Notes under the pieces: model-generated
The model's database searches: none
What the model was told of the DNA's origin: nothing
The model's input: the letters and a program-made list of their open reading frames with translations, nothing else
Made by a program: the position numbers and the translations under genes
In this document: positions 1 to 23,737 of the stretch, piece after piece
How the letters are laid out: the number at the start of each line of letters is the position of its first letter
Numbering within the stretch: position 1 is the first letter of the stretch
Virus record (IMG/VR): IMGVR_UViG_2740892036_000009
Location: 1 to 23,737 of that record
Strand: one strand, 5' to 3'
Source: a virus
Lineage: Duplodnaviria; Heunggongvirae; Uroviricota; Caudoviricetes
Length of the DNA stretch: 23,737 bases

Positions 1-996
1 TTATGGACGCATTATGGACATTCCTGACACCGGGTTAAGAGTCACAGCATCTTGTAAGAAATCCGGTGCAAAGTGTGCGTAGGTCATAGTTTGCTGAATG
101 TTAGAATGACCCAGGATGCGCTGCAATGTGATTATGTTACCTCCATTCATTATAAAATGTGTGGCAAATGTATGCCTCAAAACATGTACTGCTTGTCCGT
201 CAGGTAAATCGGGTTTTACTTCCCTGAGAGCGTTACGCACTTTGTAGTAACTGGCATTAAAAAGCCTGCCTGAATTTTTGGTCTTGATCCGTTTAATCAG
301 GTCCTGCGAAACGGGAATTGTCCTGCGTTTTCCGTTTTTAGTTTTCATAAACGTAACCATCTGGTTAATGATGTGTTCAGCTTTTAAATTAGATACTTCA
401 CTCCAGCGTCCACCAGTAGAAAGGCAGACCAGAGTTGCATTTAATTCATCACCATCAAGCATGGATAACAGCCGCGTAATCTCTTCACTGGACAAAAAAG
501 CCATTTCCGTAACAGCTTCACGTAACCGTTTAATCTCACGGAACGGGTTGTGAGAGTGGTATTCACCGGCGTCAATTAACTTGGTGAACATCCCGCTCAT
601 TATTGCCAGATGTCGATTTACGCTGGCTGGTTTCAGACCATCGTTCATCATTACAACGCGATAATCAGTTATCGTTTTCTTTGTTAGCTGGTCAGCTCTG
701 GACACTCCCATTTCTGCAAATTTGGCGATTATTGTCGTTAAACGCCCCCGTTCAATATCTCCACGCTCATGTGATTTTCCGTGATATATCCACCATCTGC
801 CTAACAACTCTGTAAGAGTTCGGCGGTCGGCTGGTTTCTCCAACCACTCTTTGTTGTGGTAGTTAACCAGTACATGACGTTCGAATGCTTGAGCTTCACC
901 TTTAGTTTTAAATTTCCGCCTGATACGTTTTCCATCTGCACCCTGCGGTCTGACGTCCACTTCATAACGACCATCATCGAGCTTTTTAATAGACAT
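1..996 (-). CDS. int: tyrosine-recombinase integrase (P2 Int-like), 331 aa
   Basis: ATG at 996-994 preceded by GGAGGG SD; C-terminal catalytic signature HVLRHTFATHF ... MTYAH (H-x-x-R ... Y); position next to repressor C as in P2; stop codon is at window position 1-3. Confidence 0.85.
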   Translation of the reverse strand: MSIKKLDDGRYEVDVRPQGADGKRIRRKFKTKGEAQAFERHVLVNYHNKEWLEKPADRRTLTELLGRWWIYHGKSHERGDIERGRLTTIIAKFAEMGVSRADQLTKKTITDYRVVMMNDGLKPASVNRHLAIMSGMFTKLIDAGEYHSHNPFREIKRLREAVTEMAFLSSEEITRLLSMLDGDELNATLVCLSTGGRWSEVSNLKAEHIINQMVTFMKTKNGKRRTIPVSQDLIKRIKTKNSGRLFNASYYKVRNALREVKPDLPDGQAVHVLRHTFATHFIMNGGNIITLQRILGHSNIQQTMTYAHFAPDFLQDAVTLNPVSGMSIMRP

Positions 997-1089
997 AAAG
1001 CCCTCCGATGACGCTGTTTACTTCTACTACTTGAAAATTAATGCAATTTTCTTTCGTACATTTACTACACACATATGCTGAATAAATCG

Positions 1090-1389
1090 TCAGCCAGTTT
1101 TCTGGTCTGAGTGGTGCAAGGTTGTTGAGTCTTGCCCAATGTGTGCGAGAGCCGGGGCTATTTGTCCAGCTGCTGGATCTGTTTCATCAAACATGAACCA
1201 GTCACGATACTTGCGAAAGCGTGGATGCTTAAACAGCTTCATACCAGCTTCCATAGGCATTTTTGATTTTCCTGATTCATATCCATGATATGTGTAGTAA
1301 TTAATTCCAATTAATTCAGCAAGTTCCTTAGTTTTAAGGCGTTCGGATTCACGGATGAGCTTTAGTTTCTCACTTTGTTCACTTGACAT
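1090..1389 (-). CDS. C: immunity repressor C (P2 C-like), 99 aa from ATG 1389 (track start 1407 is a TTG further upstream)
   Basis: 99 aa, same length as P2 C; C-terminal ...GQIAPALAHIGQ...HSDQKTG resembles P2 C as I remember it; divergent from cox across a short switch region. Confidence 0.7.
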   Translation of the reverse strand: MSSEQSEKLKLIRESERLKTKELAELIGINYYTYHGYESGKSKMPMEAGMKLFKHPRFRKYRDWFMFDETDPAAGQIAPALAHIGQDSTTLHHSDQKTG

Positions 1390-1482
1390 AATTTTGCTAA
1401 TCTCCAATTATATTGTTACTTGGCAATTTGTGATTCGCTCAAAAAGGCTCTAGATGGCTCCAGTTGGTGAATCGCAAATCTT
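1390..1482. promoter_or_regulatory. C/cox immunity switch region with face-to-face early (Pe) and repressor (Pc) promoters; candidate Pe -35 TTGACA at 1382-1387 and an imperfect 13-bp inverted repeat ATTTGyGATTC(g/a)C at ~1426-1438 and ~1467-1479
   Basis: Divergent C (minus) and cox (plus) genes flank a 90-bp AT-rich spacer; TTGACA hexamer and inverted repeat read directly from sequence; exact operator assignment not possible. Confidence 0.4.
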
Positions 1483-1854
1483 ATGGAGGATAGCAAAGTG
1501 ACGACAAATGTAGAAATTTCTTGTCCAACTAGCGATGAGGCAAGTTTCGAAAATGAAGCCAAACGTAAAAGCATTCAGATTTCAGAGCGCCCATCTGATT
1601 TGCTGTCGAAAGAAGGTTTTGCTCTTTACATCGGTAAGACACCACGCGCGGTGGCTGAAATGGCTAAAGCAGGAAAGCTGCCAGCCTTCTACATGACAGA
1701 CCCATTAAAACCAAGAGGGAAAGCTGAATTATGGATTAATCGCCGTGAGTGGGACAAGTACGCAGCCCAGCTAGTTGATGAAGCTCCGACAGAATGGCAT
1801 GACTGGAAAAATCGCATTAGTTACAGCAAATCAAGACATGGCCGTGCGGCTTAA
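1483..1854 (+). CDS. cox: Cox-like excisionase/early-switch regulator (HTH); start uncertain (ATG 1483 or GTG 1498)
   Basis: Motif AGKLPAFYMTDPLKPRGKAELWINRREW resembles the P2 Cox core; first gene of rightward early operon; longer than P2 Cox (N-terminal ~40 aa extension). Confidence 0.6.
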   Translation: MEDSKVTTNVEISCPTSDEASFENEAKRKSIQISERPSDLLSKEGFALYIGKTPRAVAEMAKAGKLPAFYMTDPLKPRGKAELWINRREWDKYAAQLVDEAPTEWHDWKNRISYSKSRHGRAA

Positions 1855-1864
1855 GGTGGAAAGG

Positions 1865-2035
1865 ATGAACGAGCCTCGTTGTATTGCTCAGTTATTGCGT
1901 AACGAAAGCCCCAGGGCGATTGACTTCACCATCACCCACGGTAAGGGGCGTAAGGGAATCATTATCCGCACCAAAAAACAGAGTCCGTTAAAAAAGGCTC
2001 TGACCTTTCTGAAAAGCCGGAGGGTATGGAAATGA
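1865..2035 (+). CDS. small hypothetical early protein (57 aa), orf78-position
   Basis: ATG 1865 preceded by AAGGTGGAAAGG SD; stop TGA overlaps next ATG (ATGA coupling); basic small protein. Confidence 0.4.
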   Translation: MNEPRCIAQLLRNESPRAIDFTITHGKGRKGIIIRTKKQSPLKKALTFLKSRRVWK

Positions 2036-2532
2036 CAGTGATGACGCTCAATCTCGTTGAAAAACAGCCAGCAACTATGCGCCGGATAATTGGTAAGCAT
2101 CTGGCCGTCCCTCGCTGGCAGGAGACATGCGATTATTATAATCAGATGATGGAACGCGAACGGCTAACGGTTTGCTTCCATGCTCAGTTAAAACAGCGTC
2201 ACGCAACGATGTGTTTTGAAGAAATGAACGACGTCGAACGTGAACGACTGGTATGTGCAATTGATGAATTGCGTGGTGCATTCTCAAAACGCCGTCAGGT
2301 TGGCGCAAGTGAGTATGCATATATTAGTTTTTTAACAGTCAGTCAGCGTCGTACTTTATTTATGCATGCCGGATTGACTGAAAAAGAATTCAACCAGCCA
2401 TACTGGCGAATTAATGAAGAGTCATGTTACTGGCGTGATGCTTTATTCCGTGCATTACGTGAATTATTCAGCCTGTTTGAGTATGCACCGACAATTCTGA
2501 CGTCGGTTAAACCAGAGCAATATCTGCATTAA
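2032..2532 (+). CDS. B: replication protein B-like (helicase-loader-type early gene), 166 aa
   Basis: Position between cox and A as in P2; 166 aa equals the P2 B length as I recall it; ATG 2032 has GGAGG 8 nt upstream (track start 2026 is too close to the SD). Confidence 0.55.
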   Translation: MTVMTLNLVEKQPATMRRIIGKHLAVPRWQETCDYYNQMMERERLTVCFHAQLKQRHATMCFEEMNDVERERLVCAIDELRGAFSKRRQVGASEYAYISFLTVSQRRTLFMHAGLTEKEFNQPYWRINEESCYWRDALFRALRELFSLFEYAPTILTSVKPEQYLH

Positions 2533-2595
2533 ATAATTAACCAGAGTTTTTAACGCACTTAATCGTGCGGGGCTTCTTTTTGCCTGGAGAAAGTC

Positions 2596-2820
2596 ATGCA
2601 TATAGTTTCTGAAAATCAGTGCGGTAAATACGCATTACTGCTGCAACAGGCCAGAACCGAAGCACAGGCCGATGCAGCGACGCGCTTTTCTTCTCATCTT
2701 GACGCCATGATTCGCCACATCACAAAGGCGGAGTTATCCCGCGTGGAGATAGTCGAGCTGCTCAGTCAGGAGTCGGAAAAATTTCACAATATCGGATTGT
2801 CTCGCGGGGAGGTGCTTTGA
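2596..2820 (+). CDS. hypothetical early protein (74 aa)
   Basis: ATG with GGAGAAAG SD; stop overlaps next start; in early operon. Confidence 0.45.
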
Positions 2821-3122
2821 TGTCCTGTTCTCGTTCAATTGTATTACTGAACAATGCATTAAAAATCTCCGTTATGAAAAATGGCGATTTGTCTCTTATT
2901 CAACTTAGGCTTGATAAAGAAAAACACGAAATAACTGAATCTGTTATCGCGATTTATCAGAACGAATTAAACCTCCTGTCTGATGTGGTCAATTTACTTG
3001 TGAAACGCGCTGTATTTCACAAGCAAATTTCCTCCGTAGATGAACTGACAAAAGTAACGGCTGAAATTGCCAGCTATTGCGCTGATGAATTTAAGAAACT
3101 GAACGACAAAAGGAGCTGGTAA
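2820..3122 (+). CDS. hypothetical protein (100 aa), AT-rich moron-like early gene
   Basis: ATG 2820 with GGGAGG SD 5-6 nt upstream; markedly lower GC than its neighbours; no recognisable motif. Confidence 0.45.
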   Translation: MSCSRSIVLLNNALKISVMKNGDLSLIQLRLDKEKHEITESVIAIYQNELNLLSDVVNLLVKRAVFHKQISSVDELTKVTAEIASYCADEFKKLNDKRSW

Positions 3123-3346
3123 TGCCGGACAACGTGGATTTTATTCAGGAACAACAGGCTGAATTACTGGAGCGCCAGATTAACGCGGCAAGGGTAAAGC
3201 ATTGCGGTGTTTCTGCGCTGGTTTGCGAAGAGTGTGACGCGCCAATACCTGCTGCCCGTCGTGCGGCTTATCCGTCAGCCACGCGTTGTGTTTCCTGCCA
3301 GTCAGTCTTTGAAGCAAAAAACAAACATTACCGGAGAACGGCATGA
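3122..3346 (+). CDS. TraR/DksA-family C4 zinc-finger protein (74 aa)
   Basis: CEEC-(x17)-CVSC spacing typical of TraR-type zinc finger; AAGGAG SD; ATG overlaps previous stop (TAATG). Confidence 0.65.
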   Translation: MPDNVDFIQEQQAELLERQINAARVKHCGVSALVCEECDAPIPAARRAAYPSATRCVSCQSVFEAKNKHYRRTA

Positions 3347-3618
3347 GTATTCGTATTGAAATTGGCGAACGTTATGTCGTTACCAGTGACAGCTTTCAGT
3401 TTATTCTCCACGAGAAAAAGAGAGCTGAAAGCGGTAAAAACGCCGGTCAGGAATGGCTGGCGGTGGTTGGTTATTACCCGAAATTAAGCCAGCTCGTTTC
3501 CGGCCTGATGCATCACGATATTCTGACCGGAAGCGCAAAGTCTTTTGCTGATTTAAACGCGCAGGTTGAGCAACTCAGCAGGCGTTGTTCAGAGGCTTTT
3601 GGCTCATATGGCCGTTAA
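3343..3618 (+). CDS. hypothetical early protein (91 aa), immediately upstream of A
   Basis: GGAGA SD, ATGA overlap with previous gene; conserved position before A. Confidence 0.45.
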   Translation: MSIRIEIGERYVVTSDSFQFILHEKKRAESGKNAGQEWLAVVGYYPKLSQLVSGLMHHDILTGSAKSFADLNAQVEQLSRRCSEAFGSYGR

Positions 3619-5884
3619 AGCCTCCGGGCGTTTTGTCCCTCCGTCAGCATTTGCCGCAGGCACCGGTAAGGCGTTTATCGGTGCTTATGCATGGAACGCG
3701 CCACGCGAGGCCGTCGGGCGCGAAAGACCCCTTACACGTGACGAGATGCGTCAGGTGCAAGGTGTTTTATCCACGATTAACCGCCTGCCTTACTTTTTGC
3801 GCTCGCTGTTTACTTCACGCTATGACTACATCCGGCGCAATAAAAGCCCGGTGCACGGGTTTTATTTCCTCACATCCACTTTTCAGCGTCGTTTATGGCC
3901 GCGCATTGAGCGTGTGAATCAGCGCCATGAAATGAACACCGACGCGTCGTTGCTGTTTATGGCAGAGCGCGACCAGTATGCGCGCCTGCCGGGGATGAAT
4001 GACAAGGAGCTGAAAAAGTTTGCTGCCCGTATCTCATCGCAGCTTTTCATGATGTATGAGGAACTCTGCGATGCCTGGGTTGATGCACATGGCGAAAAAG
4101 AATCGCTGTTTACGGATGAGGCGCAGGCTCACCTCTATGGTCATGTTGCTGGCGCTGCACGTGCTTTCAATATTTTCCCGCTTTACTGGAAAAAATACCG
4201 TAAAGGGCAGATGACCACGAGGCAGGCATATTCTGCCATTGCCCGCCTGTTTAACGATGAGTGGTGGACTCATCAGCTTAAAGGCCAGCGTATGCGCTGG
4301 CATGAGGCGTTACTGATTGCTGTCGGGGAGGTCAATAAAGACCGTTCTCCTTATGCCAGTAAACATGCCATTCGTGATGTGCGTGCGCGCCGCCAGGCAA
4401 ATCTGGAATTTCTTAAATCGTGTGACCTTGAAAACAAGGAAACCGGCGAGCGCATCGACCTTATCAGTAAGGTGATGGGCAGTATTTCTAATCCAGAAAT
4501 TCGCCGGATGGAGCTGATGAACACCATCGCCGGTATTGAGCGTTACGCCGCCGCAGAGGGTGATGTGGGGATGTTTATCACGCTGACCGCGCCGTCAAAG
4601 TATCACCCGACACGTCAGGTCAGAAAAGGCGAAAGTAAAACCGTCCAGCTAAATCACGGCTGGAACGATGAGGCATTTAATCCAAAGGATGCGCAGCGTT
4701 ATCTCTGCCATATCTGGAGCCTGATGCGCACGGCATTCAAGGATAATGATTTACAGGTCTACGGTTTGCGTGTCGTCGAGCCACACCACGACGGAACGCC
4801 GCACTGGCATATGATGCTTTTTTGTAATCCACGCCAGCGTAACCAGATTATTGAAATCATGCGTCGCTACGCGCTCAAAGAGGATGGAGACGAAAGAGGA
4901 GCCGCGCGAAACCGTTTTCAGGCAAAACATCTTAACCGGGGCGGTGCTGCGGGGTATATCGCGAAATACATCTCAAAAAACATCGATGGCTATGCACTGG
5001 ATGGTCAGCTCGATAACGATACCGGCAGGCCGCTGAAAGATACTGCTGCGGCTGTTACCGCATGGGCGTCAACGTGGCGCATTCCGCAATTTAAAACGGT
5101 TGGTCTGCCGACAATGGGGGCTTACCGTGAACTACGCAAATTGCCTCGCGGCGTCAGCATTGCTGATGAGTTTGACGAGCGCGTCGAGGCTGCACGCGCC
5201 GCTGCAGACAGTGGTGATTTTGCGTTGTATATCAGCGCGCAGGGCGGGGCAAATGTCCCGCGCGATTGTCAGACTGTCAGGGTCGCCCGTAGCCCGTCGG
5301 ATGACGTTAACGAGTACGAGGAAGAAGTCGAGAGAGTGGTCGGCATTTACGCGCCGCATCTCGGCGCGCGTCATATTCATATCACCAGAACGACGGACTG
5401 GCGCATTGTGCCGAAAGTTCCGGTCGTTGAGCCTTTGACTTTAAAAAGCGGCATCGCCGCGCCTCGGAGTCCTGTCAATAACTGTGGAAAGCTCACCGGT
5501 GGTGATACTTCGTTACCGGCTCCCACACCTTCTGAGCACGCCGCAGCAGTGCTTAATCTGGTTGATGACGGTATTATCGAATGGAATGAGCCGGAGGTCG
5601 TGAAGGCGCTCAGGGGCGCATTAAAACACGGGCTGAGAACGCCAAACCGTCAGCAAAGAAACGGAAGCACGTTAAAACCACATGAAATTGCACCATCGGC
5701 CAGACTGAGCCGGTCGGAACGATTGCAAATCACCCGTATCCGCGTTGACCTTGCTCAGAATGGAATCTTGCCCCAGCGATGGGAGCTTGAGGCGCTGGCG
5801 CGTGGGGCAACCGTAAATTATGACGGGAAACAATTCACGTATCTGGCTGCTGATGAGTGGCCGGGATTCTCAACAAACATATAA
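3608..5884 (+). CDS. A: replication initiation endonuclease A (rolling-circle nickase), 758 aa
   Basis: Protein from MAVKASGRFVPP... is near-identical to my recollection of P2 gpA, including the HxH-type motif region (PHWHMMLF) and active-site Tyr region (YIAKYISKNIDGY); ATG 3608 with GAGG upstream. Confidence 0.85.
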   Translation: MAVKASGRFVPPSAFAAGTGKAFIGAYAWNAPREAVGRERPLTRDEMRQVQGVLSTINRLPYFLRSLFTSRYDYIRRNKSPVHGFYFLTSTFQRRLWPRIERVNQRHEMNTDASLLFMAERDQYARLPGMNDKELKKFAARISSQLFMMYEELCDAWVDAHGEKESLFTDEAQAHLYGHVAGAARAFNIFPLYWKKYRKGQMTTRQAYSAIARLFNDEWWTHQLKGQRMRWHEALLIAVGEVNKDRSPYASKHAIRDVRARRQANLEFLKSCDLENKETGERIDLISKVMGSISNPEIRRMELMNTIAGIERYAAAEGDVGMFITLTAPSKYHPTRQVRKGESKTVQLNHGWNDEAFNPKDAQRYLCHIWSLMRTAFKDNDLQVYGLRVVEPHHDGTPHWHMMLFCNPRQRNQIIEIMRRYALKEDGDERGAARNRFQAKHLNRGGAAGYIAKYISKNIDGYALDGQLDNDTGRPLKDTAAAVTAWASTWRIPQFKTVGLPTMGAYRELRKLPRGVSIADEFDERVEAARAAADSGDFALYISAQGGANVPRDCQTVRVARSPSDDVNEYEEEVERVVGIYAPHLGARHIHITRTTDWRIVPKVPVVEPLTLKSGIAAPRSPVNNCGKLTGGDTSLPAPTPSEHAAAVLNLVDDGIIEWNEPEVVKALRGALKHGLRTPNRQQRNGSTLKPHEIAPSARLSRSERLQITRIRVDLAQNGILPQRWELEALARGATVNYDGKQFTYLAADEWPGFSTNI

Positions 5885-5987
5885 AAATGATTGAAATGGT
5901 TGATTTTGCTTCCACTTGATGGTTGGTATCAGCAACTGATGGATCATGCGGAACTGCGTGGCAATCTTGCTTTGGAAGCATGTCATT

Positions 5988-6206
5988 ATGACTAATGCAT
6001 ACATTACTAGCTATGCGTCCGGTTCCGCCATTGTACTCGTGCAAGAGTCTCCGGCTGATGGCTATTGTTTACAAATTATGGTCAAAGAGAATCTGACCCT
6101 CTACGAGTTGGTCGGAGGGACTGAGATCGTCAGTGATAACTGCAGCCGTATGGGAGAAATAAATAATCCCAACCGTCCATATTTCTACCTTCACGCGTGC
6201 CCATAA
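5988..6206 (+). CDS. possible small ORF (72 aa) downstream of A (orf91 position); weak call
   Basis: ATG 5988 with GGAAG ~10 nt upstream; no recognisable motif; may be non-coding. Confidence 0.25.
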   Translation: MTNAYITSYASGSAIVLVQESPADGYCLQIMVKENLTLYELVGGTEIVSDNCSRMGEINNPNRPYFYLHACP

Positions 6207-6223
6207 TCTGTCACCACGTTGAC

Positions 6224-6271
6224 CATAGAAAACCCCGCCGACGCTGAAACTCGCTTTCAGTGCTGGCGGGG
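6224..6271 (-). terminator. rho-independent terminator for the minus-strand RT gene (GC stem CCCCGCCG...GGCGGGG followed by TTTTCT on the minus strand)
   Basis: Hairpin 6233-6271 read from sequence; T-rich run lies 3' of the stem only on the minus strand, downstream of the RT stop. Confidence 0.5.
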
Positions 6272-6371
6272 TTGAACAACGAGCTTGCGAGGCGTTAGGG
6301 ATGTCGAAATTTCATATGACTGTTCGCTTTAATGCTTAACGAAGTCATGTTGAGTTAATAACATTGTTTCG

Positions 6372-7916
6372 TTAAGCGCTGTGTTCCTTGTCGAATAAGT
6401 TCACTTCTTCTGGTGTAATATCAGTATCCATTTCTTCGAATGCATCTAAATCCACAATTTTTGTTTTTTTCAAAATTGATAGTATTTTCTGTTTGTTTTT
6501 ATTTTTGGCTGAACCCGGAATCCACTCTACATCCCACAGGCCATCAATGGTAAATGTTTTTTTTCCCTTGAGTTCATCATTTATGCGTTGACATAGGGCT
6601 GTTTTGTAATCGCCTTCCCATTGTGTGTGTATCTTCCCTTGAACTCGTTGAAACCAAATATCTAACATTTCAGTATTTGGTTGTTTACCTAGTTTACAAT
6701 GAAGTTGTTGTAACTTGCCAAATTTGAGTTCATCGTCGTCATAAAGGAAGGTCAAGAGTTTTGCGAAAATAGCCATTCCCACTGGGTAGGTGGTTGGGTT
6801 TTTAGCCATGATGCTTGAAATAATTCCAAGCATTGCATCTAGTTGATGCCCACTATTTGTGATCTTTTTCTTCCTAAATAATTTCCGCAAGAAATCATTT
6901 AAATATCTGACTGTAATTTTGGAGTTTTGATGTTTTAAAGAAAATAAATATATTGCATACAACATTTTCTGTAGGGAGTTGAACGACCCTTCTATAATAT
7001 ATTCTTTTTTTGCTGATTTAAGGGAGTGAAGAATGATGTCGTCATGTAGTTCTGTTTTTCTTGAGTTTAAATCAAGCCCAAACTCACCTAAGACCTCAAC
7101 CAAACACTTTGAGATTTTGTCCAAATCATCTTTACTGCTTGAAAATATTCGATAATCATCTCTGTAGCGAACTACTTTGTAATCCGTTATTTTTTGCTCT
7201 TCGGTTTTTTTTCTTAGCTGTAAATCAATTTCGCCTAAAATTAATTCGGCAAATGTATCCATCAACGTACTACCCAATGGTATTCCGTTTGTCTGATTAC
7301 TCATCATCATCTGGATATGAGTGTCAATCAATCGTCCTGGGTTATTGTTATTTTCTTTCTTTTTGGCCTCTTCTTTTGAGATGAATACCCATTCAAAGCT
7401 ATGAGTGTAAATAGAAGGGTAGAAGTTTGAAATATCTGTGCTGAACATGAACTCATACTCAAGAGCCAATGAAAGACTTTTTTGTTCAAAATCTTCCCAC
7501 CAGTTTAAAACAGATGCAGCTACGTTTGAGGTGTTCTTTTTGCTCACTGGGGTACTTGAGCATAAAAAAAGATCATTAGACTCAAACTCTCTAAATTTAT
7601 TCCTTATAGCATTCCAGTTGGAAGAGGATGTAATAAGTTTACAAAAATACACGTAGTACAGAGGATTAATTAGTGTTATTCGTCGCCAGCTATATAAGCC
7701 ATCTTTGCTGACTAAAACCTCGTAATTTATATTCTTCCCCATCAATGACTTGGAGTCAGGTTGGAAGTTGATTTTACCTTCATCTATCGCGGAGTTGATT
7801 TCTTCAAGCAAGGAAGAAAAATCGACATAACTGGGTAGCTCCAGAGTAGTGTATGAATCATGCTGCAGAAAATACTTAAGCGCTCTACCAGTAGTTAATT
7901 CATAAATCTTTTTCAT
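6372..7916 (-). CDS. reverse transcriptase, Abi-type (Abi-P2/AbiK-like standalone RT), ~514 aa from ATG 7916
   Basis: RT motifs in order: FMFSTDISNFYPSI (motif A Asp), GIPLGSTLMDTFAELIL (motif B), VRYRDDYRIF (YxDD motif C), LDLNSRKTEL (motif D); ~200-aa C-terminal extension; very AT-rich; occupies the tin/old cargo position of P2. Confidence 0.7.
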   Translation of the reverse strand: MKKIYELTTGRALKYFLQHDSYTTLELPSYVDFSSLLEEINSAIDEGKINFQPDSKSLMGKNINYEVLVSKDGLYSWRRITLINPLYYVYFCKLITSSSNWNAIRNKFREFESNDLFLCSSTPVSKKNTSNVAASVLNWWEDFEQKSLSLALEYEFMFSTDISNFYPSIYTHSFEWVFISKEEAKKKENNNNPGRLIDTHIQMMMSNQTNGIPLGSTLMDTFAELILGEIDLQLRKKTEEQKITDYKVVRYRDDYRIFSSSKDDLDKISKCLVEVLGEFGLDLNSRKTELHDDIILHSLKSAKKEYIIEGSFNSLQKMLYAIYLFSLKHQNSKITVRYLNDFLRKLFRKKKITNSGHQLDAMLGIISSIMAKNPTTYPVGMAIFAKLLTFLYDDDELKFGKLQQLHCKLGKQPNTEMLDIWFQRVQGKIHTQWEGDYKTALCQRINDELKGKKTFTIDGLWDVEWIPGSAKNKNKQKILSILKKTKIVDLDAFEEMDTDITPEEVNLFDKEHSA

Positions 7917-8121
7917 AATTAGTGATTTCTTCTTAAGTTGCGCACAAATAACTACCTGTTTTCTATCATGATAACGATGCGAATGCGAGCAATTCAGGAA
8001 GTGCATTACTCTGCATCGAAGCGCACGCAAGTCAGAGAACAATAACTGCCTGGCGACATCAGGACTGGCGCGCTAGTTGAGTGGTCATGCAACTGCATTA
8101 AAACCGCCCCATGAAGCGGGC

Positions 8122-8140
8122 GGGCGAGGCGGGGAAAGCA
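8122..8140 (+). other. cos: cos site: 19-nt P2-type cohesive-end sequence GGCGAGGCGGGGAAAGCAC
   Basis: Exact 19-mer as I recall it for the P2 cohesive end, followed by CTGCGCGCT; located between A-side cargo and Q as expected for a P2 prophage; recalled from memory, not searched. Confidence 0.55.
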
Positions 8141-8365
8141 CTGCGCGCTCCATTAACGACCATTGCATAATACTATTAGCCTATGAATCGAGTCATGAGA
8201 TGTTATCTTTACGATTCAGGCGAGTGCTTTCGTTACGATGAGTTGGTTTAAGCACACTATCTGCACAAAAAATAATCTGTTGAAGCGATTCATCATTCCT
8301 AACGCTCTAGAGTCTTAAATAAAAATATGTAAAATGCGTAAAATTTTTTGAATTATGGATCAGCT

Positions 8366-9448
8366 ATGCTTGGAACTTCATCACAAAGAGCTATTTCAGT
8401 ACAACATGTTGATTTAAATGTAAAGTGTTGGGTCGTTAGACCTGGGATTAAGTATAGATATTTTGCAGACTTCCTTGAACGCAATATGGTTGCTACTGCT
8501 CACTTGGATAGGTTAAGTCCAGATCAAATTGACTTTAATGATGAAATTAACCATGAAAATATTAATCAAAAGGTTGATGGGTTAGATACTATTGGTTCAA
8601 GAAATATTCATACCCAAATTGAAAATTTCCTCATAGATATGCAGGTCGGTGATGTTGTTTTCACTTTGTCAGGTGATATGGTTGTTCCTGGAGTTATTGC
8701 ATCTTCCGCGTATTTTGAGCGTGAATGTTTAGGTAATAATGAAGGGTTTCATGTAAGACGTAGAGTCACATGGGGAGAGCCAGTTCGCAGACGAGAGATT
8801 CCATTAGCTCTTCAGAAATCGTTTACTGCATACCAGACCGTATTCTCTTTGGGCGGGAAGTCAGAAGAAGTACTGCATTGGTTAATGTCATTCTTTATAA
8901 CGGATAATATTTTCTGTACTAGCTTAAGAGTCGAGCAAGCAGAAGCCATTCGGCATCATACTCTTAAGCAGCTGGCTGAGCTGGTCGATAGAGTGCAGGT
9001 ACTTGCGCTATTAATTGGCGAAGAGTTTGATGGCGAGTATACAAACGAAGTTGTTCAGTTTGAGATGGAAAGACTTTCTAATAATGGAGAGTTATCCTTG
9101 ACTGCTCAACAAATGTTGATGTCTCCGGGGGATGTTTGGCTACAATTTAAAACAAATAATAGAAAGGCCGGAATTGCGTTTATGTTAATTATGGGGGCCA
9201 TTTTTAATCATGATGTAGCCTTCGCTTCAACGGTTGATAATCGTATAAGTGAGGAACTTCGATCTCATATTGAAGGGAAAAAAGAGGTTGCAATGGATGG
9301 ATTAAACTTTGATAGAGTTTCTCAAGTTCTAGAGTTGCGTTTAAAAAGACAAAATAGAGGCTTTGTTTCTGCTCGTCCAACGAACCGTGAGATCGGACAG
9401 GGGATCAATTTCCCTGAAGATGGTGATGCGAGGCATGCGAGTGACTAA
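8366..9448 (+). CDS. hypothetical protein, 360 aa from first in-frame ATG (track start 8348 is TTG); cargo gene 1 of a two-gene operon
   Basis: Long uninterrupted ORF in a low-GC island; no catalytic or nucleotide-binding motif recognisable by eye; stop is 2 nt before the next ATG. Confidence 0.55.
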   Translation: MLGTSSQRAISVQHVDLNVKCWVVRPGIKYRYFADFLERNMVATAHLDRLSPDQIDFNDEINHENINQKVDGLDTIGSRNIHTQIENFLIDMQVGDVVFTLSGDMVVPGVIASSAYFERECLGNNEGFHVRRRVTWGEPVRRREIPLALQKSFTAYQTVFSLGGKSEEVLHWLMSFFITDNIFCTSLRVEQAEAIRHHTLKQLAELVDRVQVLALLIGEEFDGEYTNEVVQFEMERLSNNGELSLTAQQMLMSPGDVWLQFKTNNRKAGIAFMLIMGAIFNHDVAFASTVDNRISEELRSHIEGKKEVAMDGLNFDRVSQVLELRLKRQNRGFVSARPTNREIGQGINFPEDGDARHASD

Positions 9449-9450
9449 CT

Positions 9451-10140
9451 ATGAACTTTGAATTTGTAAAAGAACACTGGCTGATAATAGGCATGCTATT
9501 CATAGCATGTCTATTATTAATTTTAAAATTCAAAGATATTTACAGAACACACGATCAGTTTAATAACGTCGTGATGTCATTGTGCGCTGTTTTGACACTT
9601 GTGTGGGGAGGATATACTTTTGATGTTTTGCACCAAAGGGATAAGGCAGAAGCTGATCTTATAGAGTTAAGAAATAGAATTAGAAATACAGAATCGACAT
9701 TTTTTAATGTTGACGTTAATGTTGTTAAAATCGATGATGTGTTTTATATAAAGCCTATTGTAACTATTAGGAATAACAGTAATGAGCGAATTTATGTGAA
9801 GCTTAATAACAAGTCCCTTGCTGTTAGTCGTGTTTTATCGGCCGGTGCAAAGCAAGTCGCTACGGAAGTTTTTTATCCAAATTATTATGAGGAGTTGGCT
9901 GTTCTTAATGAAGAAAGTAGCTCGCAAGGAAAAGCTAAAAATATACCTTTATATGATATATCCGTTCCTATCTCTGCCGAAAGACGCTTGAACTATCTTG
10001 TTTCGACAAAAGAAAAAGGAATGTATTATGTAACATTTAGTGCTGAGGCAATGAACGAAGATGGCTCGCCTGTTTCTAAATACATAAATGGGAAAAAATC
10101 TATATGGTTTTCTTCTTCATATATTGAAGTTAAAGATTGA
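9451..10140 (+). CDS. hypothetical membrane protein, 229 aa, two predicted N-terminal TM helices plus soluble C-terminal domain; cargo gene 2
   Basis: Hydrophobic stretches WLIIGMLFIACLLLIL and VVMSLCAVLTLVWGGYTF; tightly coupled to gene 1; low GC. Confidence 0.55.
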   Translation: MNFEFVKEHWLIIGMLFIACLLLILKFKDIYRTHDQFNNVVMSLCAVLTLVWGGYTFDVLHQRDKAEADLIELRNRIRNTESTFFNVDVNVVKIDDVFYIKPIVTIRNNSNERIYVKLNNKSLAVSRVLSAGAKQVATEVFYPNYYEELAVLNEESSSQGKAKNIPLYDISVPISAERRLNYLVSTKEKGMYYVTFSAEAMNEDGSPVSKYINGKKSIWFSSSYIEVKD

Positions 10141-10207
10141 ATTTCTATTAAACCATATAGTAATTGAAGGTGTTGGGGGTTAATCTTGCCTGGATTGCAT
10201 AGAATCA

Positions 10208-10225
10208 CGCCGTCTGGAGACGGCG
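10208..10225. terminator. inverted repeat CGCCGTCT-GG-AGACGGCG between convergent cargo operon and Q; probable terminator hairpin
   Basis: Perfect 8-bp arms read from sequence, 10 nt beyond the Q stop; no strong U-tract on either strand. Confidence 0.4.
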
Positions 10226-10235
10226 CTAAGGGTAC

Positions 10236-11264
10236 TTAATTAGATTCTAGACTGTAATCTTTAAAGCGGATGACCTCCTGACCGAGCCAGCCGTTTATCT
10301 CGCGGATCCTGTCCTGTAACGGGATAAGCTCATTGCGGACAAAGACCTTTGCCACTTTCTCAATATCACCCAGCGACCCGACGTTCTCCGGCTTGCCCCC
10401 CATCAACTGAAAGGGGATGCGGTGCGCGTCCAGCAGGTCAGCGGCGCTGGCTTTTTTGATATTAAAAAAATCGTCCTTCGTTGCCACTTCACTGAGCGGG
10501 ATAATTTTAATGCCGTCGGCTTTCCCCTGTGGGGCATAGAGAAACAGATTTTTAAAGTTATTGCGGCCTTTCGACTTAACCATGTTTTCGCGAAGCATTT
10601 CGATATCGTTGCGGTCCTGCACGGCATCGGTGACGTACATGATGTATCCGGCATGTGCGCCGTTTTCATAATACTTGCGGCGGAACAGCGTGGCCGACTC
10701 ATTCAGCCAGGCAGAGTTAAGGGCGCTGAGATATTCCGGCAGGCCGTACAGCTCCTGATTGATATCCGGCTCCAGCAGGTGAAATACGGAGCCGGGCGCG
10801 AAGGCTGTCGGTTCGTTGAAGGACGGCACCCACCAGTAAACATCCTCTTCCACCCCACGGCGGGTATATTTTGCCGGTGAGGTTTCCAGTCTGATGACCT
10901 TACCGGTGGTGCTGTAACGCTTTTCCAGAAACGCATTGCCGAACACCAGAAAATCCAGCACAAAGCGGCTGAAATCCTGCTGGGAAAGCCACGGGTGCGG
11001 AATAAACGTTGAAGCCAGAATATTACGTTTGACGTAAATCGGTGAGCTGTGATGTACGGCAGCACGCAGGCTTTTTGCCAGACCGGTAAAGCTGACCGGT
11101 GGCTCATACCATCTGCCGTTACTGATGCACTCGACGTAATCCAGAATGTCACGGCGGTCGAGTACCGGCACCGGTTCACCAAAGGTGAATGCCTCCATTT
11201 TCGGGGCGCTGGCGGTCATTTTTTTTGCCGCTGGTCGCGGTGTTTTCCCTTTTTTCTTGCTCAT
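10236..11264 (-). CDS. Q: portal protein Q, 342 aa
   Basis: Protein matches P2 gpQ-type portal in length and sequence as recalled; start ATG overlaps P stop (ATGA). Confidence 0.85.
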   Translation of the reverse strand: MSKKKGKTPRPAAKKMTASAPKMEAFTFGEPVPVLDRRDILDYVECISNGRWYEPPVSFTGLAKSLRAAVHHSSPIYVKRNILASTFIPHPWLSQQDFSRFVLDFLVFGNAFLEKRYSTTGKVIRLETSPAKYTRRGVEEDVYWWVPSFNEPTAFAPGSVFHLLEPDINQELYGLPEYLSALNSAWLNESATLFRRKYYENGAHAGYIMYVTDAVQDRNDIEMLRENMVKSKGRNNFKNLFLYAPQGKADGIKIIPLSEVATKDDFFNIKKASAADLLDAHRIPFQLMGGKPENVGSLGDIEKVAKVFVRNELIPLQDRIREINGWLGQEVIRFKDYSLESN

Positions 11265-13036
11265 CAGTAAAACTCCAGAATGGTGGATGTCAGCGGAGTG
11301 CTGATACCCGCGGTGAGTGGCTCATTTAACAGGGCGTGCATGGTCGCCCAGGCGAGGTCGGCGTGGCTGGCTTCCTCGCTGCGGCTGGCCTCATAGGTGG
11401 CGCTGCGTCCGCTGCTGGTCATGGTCTTGCGGATAGCCATAAACGAGCTGGTGATGTCGGTGGCGCTGACGTCATATTCCAGACAGCCACGGCGAATAAC
11501 GTCTTTTGCCTTGAGCACCATTGCGGTTTTCATTTCCGGCGTGTAGCGGATATCGCGCGCGGCGGGATAGAACGAGCGCACGAGCTGGAACACGCCGACA
11601 CCGAGGCCGGTGGCATCAATACCGATGTATTCGACGTTGTATTTTTCGGTGAGTTCGCGGATGGATTCAGCCTGGGTGGCAAAGTCCATGCCTTTCCACT
11701 GGTGACGCTCAAGTATTCTGAATTTGCCACCGGCCACCACCGGCGGTGCCAGCACCACGCATCCGGCACTGTCGCCACGGTGTGACGGGTCGTAACCAAT
11801 CCATACCGGACGTGAGCCGAACGGATTGGCGGCAAACGGCGCATAGTCTTCCCATTCTTCCAGCGTGTCGACCATGCAGCGTTGCAGCTCCTCGAACGGG
11901 AACACCGACGCCTTGTCGTCAACAAATTCACACATGAACAGGTTTTTAAAATCGTCGGCGCTGTTTTCGCGTTTAAGCTGCTCAATGTCGAACAGCGTGC
12001 AGCCACCTTTCAGGGCGTCCTCAATGGTGACAATCTGCCGCCACTGGCCGTCCGCACAGAGAAGACCTCCGGCAAGTGCGTTATGACTGACGTCGATTTC
12101 CACGCGTTCGGCGGCGCTGGCGCGTCCCCGGTTGAACAGTTCACCCGACCAGAACGGGTAGGCGTCGTGCGCCAGCGTGGACGGGGTGGAGAAATAGGTC
12201 GAGCGCAGGTGACTCTGTGAGGCCATACCTGATGCCACCTTACGCAGTACCTGAAAATTCGGGATCCAGAAAATCTCGTCGACGTACAGGTCGCCGTTAT
12301 GGCTCTGTGCGGTGTTGGAGTTGGTGCCGAGAAAAATCAGTTTTGCGCCGTTATTGCCCAGGACAATCGGGTCACCGGTAAGGTCAACGTCAACCAGACG
12401 GGCAAAGGCGATGATGTATTCGCGGAACACATACGCCTGCGTTTTACTGGCCGACAGAAAAATCTGGTTATGACCGGTTTTCAGGGCGCGCAGCAGCGCC
12501 TCGCGGGAAAAATAAAACGTCGCGCCAATCTGGCGGGATTTCAGGATATCGCGGATGCGGTGCTCAAGCCCGGCACGATACCAGTGCAGCTGATAGTCGA
12601 AAGACTGCTCAAAGAAAATCTGCTCCAGCTTTTCGATGGCCTCGTCACTGAAAAAATTCTTTTTCGGTTTGCGCCGTCCGCCTTTGTTACGGTTAGCGAC
12701 GTTCGGATTAAGGTCTGCCTCGTTGCCGGTCTGGCTGTAGCGGTTGACCCGTGCCAGTCGTTCAATCTGGCGTCCCAGCAGGTCAATTTCCTTGAAGTCA
12801 CCGCCGGTTTTCTGTGGTTTGATGATGAGCTGGGTCAGCCGCGCTTCCAGACTCATTTCGACACGGCTGATGGGGGCAACACTGTCCCAGCCGTCGCGCT
12901 GTTTCCAGCTCTGCACCGTCGGGCGTTTCATCTGCAACATGGCGGAAATCTGCGGCACGGAAAACCCCTGCCAGTACAGCAGCGCCGCCTGACGACGCGG
13001 GTCGTGTAAAAGAGTGGTGTCTGTGGTGATGGTCAT
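11264..13036 (-). CDS. P: terminase large (ATPase) subunit P, 590 aa from ATG 13036
   Basis: Protein from MTITTDTTLLHDPRRQAALLYWQGFSVPQI... matches P2 gpP as recalled; upstream of Q on the same strand. Confidence 0.85.
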   Translation of the reverse strand: MTITTDTTLLHDPRRQAALLYWQGFSVPQISAMLQMKRPTVQSWKQRDGWDSVAPISRVEMSLEARLTQLIIKPQKTGGDFKEIDLLGRQIERLARVNRYSQTGNEADLNPNVANRNKGGRRKPKKNFFSDEAIEKLEQIFFEQSFDYQLHWYRAGLEHRIRDILKSRQIGATFYFSREALLRALKTGHNQIFLSASKTQAYVFREYIIAFARLVDVDLTGDPIVLGNNGAKLIFLGTNSNTAQSHNGDLYVDEIFWIPNFQVLRKVASGMASQSHLRSTYFSTPSTLAHDAYPFWSGELFNRGRASAAERVEIDVSHNALAGGLLCADGQWRQIVTIEDALKGGCTLFDIEQLKRENSADDFKNLFMCEFVDDKASVFPFEELQRCMVDTLEEWEDYAPFAANPFGSRPVWIGYDPSHRGDSAGCVVLAPPVVAGGKFRILERHQWKGMDFATQAESIRELTEKYNVEYIGIDATGLGVGVFQLVRSFYPAARDIRYTPEMKTAMVLKAKDVIRRGCLEYDVSATDITSSFMAIRKTMTSSGRSATYEASRSEEASHADLAWATMHALLNEPLTAGISTPLTSTILEFY

Positions 13037-13209
13037 GAATACCTCGCCGTGATGAATACACGGCAAGGCTACTGAGTCGCGCCCCGCGATTCGCTAAGGT
13101 GCTGTTGTGTCAGTGATAAGCCATCCGGGACTGATGGCGGAGGATGCGCATCGTCGGGAAACTGATGCCGACATGTGACTCCTCTAATCACTATTCAGGA
13201 CTCCTGACA
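13037..13209. promoter_or_regulatory. divergent late promoter region (PP leftward, PO rightward); contains decamer TGTTGTGTCA at 13103-13112
   Basis: Intergenic region between divergent P and O as in P2, where Ogr-dependent late promoters lie; decamer recurs upstream of V. Confidence 0.4.
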
Positions 13210-14064
13210 ATGGCAAAAAAAGTCTCAAAATTCTTTCGTATCGGCGTTGAGGGTGACACCTGTGACGGGCGTGTCATCAGTGCGCAGGATATTCAGGAAA
13301 TGGCCGAAACCTTTGACCCGCGAGTCTATGGTTGCCGCATTAACCTGGAACATCTGCGCGGCATCCTGCCTGACGGTATTTTTAAGCGTTATGGCGATGT
13401 GGCCGAACTGAAGGCCGAAAAGATTGACGATGATTCGGCGCTGAAAGGCAAATGGGCGCTGTTTGCGAAAATCACCCCGACCGATGACCTTATCGCGATG
13501 AACAAGGCCGCGCAGAAGGTCTACACCTCAATGGAAATTCAGCCGAACTTTGCCAACACCGGCAAATGTTATCTGGTGGGTCTGGCCGTCACCGATGACC
13601 CGGCAAGCCTCGGCACGGAATACCTGGAATTCTGCCGCACGGCAAAACACAACCCCCTGAACCGCTTCAAATTAAGCCCTGAAAACCTGATTTCAGTGGC
13701 AACGCCTGTTGAGCTGGAATTTGAAGACCTGCCTGAAACCGTGTTCACCGCCCTGACCGAAAAGGTGAAATCCATTTTTGGCCGCAAACAGGCCAGCGAT
13801 GATGCCCGTCTGAATGATGTGCATGAAGCGGTGACCGCTGTTGCTGAACATGTGCAGGAAAAACTGAGCGCCACTGAGCAGCGACTCGCTGAGATGGAAA
13901 CCGCCTTTTCCGCACTTAAGCAGGATGTGACTGACAGGGCGGATGAAACCAGCCAGGCATTCACCCGCCTGAAAAACAGTCTCGACAGCACCGAAAGTCT
14001 GACCCAGCAGCGCCGCAGTAAAGCCACCGGCGGTGGCGGTGATGCCCTGCTGACGAACTGCTGA
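13210..14064 (+). CDS. O: capsid scaffolding protein O, 284 aa
   Basis: MAKKVSKFFRIGVEGDTCDGRV... matches P2 gpO as recalled; AGGA SD. Confidence 0.85.
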   Translation: MAKKVSKFFRIGVEGDTCDGRVISAQDIQEMAETFDPRVYGCRINLEHLRGILPDGIFKRYGDVAELKAEKIDDDSALKGKWALFAKITPTDDLIAMNKAAQKVYTSMEIQPNFANTGKCYLVGLAVTDDPASLGTEYLEFCRTAKHNPLNRFKLSPENLISVATPVELEFEDLPETVFTALTEKVKSIFGRKQASDDARLNDVHEAVTAVAEHVQEKLSATEQRLAEMETAFSALKQDVTDRADETSQAFTRLKNSLDSTESLTQQRRSKATGGGGDALLTNC

Positions 14065-14122
14065 CCGGCGTCAGTCAGTCCGGGAAAACCTTCACGATTA
14101 ACCCTTAATTTCAGGAAAAACT

Positions 14123-15196
14123 ATGCGCCAGGAAACCCGCTTTAAATTTAATGCCTACCTGTCCCGTGTTGCCGAACTGAACGGCATCGACGCCGGTGAT
14201 GTGTCGAAAAAATTCACCGTTGAACCGTCGGTCACCCAGACCCTGATGAACACCATGCAGGAGTCCTCTGACTTTCTGACCAGCATCAACATTGTGCCGG
14301 TCAGCGAAATGAAAGGGGAAAAAATTGGCATCGGTGTCACCGGCTCCATCGCCAGCACCACCGACACCGCCGGTGGCACCGAGCGTCAGCCGAAGGACTT
14401 CTCGAAGCTGGCGTCAAACAAGTACGAATGCGACCAGATTAATTTCGATTTTTATATCCGCTACAAAACGCTGGACCTGTGGGCGCGTTATCAGGATTTC
14501 CAGCTCCGTGTCCGTAACGCCATTATCAAACGCCAGTCCCTTGATTTCATCATGGCCGGTTTTAACGGCGTGAGGCGTGCCGAAACCTCTGACCGCAGCA
14601 GCAATCCGATGCTGCAGGATGTGGCGGTCGGCTGGCTGCAGAAATACCGCAATGAAGCCCCGGCGCGCGTGATGAGCAAGGTCACTGACGAGGAAGGGCA
14701 CACCACCTCTGAGGTTATCCGCGTGGGTAAGGGCGGTGATTATGCCAGCCTTGACGCACTGGTGATGGATGCGACCAACAACCTGATTGAGCCGTGGTAT
14801 CAGGAAGACCCTGACCTTGTGGTGATTGTGGGACGTCAGCTACTGGCGGACAAGTATTTTCCCATCGTCAACAAGGAGCAGGACAACAGCGAAATGCTGG
14901 CCGCTGACGTCATCATCAGCCAGAAACGCATCGGTAACCTGCCGGCGGTACGCGTCCCGTACTTCCCGGCGGATGCGATGCTCATCACAAAGCTGGAAAA
15001 CCTGTCCATCTACTACATGGATGACAGCCATCGCCGCGTGATTGAGGAAAACCCGAAACTCGACCGCGTGGAGAACTACGAGTCAATGAACATTGATTAC
15101 GTGGTGGAAGACTACGCCGCCGGTTGTCTGGTGGAAAAAATTAAGGTCGGTGATTTCTCCACACTGGCTAAAGCGACCGCAGAGCCGGGAGCGTAA
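14123..15196 (+). CDS. N: major capsid protein N, 357 aa
   Basis: Matches P2 gpN as recalled; AGGAAA SD; conserved O-N-M order. Confidence 0.9.
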   Translation: MRQETRFKFNAYLSRVAELNGIDAGDVSKKFTVEPSVTQTLMNTMQESSDFLTSINIVPVSEMKGEKIGIGVTGSIASTTDTAGGTERQPKDFSKLASNKYECDQINFDFYIRYKTLDLWARYQDFQLRVRNAIIKRQSLDFIMAGFNGVRRAETSDRSSNPMLQDVAVGWLQKYRNEAPARVMSKVTDEEGHTTSEVIRVGKGGDYASLDALVMDATNNLIEPWYQEDPDLVVIVGRQLLADKYFPIVNKEQDNSEMLAADVIISQKRIGNLPAVRVPYFPADAMLITKLENLSIYYMDDSHRRVIEENPKLDRVENYESMNIDYVVEDYAAGCLVEKIKVGDFSTLAKATAEPGA

Positions 15197-15199
15197 CCG

Positions 15200-15943
15200 A
15201 TGACGAGTCCCGCACAGCGCCACATGATGCGGGTCTCGGCAGCGATGACCGCGCAGCGGGAAGCCGCCCCGCTGCGACATGCAACTGTCTATGAGCAGAT
15301 GCTGGTTAAGCTCGCCGCAGACCAGCGCACACTGAAAGCGATTTATTCAAAAGAGCTGAAGGCCGCGAAAAAACGCGAACTGCTGCCGTTCTGGTTGCCG
15401 TGGGTGAACGGCGTGCTGGAGCAGGGCAAAGGTGCACAGGATGACATTCTGATGACGGTCATGCTGTGGCGTCTGGATACCGGCGATATTGCCGGTGCGC
15501 TGGAGATTGCCCGTTATGCCCTGAAGTACGGTCTGACCATGCCGGGTAAACACCGCCGTACCCCGCCGTACATGTTCACCGAGGAGGTAGCGCTTGCGGC
15601 CATGCGCGCTCACGCTGCCGGTGAGTCTGTGGATACCCGCCTGCTGACGGAGACCCTTGAACTGACCGCCACGGCTGACATGCCTGATGAAGTGCGCGCA
15701 AAGCTGCACAAAATCACCGGTCTGTTTCTGCGTGACGGTGGTGATGCCGCCGGTGCGCTGGCTCACCTGCAACGTGCGACACAGCTCGACTGTCAGGCAG
15801 GCGTCAAAAAAGAGATTGAACGACTGGAGCGGGAGCTGAAACCGAAGCCGGAGCCGCAGCCCAAAGCGGCCACCCGCGCCCCGCGTAAGATCCGGAGCGT
15901 GACACCGGCAAAACGTGGACGCCCGAAAAAGAAAGCCAGTTAA
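15200..15943 (+). CDS. M: terminase small (endonuclease) subunit M, 247 aa
   Basis: MTSPAQRHMMRVSAAMTAQREAAPLRH... matches P2 gpM as recalled. Confidence 0.85.
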   Translation: MTSPAQRHMMRVSAAMTAQREAAPLRHATVYEQMLVKLAADQRTLKAIYSKELKAAKKRELLPFWLPWVNGVLEQGKGAQDDILMTVMLWRLDTGDIAGALEIARYALKYGLTMPGKHRRTPPYMFTEEVALAAMRAHAAGESVDTRLLTETLELTATADMPDEVRAKLHKITGLFLRDGGDAAGALAHLQRATQLDCQAGVKKEIERLERELKPKPEPQPKAATRAPRKIRSVTPAKRGRPKKKAS

Positions 15944-16042
15944 CAACCGAATGCGCCCCGCGCCAGGGCGGCACGCCGGTCAGTGAGGGTGAATCACCTG
16001 ACACTGCACCGGCGTCCACCGCCCGACTTTTCAGAGGTAGTC

Positions 16043-16552
16043 ATGATGACGCTGATTATTCCGCGAAAGGAGGCTCCCGTGTCCGGTGAGGGTACGGTGG
16101 TCATCCCGCAACCGGCAGGCGACGAGCCGGTGATTAAAAACACGTTCTTTTTTCCCGATATCGACCCGAAGCGCGTCCGGGAACGTATGCGCCTTGAGCA
16201 GACCGTCGCCCCCGCCCGTCTGCGTGAGGCCATCAAGTCAGGCATGGCGGAGACGAATGCGGAGCTGTACGAGTACCGCGAACAGAAAATTGCCGCCGGT
16301 TTTACGCGTCTGGCGGACGTCCCGGCGGACGACATCGACGGTGAAAGCATCAAAGTTTTTTACTACGAGCGCGCCGTGTGTGCGATGGCGACCGCATCGC
16401 TTTATGAGCGTTATCGCGGCGTGGATGCCAGTGCGAAAGGCGACAAGAAGGCCGACAGCATTGACAGCACCATTGATGAGCTGTGGCGGGATATGCGCTG
16501 GGCAGTGGCGCGAATCCAGGACAAGCCGCGCTGCATTGTGAGTCAAATCTGA
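16043..16552 (+). CDS. L: head completion/stabilisation protein L, 169 aa
   Basis: MMTLIIPRKEAPVSGEGTVVIPQ... from ATG 16043 with GAGG SD (track start 15983 is GTG upstream). Confidence 0.8.
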   Translation: MMTLIIPRKEAPVSGEGTVVIPQPAGDEPVIKNTFFFPDIDPKRVRERMRLEQTVAPARLREAIKSGMAETNAELYEYREQKIAAGFTRLADVPADDIDGESIKVFYYERAVCAMATASLYERYRGVDASAKGDKKADSIDSTIDELWRDMRWAVARIQDKPRCIVSQI

Positions 16553-16755
16553 TGAAGACCTTTGCGCTACAGGGCGACACGCTCGACGCCATTTGTGTCC
16601 GGTATTACGGGCGCACTGAGGGCGTGGTTGAGACCGTGCTCGCCGCAAATCCGGGACTGGCTGAACTGGGCGCGGTGCTGCCACACGGCACCGCCGTCGA
16701 ACTGCCCGACGTTCAGACCGCGCCCGTGGCTGAAACTGTCAATCTGTGGGAGTAA
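16552..16755 (+). CDS. X: tail protein X (LysM-like), 67 aa
   Basis: MKTFALQGDTLDAICVRYYG... ; ATG overlaps L stop (TGATG). Confidence 0.7.
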   Translation: MKTFALQGDTLDAICVRYYGRTEGVVETVLAANPGLAELGAVLPHGTAVELPDVQTAPVAETVNLWE

Positions 16756-16758
16756 CGC

Positions 16759-17040
16759 ATGACAGCAGAAGAAAAAAGCGTCCTGTCGCTTTTCATGATT
16801 GGGGTGCTGATTGTTGTCGGCAAGGTGCTTGCCGGTGGTGAACCAATCACCCCGCGTCTGTTTATCGGGCGCATGTTGCTCGGTGGTTTTGTCTCGATGG
16901 TTGCCGGTGTTGTTCTGGTGCAGTTTCCTGACCTGTCACTGCCTGCGGTGTGCGGCATCGGCTCCATGCTGGGTATCGCCGGCTATCAGGTGATTGAGAT
17001 TGCCATTCAGCGCCGTTTTAAGGGCAGGGGGAAACCGTAA
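16759..17040 (+). CDS. Y: holin Y, 93 aa
   Basis: Hydrophobic TM segments; position before the endolysin; GGGAG SD. Confidence 0.75.
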   Translation: MTAEEKSVLSLFMIGVLIVVGKVLAGGEPITPRLFIGRMLLGGFVSMVAGVVLVQFPDLSLPAVCGIGSMLGIAGYQVIEIAIQRRFKGRGKP

Positions 17041-17537
17041 TGCCGGTAATTAACACGCATCAGAATATCGCCGCCTTTCTCGACATGCTGGCCGTGTCCG
17101 AAGGGACGGCAAACCATCCGCTGACGAAAAACCGGGGCTATGACGTGATAGTCACCGGACTGGACGGGAAGCCGGAAATTTTCACCGACTACAGTGACCA
17201 CCCGTTCGCGCATGGCCGACCGGCGAAGGTGTTTAACCGTCGCGGTGAAAAATCCACGGCCTCCGGTCGCTATCAGCAGCTTTACCTGTTCTGGCCGCAT
17301 TACCGCAAACAGCTTGCCCTGCCGGATTTCAGTCCGTTGTCACAGGACAGACTCGCCATTCAGTTGATCCGCGAACGCGGTGCGCTGGATGACATCCGGG
17401 CGGGACGCATTGAGCGCGCCATTTCACGCTGTCGCAATATCTGGGCGTCCCTGCCGGGTGCCGGTTACGGTCAGCGTGAGCATTCACTGGAAAAACTGGT
17501 CACCGTCTGGCGTACCGCCGGCGGCGTACCGGCTTAA
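17040..17537 (+). CDS. K: endolysin K (lysozyme), 165 aa
   Basis: Matches P2 gpK-type lysozyme as recalled; ATG overlaps Y stop (TAATG). Confidence 0.8.
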   Translation: MPVINTHQNIAAFLDMLAVSEGTANHPLTKNRGYDVIVTGLDGKPEIFTDYSDHPFAHGRPAKVFNRRGEKSTASGRYQQLYLFWPHYRKQLALPDFSPLSQDRLAIQLIRERGALDDIRAGRIERAISRCRNIWASLPGAGYGQREHSLEKLVTVWRTAGGVPA

Positions 17538-17551
17538 ACGGAGTAAATAAC

Positions 17552-17977
17552 ATGAAGAAATTATCCCTTTCACTGATGCTGAACGTGTCGCTGGCGCTGA
17601 TGCTGGCACTGTCCCTGATTTACCCGCAGAGCGTGGCCGTCAATTTTGTCGCCGCCTGGGCGATTCTGGTGACGGTTATCTGTGTGGTTGCCGGTGGTGT
17701 CGGCGTGTATGCCACTGAGTATGTGCTGGAACGCTACGGGCGGGAGCTGCCGCCGGAATCGCTGGCCGTGAAGATTGTCACGGCGCTGTTTTTGCAGCCG
17801 GTGCCGTGGCGCAGGCGGTCAGTGGCTCTGGTAGTGATGGTGGCGACGTTTATCTCGCTGGTCGCTGCCGGGTGGATTTTTACTGCGCTGATTTATCTTG
17901 TGGCGTCGCTGTTTTTCCGGCTGATACGTACGGCCTGCCGTCAGCGTTTTGAGGGGCGGGAACCATGTCAAAGCTGA
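17552..17977 (+). CDS. lysA: lysis timing membrane protein LysA, 141 aa
   Basis: Multi-TM hydrophobic protein after K; GGAG SD. Confidence 0.65.
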   Translation: MKKLSLSLMLNVSLALMLALSLIYPQSVAVNFVAAWAILVTVICVVAGGVGVYATEYVLERYGRELPPESLAVKIVTALFLQPVPWRRRSVALVVMVATFISLVAAGWIFTALIYLVASLFFRLIRTACRQRFEGREPCQS

Positions 17978-18390
17978 TGACTGTGCTGGTTGTGTTGTTA
18001 TCACTGGCGGTGGCCGGTCTGTTTCTGGTGAAACATAAAAATGCCAGCCTGCGCGCCTCGCTGGACAGGGCGAACAACGTCGCCAGTGAACAGCAGACGA
18101 CCATCACCATGCTGAAAAATCAGCTTCATGTTGCGCTCACCAGGGCAGACAAAAACGAGCTGGCGCAGGTGGCACTGCGTCAGGAACTGGAGAACGCCGC
18201 GAAGCGTGAGGCTCAGCGCGAGAAAACCATCACGAGGTTACTGAATGAAAACGAAGATTTTCGCCGCTGGTACGGTGCTGACCTGCCTGATGCTGTGCGC
18301 CGGTTGCACCAGCGCCACGCCTGCACCGACGCCAGTGATTGTCCCCAACGCCTGCCCGAAAGTGAGCCTTTGCCCGATGCCGGGCAGTGA
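17965..18390 (+). CDS. lysB: spanin inner-membrane subunit LysB (Rz-like), 141 aa
   Basis: N-terminal TM helix followed by charged coiled-coil-like region; conserved position. Confidence 0.65.
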   Translation: MSKLMTVLVVLLSLAVAGLFLVKHKNASLRASLDRANNVASEQQTTITMLKNQLHVALTRADKNELAQVALRQELENAAKREAQREKTITRLLNENEDFRRWYGADLPDAVRRLHQRHACTDASDCPQRLPESEPLPDAGQ

Positions 18391-18535
18391 CCCGCAGACG
18401 AACGGCGATTTAAGTGCCGATATCCGGCAGCTTGAGAACGCGCTGGCACGTTGTGCCAGCCAGGTAAAAATGATTAAACACTGTCAGGAAGAAAACGATG
18501 CTCAAACCCGACAGCCTGCGCAGGGCGCTGACTGA
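18245..18535 (+). CDS. lysC: spanin outer-membrane lipoprotein LysC (Rz1-like), 96 aa, embedded out of frame in lysB and overlapping R
   Basis: Lipobox LCAGC after a signal-peptide-like N-terminus; proline-rich; starts inside lysB in another frame. Confidence 0.55.
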   Translation: MKTKIFAAGTVLTCLMLCAGCTSATPAPTPVIVPNACPKVSLCPMPGSDPQTNGDLSADIRQLENALARCASQVKMIKHCQEENDAQTRQPAQGAD

Positions 18536-18965
18536 TGCCGTCACGGTGCTGAAAACTAACCCCGAGATGCTGCGGATATTCGTGGATAACGGGAGTATTG
18601 CCTCCACACTGGCGGCGTCGCTGTCATTCGAAAAGCGTTACACGCTCAATGTGATTGTGACCGACTTTACCGGTGATTTTGACCTGCTCATCGTGCCGGT
18701 GCTGGCGTGGCTGCGGGAAAATCAGCCCGACATCATGACCACCGACGAAGGCCAGAAAAAGGGCTTCACATTTTATGCAGACATCAACAATGACAGCAGC
18801 TTTGATATCAGCATCAGCCTGATGCTGACCGAGCGCACGCTGGTCAGTGAGGTTGACGGTGCGCTGCATGTGAAGAATATCCCGGAACCTCCGCCGCCGG
18901 AGCCGGTCACCCGCCCGGTGGAGCTTTATATCAATGGCGAACTGGTGAGCAAGTGGGATGAATGA
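18498..18965 (+). CDS. R: tail completion protein R, 155 aa
   Basis: P2 gpR-like by position and sequence as recalled. Confidence 0.8.
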   Translation: MLKPDSLRRALTDAVTVLKTNPEMLRIFVDNGSIASTLAASLSFEKRYTLNVIVTDFTGDFDLLIVPVLAWLRENQPDIMTTDEGQKKGFTFYADINNDSSFDISISLMLTERTLVSEVDGALHVKNIPEPPPPEPVTRPVELYINGELVSKWDE

Positions 18966-19416
18966 GTTTAAGCGTTTTGAAGACCGGATGACCGGACTGA
19001 TTGAGTCGCTGTCACCGTCAGGGCGTCGGCGACTGGCGGTAGATATTGCGAAGAAACTGCGCCAGCGCCAGCAGCAGCGAATTAAATTACAAAAAGGCCC
19101 AGATGGTACGCCGTATGTACCGAGAAAAAACCAGCCAGTGCGAAATAAGAAAGGCCGGATAAAGCGGGAAATGTTTGTGAAATTACGCACTAACCGGTTT
19201 ATGAAAGCAACAGGTAGCGAGAGTGCGGCGGTGGTGGAGTTTGCCAGCGGAGTGCAACGAATTGCGCGAGTACATCAATTAGGGCTTAAGGATAAGCCGG
19301 GGCGTAATAGTGCTGTGGTGGAATATCCTGTTCGTGAGTTATTTGGTTTTGACAAGGAATCTATACAATTGATAGAAAGGGAGTTATTAGTGATTCTATC
19401 GAAAGATGTTATATGA
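18958..19416 (+). CDS. S: tail completion protein S, 152 aa; 3' ~100 nt are AT-rich and look replaced
   Basis: P2 gpS-like N-terminal 115 aa; ATG overlaps R stop; C-terminal codons share the low GC of the downstream cargo. Confidence 0.75.
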   Translation: MNEFKRFEDRMTGLIESLSPSGRRRLAVDIAKKLRQRQQQRIKLQKGPDGTPYVPRKNQPVRNKKGRIKREMFVKLRTNRFMKATGSESAAVVEFASGVQRIARVHQLGLKDKPGRNSAVVEYPVRELFGFDKESIQLIERELLVILSKDVI

Positions 19417-20168
19417 GACGGGTGTTTATGGATGAAAAGTTTTCTATTTTGAGAAAAAGAGTAAAGCACTCTCAAAAGAAAGTTATGGATTGTATTATTG
19501 TTGACCATAATGCTGATATATGTGTGTTATGCGGGAGTTCTGACGATATTACTCGTGAGCACATTATTCCTCAGTGGGCCTTTGAGTCAAATACTGAAAA
19601 ATCTTTAATTAATAAAAAGAATAATCAGTCAACTCATTACATTAAAGCCACTGTACCAGCATGCAGAGTGTGCAATTCTGATTTGCTGGGAGTGTTTGAG
19701 TATAACCTGAAGAAATTTCTTACGGAAAAGAGGGGAGAGGAGTTAACAGATTATGAGTATGATTGCATCATATGGTGGTTGCAATACATGGGTTTTAAGT
19801 TGCAATTAATGGATTTGCGGAACCGCTTTCTCAGGTATAAAGGTGGTGATTATATCCCGTTCCTTGCAAACTTTCCGGTTGCAATGTTTTGGGGGAATGT
19901 CGATACGACGCCGGGGGATGTCTTCAGGATTATACGAAAATCGCGACGCAATCTGATGTCGAAATGGAAGGATAAAAAACATAATTCTTTGATGGTTTTT
20001 GAAACATCAAACAAGAGTTTTCATTTCTTTCATAAGGTTGATGAATTTATTTTTATTGAAATGCCTCAGGTTAAGAAGGCGTTTTTCTTCTTTTTTAATA
20101 AAGAATTTGACAGCCATGATTTAGCTCATGAGGAGTGTATGAAGATTATAGAGAAGTGCTACAACTAA
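19413..20168 (+). CDS. HNH-nuclease-motif protein, 251 aa, AT-rich cargo between S and V (alternative start ATG 19428)
   Basis: CVLCG-x7-EHIIPQ ... CRVCNSDL = CxxC ... H ... CxxC(N) HNH-type signature in the N-terminal third; low GC; sits at the variable S-V junction (orf30 position in P2). Confidence 0.55.
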   Translation: MRRVFMDEKFSILRKRVKHSQKKVMDCIIVDHNADICVLCGSSDDITREHIIPQWAFESNTEKSLINKKNNQSTHYIKATVPACRVCNSDLLGVFEYNLKKFLTEKRGEELTDYEYDCIIWWLQYMGFKLQLMDLRNRFLRYKGGDYIPFLANFPVAMFWGNVDTTPGDVFRIIRKSRRNLMSKWKDKKHNSLMVFETSNKSFHFFHKVDEFIFIEMPQVKKAFFFFFNKEFDSHDLAHEECMKIIEKCYN

Positions 20169-20245
20169 TATTTATTATGTTGTGTCACAGCTGACAGAAT
20201 CCTCCATGATTGCTGCTGGTATCGTCCAGCGGCATCCTTCCCGTT
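20169..20245 (+). promoter_or_regulatory. candidate late promoter PV region with decamer TGTTGTGTCA (20178-20187) and CAGCTG-centred partial dyad
   Basis: Same decamer as in the P/O intergenic region; P2 has an Ogr-activated late promoter upstream of V; exact TGT-N12-ACA spacing not found. Confidence 0.3.
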
Positions 20246-20881
20246 ATGAACACTCTCGCAAATATTCAGGAACTCGCGCGCGCACTGCGCAACATGATTC
20301 GTACCGGCCTTGTCGTCGAAACCAACCTTAAAGCCGGTCGCTGCCGTGTGCAGACCGGCGGCATGTGCACCGACTGGCTTCAGTGGCTGACCCATCGCGC
20401 CGGACGTTCGTGCACATGGTGGGCACCTTCCGTGGGGGAGCAGGTGCTGATTCTGGCCGTGGGCGGTGAACTTGACACGGCGTTTGTTCTGCCGGGGATT
20501 TATTCCGGCGATAACCCTCCGCCGTCTGCGTCGGCGGATGCCCTGCATATCCGTTTCCCTGACGGGGCGGTGATTGAGTATGAACCCGAAACCAGTGCAC
20601 TTACGGTAAGCGGAATTAAAACGGCCAGCGTGACGGCTTCTGATTCTGTTACCGCCACGGTGCCGGTGGTCATGGTGAAAGCATCAACCCGCGTCACCCT
20701 GGACACACCGGAGGTGGTCTGCACCAACAGGCTGATTACCGGCACGCTGGAAGTGCAGAAGGGCGGGACGATGCGCGGCAACATTGAACACACCGGCGGT
20801 GAACTCTCATCAAACGGTAAGGTACTTCATACCCATAAACACCCCGGCGACAGCGGCGGCACAACCGGGAGTCCTTTATGA
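20246..20881 (+). CDS. V: baseplate spike/assembly protein V, 211 aa
   Basis: MNTLANIQELARALRNMIRTGLVVE... matches P2 gpV as recalled (track start 20210 is upstream non-ATG). Confidence 0.85.
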   Translation: MNTLANIQELARALRNMIRTGLVVETNLKAGRCRVQTGGMCTDWLQWLTHRAGRSCTWWAPSVGEQVLILAVGGELDTAFVLPGIYSGDNPPPSASADALHIRFPDGAVIEYEPETSALTVSGIKTASVTASDSVTATVPVVMVKASTRVTLDTPEVVCTNRLITGTLEVQKGGTMRGNIEHTGGELSSNGKVLHTHKHPGDSGGTTGSPL

Positions 20882-21225
20882 CAGCGCGTTATCTCGGAAT
20901 GAATCGCAGTGATGGCCTGACTGTCACTGACCTTGAGCATATCAGCCAGAGTATCGGCGATATCCTGCGCACGCCGGTCGGCTCACGGGTGATGCGTCGT
21001 GATTACGGCTCGTTGCTGGCGTCAATGATTGACCAGCCGCAGACCCCGGCGCTTGAGTTGCAGATTAAGGTCGCCTGTTACATGGCGGTGCTGAAATGGG
21101 AACCCCGCGTCACCCTGTCATCCGTCACCACGGCGCGCAGTTTTGACGGGCGAATGACGGTCACGTTAACCGGCCAGCACAACGACACCGGCCAGCCACT
21201 TTCGTTAACCATCCCTGTGAGTTGA
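20878..21225 (+). CDS. W: baseplate wedge protein W, 115 aa
   Basis: P2 gpW-like; ATGA overlap with V. Confidence 0.8.
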   Translation: MTARYLGMNRSDGLTVTDLEHISQSIGDILRTPVGSRVMRRDYGSLLASMIDQPQTPALELQIKVACYMAVLKWEPRVTLSSVTTARSFDGRMTVTLTGQHNDTGQPLSLTIPVS

Positions 21226-21229
21226 AACC

Positions 21230-22138
21230 ATGCCGATTATCGACCTGAACCAGCTACCCGCACCGGATGTGGTCGAGGAGCTGGACTTTGAAACCATTCT
21301 CGCCGAACGCAAGGCGACACTGATTTCCCTTTACCCGGAAGACCAGCAGGAGGCGGTTGCCCGTACCCTGACGCTGGAATCCGAGCCTCTCGTCAAACTG
21401 CTGGAGGAAAATGCTTATCGTGAGCTTATCTGGCGTCAGCGTGTGAATGAGGCCGCACGGGCGGTAATGCTGGCCTGTGCCGCCGGTAATGACCTTGATG
21501 TGATTGGTGCCAATTACAACACCACGCGCCTGATTATCACCCCGGCAGATGATTCGACCATCCCGCCGACACCGGCAGTGATGGAATCTGACACGGATTA
21601 TCGTCTGCGTATTCAGCAGGCGTTTGAAGGTTTAAGCGTCGCCGGGTCGGTGGGGGCCTATCAGTATCATGGTCGAAGTGCCGACGGGCGTGTCGCAGAT
21701 ATCTCTGTCACCAGTCCTTCTCCGGCCTGCGTCACTATCTCTGTGCTGTCACGTGAAAATAACGGCGTCGCATCCGAAGACCTGCTGGCCGTGGTGCGTA
21801 ACGCCCTTAATGGCGAGGACGTCAGGCCGGTGGCCGACCGCGTGACCGTGCAGTCTGCCGCCATTGTTGAATATCAGATAAACGCCACGCTTTACCTTTA
21901 CCCTGGTCCCGAAAGCGAACCCATCCGCGCTGCTGCCGTGAAAAAACTGGAAGCGTATATCACGGCACAGCACCGGCTGGGGCGCGACATCCGTCTGTCT
22001 GCCATTTATGCCGCTTTGCATGTGGAGGGCGTGCAGCGTGTCGAGCTGGCCGCACCACTGGCCGACATCGTGCTCAACAGTACGCAGGCGTCTTTCTGTA
22101 CCGAATACCGCGTCGTGACCGGAGGCTCGGATGAGTGA
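21230..22138 (+). CDS. J: baseplate protein J, 302 aa
   Basis: P2 gpJ-like by sequence and position. Confidence 0.85.
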   Translation: MPIIDLNQLPAPDVVEELDFETILAERKATLISLYPEDQQEAVARTLTLESEPLVKLLEENAYRELIWRQRVNEAARAVMLACAAGNDLDVIGANYNTTRLIITPADDSTIPPTPAVMESDTDYRLRIQQAFEGLSVAGSVGAYQYHGRSADGRVADISVTSPSPACVTISVLSRENNGVASEDLLAVVRNALNGEDVRPVADRVTVQSAAIVEYQINATLYLYPGPESEPIRAAAVKKLEAYITAQHRLGRDIRLSAIYAALHVEGVQRVELAAPLADIVLNSTQASFCTEYRVVTGGSDE

Positions 22139-22742
22139 TTCGCGCCTGCTGCCGACCGGCTCATCACCGCTTGAAATTGCTGCCGCGAAAGCCTGTGCGG
22201 AAATTGAAAAAACGCCGGTCAGTATTCGTGAGCTGTGGAACCCGGACACCTGCCCGGCAAATCTGCTGCCGTGGCTGGCGTGGGCCTTTTCGGTCGACAG
22301 GTGGGATGAAAAGTGGCCGGAAGCGACAAAACGCGCCGTTATCCGCGATGCCTATTTCATCCACTGTCATAAGGGTACTGTCGGCGCAATCCGGCGTGTT
22401 GTGGAGCCGCTCGGCTATCTGATTGAAGTGAGGGAGTGGTGGCAGCTCAACGAGGAGCCGGGGACGTTCCGTATCGTTGTTGGCGTGCTTGAGCAGGGTA
22501 TTACCGAAGAAATGTATCTGGAGCTGGAACGTCTCGTTGCTGATGCAAAACCGGCGAGCCGCCATCTGACGGGACTGGCTATCAGTTTAAGTACAACCGG
22601 CAACATTTTTGCCGGAACGGGATGCTATCACGGTGACGCCCTGACGGTTTATCCCTACACCCCGGAGGCCATTATTGTCGGAGGGGATTATTTCCCGGCC
22701 TCGGTCATTCATTTAATTGATAACCTGAGAGTAAACGCATGA
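22131..22742 (+). CDS. I: baseplate/tail protein I, 203 aa
   Basis: Conserved position J-I-H; overlaps J stop. Confidence 0.8.
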   Translation: MSDSRLLPTGSSPLEIAAAKACAEIEKTPVSIRELWNPDTCPANLLPWLAWAFSVDRWDEKWPEATKRAVIRDAYFIHCHKGTVGAIRRVVEPLGYLIEVREWWQLNEEPGTFRIVVGVLEQGITEEMYLELERLVADAKPASRHLTGLAISLSTTGNIFAGTGCYHGDALTVYPYTPEAIIVGGDYFPASVIHLIDNLRVNA

Positions 22743-23737
22743 CAGTGAAATACTACGCCATTCTGACTAATCAGGGCGCAGCACGACTGGCTAACGCGAC
22801 GATGCTCGGCAGTAAGCTGAATCTGACGCAAATGGCCGTTGGTGATGCGAATGGTGTATTACCGACACCAGACCCGGCACAGACAAAACTGATTAACCAG
22901 AAACGCATTGCACCGCTGAATCTTCTGAGTGTTGACCCTAACAATCAGAGCCAGATTATTGCGGAGCAAATTATCCCTGAAAACGAGGGAGGATTCTGGA
23001 TCCGTGAGATTGGGCTTTATGATGATGAAGGCGTACTCATTGCGGTGGCGAACTGCCCGGAAACGTACAAACCGCAGTTGCAGGAAGGCAGTGGTCGTAC
23101 CCAGACTATCCGCATGATTCTGGTTGTCTCGAATACCGAAGCCATCACGCTGAAAATCGATCCGTCGGTGGTACTGGCGACCCGTAAATATGTGGATGAC
23201 AAAATCTCAGAACACGAACAGTCACGACGACACCCGGATGCATCGCTGACCGCAAAAGGTTTTACTCAGTTAAGCAGCGCAACCAACAGCACGTCTGAAA
23301 CACTGGCCGCAACGCCGAGAGCGGTAAAGATCGCGTATGACCTTGCTAACGGGAAATATACTGCACAGGACGCGACCACAGCGCGAAAAGGTCTTGTCCA
23401 GCTCAGTAGCGCCACCAACAGCGATTCTGAAACGCTTGCGGCAACGCCAAAGGCGGTAAAGACAGCATATGACCTTGCTAACGGGAAATATACCGCACAG
23501 GACGCGACCACAGCGCGAAAAGGTCTTGTCCAGCTCAGTAGCGCCACCAACAGCGATTCTGAAACGCTTGCGGCAACGCCAAAGGCGGTAAAGACAGCAT
23601 ATGACCTTGCTAACGGGAAATATACCGCACAGGACGCGACCACAGCGCGAAAAGGCCTTGTCCAGCTCAGCAGCGCCACTAACAGCACGTCAGAAACGCA
23701 GGCTGCCACACCAAAAGCCGTGAAGGCTGTATATGAC
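22739..23737 (+). CDS. H: tail fibre protein H, N-terminal 333 codons (runs off the 3' end of the window)
   Basis: MTVKYYAILTNQGAARLANATMLGSKLNLTQMAVGDANG... P2 gpH-like N-terminus; ATG overlaps I stop (ATGA); open to window end; not in the ORF track because no stop is reached. Confidence 0.8.
   Translation, partial: MTVKYYAILTNQGAARLANATMLGSKLNLTQMAVGDANGVLPTPDPAQTKLINQKRIAPLNLLSVDPNNQSQIIAEQIIPENEGGFWIREIGLYDDEGVLIAVANCPETYKPQLQEGSGRTQTIRMILVVSNTEAITLKIDPSVVLATRKYVDDKISEHEQSRRHPDASLTAKGFTQLSSATNSTSETLAATPRAVKIAYDLANGKYTAQDATTARKGLVQLSSATNSDSETLAATPKAVKTAYDLANGKYTAQDATTARKGLVQLSSATNSDSETLAATPKAVKTAYDLANGKYTAQDATTARKGLVQLSSATNSTSETQAATPKAVKAVYD
23267..23737 (+). repeat. in-frame 132-bp (44-aa) tandem repeats within H (unit ~LSSATNSDSETLAATPKAVKTAYDLANGKYTAQDATTARKGLVQ), at least 3.5 copies, copies 2 and 3 identical
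   Basis: Identical 132-bp units at 23399-23530 and 23531-23662, diverged flanking copies at 23267 and 23663; resembles the phage tail-fibre repeat family. Confidence 0.75.

Follow-up and report, generated by a model that had tools for sequence, protein, structure and literature searches.

The reverse transcriptase gene between gene A and cos of a P2-like prophage is an intact EC58-type copy of the known defence polymerase gene abi-P2

The reverse transcriptase (RT) encoded between gene A and cos in the window, a stretch of 23,737 nucleotides carrying a P2-like prophage, is a known defence polymerase, an intact copy of Abi-P2. We are confident that this abi-P2 gene (EC58 type) constitutes a single-gene abortive-infection/exclusion system, which would act by the mechanism set out below. 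The original prediction had seen here a standalone Abi-type RT (Abi-P2/AbiK-like) and left its clade open. That observation was correct but ordinary, because Abi-P2 has already been described and structurally solved: it is an RT-like enzyme with which P2-type prophages, carrying its gene beside their packaging site, block other phages. A profile search against RT clades settles the clade: the PADLOC AbiP2 profile matched with E 1.9e-159 and 529.6 bits (protein residues 1-512 on positions 4-487 of 489), the next-best profiles being Drt6 (159.7 bits, E 2.9e-47), Drt4 (E 5.2e-43) and AbiK (105 bits, E 1.5e-30). The protein also matched PDB 7R08 with E 1.8e-255, query residues 1-508 aligning with 32-540 of the chain. 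It is 99.0% identical (509/514 residues) to P2-EC58 ORF544 and 74.5-75% identical (383/514) to P2-EC30 ORF570, the founding members of the Abi-P2 family. Judged by these matches, the clade is Abi-P2, a Class 1 UG/Abi RT. Other assignments fell well short. The NCBIfam Drt4 match reached 121.6 bits, far under its cut-off of 450, the retron St85 RT match 35.1 bits against 235 (E 8.6e-9) and Drt3a 33.9 against 200. The protein does not belong to the ncRNA-templated RT groups (retrons, DRT2/UG2, DRT9/UG28, DRT3), which scored far below AbiP2 in PADLOC. A group II intron RT/maturase was likewise rejected: TIGR04416 reached 42 bits where its cut-off is 300, with coverage of the palm only, and Rfam yielded no intron RNA family.

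The coding sequence lies at 6372..7916 on the minus strand, as supported by the AbiP2, 7R08 and P2-EC58 ORF544 matches and by pN/pS. The predicted frame indeed exists: 514 aa plus stop from the ATG at 7916 (MKKIYELT...), a stop-free run of 514 codons compared with at most 169 for the longest in 1000 same-base shuffles. It is as AT-rich as had been stated, with 35.2% GC versus 53.5% in gene A and 52.5% in the portal gene (backbone ~53%). Gene A ends at 5884 (Phage_GPA match, E 9.8e-123). The P2 homology of the window breaks off at 5875 and is back at 8094, so that the gene, flanked by replication gene A on one side and P2 cos on the other, replaces P2's own content of this interval (orf91, tin and old), in agreement with the earlier suggestion that it stands in for tin/old. 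In this P2-like prophage the variable interval from A to cos is thus taken up by an AT-rich gene, whose neighbours differ among loci. The right border of this cargo slot is the cos region (8094..8141, plus strand), made up of a conserved cosR-side flank, a hairpin at 8104-8123 and the 19-nt P2 cohesive end GGCGAGGCGGGGAAAGCAC at 8123-8141; it is identical to P2 1-19 and to the P2 right end. Of the limits proposed previously for the region, 5885-8121, the first directly follows gene A, whereas the second falls two bases short of cos (8123).

The mechanical ORF extends past ATG 7916 to a TTG at 8042. We rejected this start (556 aa) as well as ATG 8006, the start 30 codons upstream used in the 2006 annotation of P2-EC58 (544 aa). 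The reasons are that the N-terminal extensions of 30-31 residues in the two annotations, EC58 and EC30, have no sequence relationship to each other, the 75% identity running from MKK onward; that residues 1-31 of 7R08 are invisible in the structure (PMC9508834); that both the PGAP call and the PADLOC profile match begin at MKK; and that a purine-rich, Shine-Dalgarno (SD)-like stretch precedes the MKK ATG in three variants. Comparison with EC30 therefore lends the 2006 annotation no support. On this evidence the annotated extension is not real and translation is assigned to ATG 7916, which in practice is the start to use, rather than that of the longer 2006 ORF or of the TTG ORF. The three variants of our flank comparisons are those of the window, EC30 and Entomohabitans; a search for related loci with the RT protein alone yielded three loci, one of them (Entomohabitans) complete.

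The domain structure agrees with this assignment. RT motifs A, B, C (YRDD) and D, predicted to occur in the correct order, were located at residues 158-169 (FSTDISNFYPSI), 208-224 (QTNGIPLGSTLMDTFAE), 248-259 (VVRYRDDYRIFS, YRDD at 251-254) and 280-290 (GLDLNSRKTEL), giving palm and fingers of the Y(R/V)DD kind. Pfam RVT_1 matched residues 144-291 with 40.9 bits (gathering cut-off 29.6, E 2.4e-10), and the RT domain is thereby statistically supported. The RT-like polymerase domain (fingers and palm, motifs A-D) is assigned to residues 1-292 (7041..7916, minus strand) from the RVT_1 match, the motif positions and the 7R08 alignment, following the domain description in PMC9508834. The YRDD codons (7155..7166, minus strand), which carry the motif C catalytic aspartates, are identical in all three variants. 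Since residue 32 of 7R08 aligns with residue 1 here, the priming Tyr61 corresponds to Tyr30 (LELPSYVDF; codon at 7827..7829, minus strand), and this tyrosine of the fingers loop is kept in the window, EC30 and Entomohabitans variants. The Y61F variant of the crystallised Abi-P2 was unable to polymerise DNA (PMC9508834), and deletion of the YRDD region abolished T5 exclusion by P2-EC30, according to the account of Odegrip 2006 given in PMC8632793. The C-terminal extension, estimated earlier at ~200 aa, comprises the 222 residues after motif D. Residues 293-514 (6375..7040, minus strand) correspond to the helical (alpha-repeat) domain that takes the place of a thumb, with a role described in PMC9508834; residues 293-508 align with the 7R08 helical domain at ~75% identity and with no large gaps. 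The alignment thus predicts a protein lacking a thumb, with the helical domain fused to the RT domain instead.

On the upstream side, alignments with the corresponding regions of EC30 and Entomohabitans assign 7917..8093 (minus strand) to the cassette's 5′ leader and putative promoter. This region includes the SD-like AAGAAGAAA immediately 5′ of the RT ATG and a block shared with EC30, TCATGATAGAAAACA (7959-7973), possibly an extended -10 element. A sigma-70 consensus scan between the RT start and cos found no site, and the promoter is therefore inferred only from the EC30-conserved block. On the downstream side, a short hairpin (ATGTT..AACAT; 6347..6364, minus strand) directly past the RT stop is common to all three variants despite saturated synonymous sites. 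It appears to be the cassette's own terminator in a weakened form: its EC30 counterpart has a 9-bp stem followed by TTTTTT. Further downstream, folding and copies in other P2-like prophages define an element at 6212..6298 (no strand assigned) with a hairpin at 6222-6275. On the minus strand, its stem and the TTTTCT that follows read as an intrinsic terminator of RT transcription; the element also terminates the rightward early operon. Copies 82-90% identical occupy the same position in other P2-like prophages, and the element recurs in hotspots with unrelated cargo.

These flanks bear on the idea that the protein is a templated RT copying a neighbouring ncRNA (6207-6371 or 7917-8121), in the manner of retrons, DRT2, DRT9 and DRT10. 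Use of an adjacent ncRNA is known from many defence RTs (PMC9226505, PMC12039810), the RT gene has non-coding stretches of 165 nt and 205 nt on its two sides, and the part of Odegrip 2006 relayed in PMC8632793 mentions 'reverse transcriptase activity' of the EC30 enzyme. The downstream 165 nt, moreover, fold better than shuffles (z -2.88), but this is mostly due to the 6222-6275 stem, a terminator hairpin that is also seen beside unrelated cargo. The upstream fold is nothing unusual (z +0.11), and ~48 of the 205 upstream bases are cos backbone. Rfam gave no match on the flanks at E<=1 and none at gathering score. The EC30-type and Entomohabitans loci have no structured flank in common, and the flanks of the three variants diverge save for the ribosome-binding-like stretch and the terminator hairpins; Rfam, folding and the three-variant alignments thus revealed no conserved structured RNA in 6207-6371 or 7917-8121. 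The protein itself falls in Class 1 by its AbiP2 score rather than in an ncRNA-using group, the retron St85 RT match being far below cut-off. Mestre et al. place Abi-P2 among the stand-alone Class 1 UG/Abi RTs (PMC9226505), consistent with the standalone character claimed at the outset, and recombinant Abi-P2 makes DNA in vitro with dNTPs alone, template-free (PMC9508834). We rejected a partner ncRNA, Rfam being empty in both modes and the folds and alignments giving only terminators, and regard a templated RT as highly improbable. The original prediction had called the partner RNA unidentified. It is true that none was found, but the premise needs correcting: for a protein-primed, template-independent polymerase a partner RNA is not expected, and in practical terms a search for one is unnecessary.

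We give just as little credence to the view that Abi-P2 is part of a multi-gene system, with ORF85 or the DUF8426 module (8366..10140) as sensor or effector. ORF85, the 86-aa product of the early-operon tail (5946..6206, plus strand; phrog_13272, E 2.8e-54; ORF85 of P2-EC58), is not called by PGAP, and every full cassette (63-64 genomes) has it alongside the EC58-type RT. The DUF8426 cassette adjoins and is AT-rich too, and a 2021 review considered the need for other locus elements in Abi-P2 defence unclear (PMC8632793). However, the EC30-type locus has no ORF85, the RT there following gene A directly, and prophages carrying other cargo have, at this position, small ORFs that share 59-60% identity with its central 32 residues. 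We consequently rejected ORF85 as a dedicated RT partner; from these comparisons it is judged to travel with the EC58-type cassette without being RT-specific. As for the DUF8426 cassette, it occurs in seven genomes with other A-to-cos cargo and together with Abi-P2 in none of the 5426 complete E. coli genomes, whereas in most EC58-type loci the cos-to-Q interval is empty or, in others, holds retron Ec48 (pro147) or a hypothetical protein (HKUOPY1). The classification of AbiP2 as stand-alone by Mestre et al. points the same way (PMC9226505). Less probable still is that the RT gene came in by horizontal transfer and is now decaying and without function. Its composition is foreign and prophage cargo is non-essential, but the frame is full length, all catalytic and priming residues are intact, and the EC58-type cassette is 99-100% identical across 64 of 5426 complete E. 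coli genomes, P2-EC58 and phage pro147, in varied hosts. In comparisons with two variants, each 75% identical, pN was 0.15-0.17 versus a pS of 0.78-0.94 (pN/pS ~0.16-0.20, with synonymous sites saturated). The RT gene is intact and under strong purifying selection.

Taken as a single-gene exclusion system, Abi-P2 would have a promoter of its own beside cos, be transcribed leftward in the lysogen and protect it against T5-like phages. What was read from this allele is its family, its intact frame, the conserved catalytic and priming residues, the purifying selection acting on it, its place in the prophage and the lack of conserved flanking RNA; trimers, protein priming, template independence and T5 exclusion are carried over by homology from the 75%-identical EC30 homologue. 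The P2-EC30 enzyme is a trimeric, protein-primed, template-independent DNA polymerase; priming and template independence are in vitro results, and the authors did not assess in vivo requirements (PMC9508834). P2-EC30 ORF570 excludes phage T5 (Odegrip 2006, as summarised in PMC8632793). By homology to this enzyme, the window protein would form trimers, which might in turn stack as hexamers. Synthesis would be primed by the Tyr30 hydroxyl (Tyr61 in 7R08 numbering), and palm Asp161 (motif A) together with Asp253/Asp254 (YRDD) would add dNTPs template-free, while the C-terminal helical domain, replacing both thumb and template strand, would hold the nascent strand. The product would be random-sequence ssDNA still covalently bound to the enzyme. 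How its synthesis stops a phage is most likely, by analogy with DRT4 (PMC12783706), a matter of exonucleases and phage proteins: host exonucleases would normally clear the ssDNA, and a phage DNA-binding/recombination protein would stabilise the product or be sequestered by it, leading to growth arrest.

On the other side of cos, up to portal gene Q, there is a second, independent cargo slot. Its content is a conserved, uncharacterised two-gene module. In the DUF8426 protein encoded by the first gene, the N-terminal ~170 residues bear a weak resemblance to the modified-base readers PUA, YTH and VcaM4I. Foldseek comparison of the DUF8426 model with the PDB gave weak matches only (best E 3.1e-3, none <=1e-3), and the PUA/YTH-like assignment is therefore a lead, not a result. 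The product of the second gene has 229 aa, and its N-terminus is hydrophobic and read as membrane-spanning. Set against its closest complete prophage, that of E. coli Ec-U9-2, the window shows a single difference, the swap of segment 5870-8079, and the locus is a clean case of cassette swapping either side of cos. We raise the possibility, less likely than not, that the gpA-gpQ hotspot of P2 is made up of two slots, split by cos, whose cargo exchanges independently, and that the cos-Q operon could be a new modified-nucleic-acid-sensing defence system stacked with Abi-P2.

The RT itself adds little, being another copy of a gene known since 2006 whose product had its structure solved in 2022 and which standard defence-annotation tools already catch. 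P2-EC58 ORF544 is the same gene, in the same position between gene A and cos and with the same flanks including ORF85 (99.0% DNA identity over 2281 bp), from which the window protein differs by five substitutions (S98P, N102K, G310R, G451E, T498N). P2-EC30 ORF570 (PDB 7R08; Figiel et al. 2022, PMC9508834) is 75% identical over its full length and shares identical motif A-D cores, the priming Tyr, the two-domain layout and the P2-like prophage slot. It nevertheless represents a different allele lineage, with saturated synonymous sites, and its locus, unlike the window, lacks ORF85 and has an intact terminator directly after the stop codon. In the sources cited here, published Abi-P2 phenotype and biochemistry concern the EC30 variant (PMC9508834, and PMC8632793 as far as drawn on), whereas the EC58 allele is the commoner E. 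coli lineage, the EC30 type being found in just 10-11 complete genomes versus 64. AbiK of Lactococcus lactis (PDB 7R07) is likewise a Class 1 Abi polymerase with RT-like and helical domains, tyrosine-primed template-independent ssDNA synthesis and threefold oligomers (PMC9508834). It is a distant sequence match (PADLOC E 1.5e-30 versus 1.9e-159 for AbiP2), and differs in its DNA-stabilised hexamers, in a priming Tyr44 placed elsewhere in the loop and in being plasmid-borne in a Gram-positive host. The next-best profile matches, DRT4 (UG15) and DRT6 (UG12), are also Class 1 UG/Abi defence RTs. Like Abi-P2, DRT4 makes protein-primed random ssDNA; it assembles as a dimer of trimers and acts against T5 by abortive infection (PMC12783706). 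Its priming residue, however, is Tyr125 of the palm, and it is triggered by T5 ORF55. Finally, tin/old of P2 share with the window RT the slot, the leftward orientation and the role in lysogenic-conversion exclusion (PMC9122126), although the proteins (Tin; the OLD ATPase-nuclease) and their mechanisms are unrelated.

The minus-strand ORF at 6372..7916 encodes 514 residues from the ATG of MKKIYELT, while the longest stop-free run in 1000 shuffles of its bases reached at most 169 codons. As the original prediction had it, the RT motifs stand in the correct order, A at 158-169, B at 208-224, C at 248-259 (YRDD 251-254) and D at 280-290, and Pfam RVT_1 scores 40.9 bits against a gathering score of 29.6. 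The expected C-terminal extension of about 200 residues turned out to comprise 222 residues beyond motif D, and the suspected AT-richness is evident from a GC content of 35.2% compared with 53.5% in gene A. The prediction had favored a stand-alone Abi-type RT, Abi-P2- or AbiK-like, leaving the clade open. A profile search against RT clades decided for the former: the PADLOC AbiP2 profile matched the protein end to end (E 1.9e-159, 529.6 bits), followed by Drt6 (159.7 bits), UG14 (149.9), Drt4 (145.6) and AbiK (105), and the protein fell well under every cut-off of the NCBIfam models for Drt4, Drt3b, group II intron RT, AbiA and retron RT. Sequence identity is 99.0% to the 'putative reverse transcriptase' of prophage P2-EC58 and 74.5-75% to the P2-EC30 RT; the genes of these two prophages are the founding members of Abi-P2 (PMC9508834). 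Moreover, residues 1-508 align with chain residues 32-540 of the EC30 enzyme in PDB 7R08 (E 1.8e-255). The profile, the identities to EC58 and EC30 and the structure-linked alignment therefore settle the clade as Abi-P2 of the EC58 lineage. The features named in the original prediction are all there, in the places given, and its reading of the gene is supported. The gene is an already known, structurally characterized, stand-alone defense polymerase at its canonical location.

Two longer forms of the gene, starting at TTG 8042 (the mechanical ORF) or at ATG 8006 (544 aa, the 2006 P2-EC58 annotation), were considered and rejected in favor of ATG 7916. The annotated extensions of 30-31 residues share no similarity between EC58 and EC30, and the 75% identity begins exactly at MKK. 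Residues 1-31 are not visible in the 7R08 crystal, PGAP annotates the 514-aa form, and a purine-rich stretch lies 5' of the MKK ATG in three variants. The predicted coordinates, 6372-7916, are thus the correct ones. The three variants, about 75% identical pairwise, are that of the window, the EC30 type of E. coli SC477 and a gene of Entomohabitans teleogrylli that likewise lies between gene A and portal Q in a P2-like prophage. Among them, synonymous differences are saturated (pS 0.78-0.94) and non-synonymous ones low (0.15-0.17), in the RT-like and the helical half alike. All three retain the motif cores and Tyr30, which corresponds to Tyr61 in 7R08. In the EC30 enzyme, Figiel et al. found that Y61F cannot polymerize DNA and that Y46F (Tyr15 in the window protein) matches wild-type activity (PMC9508834).

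By gene content, the window represents most of a P2-like prophage. The integrase (1..996, minus strand) is followed by the C-type repressor, cox, B and a DUF5405 protein gene, in that order, and then by replication gene A (3566..5884), the cargo, cos, a second cargo, portal Q (10236..11264, minus strand), terminase P and the capsid, lysis and tail genes. The GC content of the backbone (52-58%) falls to 34-43% over 6000-10500 and again over 19000-20000. At 8123-8141 is the P2 cohesive end GGCGAGGCGGGGAAAGCAC, which matches bases 1-19 of NC_001895 exactly. On its A side, homology to P2 is lost at 5875, in the final codons of gene A, and regained at 8094, an interval that P2 itself fills with orf91, tin and old, so that the proposed replacement of tin/old holds. 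On the Q side, homology is lost at 8149, 8 bases past the cohesive end, and regained at 10254. Among P2-like elements, conservation on the Q side likewise reaches just 8 bases beyond the 19-nt cohesive end (8123-8149), and on the A side it extends over about 29 bases including a hairpin at 8104-8123; this difference suggests that packaging depends mostly on A-side sequence. Tail genes S and V flank a third AT-rich island (39-44% GC), located where P2 has orf30. It contains a 251-aa ORF (19413-20168, plus strand) with no Pfam or PADLOC match and a single hit, to phrog_10503 (function unknown). The ORF is a further cargo gene of the moron type.

The original prediction also raised the possibility of a non-coding partner RNA in 6207-6371 or 7917-8121. 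None was seen, and we rejected the idea: Rfam returned no match at E<=1 in 5700-10400 and none at gathering score across the whole window, and neither folding nor the three-variant flank comparison offered a candidate. The upstream 205 nt (7917-8121), about 48 of which are cos backbone common to P2, fold no better than shuffles (z +0.11). The downstream 165 nt (6207-6371) do fold better (z -2.88), but this signal comes from a single long hairpin at 6222-6275 that, read on the minus strand, runs into TTTTCT and so constitutes an intrinsic terminator. The hairpin is part of an element of about 85 bp (6212-6298), in which CCCCGCC...GGCGGGG is followed by GAACAACGAGC..GCGAGGCGTTAG. Roughly forty other E. 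coli genomes have copies with 82-90% identity, which lie at the corresponding position of A-to-cos hotspots, where the rightward early operon ends. Since the cargo beside them is unrelated, the element belongs to the backbone as a terminator, or serves as a cassette joint, rather than being an RT accessory; probably it is both a shared early-operon terminator and a recombination joint for cassettes. The flanks of the three Abi-P2 variants have only two features in common, the SD-like stretch and, directly behind the stop codon, a short hairpin (ATGTT..AACAT, 6347-6364). In EC30 the hairpin is a terminator, with a 9-bp stem and TTTTTT after it; in the window this terminator has decayed. The window and EC30 further share a block, TCATGATAGAAAACA (7959-7973), possibly an extended -10 element; a consensus promoter scan called no promoter there. 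Nor is a partner RNA to be expected, given the template-independent biochemistry of the enzyme and the listing of AbiP2 by Mestre et al. among stand-alone Class 1 UG/Abi RTs (PMC9226505). ORF85 (5946..6206), which accompanies the EC58-type cassette, was likewise rejected as a part of the system, because it is missing from the EC30-type locus and because small ORFs that occupy the same position next to other cargo are 59-60% identical to its central segment. In our reading it forms the end of the early operon.

Of 5426 complete E. coli genomes, 64 carry the EC58-type cassette (5885-8149) at 99-100% identity and 10-11 carry the EC30 type, in agreement with surveys that place AbiP2 among the defense systems of the P2 gpA-gpQ hotspot (PMC9122126, PMC13586616). 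In many complete E. coli chromosomes (e.g. NZ_CP047461 and NZ_AP027754), P2 gene A starts at coordinate 1 and the cassette lies at 2269-4542, an annotation curiosity rather than biology, as these assemblies were probably rotated to a 'replication' gene by automated start-fixing software. The closest complete prophage, that of E. coli Ec-U9-2 (90% of the window covered, 98.7% identity), differs solely in segment 5870-8079, where a retron-like RT module stands in place of Abi-P2. One joint falls in the final codons of gene A and the other about 30-45 bp to the left of cos. This is a clean cassette swap, which fits the modular exchange reported in PMC13586616. Because the swap is limited to this segment, the hotspot behaves as two slots that are split by cos and exchange independently. 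In other Abi-P2 prophages the cos-to-Q slot is empty (WS3294A), or it is occupied by a hypothetical gene (in HKUOPY1) or by retron Ec48 (in phage pro147). In pro147 (3468-5362) and in E. coli EC9, E189 and E148, Abi-P2 occupies the A-to-cos slot and retron Ec48, with its RT and membrane effector, the cos-to-Q slot, so that cos has an RT-based defense on either side.

In the window, the cos-to-Q slot carries the second AT-rich cargo (8150-10253, 2.1 kb), which takes the place of P2 bases 28-210. It encodes, on the plus strand, a 360-aa protein (8366..9448), DUF8426 (PF28530) by RefSeq name, and a 229-aa protein (9451..10140) whose N-terminus is hydrophobic. Homologs of the former (38-75% identity) are spread across Enterobacterales and Pseudomonas. 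In Serratia, next to icd and away from any P2 context, a 45%-identical homolog is followed 2 bases on by a protein 43% identical to the second; therefore, the two genes form a conserved operon. Among complete E. coli genomes, 7 carry the cassette, in each case between cos and Q and with differing A-side cargo, and none has it together with Abi-P2. The DUF8426 protein weakly matches the PADLOC candidate PDC-S02 (E 2.5e-12). Its AlphaFold model (pLDDT 81.9) gave no Foldseek match at or below E 1e-3; the N-terminal ~170 residues weakly resemble the PUA-like domain of the restriction enzyme VcaM4I and YTH m6A readers (E 3e-3 and weaker), a modeled likeness that is no more than a lead. We regard the cassette as a candidate uncharacterized defense module.

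As to how Abi-P2 might act, the EC30 enzyme is bilobal, with an RT-like palm and fingers and a helical domain replacing the thumb; it forms a stable trimer able to stack as a dimer of trimers, and makes tyrosine-primed DNA from dNTPs alone, with products of ~40 nt and >100 nt (PMC9508834). For P2-EC30, Odegrip 2006 as summarized in PMC8632793 reported an exclusion of phage T5 that is lost when the YRDD region is deleted. The best current analogy for how such ssDNA stops a phage is DRT4, another Class 1 RT: ExoI keeps clearing the random ssDNA that it makes constitutively, and once a T5 DNA-end-binding protein shields that ssDNA, the cell dies (PMC12783706). By this analogy, the downstream step of Abi-P2 would most likely be DRT4-like: the host would remove the ssDNA until a phage protein shields it, and cell death would follow.

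Follow-up and report, generated by a model that had tools for sequence, protein, structure and literature searches.

The cargo region of the window (the whole stretch of DNA analysed, 23,737 nucleotides) very probably consists of two autonomous cassettes that are exchanged independently of each other and abut a 56-bp cos core (8094–8149) from its two sides. The interval concerned (5885–10235) is the known gpA–gpQ defence hotspot of P2-like phages. To the left of the core lies a reverse transcriptase (RT)-like gene that, judged by its sequence, is Abi-P2, a self-sufficient single-gene abortive-infection polymerase; to the right lies a gene pair that is likely to be an uncharacterised anti-phage system. 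The finding is largely ordinary, since both the hotspot (Rousset et al. 2022, PMC9122126, section 10; PMC13586616) and Abi-P2 have been published previously.

The hotspot is delimited exactly by the stop codons of the replication gene A (gpA; 3566–5884, plus strand; Pfam Phage_GPA, PF05840, E 9.8e-123) and of the portal gene Q (10236–11264, minus strand; Pfam Phage_portal, PF04860). Both borders are conserved: all P2-like relatives compared are ~96–99% identical to the window up to ~5865–5875 and divergent beyond, and Q is 96–100% identical across related prophages. Between gpA and Q genes of ~96–100% identity, at least six different left contents and at least three different right contents were found. 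The cos site (8123–8141) lies inside the interval, as is characteristic of the P2-like gpA–gpQ hotspot, and known anti-phage cargo is present, namely AbiP2 in the window and retron IV/Ec48, retron VI and PDC-S06 in relatives.

The region had been described in an earlier note on this DNA as a single low-GC island of ~4.3 kb with divergent operons. The divergent layout was confirmed, whereas the single compositional island was not: two low-GC gene blocks (GC 0.357 on the left and 0.371 on the right; flanks 0.53–0.57) are split by a cos segment of normal to high GC (0.54 at 8003–8093 and 0.66 in the core), and the stretch as a whole is pieced together from segments that were inherited separately. 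The shared intergenic region of ~300 bp is obtained with the longest open reading frames only (305 bp) and becomes ~449 bp with ATG starts. The two cargo sets had also been placed at opposite ends of the linear virion, and this follows from the P2 record, which has old/tin at its right end and Q at its left end.

The 19-nt cohesive end GGCGAGGCGGGGAAAGCAC was located at 8123–8141 (plus strand; one exact match, with 0 expected in shuffled sequences). It is identical to P2 cosL/cosR and equals the annotated cosL at positions 1–19 of P2 NC_001895; the linear record of phage 186 terminates where it is aligned to window positions 8121–8122. Its identity with the P2 cohesive end had been recognised before, with coordinates (8122–8140) that are one base off. 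Eight related cos regions were compared by anchoring them on the 19-mer: offsets −29 to +26 are invariant, with the exception of one A/G position, and no wider sequence is shared. The 56-bp core so defined (plus strand) is the sole block common to all compared P2-like cos regions and forms the joint of the two cassettes. A GC-rich hairpin followed by TTTT (8104–8123, minus strand) was picked up inside the core by the terminator scan; it is conserved in all compared cos regions and appears terminator-like for transcripts that run leftward out of the Q side. Two copies of TGCAT lie 10 bp apart at 8002–8016 (plus strand). They are part of a set whose positions relative to the cos cut are conserved (approximately −121, −111, −101 and −29). 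In six left arms that are otherwise unrelated, the motif recurs at these offsets, with 3.8 occurrences per 140 bp (0.18 expected); the set probably assists packaging as a terminase-binding accessory element of the left arm.

The insertion point of the left cassette is to the right of a conserved segment (6224–6298, plus strand, GC 0.57) with a GC-rich hairpin (inverted repeat I2, 6231–6273). This segment, in which the rightward early operon probably terminates, is 87–91% identical to its counterparts in phage 186 and prophage L024, both of which lack the RT. A small open reading frame of 72–86 aa with no assigned function (5946–6206, plus strand; phrog_13272, E 2.8e-54) was detected by tblastn only in RT-bearing loci (L001, L002 and L014–L016) and was absent beside other left cargo. 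The RT gene itself (6372–7916, minus strand) encodes 514 aa from the ATG at 7916, the start used by RefSeq (CDS 2765–4309 in L002); its start codon is ambiguous, the longest open reading frame being 6372–8042 with alternative upstream starts at 7949, 8006 and 8042. The product matched the PADLOC AbiP2 profile over positions 4–487 of 489 (E 1.8e-159), and comparison with PDB 7R08 (Abi-P2 of P2-EC30) gave E 1.8e-255 and 74% identity over 508 residues (7R08 residues 32–540). The similarity is full-length, covering palm/fingers and the C-terminal helical domain, and the catalytic YxDD motif takes the form YRDD (residue 251, counted in the 514-aa product). At the nucleotide level the gene is 99.2% identical to P2-EC58 and pro147. 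Assignment as a retron was rejected: the best family is AbiP2, and no Rfam ncRNA family was matched in 5700–10400. The same RT allele also occurs with an empty cos–Q slot, where the small open reading frame is the only other cargo gene. In the published work the orf570 gene product gives resistance to T5, and purified Abi-P2 (the EC30 homologue) is a stable trimer that polymerises DNA by protein-primed, template-independent synthesis (Figiel et al. 2022, PMC9508834). The left cassette takes the place and orientation that old/tin have in P2, and its product is Abi-P2.

The right cassette (8150–10253, plus strand) occupies the cos–Q spacer, which measures only ~160–167 bp where the cassette is lacking (P2, E. 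coli 2017.02.04CC). Prophage L002, which has no cargo in this slot, becomes homologous again from 10254 onwards, within the final codons of Q. Copies of the cassette in 7 complete E. coli genomes match it at 99.8% identity or more. Gene 1 (8366–9448, plus strand) encodes 360 aa from an ATG, or 366 aa from a TTG at 8348. Precomputed Pfam matches for the protein and its homologues place it in DUF8426 (PF28530), the name that RefSeq gives to the identical protein; in the local Pfam scan the DUF8426 model was not matched by gene 1. Its N-terminal domain has the PUA-like (EVE/YTH/ASCH) reader fold, of the EVE/YTH type, and is similar at the profile level to a defence candidate and to a type II restriction enzyme. 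Membership of gene 1 in PDC-S02 was rejected, the match being confined to profile positions ~3–185 of 324 (E 2.5e-12); the same partial match was obtained with 10 distant members of the gene 1 family. Family and fold searches matched nothing in the C-terminal half (residues ~190–340) or in gene 2 and revealed no fused or adjacent nuclease domain (HNH, PD-(D/E)xK or GIY-YIG) there; nuclease and other effector motifs were likewise not detected in the C-terminal half.

Gene 2 (9451–10140, plus strand) encodes a membrane-anchored partner of 229 aa with two N-terminal hydrophobic helices and a long helix, followed by a β-sandwich domain; the predicted model, of moderate confidence, has an envelope-anchored look. 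The two genes are strictly paired. They lie side by side in all loci whose length allows this to be judged, at identities from 100% down to 40%; among these loci are P2-like phages, a PICI-like island, a P4-like satellite, Serratia (near icd) and Pseudomonas. In Table S5A of Rousset et al., WP_024234794 and WP_024234795 are the sole genes of some gpA–gpQ loci. Between the convergent gene 2 and Q, a hairpin (GCCGTC-TGGA-GACGGC, 10209–10224) was read from the sequence. P2 tQ sits at the same position relative to Q, a resembling hairpin is conserved in the Citrobacter homologue, and the element is probably a bidirectional terminator that replaces tQ.

Instead of an anti-phage system, the pair could be a moron of another kind, for example one for lysogenic conversion of the surface or envelope or a factor of the phage life cycle; this is conceivable, though rather unlikely. 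The same slot holds retron Ec48 in other prophages (RefSeq name; PADLOC RT_IV + 2TM_IV), a validated defence system. Moreover, three types of mobile element carry the pair in their accessory regions, and it recurs in chromosomal islets as well; the N-terminal domain of gene 1 has a fold that modification-dependent restriction enzymes use, and its profile matches are to a defence candidate and a type II restriction enzyme. What keeps the alternative alive is that neither protein matches a validated defence family, that the PADLOC match to a candidate family is partial only, and that gene 2, as modelled, resembles an envelope-anchored β-sandwich, which might work at the surface or in the periplasm. 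Rousset et al. (PMC9122126) also report cargo outside defence from the hotspot, partition systems and toxins among it.

Co-occurrence of the two sides, the analysis proposed in the earlier note, was determined in 5,426 complete E. coli genomes. The same RT allele was present in 64 of these, none of which carried the pair; the identical pair was present in 7, none of which had the RT module adjoining it. No record covering at least 80% of the island was found by database sequence search. In the RT-bearing loci sampled, the cos–Q slot was either empty or filled by retron Ec48 (RT_IV + 2TM_IV). Conversely, the left cargo in the four pair-bearing genomes examined (of 7) was a type VI retron, a 311-aa protein of unknown function or no annotated gene, and PDC-S06 was the left cargo beside the pair in draft and Citrobacter loci. 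Homologues of the pair with no RT nearby were found in satellite-like islands (PICI-like and P4-like), Serratia and Pseudomonas. The identity breakpoints lead to the same result: left-module identity of 99–100% extends up to 8149 in E. coli 2017.02.04CC, pro147 and P2-EC58 and stops there, right-module identity begins at 8080–8094 in L003, L022, L023 and L024, and the module junctions lie exactly at the edges of the cos core. The modules thus occur separately, unrelated contexts included, and this, together with the breakpoints, strongly supports the view that independent modules sit on the two sides of a hotspot.

The RT and the pair were found together on several contigs (L014–L016, from at least three samples); these are 100% identical to each other and therefore probably represent one prophage lineage and not independent co-occurrences. 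It is improbable that mechanistically independent cassettes have been brought together by selection for complementary ranges (e.g. T5-like phages being excluded by Abi-P2 and phages with modified DNA by the pair). Persistence in these samples would fit such selection, as would the many P2 hotspots with more than one system noted by Rousset et al. (PMC9122126), but none of the 5,426 complete E. coli genomes carries both modules, though each is present separately, as expected from chance recombination of two uncommon modules. Some selective benefit may attach to the combination on L014–L016. Hardly credible is the other reading of the earlier note, one functional unit in which the DUF8426 and membrane proteins serve as accessories or effectors of Abi-P2, with divergent expression driven by a common control region that is present only with cos joined: the modules are adjacent, divergent and both of low GC, they share the L014–L016 contigs, a type VI retron RT lies to the left of the pair in two other prophages, and some defence RTs require partner proteins, but the zero counts in both directions, the RT-free homologues of the pair, the identity breaks on both sides of the core, the single lineage behind L014–L016, and the T5 resistance and stable DNA-polymerising trimer reported for Abi-P2 all stand against it. 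The note itself had held that independent occurrence of RT and pair would speak against a single unit, and this is what was found.

For two autonomous cassettes, a separate promoter would be located on each cassette's own side of cos, with neither cassette relying on the other or on joined cos. Each probably does have its own promoter; a consensus promoter scan of the region gave no enrichment above shuffled sequences, and the start of the P2 old–tin mRNA ~150 bp to the left of cosR is a precedent for a promoter in the left arm. As to the pair, gene 1 would be cytoplasmic and would sense a feature of phage nucleic acid, its EVE/YTH-like N-terminal domain possibly reading modified bases, with gene 2 exerting its effect at the membrane; this particular division of labour is speculative and rather doubtful. 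A tentative proposal, with clearly less than even prospects, is that the pair constitutes a new two-gene anti-phage system in a distinct cos–Q sub-slot, in which a reader detects modified phage DNA or RNA and signals to a membrane-anchored partner instead of a nuclease. If so, the cos-flanking P2 hotspot would comprise two independently recombining slots that are split by the 56-bp core.

The left cassette resembles Abi-P2 of P2-EC30 and P2-EC58 in position, orientation, YRDD motif, full-length homology and lack of a partner gene; it differs from them only as an allelic variant, with a putative activity. The right cassette is comparable to modification-dependent (type IV) restriction enzymes (VcaM4I, N-domain of McrB) and to PDC-S02 in that the N-terminal ~110–180 residues of gene 1 share fold and profile similarity with them. 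Unlike type IV enzymes with EVE/PUA-like readers, gene 1 has no detectable nuclease and is always partnered with a membrane protein. With retron Ec48 (type IV: RT and 2-TM effector) the right cassette shares the identical cos–Q slot and orientation, a compact build and a small membrane protein as the last gene, whereas it contains neither an RT nor an Rfam ncRNA, its gene 1 encodes a protein with a PUA-like domain, and gene 2 is not homologous to the 2TM_IV effector. The cos-adjacent gpA–gpQ (old/tin) hotspot of P2 is said to go back to Odegrip et al. 2006. The window agrees with it in the gpA and Q borders, the cos site inside, the low-GC content that varies among syntenic prophages, and the cargo to the left of cos that is transcribed leftward. 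In contrast to P2, whose cos–Q spacer of 167 bp is empty, both sides of cos are occupied here; and whereas the region is treated as one hotspot in the excerpted texts of PMC9122126 and PMC13586616, it is resolved here into two independently assorting sub-slots with the 56-bp core between them.

The window represents a P2-like prophage: gpA lies at 3566–5884 (Pfam Phage_GPA, E 9.8e-123), the portal gene Q at 10236–11264 and the terminase gene P at 11264–13066 (both on the minus strand), and the head genes O, N, M and L follow beyond P in the usual order. The interval 5885–10235 is exactly the gap between gpA and Q. Metagenome and Logan contigs (L014–L016) carry DNA identical to the window; its surroundings there are of E. 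coli type, and the integrase adjoins yegR. Inspection of the ORFs bore out the divergent layout proposed in an earlier note, with the reverse transcriptase (RT) gene on the minus strand and two ORFs, referred to here as the pair (gene 1, 8366–9448; gene 2, 9451–10140), on the plus strand. The single low-GC island described in the same note was not borne out by the composition: the RT cassette (6299–8058, GC 0.357) and the right cassette (8150–10235, GC 0.371) are two low-GC blocks, between which lie the cos-proximal left arm (8003–8093, GC 0.54) and the cos core (8094–8149, GC 0.66); in gpA, Q and P the GC content is 0.53–0.57.

A third low-GC block is present in the late/tail region at 19000–20250 (GC 0.37–0.40 versus approximately 0.58 in its flanks), directly after the tail-completion gene S and in what is presumably the position of P2 orf30. 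The ORF at 19413–20168 (plus strand) within it encodes a 251-aa protein with phrog_10503, of unassigned function, as its sole match; no match to this protein was obtained in Pfam, PADLOC or NCBIfam. The block may be another cargo slot.

The 19-mer GGCGAGGCGGGGAAAGCAC is present as a single copy in the window, at 8123–8141 (0 expected by chance), and is identical to positions 1–19 of the annotated cosL of P2 (NC_001895); the end of the linear record of phage 186 aligns to window 8121–8122. The claim of a 19-nt cos sequence thus holds by identity with P2 cosL, with its coordinates shifted by +1 relative to the 8122–8140 first reported. In the P2 genome, old and tin map to the right end and Q to the left; the two cargo sets of the window would accordingly occupy opposite ends of the virion DNA, as had correctly been proposed. 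Eight cos regions (window, pro147, 2017.02.04CC, Logan contig L003, EF7-18-58, H9Ecoli, Res13 and P2) were anchored on the 19-mer. The sole block common to all eight extended from −29 to +26, corresponding to window 8094–8149, with one A/G difference; the sequence to the left of this core tracked the left cargo, and the sequence to its right tracked the right cargo.

In six left arms that are otherwise unrelated (window 7998–8022 and the equivalent offsets in L003, the EF7-18-58 prophage L022, the related locus L023, the RT-free prophage L024 and P2), TGCAT motifs keep conserved distances from the cos cut, at approximately −121, −111, −101 and −29; their density in these arms is 3.8 per 140 bp versus 0.18 expected. 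Their phasing of approximately 10 bp suggests a candidate terminase-binding element; the functional cos therefore probably includes about 125 bp of the left arm, where it would overlap the longer candidate RT ORFs (starts at 8006 and 8042). On the minus strand of the core, at 8104–8123, a GC-rich hairpin followed by TTTT is conserved, which would be an intrinsic terminator for leftward transcription from the Q side and may insulate the left cargo.

When the whole interval was used as the megablast query, no record covered at least 80% of it. The left half (5885–8149) was recovered at 99–100% identity in E. coli 2017.02.04CC, in phage pro147 and in the P2-EC58 fragment of Odegrip et al., in all of which the identity breaks off at 8149. 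The right half (8150–10235) was found at identities of at least 99.8% in seven complete E. coli genomes; in the three distinct loci that were aligned, the right-side identity starts at 8080–8087, and the right junction of the cassette lies at approximately 10254, within the last codons of Q. The left side is composite in its own right: a small ORF (5946–6206) co-travels with the RT, and a hairpin-bearing segment (6224–6298) is common to the window, phage 186 and one prophage without the RT. No flanking direct or inverted repeats indicating transposition or site-specific insertion were detected in the repeat search.

A search of 5,426 complete E. coli genomes recovered the RT allele (at least 99% identity) in 64, none of which had the pair. 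In the RT-bearing loci sampled, the slot between cos and Q was empty as in P2 (160–167 bp) or held a type IV retron (PADLOC RT_IV and 2TM_IV), the second gene of which bears the RefSeq name "retron Ec48 family effector membrane protein". Among P2-like prophages, Abi-P2 was the left-of-cos neighbour of the pair in the window lineage only; elsewhere this position was taken by a type VI retron (HTH and RT_VI), by one of two versions of a PDC-S06 AAA_13-type ATPase, by a 311-aa protein of unassigned function, or by approximately 860 bp without an annotated gene. WP_024234794 and WP_024234795 are given as the sole genes of some gpA–gpQ loci in Table S5A of Rousset et al. (PMC9122126). Homologues of the pair were also located at the end of a PICI-like island (D5_N/Pox_D5 primase, AlpA, PerC) adjoining the host gene xdhC (68% identity), next to a P4-type primase, beside icd in Serratia (45% identity) and in Pseudomonas grimontii (41% identity), with no RT nearby at any of these non-P2 loci. 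Genes 1 and 2 were adjacent at every locus long enough to tell, and the partner encoded beside a distant homologue still showed a clear relationship (hhalign probability 99.2%). A tblastn search with both proteins against 50,697 phage records gave no match, and a scan of species-representative contigs yielded three pair loci only, too few for cross-species statistics.

Because the RT occurs without the pair, the pair without the RT, and gene 1 next to gene 2 at every sufficiently long locus, the pair is a unit to which the RT does not belong. Of the two arrangements that had been considered, independent modules on the two sides of a hotspot are supported by the co-occurrence data and by the mosaic around the 56-bp core. 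A single functional unit of RT and operon is refuted by their separate occurrence, which the earlier note had proposed as the test; the RT neither needs nor co-travels with the adjoining operon, which is an unambiguous negative result.

The prophage of E. coli EF7-18-58 (L022, NZ_CP068591.1) is decayed, with a truncated portal gene, the terminase missing and a partial baseplate gene J; it keeps the pair and the type VI retron at 100% identity, and the cargo appears to outlive the phage. At the Enterobacter ludwigii locus L026 (CP195344.1), an extra ORF of 357 aa without a PADLOC match lies between the pair and the portal gene (10544–11617), so the cos–Q slot can house more than one cassette. 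The PDC-S06 cargo in loci L003/L004 and L013 is an AAA_13-type ATPase of approximately 740 aa with a PrrC-like C-terminus (a PADLOC candidate), and its orientation in L003/L004 is opposite to that in L013.

The RT matches the PADLOC AbiP2 profile end to end (E 1.8e-159) and shares 74% identity over 508 residues with PDB 7R08, the Abi-P2 of prophage P2-EC30; the active-site motif YRDD is at residue 251. PMC9508834 places Abi-P2 genes in the variable part of P2-like prophages and reports that the product of the EC30 gene makes its host resistant to T5 and that the protein, once purified, forms a stable trimer and synthesises DNA, in a reaction described as protein-primed and template-independent. 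An Rfam search of 5700–10400 (E≤1) returned zero matches and thus no retron or DRT-type ncRNA. The start of the RT is ambiguous: the RefSeq ATG is at 7916, other gene callers start the gene at 7949, and further starts are an ATG at 8006 (corresponding to "orf544" of P2-EC58) and, for the longest ORF, a TTG at 8042. By analogy with P2, in which the old–tin mRNA starts approximately 150 bp to the left of cosR, the RT would be expected to have its promoter in the left arm, which fits the combination of the RT with three different right-hand sequences. A sigma-70 consensus scan gave fewer sites than shuffled sequences, so that promoters could not be placed; one weak candidate upstream of gene 1 was read manually.

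Many "complete" E. coli chromosomes (e.g., NZ_AP027754.1, NZ_CP047461.1, NZ_CP029180.1) begin at base 1 of the prophage gpA, with the RT at 2765–4309 in at least 12 such records; assembly-rotation tools probably took the phage replication gene for the replicon start gene. An Abi-P2-bearing P2-like element was also observed on three plasmid-class records, NZ_CP018956.1 (pEC316_KPC, 216 kb), NZ_CP104682.1 (210 kb) and NZ_CP146689.1 (67 kb), of which the KPC plasmid carries the full gpA-RT-Q-P-O-N arrangement.

Gene 1 encodes a 360-aa member of DUF8426 (PF28530). Clustering at 90% identity of its close relatives, which belong to Enterobacterales and Pseudomonas, gave 47 clusters, and a profile search (E≤1e-3) retrieved 902 representative clusters, nearly all of approximately 330–400 aa. 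In the confident AF2 model (pLDDT 82, pTM 0.80), the N-terminal 110–140 or so residues are predicted to adopt the PUA-like fold of the EVE, YTH, ASCH and McrB-N modified-base readers. Invariant residues of the predicted reader domain include W22, R25, Y30, H46, D48 and D96. Only this N-terminal part is matched by the PADLOC PDC-S02 profiles and by a stretch of a type II REase profile, a pattern that was repeated in ten distant family members. Two motifs, HH.LK.L.E..DR.QV and QQ.LMSPGD.W (MSPGD at residues 252–256), are invariant in the C-terminal half, which gave no match in fold and family searches; inspection of the invariant residues by eye revealed no convincing HEPN (Rx4-6H) or PD-(D/E)xK motif. 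Gene 2 encodes 229 aa; in its model (pLDDT 73), a pair of hydrophobic helices at the N-terminus is followed by a long helix and a beta-sandwich, and the matches obtained were to generic beta-sandwiches only. Gene 1 would act as the sensor and gene 2 as its partner at the membrane. We infer that the pair is a candidate abortive-infection or exclusion system, because gene 1 has the reader fold, the two genes are constantly paired, and known defence systems occupy their slots elsewhere. Conserved, mobile and uncharacterised, it is a reasonable candidate for defence-system screening; the pairing of a modified-base-reader fold with a membrane protein, where no nuclease is detectable, would be unusual.

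The gpA–gpQ region is reportedly described as a cos-adjacent anti-phage hotspot in the work of Odegrip from 2006. It is treated as such by Rousset (2022, PMC9122126), whose set comprises 18,150 gpA–gpQ loci, and AbiP2 is listed among P2 systems in a 2026 NAR survey (PMC13586616); in the available portions of both, the region is taken as one hotspot, and neither a division into two independently assorting slots around a sharply bounded 56-bp core nor a characterisation of the DUF8426 pair was found there. A literature search with the pair accessions and "DUF8426" found no paper text. The observation in the earlier note was essentially right. Both the P2 defence hotspot next to cos, of which the island is one example, and the Abi-P2 that it carries are published, and most of what the island contains is already known. 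As a modest addition, the hotspot can be divided into two slots whose contents reassort independently on either side of the sharply delimited 56-bp cos core, which fits the speculation on cos-adjacent recombination at these loci in PMC9122126. The residual interest lies in this two-slot anatomy and in the pair.

Follow-up and report, generated by a model that had tools for sequence, protein, structure and literature searches.

The window that we analysed (the whole stretch of 23,737 nucleotides from a tailed phage genome record) contains, next to the cos site, an AT-rich segment with two adjacent genes, hereafter A and B. The features of this region, with the support for each in brackets, are as follows.

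3566-5884: gpA-like ORF (ORF list)
6372-7916, minus strand: AbiP2-type reverse transcriptase gene on the gpA side of cos (PADLOC AbiP2, 1.9e-159)
8123-8141, no strand: P2-type cos, 19-nt cohesive end, left landmark of the cargo (exact match to P2 cosL)
8150-10253, no strand: AT-rich variable segment replacing the 167-bp cos-Q spacer of P2 (alignment, GC content, rarity)
8150-8365, plus strand: non-coding leader 5' of gene A, where the promoter is presumed to lie (consensus scan, Rfam, comparison with locus L005)
8366-9448, plus strand: gene A, encoding a 360-aa cytoplasmic DUF8426 (PF28530) protein (ORF, RefSeq, homologues)
8393-8935, plus strand: N-terminal domain of A, residues ~10-190, predicted PUA-like beta-barrel of the EVE/YTH type
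8954-9385, plus strand: C-terminal domain of A, residues ~197-340, alpha/beta
9451-10140, plus strand: gene B, encoding a 229-aa inner-membrane partner, translationally coupled to A (ORF, 2-nt gap)
9481-9618, plus strand: membrane hairpin of B, with TM1 (residues 11-27), basic loop KFKDIYRTHDQFNN and TM2 (residues 40-56) (hydropathy, K/R counts, AF2)
9697-10131, plus strand: C-terminal Ig-like beta-sandwich of B, residues 83-227 (predicted structure)
10208-10225, no strand: GC-rich 7-bp hairpin between the convergent B and Q (read directly from the sequence)
10236-11264, minus strand: portal gene Q, right boundary of the hotspot (ORF, RefSeq 'phage portal protein', alignment with P2 Q)

The cos sequence, GGCGAGGCGGGGAAAGCAC, reproduces the P2 19-mer exactly, with 0 matches in shuffled sequences. 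In the annotation of phage P2 (NC_001895), cosL occupies positions 1-19, tQ positions 160-181, and Q ends at 187. Local alignment with P2 shows that homology stops at 8149 and restarts only at 10254, inside the portal gene Q, so that about 2.1 kb in this phage take the place of the 167 bp of P2. The original prediction had described low-GC DNA directly after cos, at a position where P2 has only a short stretch before Q, with reverse transcriptase cargo on the opposite side of cos, and on all these points it agrees with the alignment, the gene content and the base composition: the GC content is 0.372 for positions 8145-10235 (0.394 in gene A and 0.333 in gene B) compared to 0.525 in Q, 0.570 in P and 0.501 in the entire window. 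Searches for direct or inverted repeats that would mark an insertion at the flanks of the segment found none, no Rfam family was matched in the window, and no sigma-70 consensus was found on the plus strand of the leader. Both the leader and the trailer, which are non-coding, are unlike those of a 68%-identical cassette in L005. The hairpin downstream of B may be a terminator that is positioned like tQ of P2; it lacks a clear U-tract and was not called in the terminator scan.

Both ORFs of the original prediction, of 360 and 229 aa with a 2-nt gap, were recovered at the same coordinates. Gene A starts with an ATG at 8366, an alternative TTG at 8348 giving a protein of 366 aa, and the ATG of B lies 2 nt beyond the stop codon of A. 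For both ORFs, pN is ~0.17-0.21 as against a pS of ~0.71-0.73, and for gene A, dN/dS is ~0.08-0.11; thus, A and B both evolve under strong purifying selection. Database searches retrieved homologues of conserved length, with sequence identity down to 38% for A (in Pseudomonas) and 53% for B, and the B-like partners extracted from individual loci are as little as 23-25% identical. The conserved length of the homologues, combined with the low pN relative to pS, indicates that A and B are real genes.

The cassette is located between the replication gene A and Q, beside cos, that is, within the gpA-gpQ region that has already been described as a defence hotspot of P2 (Rousset 2022; Moura de Sousa 2026). 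The initial notion of an unassigned operon accordingly needs amending: not only is the hotspot published, but the exact A+B pair is entered in Table S5 of Rousset 2022 as "hypothetical + hypothetical", and A belongs to the DUF8426 family. The accessions of A and B are absent from the list of tested systems in the same study (Table S2), in which 8 additional systems from the P2 hotspot were cloned, 3 of the 8 being active against the phage panel used. By contrast, the proposal that the pair is variable prophage cargo withstood comparison of the cos-Q junction across 5426 complete E. coli genomes: the junction varies between similar prophages, with the cassette present in 7 genomes and the cos and Q flanks alone in 2119. 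In the prophages with the A+B cassette, the gpA side of cos is occupied by no fewer than three different cargos, implying that the AbiP2-type reverse transcriptase and the A+B cassette assort independently. Other gpA-gpQ cargo (old/tin, AbiP2, retrons, DprA-PRTase, AC1 TIR+TM) occupies the same locus and, like the A+B cassette, is modular, rapidly swapped and AT-rich. The A+B cassette itself resides between cos and Q, where P2 has no gene; here this side of cos appears as a cargo slot in its own right.

Beyond this locus, the A family includes 48 homologue clusters and, by profile search, 895 representative clusters; for B, the profile search added just 4 clusters. Each B homologue examined sits directly 3' of an A homologue, and the pairs occur across Enterobacterales and Pseudomonas in mobile elements or islands of at least six kinds, often in the vicinity of retron-like reverse transcriptase, abortive-infection (AbiE), toxin-antitoxin and restriction-modification genes. 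The view of A and B as a coupled pair that travels as cargo in defence contexts is thus reinforced by their obligate association in defence and toxin-antitoxin neighbourhoods of other genera. A scan of genome contigs for the cassette yielded 3 loci, and neither the DNA-level nor the tblastn search detected A+B homologues in GenBank phages. Distant A-like proteins that lack B were identified in two loci (L020 and L022), which suggests that the A scaffold is able to work alone and may carry an effector activity.

The same neighbourhoods bear on the question of whether the cassette is a defence system at all. It could instead be an addiction pair, with B as the membrane toxin and A as the antidote, or else an accessory 'moron' that contributes to envelope physiology or virulence. 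Such a role would fit the toxin-antitoxin pairs that adjoin the A+B locus of Pectobacterium, the failure of full-length A and B to match any known defence model, and the composition of the P2 hotspot cargo, which is not all defensive and includes partition systems and cytolethal distending toxin (Rousset 2022). However, the cassette recurs, in several hotspots of mobile elements, next to genes for AbiP2, retron-like reverse transcriptases, AbiE and restriction-modification, and no A+B homologue was detected on the 72,556 plasmids of PLSDB, which would be surprising for an addiction module. Overall, we regard a non-defensive function as rather improbable.

RefSeq annotates the product of gene A (WP_024234794) as a 'DUF8426 domain-containing protein', and the precomputed annotation assigns PF28530 to the identical cluster (P0001) and to most of the homologues, in agreement with DUF8426 membership. 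Comparison of A and B with Pfam (the scanned set did not contain PF28530), NCBIfam and PHROGs returned nothing above threshold. Among the weak, sub-threshold matches were DUF4131, on the transmembrane region of B, and phrog_10226, a family of unknown function, for A. Sequence searches of A against the PDB (profiles A1 and A3) retrieved only chance matches such as MotB, TFEB, triosephosphate isomerase and antitrypsin, with no EVE, YTH or ASCH protein among them even at E up to 10. The original remark that neither protein has a recognisable motif is therefore valid at the level of sequence, in the Pfam, NCBIfam and PDB searches, but not at the level of structure, given that the predicted structure of A has a known fold.

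In this structural model, the N-terminal domain of A adopts a PUA-like beta-barrel, in which W22, D96, G109 and W136 do not vary across the family alignment and R25, F36, H46 and F88 hardly do; the barrel can be construed as a putative pocket for a modified base or a modified nucleotide. The PUA-like assignment is a prediction from the model: unlike the established EVE/YTH readers (VcaM4I EVE-HNH, EVE-/YTH-McrB, THYN1), A is not detectably similar in sequence to the EVE, YTH or ASCH families of Pfam, and these models matched neither the 33 close relatives of A at E up to 10 nor the 59 distant ones at E up to 0.1. The C-terminal domain contains a conserved 'MSPGD-W' motif and a hydrophobic helix (residues 266-279) and, in a structure-based fold comparison, has no fold matches and no known relative. 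The helix, which was considered as a possible membrane span, has only 13-15 hydrophobic residues and a hydropathy of 1.57, and is modelled as a helix with a pLDDT of ~93.

The closest link between A and a catalogued candidate is to PDC-S02 of PADLOC, with which A shares an N-terminal domain of ~160-185 residues. The match to the PDC-S02 profile (PDLC04806; E 2.4e-12, 44.8 bits) spans positions 3-185 of the 324 in the profile and, in A, residues 20-206 out of 360, and 57 of 59 diverse A relatives match the same profile (best E-value, 4.5e-21) with similarly partial coverage. By sequence, then, A is a distant relative of PDC-S02, and the contexts of both are defence-associated, whereas the C-terminal halves differ, so that A does not qualify as a full-length PDC-S02. 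Furthermore, PDC-S02 is a single-gene system, whereas the subfamily of A always has B immediately downstream. In those parts of the literature that were consulted, PDC-S02 figures as a phage defence candidate only, with neither validation nor a mechanism. The predicted reader-type fold that A has in common with a restriction-enzyme model and with this defence candidate provides a further argument against a non-defensive role of the cassette.

Type IV restriction enzymes possess a nuclease or GTPase domain, whereas A+B has neither: no HNH, PD-(D/E)xK, GIY-YIG or PLD nuclease and no McrBC-type GTPase was found in A or B, nor did Pfam, NCBIfam and PADLOC reveal any other nuclease or NTPase family in them. 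Another difference is that the output partner of A is a membrane protein; a term search of the EVE census (Bell et al. 2020) found no association between a reader and a membrane protein. One could still imagine a cryptic type IV-like restriction system, with the C-terminal domain of A as an unrecognised nuclease and B as a membrane localiser; we assign this scheme a low probability.

A working analogy is provided by Metis, which in type I consists of PUA-Cal-HAD and in type II of a three-TM protein, MisC, and a HAD protein, MisB. In Metis, the PUA-like pocket senses m6dAMP as a danger signal, and the type II effector spans the membrane. Both Metis and A+B are two-gene cassettes of E. coli, and the type II relative comes from the P4/P2 hotspot study. 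There are also differences. Metis encodes a calcineurin-like phosphoesterase and a HAD phosphatase, whereas A+B lacks PF00149 and PF13419 and contains neither MisA nor the combination of a three-TM MisC with a HAD MisB; the membrane protein of type II Metis itself binds the ligand and has three TM segments as opposed to the two TM segments and Ig-like domain of B; and at the level of motifs, A reads 'CWVVRPG', with no WW pair, and the Metis PUA motifs 'VWWGWWxKxxExxP' and 'TPxYY' were not found in it by reading. Under DUF8426, under the accessions, or as an EVE/YTH/PUA protein with a membrane partner, the literature search turned up no description of the A+B pair.

B contains the two N-terminal transmembrane helices that had been predicted for it, at residues 11-27 and 40-56. 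The basic loop between them and TM2 are conserved, and TM1 is absent in the single-helix B variants of two loci (L016 and L023). In the AF2 model, a stalk helix ends at about residue 80, directly before the Ig-like sandwich. The K/R-rich N-terminal tails of the single-helix variants, along with the basic TM1-TM2 loop, place the stalk and the Ig-like domain outside the cytoplasm; hence, judging from the sequence, the latter domain is probably periplasmic. TM1 was also assessed as a lipoprotein signal or a cleavable signal peptide, and both were rejected, the cysteine being unconserved and the n-region containing few or no basic residues. No PADLOC family corresponds to B. Of the earlier designation of B as a small membrane effector, the membrane part holds; the effector part is not the only option, because with the bulk of the protein probably in the periplasm, a role as sensor or anchor is no less fitting than that of a pore-former.

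This topology would also fit superinfection exclusion or another block at the envelope, with the periplasmic domain of B interfering with DNA injection or the receptor, and A serving as a regulator or chaperone. Membrane exclusion proteins are frequent in temperate phages, those of the P2 type included, and the cassette is indeed prophage cargo that encodes an inner-membrane protein with a domain that is probably periplasmic. Such a system would be anti-phage, with neither base sensing nor cell death. It would leave unexplained, however, why B is so strictly paired with a PUA-like protein of 360 aa that is under strong purifying selection, and why the pair also turns up outside phages, in islands with toxin-antitoxin and abortive-infection genes nearby. 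We consider it a distant contender.

From the combination of pairing, mobility and genomic context, it appears likely that A+B is an anti-phage system. The architecture, a cytoplasmic protein with a reader fold and a coupled membrane protein, is consistent with the class of sensors with transmembrane effectors, and the reading that we favour, a plausible one that draws on the structural models, is that A is a modified-base sensor coupled to B as its membrane partner. Under this scenario, the N-terminal barrel of the cytoplasmic protein A would bind a modified base on phage nucleic acid, e.g. hydroxymethyl- or glucosyl-cytosine; alternatively, the ligand could be, as in Metis, a free modified nucleotide from host DNA degraded by the phage. 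Given that A has no nuclease or other catalytic domain, the signal would have to be relayed through its unique C-terminal domain, which would contact the basic cytoplasmic segment and the membrane helices of B. In response, B would form oligomers or perturb the inner membrane in some other way, so that the infected cell would yield no phage, an outcome that amounts to abortive infection. We put forward the sensor-to-membrane-effector mechanism tentatively, at somewhat less than an even chance. More doubtful is the most far-reaching reading, a defence family in which a nuclease-less EVE/YTH-type reader is joined to a membrane protein that has one or two helices and, in the periplasm, an Ig-like domain. 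A modified base or nucleotide recognised in the cytoplasm would then be linked to an event at or across the inner membrane, possibly where phage DNA enters. Modification sensing would in that case have a new kind of output, distinct from both type IV restriction and Metis. If the cassette is protective, it would represent a new family in the defence repertoire of E. coli and P2, with a sensor domain that was predictable beforehand, and would show that readers of modified bases can act through the membrane instead of through a nuclease or an NADase; if not, it is one more unannotated arrangement at a well-known hotspot.

The direction of the signal could also be the reverse. The predicted PUA-like EVE/YTH fold adds support to the original casting of A as the sensor, but B might just as well be the sensor, or an anchor. 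In the reversed scheme, the Ig-like domain of B would monitor the envelope for phage adsorption or genome injection, or B would act as an anchor, and A, tethered to the cytoplasmic tail of B, would be an effector that binds modified phage DNA or RNA as it comes in and prevents its use, either in a Kiwa-like manner or in the way that an anti-sigma factor releases its partner. Like Kiwa (a membrane protein, KwaA, with a DNA-binding protein, KwaB) and other membrane-coupled systems such as Zorya, A+B combines a membrane protein with a soluble partner of a nucleic-acid-binding type. The pair has no nuclease and might act where DNA enters the cell. The reversed scheme accommodates the basic N-terminal tails and TM1-TM2 loop that place the bulk of B outside the cytoplasm, the A-like proteins without B, which suggest that A carries the core activity, and the predicted nucleic-acid-reader fold of A. 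At the same time, neither a nuclease nor any other effector domain can be recognised in A, and the topology of B is itself deduced from its sequence. Homology with the known systems is lacking as well: the PADLOC models of Kiwa and Zorya match neither A nor B, and where Kiwa combines KwaA (four TM segments) with KwaB (DUF4868), B combines an Ig-like domain with only one or two helices, and A is PUA-like. On this balance, we deem the reversed scheme unlikely. If the cassette protects, a cytoplasmic reader whose partner extends into the periplasm could bear more generally on how certain systems link envelope events to nucleic-acid recognition.

The window is a P2-like prophage in which two genes, here designated A and B, lie between the cos site and the portal gene Q:

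1-996 (-), integrase ORF
3566-5884, gpA-like replication gene
6372-7916 (-), AbiP2-type reverse transcriptase (PADLOC AbiP2, E 1.9e-159, full length)
8123-8141, exact match to the P2 cos 19-mer
8366-9448 (+), gene A, ORF of 360 aa
9451-10140 (+), gene B, ORF of 229 aa
10236 onward, portal, terminase and head, lysis and tail genes

The original prediction of an AT-rich two-gene insert after cos was borne out in every detail, including the coordinates, the gene sizes and the 2-nt spacing between A and B. The GC content of 8145-10235 is 0.372 (A, 0.394; B, 0.333), compared to 0.525 for Q, 0.570 for P and 0.501 for the whole window. That P2 itself is short at this position is confirmed by both annotation and alignment: in the P2 reference, cosL is at 1-19 and Q ends at 187, and in the alignment homology to P2 is lost at 8149 and regained at 10254 within Q, so that about 2.1 kb replaces 167 bp of P2.

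Judging from sequence, A and B are both real genes. In database searches, homologues reach down to 38% identity for A (Pseudomonas) and 53% for B, and the B-like partners recovered in individual loci down to 23-25%, with lengths conserved throughout; comparison with homologues that are 65-69% identical gives pN of 0.17-0.21, pS of 0.71-0.73 and dN/dS of about 0.1 or less. In every locus where a B homologue could be placed, an A homologue directly precedes it; the two genes are 2-20 nt apart or overlap by 4 nt, and the pairing is kept down to A proteins that share no more than 23-32% identity with that of the window. B is an inner-membrane protein obligately coupled to A. A profile search with A retrieved 895 representative clusters at E <=0.001, mostly of 340-390 aa, and the more distant A-like proteins include solo forms that lack B (locus L020). 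Another such distant solo protein, in a hydrothermal-vent metagenome (L022, 311-3695), adjoins an MvaI/BcnI-type restriction enzyme and a C5 DNA methylase, a setting consistent with a link between the A reader domain and DNA modification.

Protein A belongs to the Pfam family DUF8426; it is predicted to be cytoplasmic and to adopt the fold of modified-base readers. Neither a signal peptide nor a clear membrane span was detected in A (the top 19-residue hydropathy window scores 1.57, residues 268-286). In the AF2 model (pLDDT 83, pTM 0.81), the N-terminal domain matches the EVE-domain protein PH1033 (9.5), the EVE-HNH modification-dependent restriction enzyme VcaM4I (9.1), YTH m6A readers (8.4-6.9), ASCH (6.6), THYN1 bound to 5mC DNA (6.1) and the YTH-like N-domain of Thermococcus gammatolerans McrB bound to m5C DNA (6.1); an independent Foldseek search placed VcaM4I and YTHDF2 on top. 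This assignment comes from predicted structures; searches at the sequence level connected A with none of the Pfam families EVE, YTH and ASCH and with no PDB chain. Hence the original statement that A has no recognisable enzymatic or nucleotide-binding motif stands at the sequence level but not at the level of the modelled fold. Among 59 diverse relatives of A, W22, D96, G109 and W136 are invariant, and R25, F36, H46, Q84 and F88 nearly so; the two invariant tryptophans, the arginine and the histidine would suit a putative base-binding pocket. For the C-terminal domain (residues ~197-340), no relative was detectable; its features are a conserved hydrophobic helix, 13-15 residues long, and a "MSPGD-W" motif in which S253 and G255 do not vary. 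Profile searches matched neither A nor B to any catalytic family. A cryptic nuclease in the C-terminal domain of A appears very unlikely.

Although A is predicted to share the fold of the EVE/YTH readers, it fails their sequence models. It also has a domain in common with PDC-S02, the PADLOC phage defence candidate: the N-terminal domain of the window protein matches profile positions 3-185 of 324, and the best PDC-S02 match is the solo protein of L022 (4.5e-21). In relatives of A, this N-terminal domain matches positions 300-435 of the 857-position REase_II model as well. Given the partial coverage of the PDC-S02 profile and the fact that PDC-S02 is a single gene, A is not a member of that group. 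Lacking a nuclease, the pair also falls outside the type IV restriction enzymes, and it is not Metis, since a phosphoesterase or HAD domain is missing and the published PUA motifs were not found on reading the A sequence. Kiwa (KwaA and KwaB) was considered as an identity for the pair and rejected. No membrane partner for EVE domains turned up in a term search of the census by Bell et al. 2020 (PMC7641849).

The probable topology of B follows from the distribution of charged residues. The N-terminal tail before TM1 contains 0-2 K/R and the TM1-TM2 loop 2-3; most homologues have a neutral to net acidic flank past TM2. TM1 is absent from two independent variants, both distant B homologues (L016, 1419-2030; L023, 1367-2041), which instead carry a tail with 4-5 K/R ahead of the conserved helix; these tails share an 'L-x-K-P-F' motif that may be a docking site for A. 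Applied to this pattern, the positive-inside rule orients the conserved helix outward from the cytoplasm, so the stalk and Ig-like domain of B are quite likely periplasmic; the cytoplasmic face would then be limited to a short basic stretch that is conserved (KFKDIYRTHDQFNN in the window). Superinfection exclusion by B itself is a very unlikely reading.

These features lead us to favor a two-component defence module, for which the following specific mechanism is given somewhat less than an even chance. The ligand of the PUA-like pocket of A would be a modified base, either within phage nucleic acid, in the manner of EVE-type restriction enzymes, or in the form of a free nucleotide; for the latter option there is a precedent in Metis (PUA-Cal-HAD), whose PUA-like domain binds m6dAMP from degraded host DNA and whose type II form triggers a membrane-spanning effector. 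The C-terminal domain of A would then act on the cytoplasmic segment and helices of B, and B would disturb the membrane, aborting the infection. We do not rate this mechanism higher mainly because the large domain of B is probably periplasmic and solo A-like proteins exist. The same two observations favor the reverse polarity, in which A would be the effector and B a sensor or anchor at the envelope, in a Kiwa-like or anti-sigma-like manner, an arrangement that we nevertheless consider unlikely. The predicted sensor plus membrane-effector layout is upheld in part: a cytoplasmic protein with a predicted reader fold is coupled to an inner-membrane protein, but B, with its bulk probably periplasmic, could also be the sensor or anchor.

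The cassette is rare and mobile. At 99.8-100% identity, it is present in 7 of the 5426 complete E. coli genomes, compared to 2119 that share the cos and Q flanks alone, in agreement with the expected variability of this junction. Divergent versions occur in 7 further E. coli genomes. In one version, the pair sits directly downstream of icd, with intE of an e14-like prophage on its other side (L029, 5560-7289; NZ_CP060748); the Serratia pair (L009, 7001-8747) also follows icd directly. The icd-intE placement in E. coli corresponds to the att-to-integrase position described as an unusual defence slot in a 2026 NAR paper. For the other, of the P0010 type (~71% DNA and 68% protein identity), the context was examined in draft assemblies (L005-L008, 7001-8760), where it lies at the edge of an element with D5-type or AAA_25 primase-helicase, DUF4222, PerC and ProQ-like genes, adjoining xdh genes. 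This element looks like a PICI-like phage satellite, which suggests that the cassette also travels on satellites. In Pectobacterium, the pair is in an integrase island with CcdAB and TacAT and, in one strain, AbiEi/Eii. In Pseudomonas grimontii (L003), it directly follows an operon (3801-5719) in which a 317-aa reverse transcriptase is encoded together with a 322-aa protein. That operon is probably a system of the retron or DRT type and makes up a small defence island with A and B. Erwinia and P. hunanensis also have the pair, as do several metagenome contigs; none of 50,697 GenBank phage records and 72,556 plasmids yielded a homologue. The pair moves between defence-rich hotspots, and we consider it likely to be an anti-phage system of some kind; a non-defence moron or an addiction pair is distinctly less plausible.

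A and B are part of the cargo of the P2 gpA-gpQ hotspot. In 2022, Rousset et al. (PMC9122126) recognised a defence hotspot in this cos-proximal interval of P2-like phages and gave 1,650 gene arrangements for it; its standing as a major P2 defence hotspot, home to many of the P2 systems, is confirmed by Moura de Sousa et al. in 2026 (PMC13586616). Proteins A and B correspond exactly to one entry in Table S5 of Rousset et al., "hypothetical + hypothetical, WP_024234794 + WP_024234795", so that both locus and pair were already catalogued; these accessions are in Table S5 only and absent from Table S2, which lists the tested systems. The predicted novelty therefore does not extend to the locus or the listing, but in the open-access and bioRxiv literature searched the pair is neither annotated nor tested. 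We rate it as a putative modification-reader domain joined to a membrane partner in place of a nuclease, at a known hotspot: a good testable candidate, yet one among very many unannotated arrangements there.

As predicted, reverse transcriptase cargo lies opposite the pair across cos. The mechanical ORF of the AbiP2 gene begins at TTG 8042, but translation probably starts from ATG 7916 (MKKIYELTT...); its GC of 0.35 indicates that this gene is horizontally acquired as well. A minus-strand G+C-rich 6-bp hairpin followed by a T-run (8104-8123) directly abuts the cos 19-mer. It may keep transcription of the Q/P operon from crossing cos and entering the AbiP2 side, whether the genome is circular or integrated. 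The 7 cassette genomes show at least 3 different gpA-side configurations: AbiP2 in the window; an HTH protein, a retron-like 316-aa reverse transcriptase and small ORFs, with identical A and B, in NZ_CM192140 (L001, 6709-7945) and NZ_CP068591 (L027, 1943-3179); and no annotated gene within 1.1 kb in NZ_CP029180 (L028). Because the same cassette is accompanied by differing gpA-side cargo, the two sides of cos assort independently.

Follow-up and report, generated by a model that had tools for sequence, protein, structure and literature searches.

A low-GC cassette at the S-V junction of a P2-like prophage carries an HNH-type gene that is a candidate for anti-phage defence

The window analysed here, a stretch of 23,737 nucleotides, is part of a P2-like prophage in which a low-GC cassette lies between the tail genes S and V. 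The following features make up the junction:

18958..19416, plus strand: gene S, tail completion / virion morphogenesis protein of 152 aa (PF05069, 1.8e-28)
19428..20168, plus strand: cargo ORF of 246 aa, for which an ATG upstream at 19413 gives a 251-aa alternative
20169..20245, plus strand: conserved remainder of the S-V intergenic region, including the promoter region of the V operon (alignments, P2 annotation)
20179-20197, plus strand: GTTGTGTCACAGCTGACAG element (GTTGTG...ACA), at the position of the activator binding site annotated in the P2 record
20212-20233, plus strand: hairpin GCTGCTGG-6-CCAGCGGC (alignments)
20246..20881, plus strand: gene V, baseplate spike (PF04717 and PF18715), outside the cassette

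An earlier, sequence-only reading of the window had placed a 251-aa ORF with an HNH-type motif at this junction. The ORF is indeed found at 19413..20168, and the motif string CVLCG...TREHIIPQW...PACRVCN is present in its translation. The upstream ATG at 19413 overlaps the S stop codon as ATGA. The start at 19428 is matched in position by all homologues from other genera as well as by the PGAP/RefSeq annotation, and in the commonest E. coli allele the codon at this start reads GTG. The low GC content described by the same reading was also recovered: values of 0.36 for the cargo and 0.38 for the last 120 nt of S compare with 0.56 upstream and 0.59 in V, and equally low GC is reached elsewhere in the window only in the old/tin hotspot block (6000-10200). 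The cargo is an end-to-end member of phrog_10503 (3.5e-179), a family of unknown function. Homology to P2 orf30, which the sequence-only reading had named as the finding that would speak against it, was considered and rejected, as Orf30 lies on the opposite strand and BLASTP detected no meaningful similarity (E=0.47). Between E. coli cargo alleles dN/dS is 0.18, a value that derives from just 6 synonymous and 5 non-synonymous changes.

The protein divides into an N-terminal HNH-type domain and a larger C-terminal domain, with the following features:

19509..19727, plus strand: HNH / His-Me finger core, residues ~28-100 (invariant columns, HNH_5, 4h9d, AF2)
19521-19532, plus strand: C32xxC35, predicted zinc-site Cys pair
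19557-19562, plus strand: E44-H45, at the end of strand 1 in the AF2 model
19620-19622, plus strand: N65, at least 90% conserved
19662-19676, plus strand: C79xxC82-N83, second Cys pair and helix Asn
19728..20165, plus strand: family-specific C-terminal domain, residues 101-246 (~145 aa; homologue alignment, model)

When the window protein is compared directly with HNH_5 (PF14279), the match scores 16.0 bits (E=0.012), below the Pfam cut-off of 27.5, with residues 37-55 aligned to profile positions 1-22. Endonuclease_1, another His-Me finger family, likewise gives a sub-threshold Pfam match. We attribute the low HNH_5 score to the insertion of ~30 residues in the beta-hairpin of the core, between the two HNH halves. 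A family profile was built from 22 close homologues and run against 1.84 billion representatives, retrieving 35 clusters of full-length relatives at E<1e-30 together with several hundred proteins, for the most part 300-360 aa long, which have residues ~25-135 in common with the family. Relatives that match HNH_5 are tied to the window family over these same residues (~25-135) at E values of 1e-8 to 1e-11. Nine of ten relatives of 300-620 aa match the same first 21-23 positions of the HNH_5 profile, and HNH_5 is matched at E<0.01 by 50 of the 75 aligned relatives (best 2.8e-7). The HNH-type signature proposed from sequence thus gains family-level profile support by way of the relatives, while the window protein itself stays under the threshold.

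Conservation was counted over the 75 relatives, which are 14-40% identical to the window protein. Residues C32, C35, E44, P48, W50, C79, C82, N83 and W117 are invariant, and H45, N65, P77 and E91 are at least 90% conserved; the invariant set includes all four cysteines of the two CxxC pairs (C32, C35, C79 and C82) of the structural zinc site. In the PDB, the family profile matches a single sequence, that of the HNH endonuclease 4h9d, in a weak hit (E=1.8) that is colinear over both halves. In the AF2 model (pLDDT 71.6, pTM 0.74), a strand at 41-45 ending at E44-H45, a second strand at 75-79 and a helix at 80-100 containing N83 form a beta-beta-alpha arrangement, with the hairpin insert (55-72) modelled at low confidence. 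Fold searches returned no HNH structure, and NCBIfam gave no match for the cargo protein. Taken from the sequence family, the N-terminal domain is most likely a Cys4-zinc-stabilised beta-beta-alpha-metal, HNH_5-like His-Me finger, and the cargo protein would accordingly be expected to act as a nuclease.

The C-terminal domain consists of two long helices, a Lys/Arg-rich helix, a four-stranded sheet and a terminal helix. The basic helix is conserved (R170, R173, R174, K179, K181 and K184), and a conserved FHFFHK motif sits on the sheet. Searches of Pfam, the PDB and fold libraries yielded no relative of known function or structure for this domain, in agreement with the earlier remark that it holds no recognisable motif. 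Pfam also detected no NUMOD, IENR1, HTH or AP2-type DNA-binding module in the cargo protein.

Sliding identity and blastn breakpoints reveal that the S gene preceding the cargo is a three-part mosaic:

18958 to ~19030, plus strand: part 1, codons 1 to ~25, shared by all P2-like phages of E. coli, with 96-98% identity to Wphi/P2
~19031 to ~19280, plus strand: part 2, 'allele B', 96-100% identical to prophages with other cargos and 44-73% to Wphi/P2
~19285 to 19416, plus strand: part 3, cargo-specific low-GC tail of ~44 codons (sliding identity, GC)

Across cassettes, the cargo-specific S sequence begins at about 19245-19285 and extends to the stop codon, as judged by sliding identity. The suggestion that the 3' end of S was swapped in with the cargo is therefore upheld by both the S comparison and GC content, with two corrections: the replaced tail measures ~44 codons and not ~35, and this cassette-specific tail is nested in a longer divergent allele that starts at about codon 25. 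The HNH-linked tail ends ...ESIQLIERELLVILSKDVI. It resembles (IQLIE[KR]ELL) the S tails of HNH-carrying P2-like prophages in other genera, and is unlike both the Wphi/P2 tails and those associated with Pycsar or ATPase cassettes. The full S 3' allele was detected in 79 E. coli genomes, against 77 for the cargo. GC content of the last 120 nt of S is 0.31-0.42 in all eight tail-replacing cassettes examined, compared with 0.48-0.51 in Wphi, P2 and three prophages that have a minus-strand cargo after an intact P2-type S. As replacement of the S tail also accompanies two unrelated cargos, Pycsar and the ATPase, it is a property of the hotspot and not of the HNH gene.

On the right, the boundary of the cassette falls in the interval from 20168 to ~20209: the cassette ends 10 nt before the GTTGTG...ACA element, similarity to Wphi picks up again at 20209 (blastn), and V shows 96% identity to Wphi starting with its first codon. 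Both the element and the hairpin are kept upstream of V in every locus compared. The sequence-only reading had also proposed a search for target-site duplications; neither these nor junction repeats were found at the cassette flanks.

We found the cargo in 77 of 5426 complete E. coli genomes, where it is always chromosomal and adjoins S. Of the same 5426 genomes, 1581 (~29%) have a P2-like V gene, and the cargo is carried by ~4-5% of E. coli P2-like prophages. None was found in plasmids, and a tblastn search of 50,697 phage records located it only in R18C (two accessions for one phage). Proteins of 55-74% identity occupy the same slot in P2-like prophages of Klebsiella, Enterobacter, Yersinia, Kluyvera and others. 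Their ORFs are intact and co-oriented with S, follow it at a distance of 0-15 nt and end ~75 nt before V, and the Klebsiella locus contains an extra gene of 216 aa after the cargo homologue. Between genera, amino acid identity is 55-70% for the cargo and 63-82% for S, V and J; the similar divergence suggests long residence in one P2-like phage lineage.

Relatives also occur away from P2-like prophages. A homologue of 62% identity is located in an Erwinia ICE, with TraG on one side and an integrase and a KAP NTPase on the other. More distant relatives (36-42%) from Vibrio, Photobacterium, Shewanella, Halomonas, Bacteroidota and others are stand-alone genes, none of them in a P2 context. Around them, four integrases, two Mrr nucleases and isolated PADLOC matches are interspersed with ordinary genes, an anecdotal observation and not a tested enrichment. 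No conserved partner gene was present around the 24 distant relatives examined.

The S-V slot of E. coli P2-like prophages recurrently holds defence systems or candidates. Pycsar is found in siblings that have the middle S allele in common with the window, as a gene pair immediately downstream of S on the plus strand (PycTM 8.5e-29, PycC 1.5e-128), and another such sibling has a 414-aa ATPase that matches the PADLOC candidate PDC-S59 (2.8e-31). A further E. coli occupant, annotated as 'GTP pyrophosphokinase', matches PDC-S33 (1.1e-16). In a spread sample of 51 full-coverage E. coli loci the slot was empty in 28, held an insert of P2-orf30 size in 14 and the HNH cargo in 3, and had contents of four other sizes in the remaining 6, which makes at least 7 size classes; the other sizes include unannotated genes in addition to the PDC-S33 match. 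Slot contents thus differ among sibling prophages, consistent with the variable position assigned to the cargo from sequence. The window's own old/tin hotspot (6000-10200) carries the AbiP2 reverse transcriptase (1.8e-159). A previous survey of P2-like hotspots covered the old/tin locus only and not S-V (Rousset et al. 2022, PMC9122126).

Our favoured explanation, to which we assign a probability of roughly 0.5, is that the cargo is a prophage-borne anti-phage nuclease, acting in superinfection exclusion or abortive infection. The gene would be the payload of a cassette in the S-V moron slot, a cassette that brings with it the last ~44 codons of S and stops short of the V promoter. Its product would be a stand-alone nuclease-type protein, in which an HNH domain with a ~30-residue insert is fused to a domain of ~145 residues with a basic helix. 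The C-terminal domain may select or sense the substrate, and the HNH site may then cut a competing phage's nucleic acid or, when triggered, that of the host. This reading is favoured by the HNH assignment, by the Pycsar, PDC-S59 and PDC-S33 matches in the slot of other E. coli prophages, by the presence of AbiP2 at the old/tin hotspot of the same prophage, by the mobility of the gene (77 genomes, with V in 1581, and relatives in an ICE or standing alone) and by the selection acting on it (dN/dS 0.18, and intact ORFs in other genera). Given the known anti-phage systems in the slot of sibling prophages, the cargo is a reasonable defence-gene candidate and not a surprise.

Several observations count against defence. 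There is no match to a validated defence family, with PADLOC v2 returning just PDC-M01B (E=0.028); the HNH_5 score is sub-threshold, and the fold searches recovered no HNH structure. We found no functional study or phage-defence test of the cargo in the literature. The lytic phage R18C keeps the gene intact, which indicates that its expression during the phage's own growth is tolerated. Furthermore, the cargo is co-oriented with S, no terminator was found between the two genes, and promoter scans of the window and of the Yersinia locus identified no convincing consensus sigma-70 promoter upstream of the cargo. It follows that the cargo is at least transcribed late, with the O operon. Position by itself would imply only this late expression and not expression in the lysogen. 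The following stretch of S bears on the latter:

19354..19392, plus strand: codons 133-145 of S, with unusually conserved synonymous sites (third-position identity)

Over six loci from different genera, third-position identity reaches 0.77 in this stretch, compared with 0.26-0.58 elsewhere in S; the cargo averages 0.43 (sd 0.09, max 0.68). Within S, these loci all have the invariant string CTATACA[A/G]TTG[A/G]T.GAA, which includes a -10-like TACAAT at 19364-19369. An internal promoter for the cargo, which would involve CTATACAATTG, is one candidate explanation of this conservation. On the defence reading, the cargo would be expressed in the lysogen. The Klebsiella and Pycsar S tails contain one consensus promoter match each (scoring 10/12 in the Pycsar tail), a number that corresponds to chance frequency. 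Neither an Rfam family nor a conserved RNA structure was found in the S tail.

The same placement underlies the main rival to the defence reading, in which the cargo is an accessory nuclease expressed late, from the O operon along with the tail proteins, that would serve the lytic cycle of the phage itself by degrading or nicking host or competitor DNA or by aiding DNA processing. In every P2-like locus examined the cargo lies on the S strand, 0-15 nt downstream, and the lack of both an S-cargo terminator and a consensus promoter upstream fits such a role. The ATGA overlap with the S stop in the E. coli alleles allows translational coupling, R18C retains the gene intact as a lytic phage, and a divergence parallel to that of S, V and J is as expected for a long-resident phage gene. 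We nevertheless consider this reading unlikely. The cargo is dispensable, with ~95% of E. coli P2-like prophages lacking it and more than half of the sampled slots empty, and its relatives occur outside phages, in an ICE and in chromosomes. It is located far from the terminase genes, and no HNH protein is known to be needed for P2 packaging. Pycsar has the same orientation and spacing after S, so that the placement of the cargo is no argument against defence.

A further explanation is that the cargo is a free-standing HNH homing endonuclease. On co-infection it would cleave the S-V junction of related P2-like phages that lack the cargo, and repair would copy the gene into them. The 3' end of S would in that case have been replaced by co-conversion, or would be an allele that resists cleavage. 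Several features fit such an element: the gene encodes an HNH motif and stands free between conserved genes of the phage, backbones that are nearly identical may have or lack it, and the flanking S sequence co-varies with it. S-tail replacement nevertheless also occurs with Pycsar and the ATPase, and a homing enzyme is thus not required for it. The right flank shows almost no co-conversion, V being Wphi-like (96%) from its start, and the junctions are without repeats. The gene is present in one phage among 50,697 records (tblastn) and in no plasmid, and its share among E. coli P2-like prophages is just ~4-5%, even though polylysogeny is frequent. Finally, Pfam identifies no DNA-binding module, and the relatives occur singly, in chromosomes or an ICE, next to unrelated genes. 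Homing therefore seems improbable to us, and between it and defence the evidence leans to defence: the Pycsar and PADLOC candidates in the slot and the stand-alone chromosomal and ICE relatives point this way, as do the single phage record, the lack of a Pfam DNA-binding module and the absence of target-site duplications.

Least likely of all is an inert zinc-finger or regulatory protein, or an addiction-kept toxin, with no role in phage-phage conflict: the sub-threshold HNH_5 score and the uninformative fold searches would fit it, yet E44, H45, N65 and N83, the positions where catalysis and metal binding would be expected, are, beyond the four Cys, invariant or at least 90% conserved in relatives of 14-40% identity, and there is no conserved antitoxin-like neighbour.

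Returning to the defence reading, a more specific version of it can be put forward only tentatively. According to this version, the cargo represents a new single-gene HNH immune family, the cassette swaps the C-terminus of the essential S protein and hides an expression signal in the coding sequence there, and S-V constitutes a third defence hotspot of P2-like phages whose contents are exchanged by recombination in S. Should the protein protect lysogens, a compact 246-aa single-gene nuclease family would join phage-borne immunity, with a sensor or specificity domain that resembles nothing solved, and the S-V slot of P2-like prophages would be a place to mine for new systems. If it has no measurable effect, it simply joins the morons whose function is unknown. 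It is also of relevance to phage engineering that S, an essential tail gene, can have its last ~44 codons exchanged outright.

Among known systems, HNH_5, assigned to His-Me finger groups 1 and 8 by Jablonska et al. (2017, PMC5714182) and with 4h9d as a solved example, is the closest in its motif. The pattern CxxCG...T.(E/D)H..P ... PaCxxCN corresponds to a Cys4 zinc site flanking a beta-beta-alpha-metal core, from which the cargo protein differs in the ~30-residue insert between the halves, an extra N-terminal helix and the ~145-residue C-terminal domain. Similarity to PDC-M01B is weak and confined to the N-terminal region, with E=0.028 for the window protein and ~1e-5 at best for a few relatives, far below family level; PDC-M01 is moreover a two-gene candidate, in contrast to the cargo with no conserved partner. 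Phage HNH homing endonucleases such as the T4 Mob proteins and I-HmuI share with the cargo a sporadic HNH gene between conserved phage genes. The cargo differs from them in having no recognised DNA-binding module, in being near-absent from sequenced phages and in having relatives in non-phage contexts.

The same gene in the same slot is ORF16 of R18C (YP_009883387), with 98.8% amino acid identity and 99.3% nucleotide identity over S to V. In the R18C paper, ORF16 is presented as a moron of 741 bp, with no known function, that takes the place of P2 ORF30, and PSI-BLAST is reported to have given no motif (Arch Virol 2019, PMC6823313). Gene and slot are hence already known as an R18C moron; the HNH assignment, the linkage to the S tail with the anatomy of the cassette, and the content of the hotspot are added here. 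P2 Orf30 (NP_046770), the classical S-V occupant, is like the cargo in its slot, its low GC (0.34) and its non-essential nature. It differs in its strand, which is the opposite one, in its length of 261 aa and in being preceded by an intact S of P2 type and the terminator of the O operon. The cassette as a whole resembles the cargo of other P2-like hotspots (Old, Tin, Fun/Z and the old/tin systems, PMC9122126), which is likewise low in GC, non-essential, polymorphic and held at a fixed position of the backbone.

Within S, synonymous-site conservation across six genera reaches 0.77 at 19354-19392, against a mean of approximately 0.43, placing this stretch far above both the remainder of S and the HNH cargo. 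The string CTATACA[A/G]TTG is invariant here in all six genera, and promoter consensus, RNA structure and Rfam family all fail to account for the conservation. A second short element lies upstream of V:

20212-20233, hairpin GCTGCTGG-6-CCAGCGGC, downstream of the activator-site-like element and ahead of the V start

The Wphi counterpart has other stem sequences (GCCGCCGG/CCGGCGGC) with pairing kept, and pairing is likewise preserved with differing stem sequences in further loci. The hairpin may represent the O operon end, or part of the V promoter.

Homologues of the HNH cargo were found in several settings. In Klebsiella P2-like prophages, the homologue is followed by an additional 216-aa gene (5926-6576, - strand, in comparison locus L004), which gave no PADLOC match and is not present in the loci of E. 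coli, Enterobacter or Yersinia. A 62%-identical homologue occurs in a non-phage setting, an Erwinia conjugative element (L008, 5001-5744), where TraU and TraG_N lie upstream of it; its downstream neighbours are a 112-aa gene, an integrase and a KAP NTPase. Two further loci, L019 and L020, contain an enterobacterial-type P2-like R-S-HNH-V-W-J block with 63-82% amino acid identity to the window proteins, under record titles naming a Sporobacter termitidis MAG and Chryseobacterium sp. 18061. Contamination or mis-binning appears to explain these two records better than Sporobacter and Chryseobacterium being the true hosts.

The window also contains a second low-GC cargo block (6000-10200, GC 0.34-0.43), located at the classical P2 old/tin hotspot. 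The block and its flanking genes comprise:

3566-5884, replication gene A, flanking on one side
6372-8042, - strand, AbiP2 reverse transcriptase (PADLOC, 1.8e-159)
8348-9448, + strand, cargo gene with a weak PDC-S02 match (2.5e-12)
9451-10140, + strand, without any match
10236-11264, Q, flanking on the other side

The tail-fibre region at the window's right end holds a tandem repeat (23276-23686) with a 132-nt period, 3.1 copies and 93% matches, which reads in frame on the + strand.

No survey of the S-V slot as a defence hotspot was found in the literature. Cargo was identified in this slot in other E. coli P2-like prophages, at the following comparison loci:

L015, 2896-4798
L016, 2969-4213
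L067, 2062-3141
L068
L069

The occupants include the effector and cyclase of Pycsar, an ATPase that matches PDC-S59, a 'GTP pyrophosphokinase' with a PDC-S33 match, and a 346-aa hypothetical plus two small hypotheticals. Among 51 loci taken as a spread sample, 28 had an empty slot and 14 had one of P2-orf30 size. P2 ORF30 itself is termed '261-bp-long' in the R18C paper (PMC6823313); the P2 record differs from this figure, giving a gene of 786 bp with a 261-aa product.

Follow-up and report, generated by a model that had tools for sequence, protein, structure and literature searches.

An in-frame array of four PF03406 repeats in a P2-type tail fiber gene, probably extended by one recently added unit

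The DNA analyzed here, a stretch of 23,737 nt that we call the window, ends in a tail fiber gene that carries 132-nt tandem repeats, two of them nearly indistinguishable from each other. Such a pair raises the question of whether the repeat number is real or a product of assembly, how the two like copies arose, and what a change in their number might do to the fiber. The reading we favor, to which we assign a probability of roughly 0.8, is that the gene encodes an in-frame array of four PF03406 repeats in the N-proximal shaft of a P2 gpH-type fiber, and that unit 2 of this array is one recently added period.

A P2-type (Peduovirus-like) E. coli prophage supplies the window, which covers its left part, and the open reading frames keep the P2 order: an integrase gene (1-996, minus strand) comes first, then replication gene A, genes for the portal and the terminase, those for the head, lysis, and the baseplate, and finally genes I and H. 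The late-operon order V-W-J-I-H is that of P2 and of annotated E. coli prophages, and P2-like prophages in complete E. coli genomes match the window at 97-99% identity across 81-90% of its length. The window opens with the stop codon of the integrase ORF, its last position, 23737, falls inside the fourth repeat unit of H, and only the left two-thirds of the prophage lies in the window. The right end holds the following features:

22131..22742, plus strand: gene I (tail/baseplate protein I), from the ORF list; a 612-nt gene annotated as 'phage tail protein I' lies directly upstream of H in the E. coli loci L001-L003
22739..23737, plus strand: gene H (P2 gpH-type tail fiber), first 333 codons, cut by the window end; no stop in the translation, which has one PF12571 domain and four PF03406 repeats
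22739..23188, plus strand: N-terminal collar domain of H, residues 1-150 (PF12571, E 3.3e-63)

The start codon of H at 22739 overlaps the stop codon of gene I (ATGA). The match to PF12571 (Phage_tail_fib) spans the entire profile (1-150/150), and this domain would attach the fiber to the baseplate. PF03406 (Phage_fiber_2) matches H four times (E 1.4e-79, 261.8 bits against a gathering cut-off of 22), and all four units align with the profile end to end, the best stretch covering profile positions 1-41 of 42. These two families, together with the position after gene I in the V-W-J-I-H series, bear out the original assignment of the gene as H.

The closest well-known counterpart is gpH of P2 itself (NP_046775.1), which likewise follows gene I and has the same N-terminal collar domain and the same 44-aa repeat, beginning with QLSSATNS at residue 178 in P2 and at residue 177 in the window. 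The DNA of the two repeat regions is approximately 87-90% identical, whereas the N-terminal 450 nt of H is too diverged from P2 for megablast, and P2 aligns only from query position 451. P2 gpH has two units and the window H has four. The C-terminal receptor-binding part, which lies outside the window, is also unlike that of P2, since the allele family of the window carries the glycine-rich domain PF21722 there. The PF03406 repeat was first identified in the lambda Stf protein and also occurs in prophage collagen-like fiber proteins (PMC3368898); according to the same paper, from 2012, little is known of its structure and function. Compared with PF03406 in general, what sets the window allele apart is only its copy number and the close likeness of two of its units.

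Searches of the PDB with the window fiber, by sequence and by profile, matched a single protein, gpS of phage Mu (PDB 5YVQ, 8JU3, 9KI1; E 3e-08 with the protein query and 5e-22 with a profile of the unit that had the Mu unit among its members). Mu gpS has one PF03406-type unit (residues 107-155) and no array, and this unit sits between an N-terminal attachment part and a C-terminal part; its N-terminal domain differs from that of the window H, and outside the repeat the two proteins do not match. Of the Mu fiber, the cryo-EM model shows only the N-terminus and the crystal structure the C-terminus, and the literature places the repeat region outside the cryo-EM model. An AlphaFold2 monomer prediction for the 333-aa fragment, made from an alignment of 12 sequences, was unusable (mean pLDDT 44.7, pTM 0.30).

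A single strong array was detected by Tandem Repeats Finder (23276-23686; score 703; 3.1 copies with 93% matches). Its period of 132 is a multiple of three and in frame with the H ORF. We retain the unit register of the initial annotation; the Pfam register places the first repeat from residue 169 (nt 23243), 24 nt further upstream. In the retained register, with only 75 nt of unit 4 present because the window stops there, the array is made up as follows:

23267..23398, plus strand: repeat unit 1 (44 aa), an older copy, which in the unit alignment has T both at unit position 96 (23362) and at 126 (23392)
23399..23530, plus strand: repeat unit 2, the putative added copy, which in the alignment has the body of unit 3 (positions 1-96) and the tail of unit 1 (T126 = 23524); missing from the three-unit loci L011-L015
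23531..23662, plus strand: repeat unit 3 (C126 = 23656), with 0 differences from the single middle unit of L011-L015
23663..23737, plus strand: repeat unit 4, first 75 nt only, terminal and diverged, with 0 differences from unit 4 of L001, L003, and L005
23363..23655, plus strand: perfectly periodic stretch of 293 nt, or 2.2 periods, with 161 consecutive matches at lag 132
23495..23523, plus strand: putative exchange interval, a 29-nt block at unit positions 97-125 in which units 1 and 3 are the same, bounded by the diagnostic sites 96 and 126
23266..23709, minus strand: antisense 147-aa ORF inside the array, from the ORF list, its translation itself periodic

The antisense ORF is most likely a by-product of the repeat rather than a gene. 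Units 2 and 3 agree at 131 of 132 positions (99.2%), and their sole difference, T at 23524 against C at 23656, is synonymous (GGT/GGC, Gly), so that their 44-aa translations are identical. Copies 2 and 3 had been described as identical at the nucleotide level, which is true of the protein and, once the register is shifted, of two full periods inside 23363-23655, but falls one base short in the register in which it was said. Unit 1 matches unit 2 at 115/132 positions (87%) and unit 3 at 114/132, with all 17 differences between units 1 and 2 confined to unit positions 4-96, and the available part of unit 4 matches units 1-3 at 56-58 of 75 positions (58/75, or 77%, for units 2 and 3), as the description of copies 1 and 4 as diverged would have it. 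Perfect periodicity over 293 nt cannot be due to chance. In full-length relatives unit 4 leads into the rest of the fiber, and because the array ends with unit 4 in the allele of L003, which is identical to the window over 999 nt, four is the full unit count.

Near-identical prophages carry a sister allele that is shorter by exactly one period. The four-unit allele is represented by WP_159373749.1, a 603-aa protein of a RefSeq E. coli prophage whose gene equals the window across all 999 available nt. The three-unit protein WP_186210444.1 (P0071; 559 aa), found on 26 contigs, is the same protein minus one unit and reads U1, U2/3, U4; for both proteins, comparison with the window is confined to residues 1-333 of H, where the window stops. 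The genes measure 1,812 and 1,680 nt, a difference of exactly one 132-nt period, and once one unit is removed only a few mismatches are left: 5 between L012 and L003, 1 between L012 and L001, and 1 between the window and L015. At the DNA level, the middle unit of the three-unit loci L011-L015 is the window's unit 3 (C126), and their unit 1 has T126. Upstream, L011 differs from the window at 0 positions in 3,000 nt and L012-L015 at 6-7 positions in 2.4-3 kb. Two of these loci are on chromosomes (L012 and L015, the latter taken from the record with the best whole-window match) and L011 is a draft contig. In 3/4 three-unit loci (L011, L013, and L014), H is followed by a PF02413 assembly gene of 136 aa, and none is called in L012.

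The sequence of unit 2 suggests how the longer allele came about. Units 1 and 3 differ at positions within 4-69 and at positions 96 and 126; unit 2 agrees with unit 3 throughout positions 4-96 and shares its T at 126 with unit 1. Two signs of a tandem duplication are present: unit 2 joins markers of both parental units in a hybrid junction, and the copies lie head to tail while a relative lacks exactly one period. Suppose that a three-unit ancestor U1-U3-U4 paired one unit out of register; if U3 and U1 then recombined unequally, or replication slipped from one to the other, within the 29-nt identity block (unit positions 97-125), the outcome would be U1-[U3 body + U1 tail]-U3-U4, which is the window sequence exactly, with zero further mutations. 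Since the product would match without an extra mutation, the T and C at position 126 of units 2 and 3 would mark the junction rather than a later mutation. The event may have been an exchange that depends on RecA or a slippage that does not. Were any 132 nt of the periodic stretch lost, the three-unit allele would be restored; with gain and reverse loss both possible, the array could move between copy numbers, and the junction by itself is silent on whether the latest step went from 3 to 4 or from 4 to 3.

The four-unit array is not private to the window genome. Five independent E. coli chromosomes (L001, L002, L003, L005, and L006) share the array down to the T/C site; their sources are chicken (Laos), human (India, Mali), cattle (France), and an ETEC isolate. 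One of them, L003 (E. coli CFS3246, with a 603-aa gene annotated as 'tail fiber protein'), is identical to the window H at 999/999 nt. A diagnostic 61-mer that spans the junction (C96 + T126) has a perfect match in 12/5,426 complete E. coli genomes. Given the independent chromosomes, the identical L003 gene, and these 12 genomes, the four-unit array is a real inherited allele and not an artefact of one assembly. The alternative hybrid with T at position 96, which would follow from an exchange in the neighboring 26-nt block, occurs in 0/5,426 genomes. With one junction in all 12 four-unit genomes and no alternative hybrid, the duplication may have arisen once and spread by recombination; a single origin with spread by mosaic prophage recombination is at least as likely as recurrence. 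The relative counts of three- and four-unit alleles in complete genomes are approximate: the U1-to-U2/3 junction is found at at least 99% in 27 records and the four-unit marker in 12, and four-unit alleles with an L002-type unit 1 are not among the 27.

Downstream of the 603-aa gene in L001 and L003, only incomplete, pseudogene-flagged tail-fiber assembly gene fragments follow. Among the closest relatives, truncated tail-fiber assembly fragments lie on opposite strands 3' of H (L001 5872-6304, L002 6226-6760, L003 5872-6406, L015 4162-4594), an arrangement that looks like the remnant of an invertible fiber segment and lies outside the window. In L005 (E. coli 200088, NZ_CM128592.1), an IS1A at 2501-3419 sits in the N-terminal part of the otherwise four-unit H, which is left in two pieces of 156 nt and 1,671 nt. 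In L001 (E. coli EF7-18-58), a 3' fragment of baseplate gene J comes directly after the holin gene (2773-3400), so this prophage is without the lysis-to-baseplate block and defective; its four-unit H is kept.

Unit number varies widely in the family. The initial annotation had proposed comparing it among related prophages, and this comparison gives an overall range of 0-7 units between genomes, with 3 against 4 in near-identical prophages. Among the 120 best protein hits, a sample biased towards more repeats, the counts are 3 units (52 hits), 4 (32), 5 (32), and 6 (5). Complete H genes retrieved from IMG/VR with a probe made of the N-terminal domain alone, and thus without repeat-number bias, have 0 units (17 loci), 2 (33, the commonest count), 3 (10), 4 (1), 5 (1), or 7 (1), and other enterobacterial species mostly have 0 or 1. 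Adjacent units in this second sample have a median nucleotide identity of 58% and a maximum of 96.4%, so the 99.2% of the window is exceptional, as expected for a recent event. The window allele is not the sole case of change: L007 (A, A', B, C) and L010 (A, B, C) differ by another one-unit gain or loss, and P0002, P0011, and P0013 contain three or four units with one and the same amino acid sequence.

Some alleles (P0025, P0035, L139) alternate a 56-aa unit variant with the 44-aa unit, and L139 (IMGVR_UViG_2541047897_000007) has seven units, including 56-aa units 96% identical in nucleotides, another recent expansion. Three contigs (L018, L019, L024) of an assembly labeled as a Firmicute, Vagococcus sp. 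WN89Y, carry an enterobacterial P2-type H that is up to 94% identical to the window in the N-terminal domain; this assembly is most likely mixed or contaminated. Mosaicism of tail-fiber genes was reportedly described by Haggard-Ljungquist et al. and Sandmeier et al. (1992-1994), and our literature searches for copy-number variation of the P2 H repeats in particular found nothing specific.

Divergence between the units argues for the recent origin of unit 2. At synonymous sites, units 1 and 2 diverge by 0.345 (pN 0.056), units 2 and 3 by 0.03 (pN 0), and unit 4 from the others by 0.62-0.72, with non-synonymous values of 0.056-0.105 for the older units. High pS with low pN shows that the older units have long been separate and under purifying selection, and the low values for units 2 and 3 mark unit 2 as young. 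Together with the allele shorter by exactly one period in near-identical prophages, these values uphold the suggestion, made when the repeat was first noticed, of recent duplication or copy-number variation.

The pattern could also be produced by concerted evolution, in which units 2 and 3 would be old and kept identical by ongoing gene conversion, with no recent duplication. The 3' halves of units 1-3 (unit positions 70-132) show only 1-2 differences in 63 nt while 16/69 positions differ in the 5' parts, a contrast that hints at earlier homogenizing exchanges and suggests earlier events of the same kind as the one that we propose for unit 2. As an account of units 2 and 3, however, concerted evolution is very unlikely: an exact three-unit sister allele is present in near-identical prophages, unit 2 bears the unit-1 tail marker that a crossover product predicts, and changes specific to single lineages have escaped homogenization at position 28 of unit 3 (L001), position 60 of unit 3 (L002 and L006), and position 116 of unit 2 (L005).

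An assembly artefact, in which the true array would have three units or some other number and the 293-nt periodic stretch would have been mis-resolved, deserves consideration because draft contigs are often interrupted at this place. Draft contigs contribute many 'partial' proteins to the cluster of the 603-aa allele, and these start at residue 307, 308, or 318, at the 3' edge of the periodic stretch; residue 307 falls at window position 23657, next to the marker C at 23656. These partial proteins fit frequent breakage of draft contigs at the array and lend indirect support to the earlier warning that short-read assemblies have trouble here. In addition, 17/80 IMG/VR loci end inside H. The draft contig L011, which has three units, shows 0 mismatches to the window over the 3,000 nt that precede H and over the first 660 nt of the gene. 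Nevertheless, 12 complete-level E. coli genomes carry the four-unit allele, one of them identical to the window at every available position, and we hold an artefact to be highly improbable. The usual short-read error at repeats is collapse, not expansion; on that ground L011, the draft with three units, would be the assembly to doubt first.

Programmed diversification, by DGR-like reverse-transcriptase-driven fiber variation or by a slipped-strand on/off phase switch, has next to no probability: the same prophage does encode a reverse transcriptase, but this enzyme is of the AbiP2 abortive-infection type and not a DGR reverse transcriptase, and the window contains no second copy of the repeat that could act as a template (best blastn E 0.43), which excludes the array as a DGR target; the differences between units are mostly synonymous and not adenine-targeted; and, because the unit counts 132 nt (44 codons in frame), gain or loss of copies always preserves the reading frame, which excludes a frame-shifting phase switch as well.

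The reverse transcriptase gene belongs to a cargo slot. It encodes 556 aa at 6372-8042 on the minus strand (PADLOC PDLC03744, E 1.8e-159; Pfam RVT_1) and lies between replication gene A and portal gene Q, the position of tin/old in P2. Two adjoining genes share the slot (8348-9448, plus strand, 366 aa, and 9451-10140, plus strand, 229 aa). The 366-aa protein has only a weak PADLOC match to PDC-S02 (E 2.5e-12), and the 229-aa protein has no match in Pfam or PADLOC; they are possibly an uncharacterized two-gene defense cassette.

The units lie between the baseplate-attachment domain and the variable C-terminal part. Working chimeras of P2 keep residues 1-370 and have the C-terminal host-range region swapped (PMC9942202). 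The initial annotation had called the gene a host-range determinant; the repeats themselves occupy the N-proximal shaft and lie outside the C-terminal receptor-binding part. Each unit may form one module of a trimeric fiber shaft, in which case copy number would alter length or reach, not receptor specificity. Alleles that have the same units 1-3 as the window separate within unit 4 and continue into different C-terminal parts (603 aa against 721 aa); the conserved units also look like joints for domain swapping.

A bolder proposal is that the PF03406 array serves as a fast, reversible 'length dial', gaining and losing units of 132 nt at measurable frequency within a lysogen or a lysate, with selection for fiber lengths suited to how deep the O-antigen or capsule layer of the host is. 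The array would then be a contingency-type locus for adsorption in temperate phages. We consider this unlikely, as the single junction type among the 12 genomes argues against frequent recurrence.

What we describe is a known repeat in a known gene, with an identical allele already in public genomes, and the change is ordinary copy-number variation by one recent in-frame unit duplication. The result leaves the knowledge of tail fibers unchanged, and its practical value is small but real. The array is a place where assemblies of P2-type prophages break or mis-count, and tail-fiber lengths from short reads are not trustworthy here. The chimeric unit 2 is a clean, datable example of the growth of a fiber shaft by one module, and the 559-aa and 603-aa proteins, otherwise almost identical, are a natural test case for the relation of unit number to adsorption or host range.
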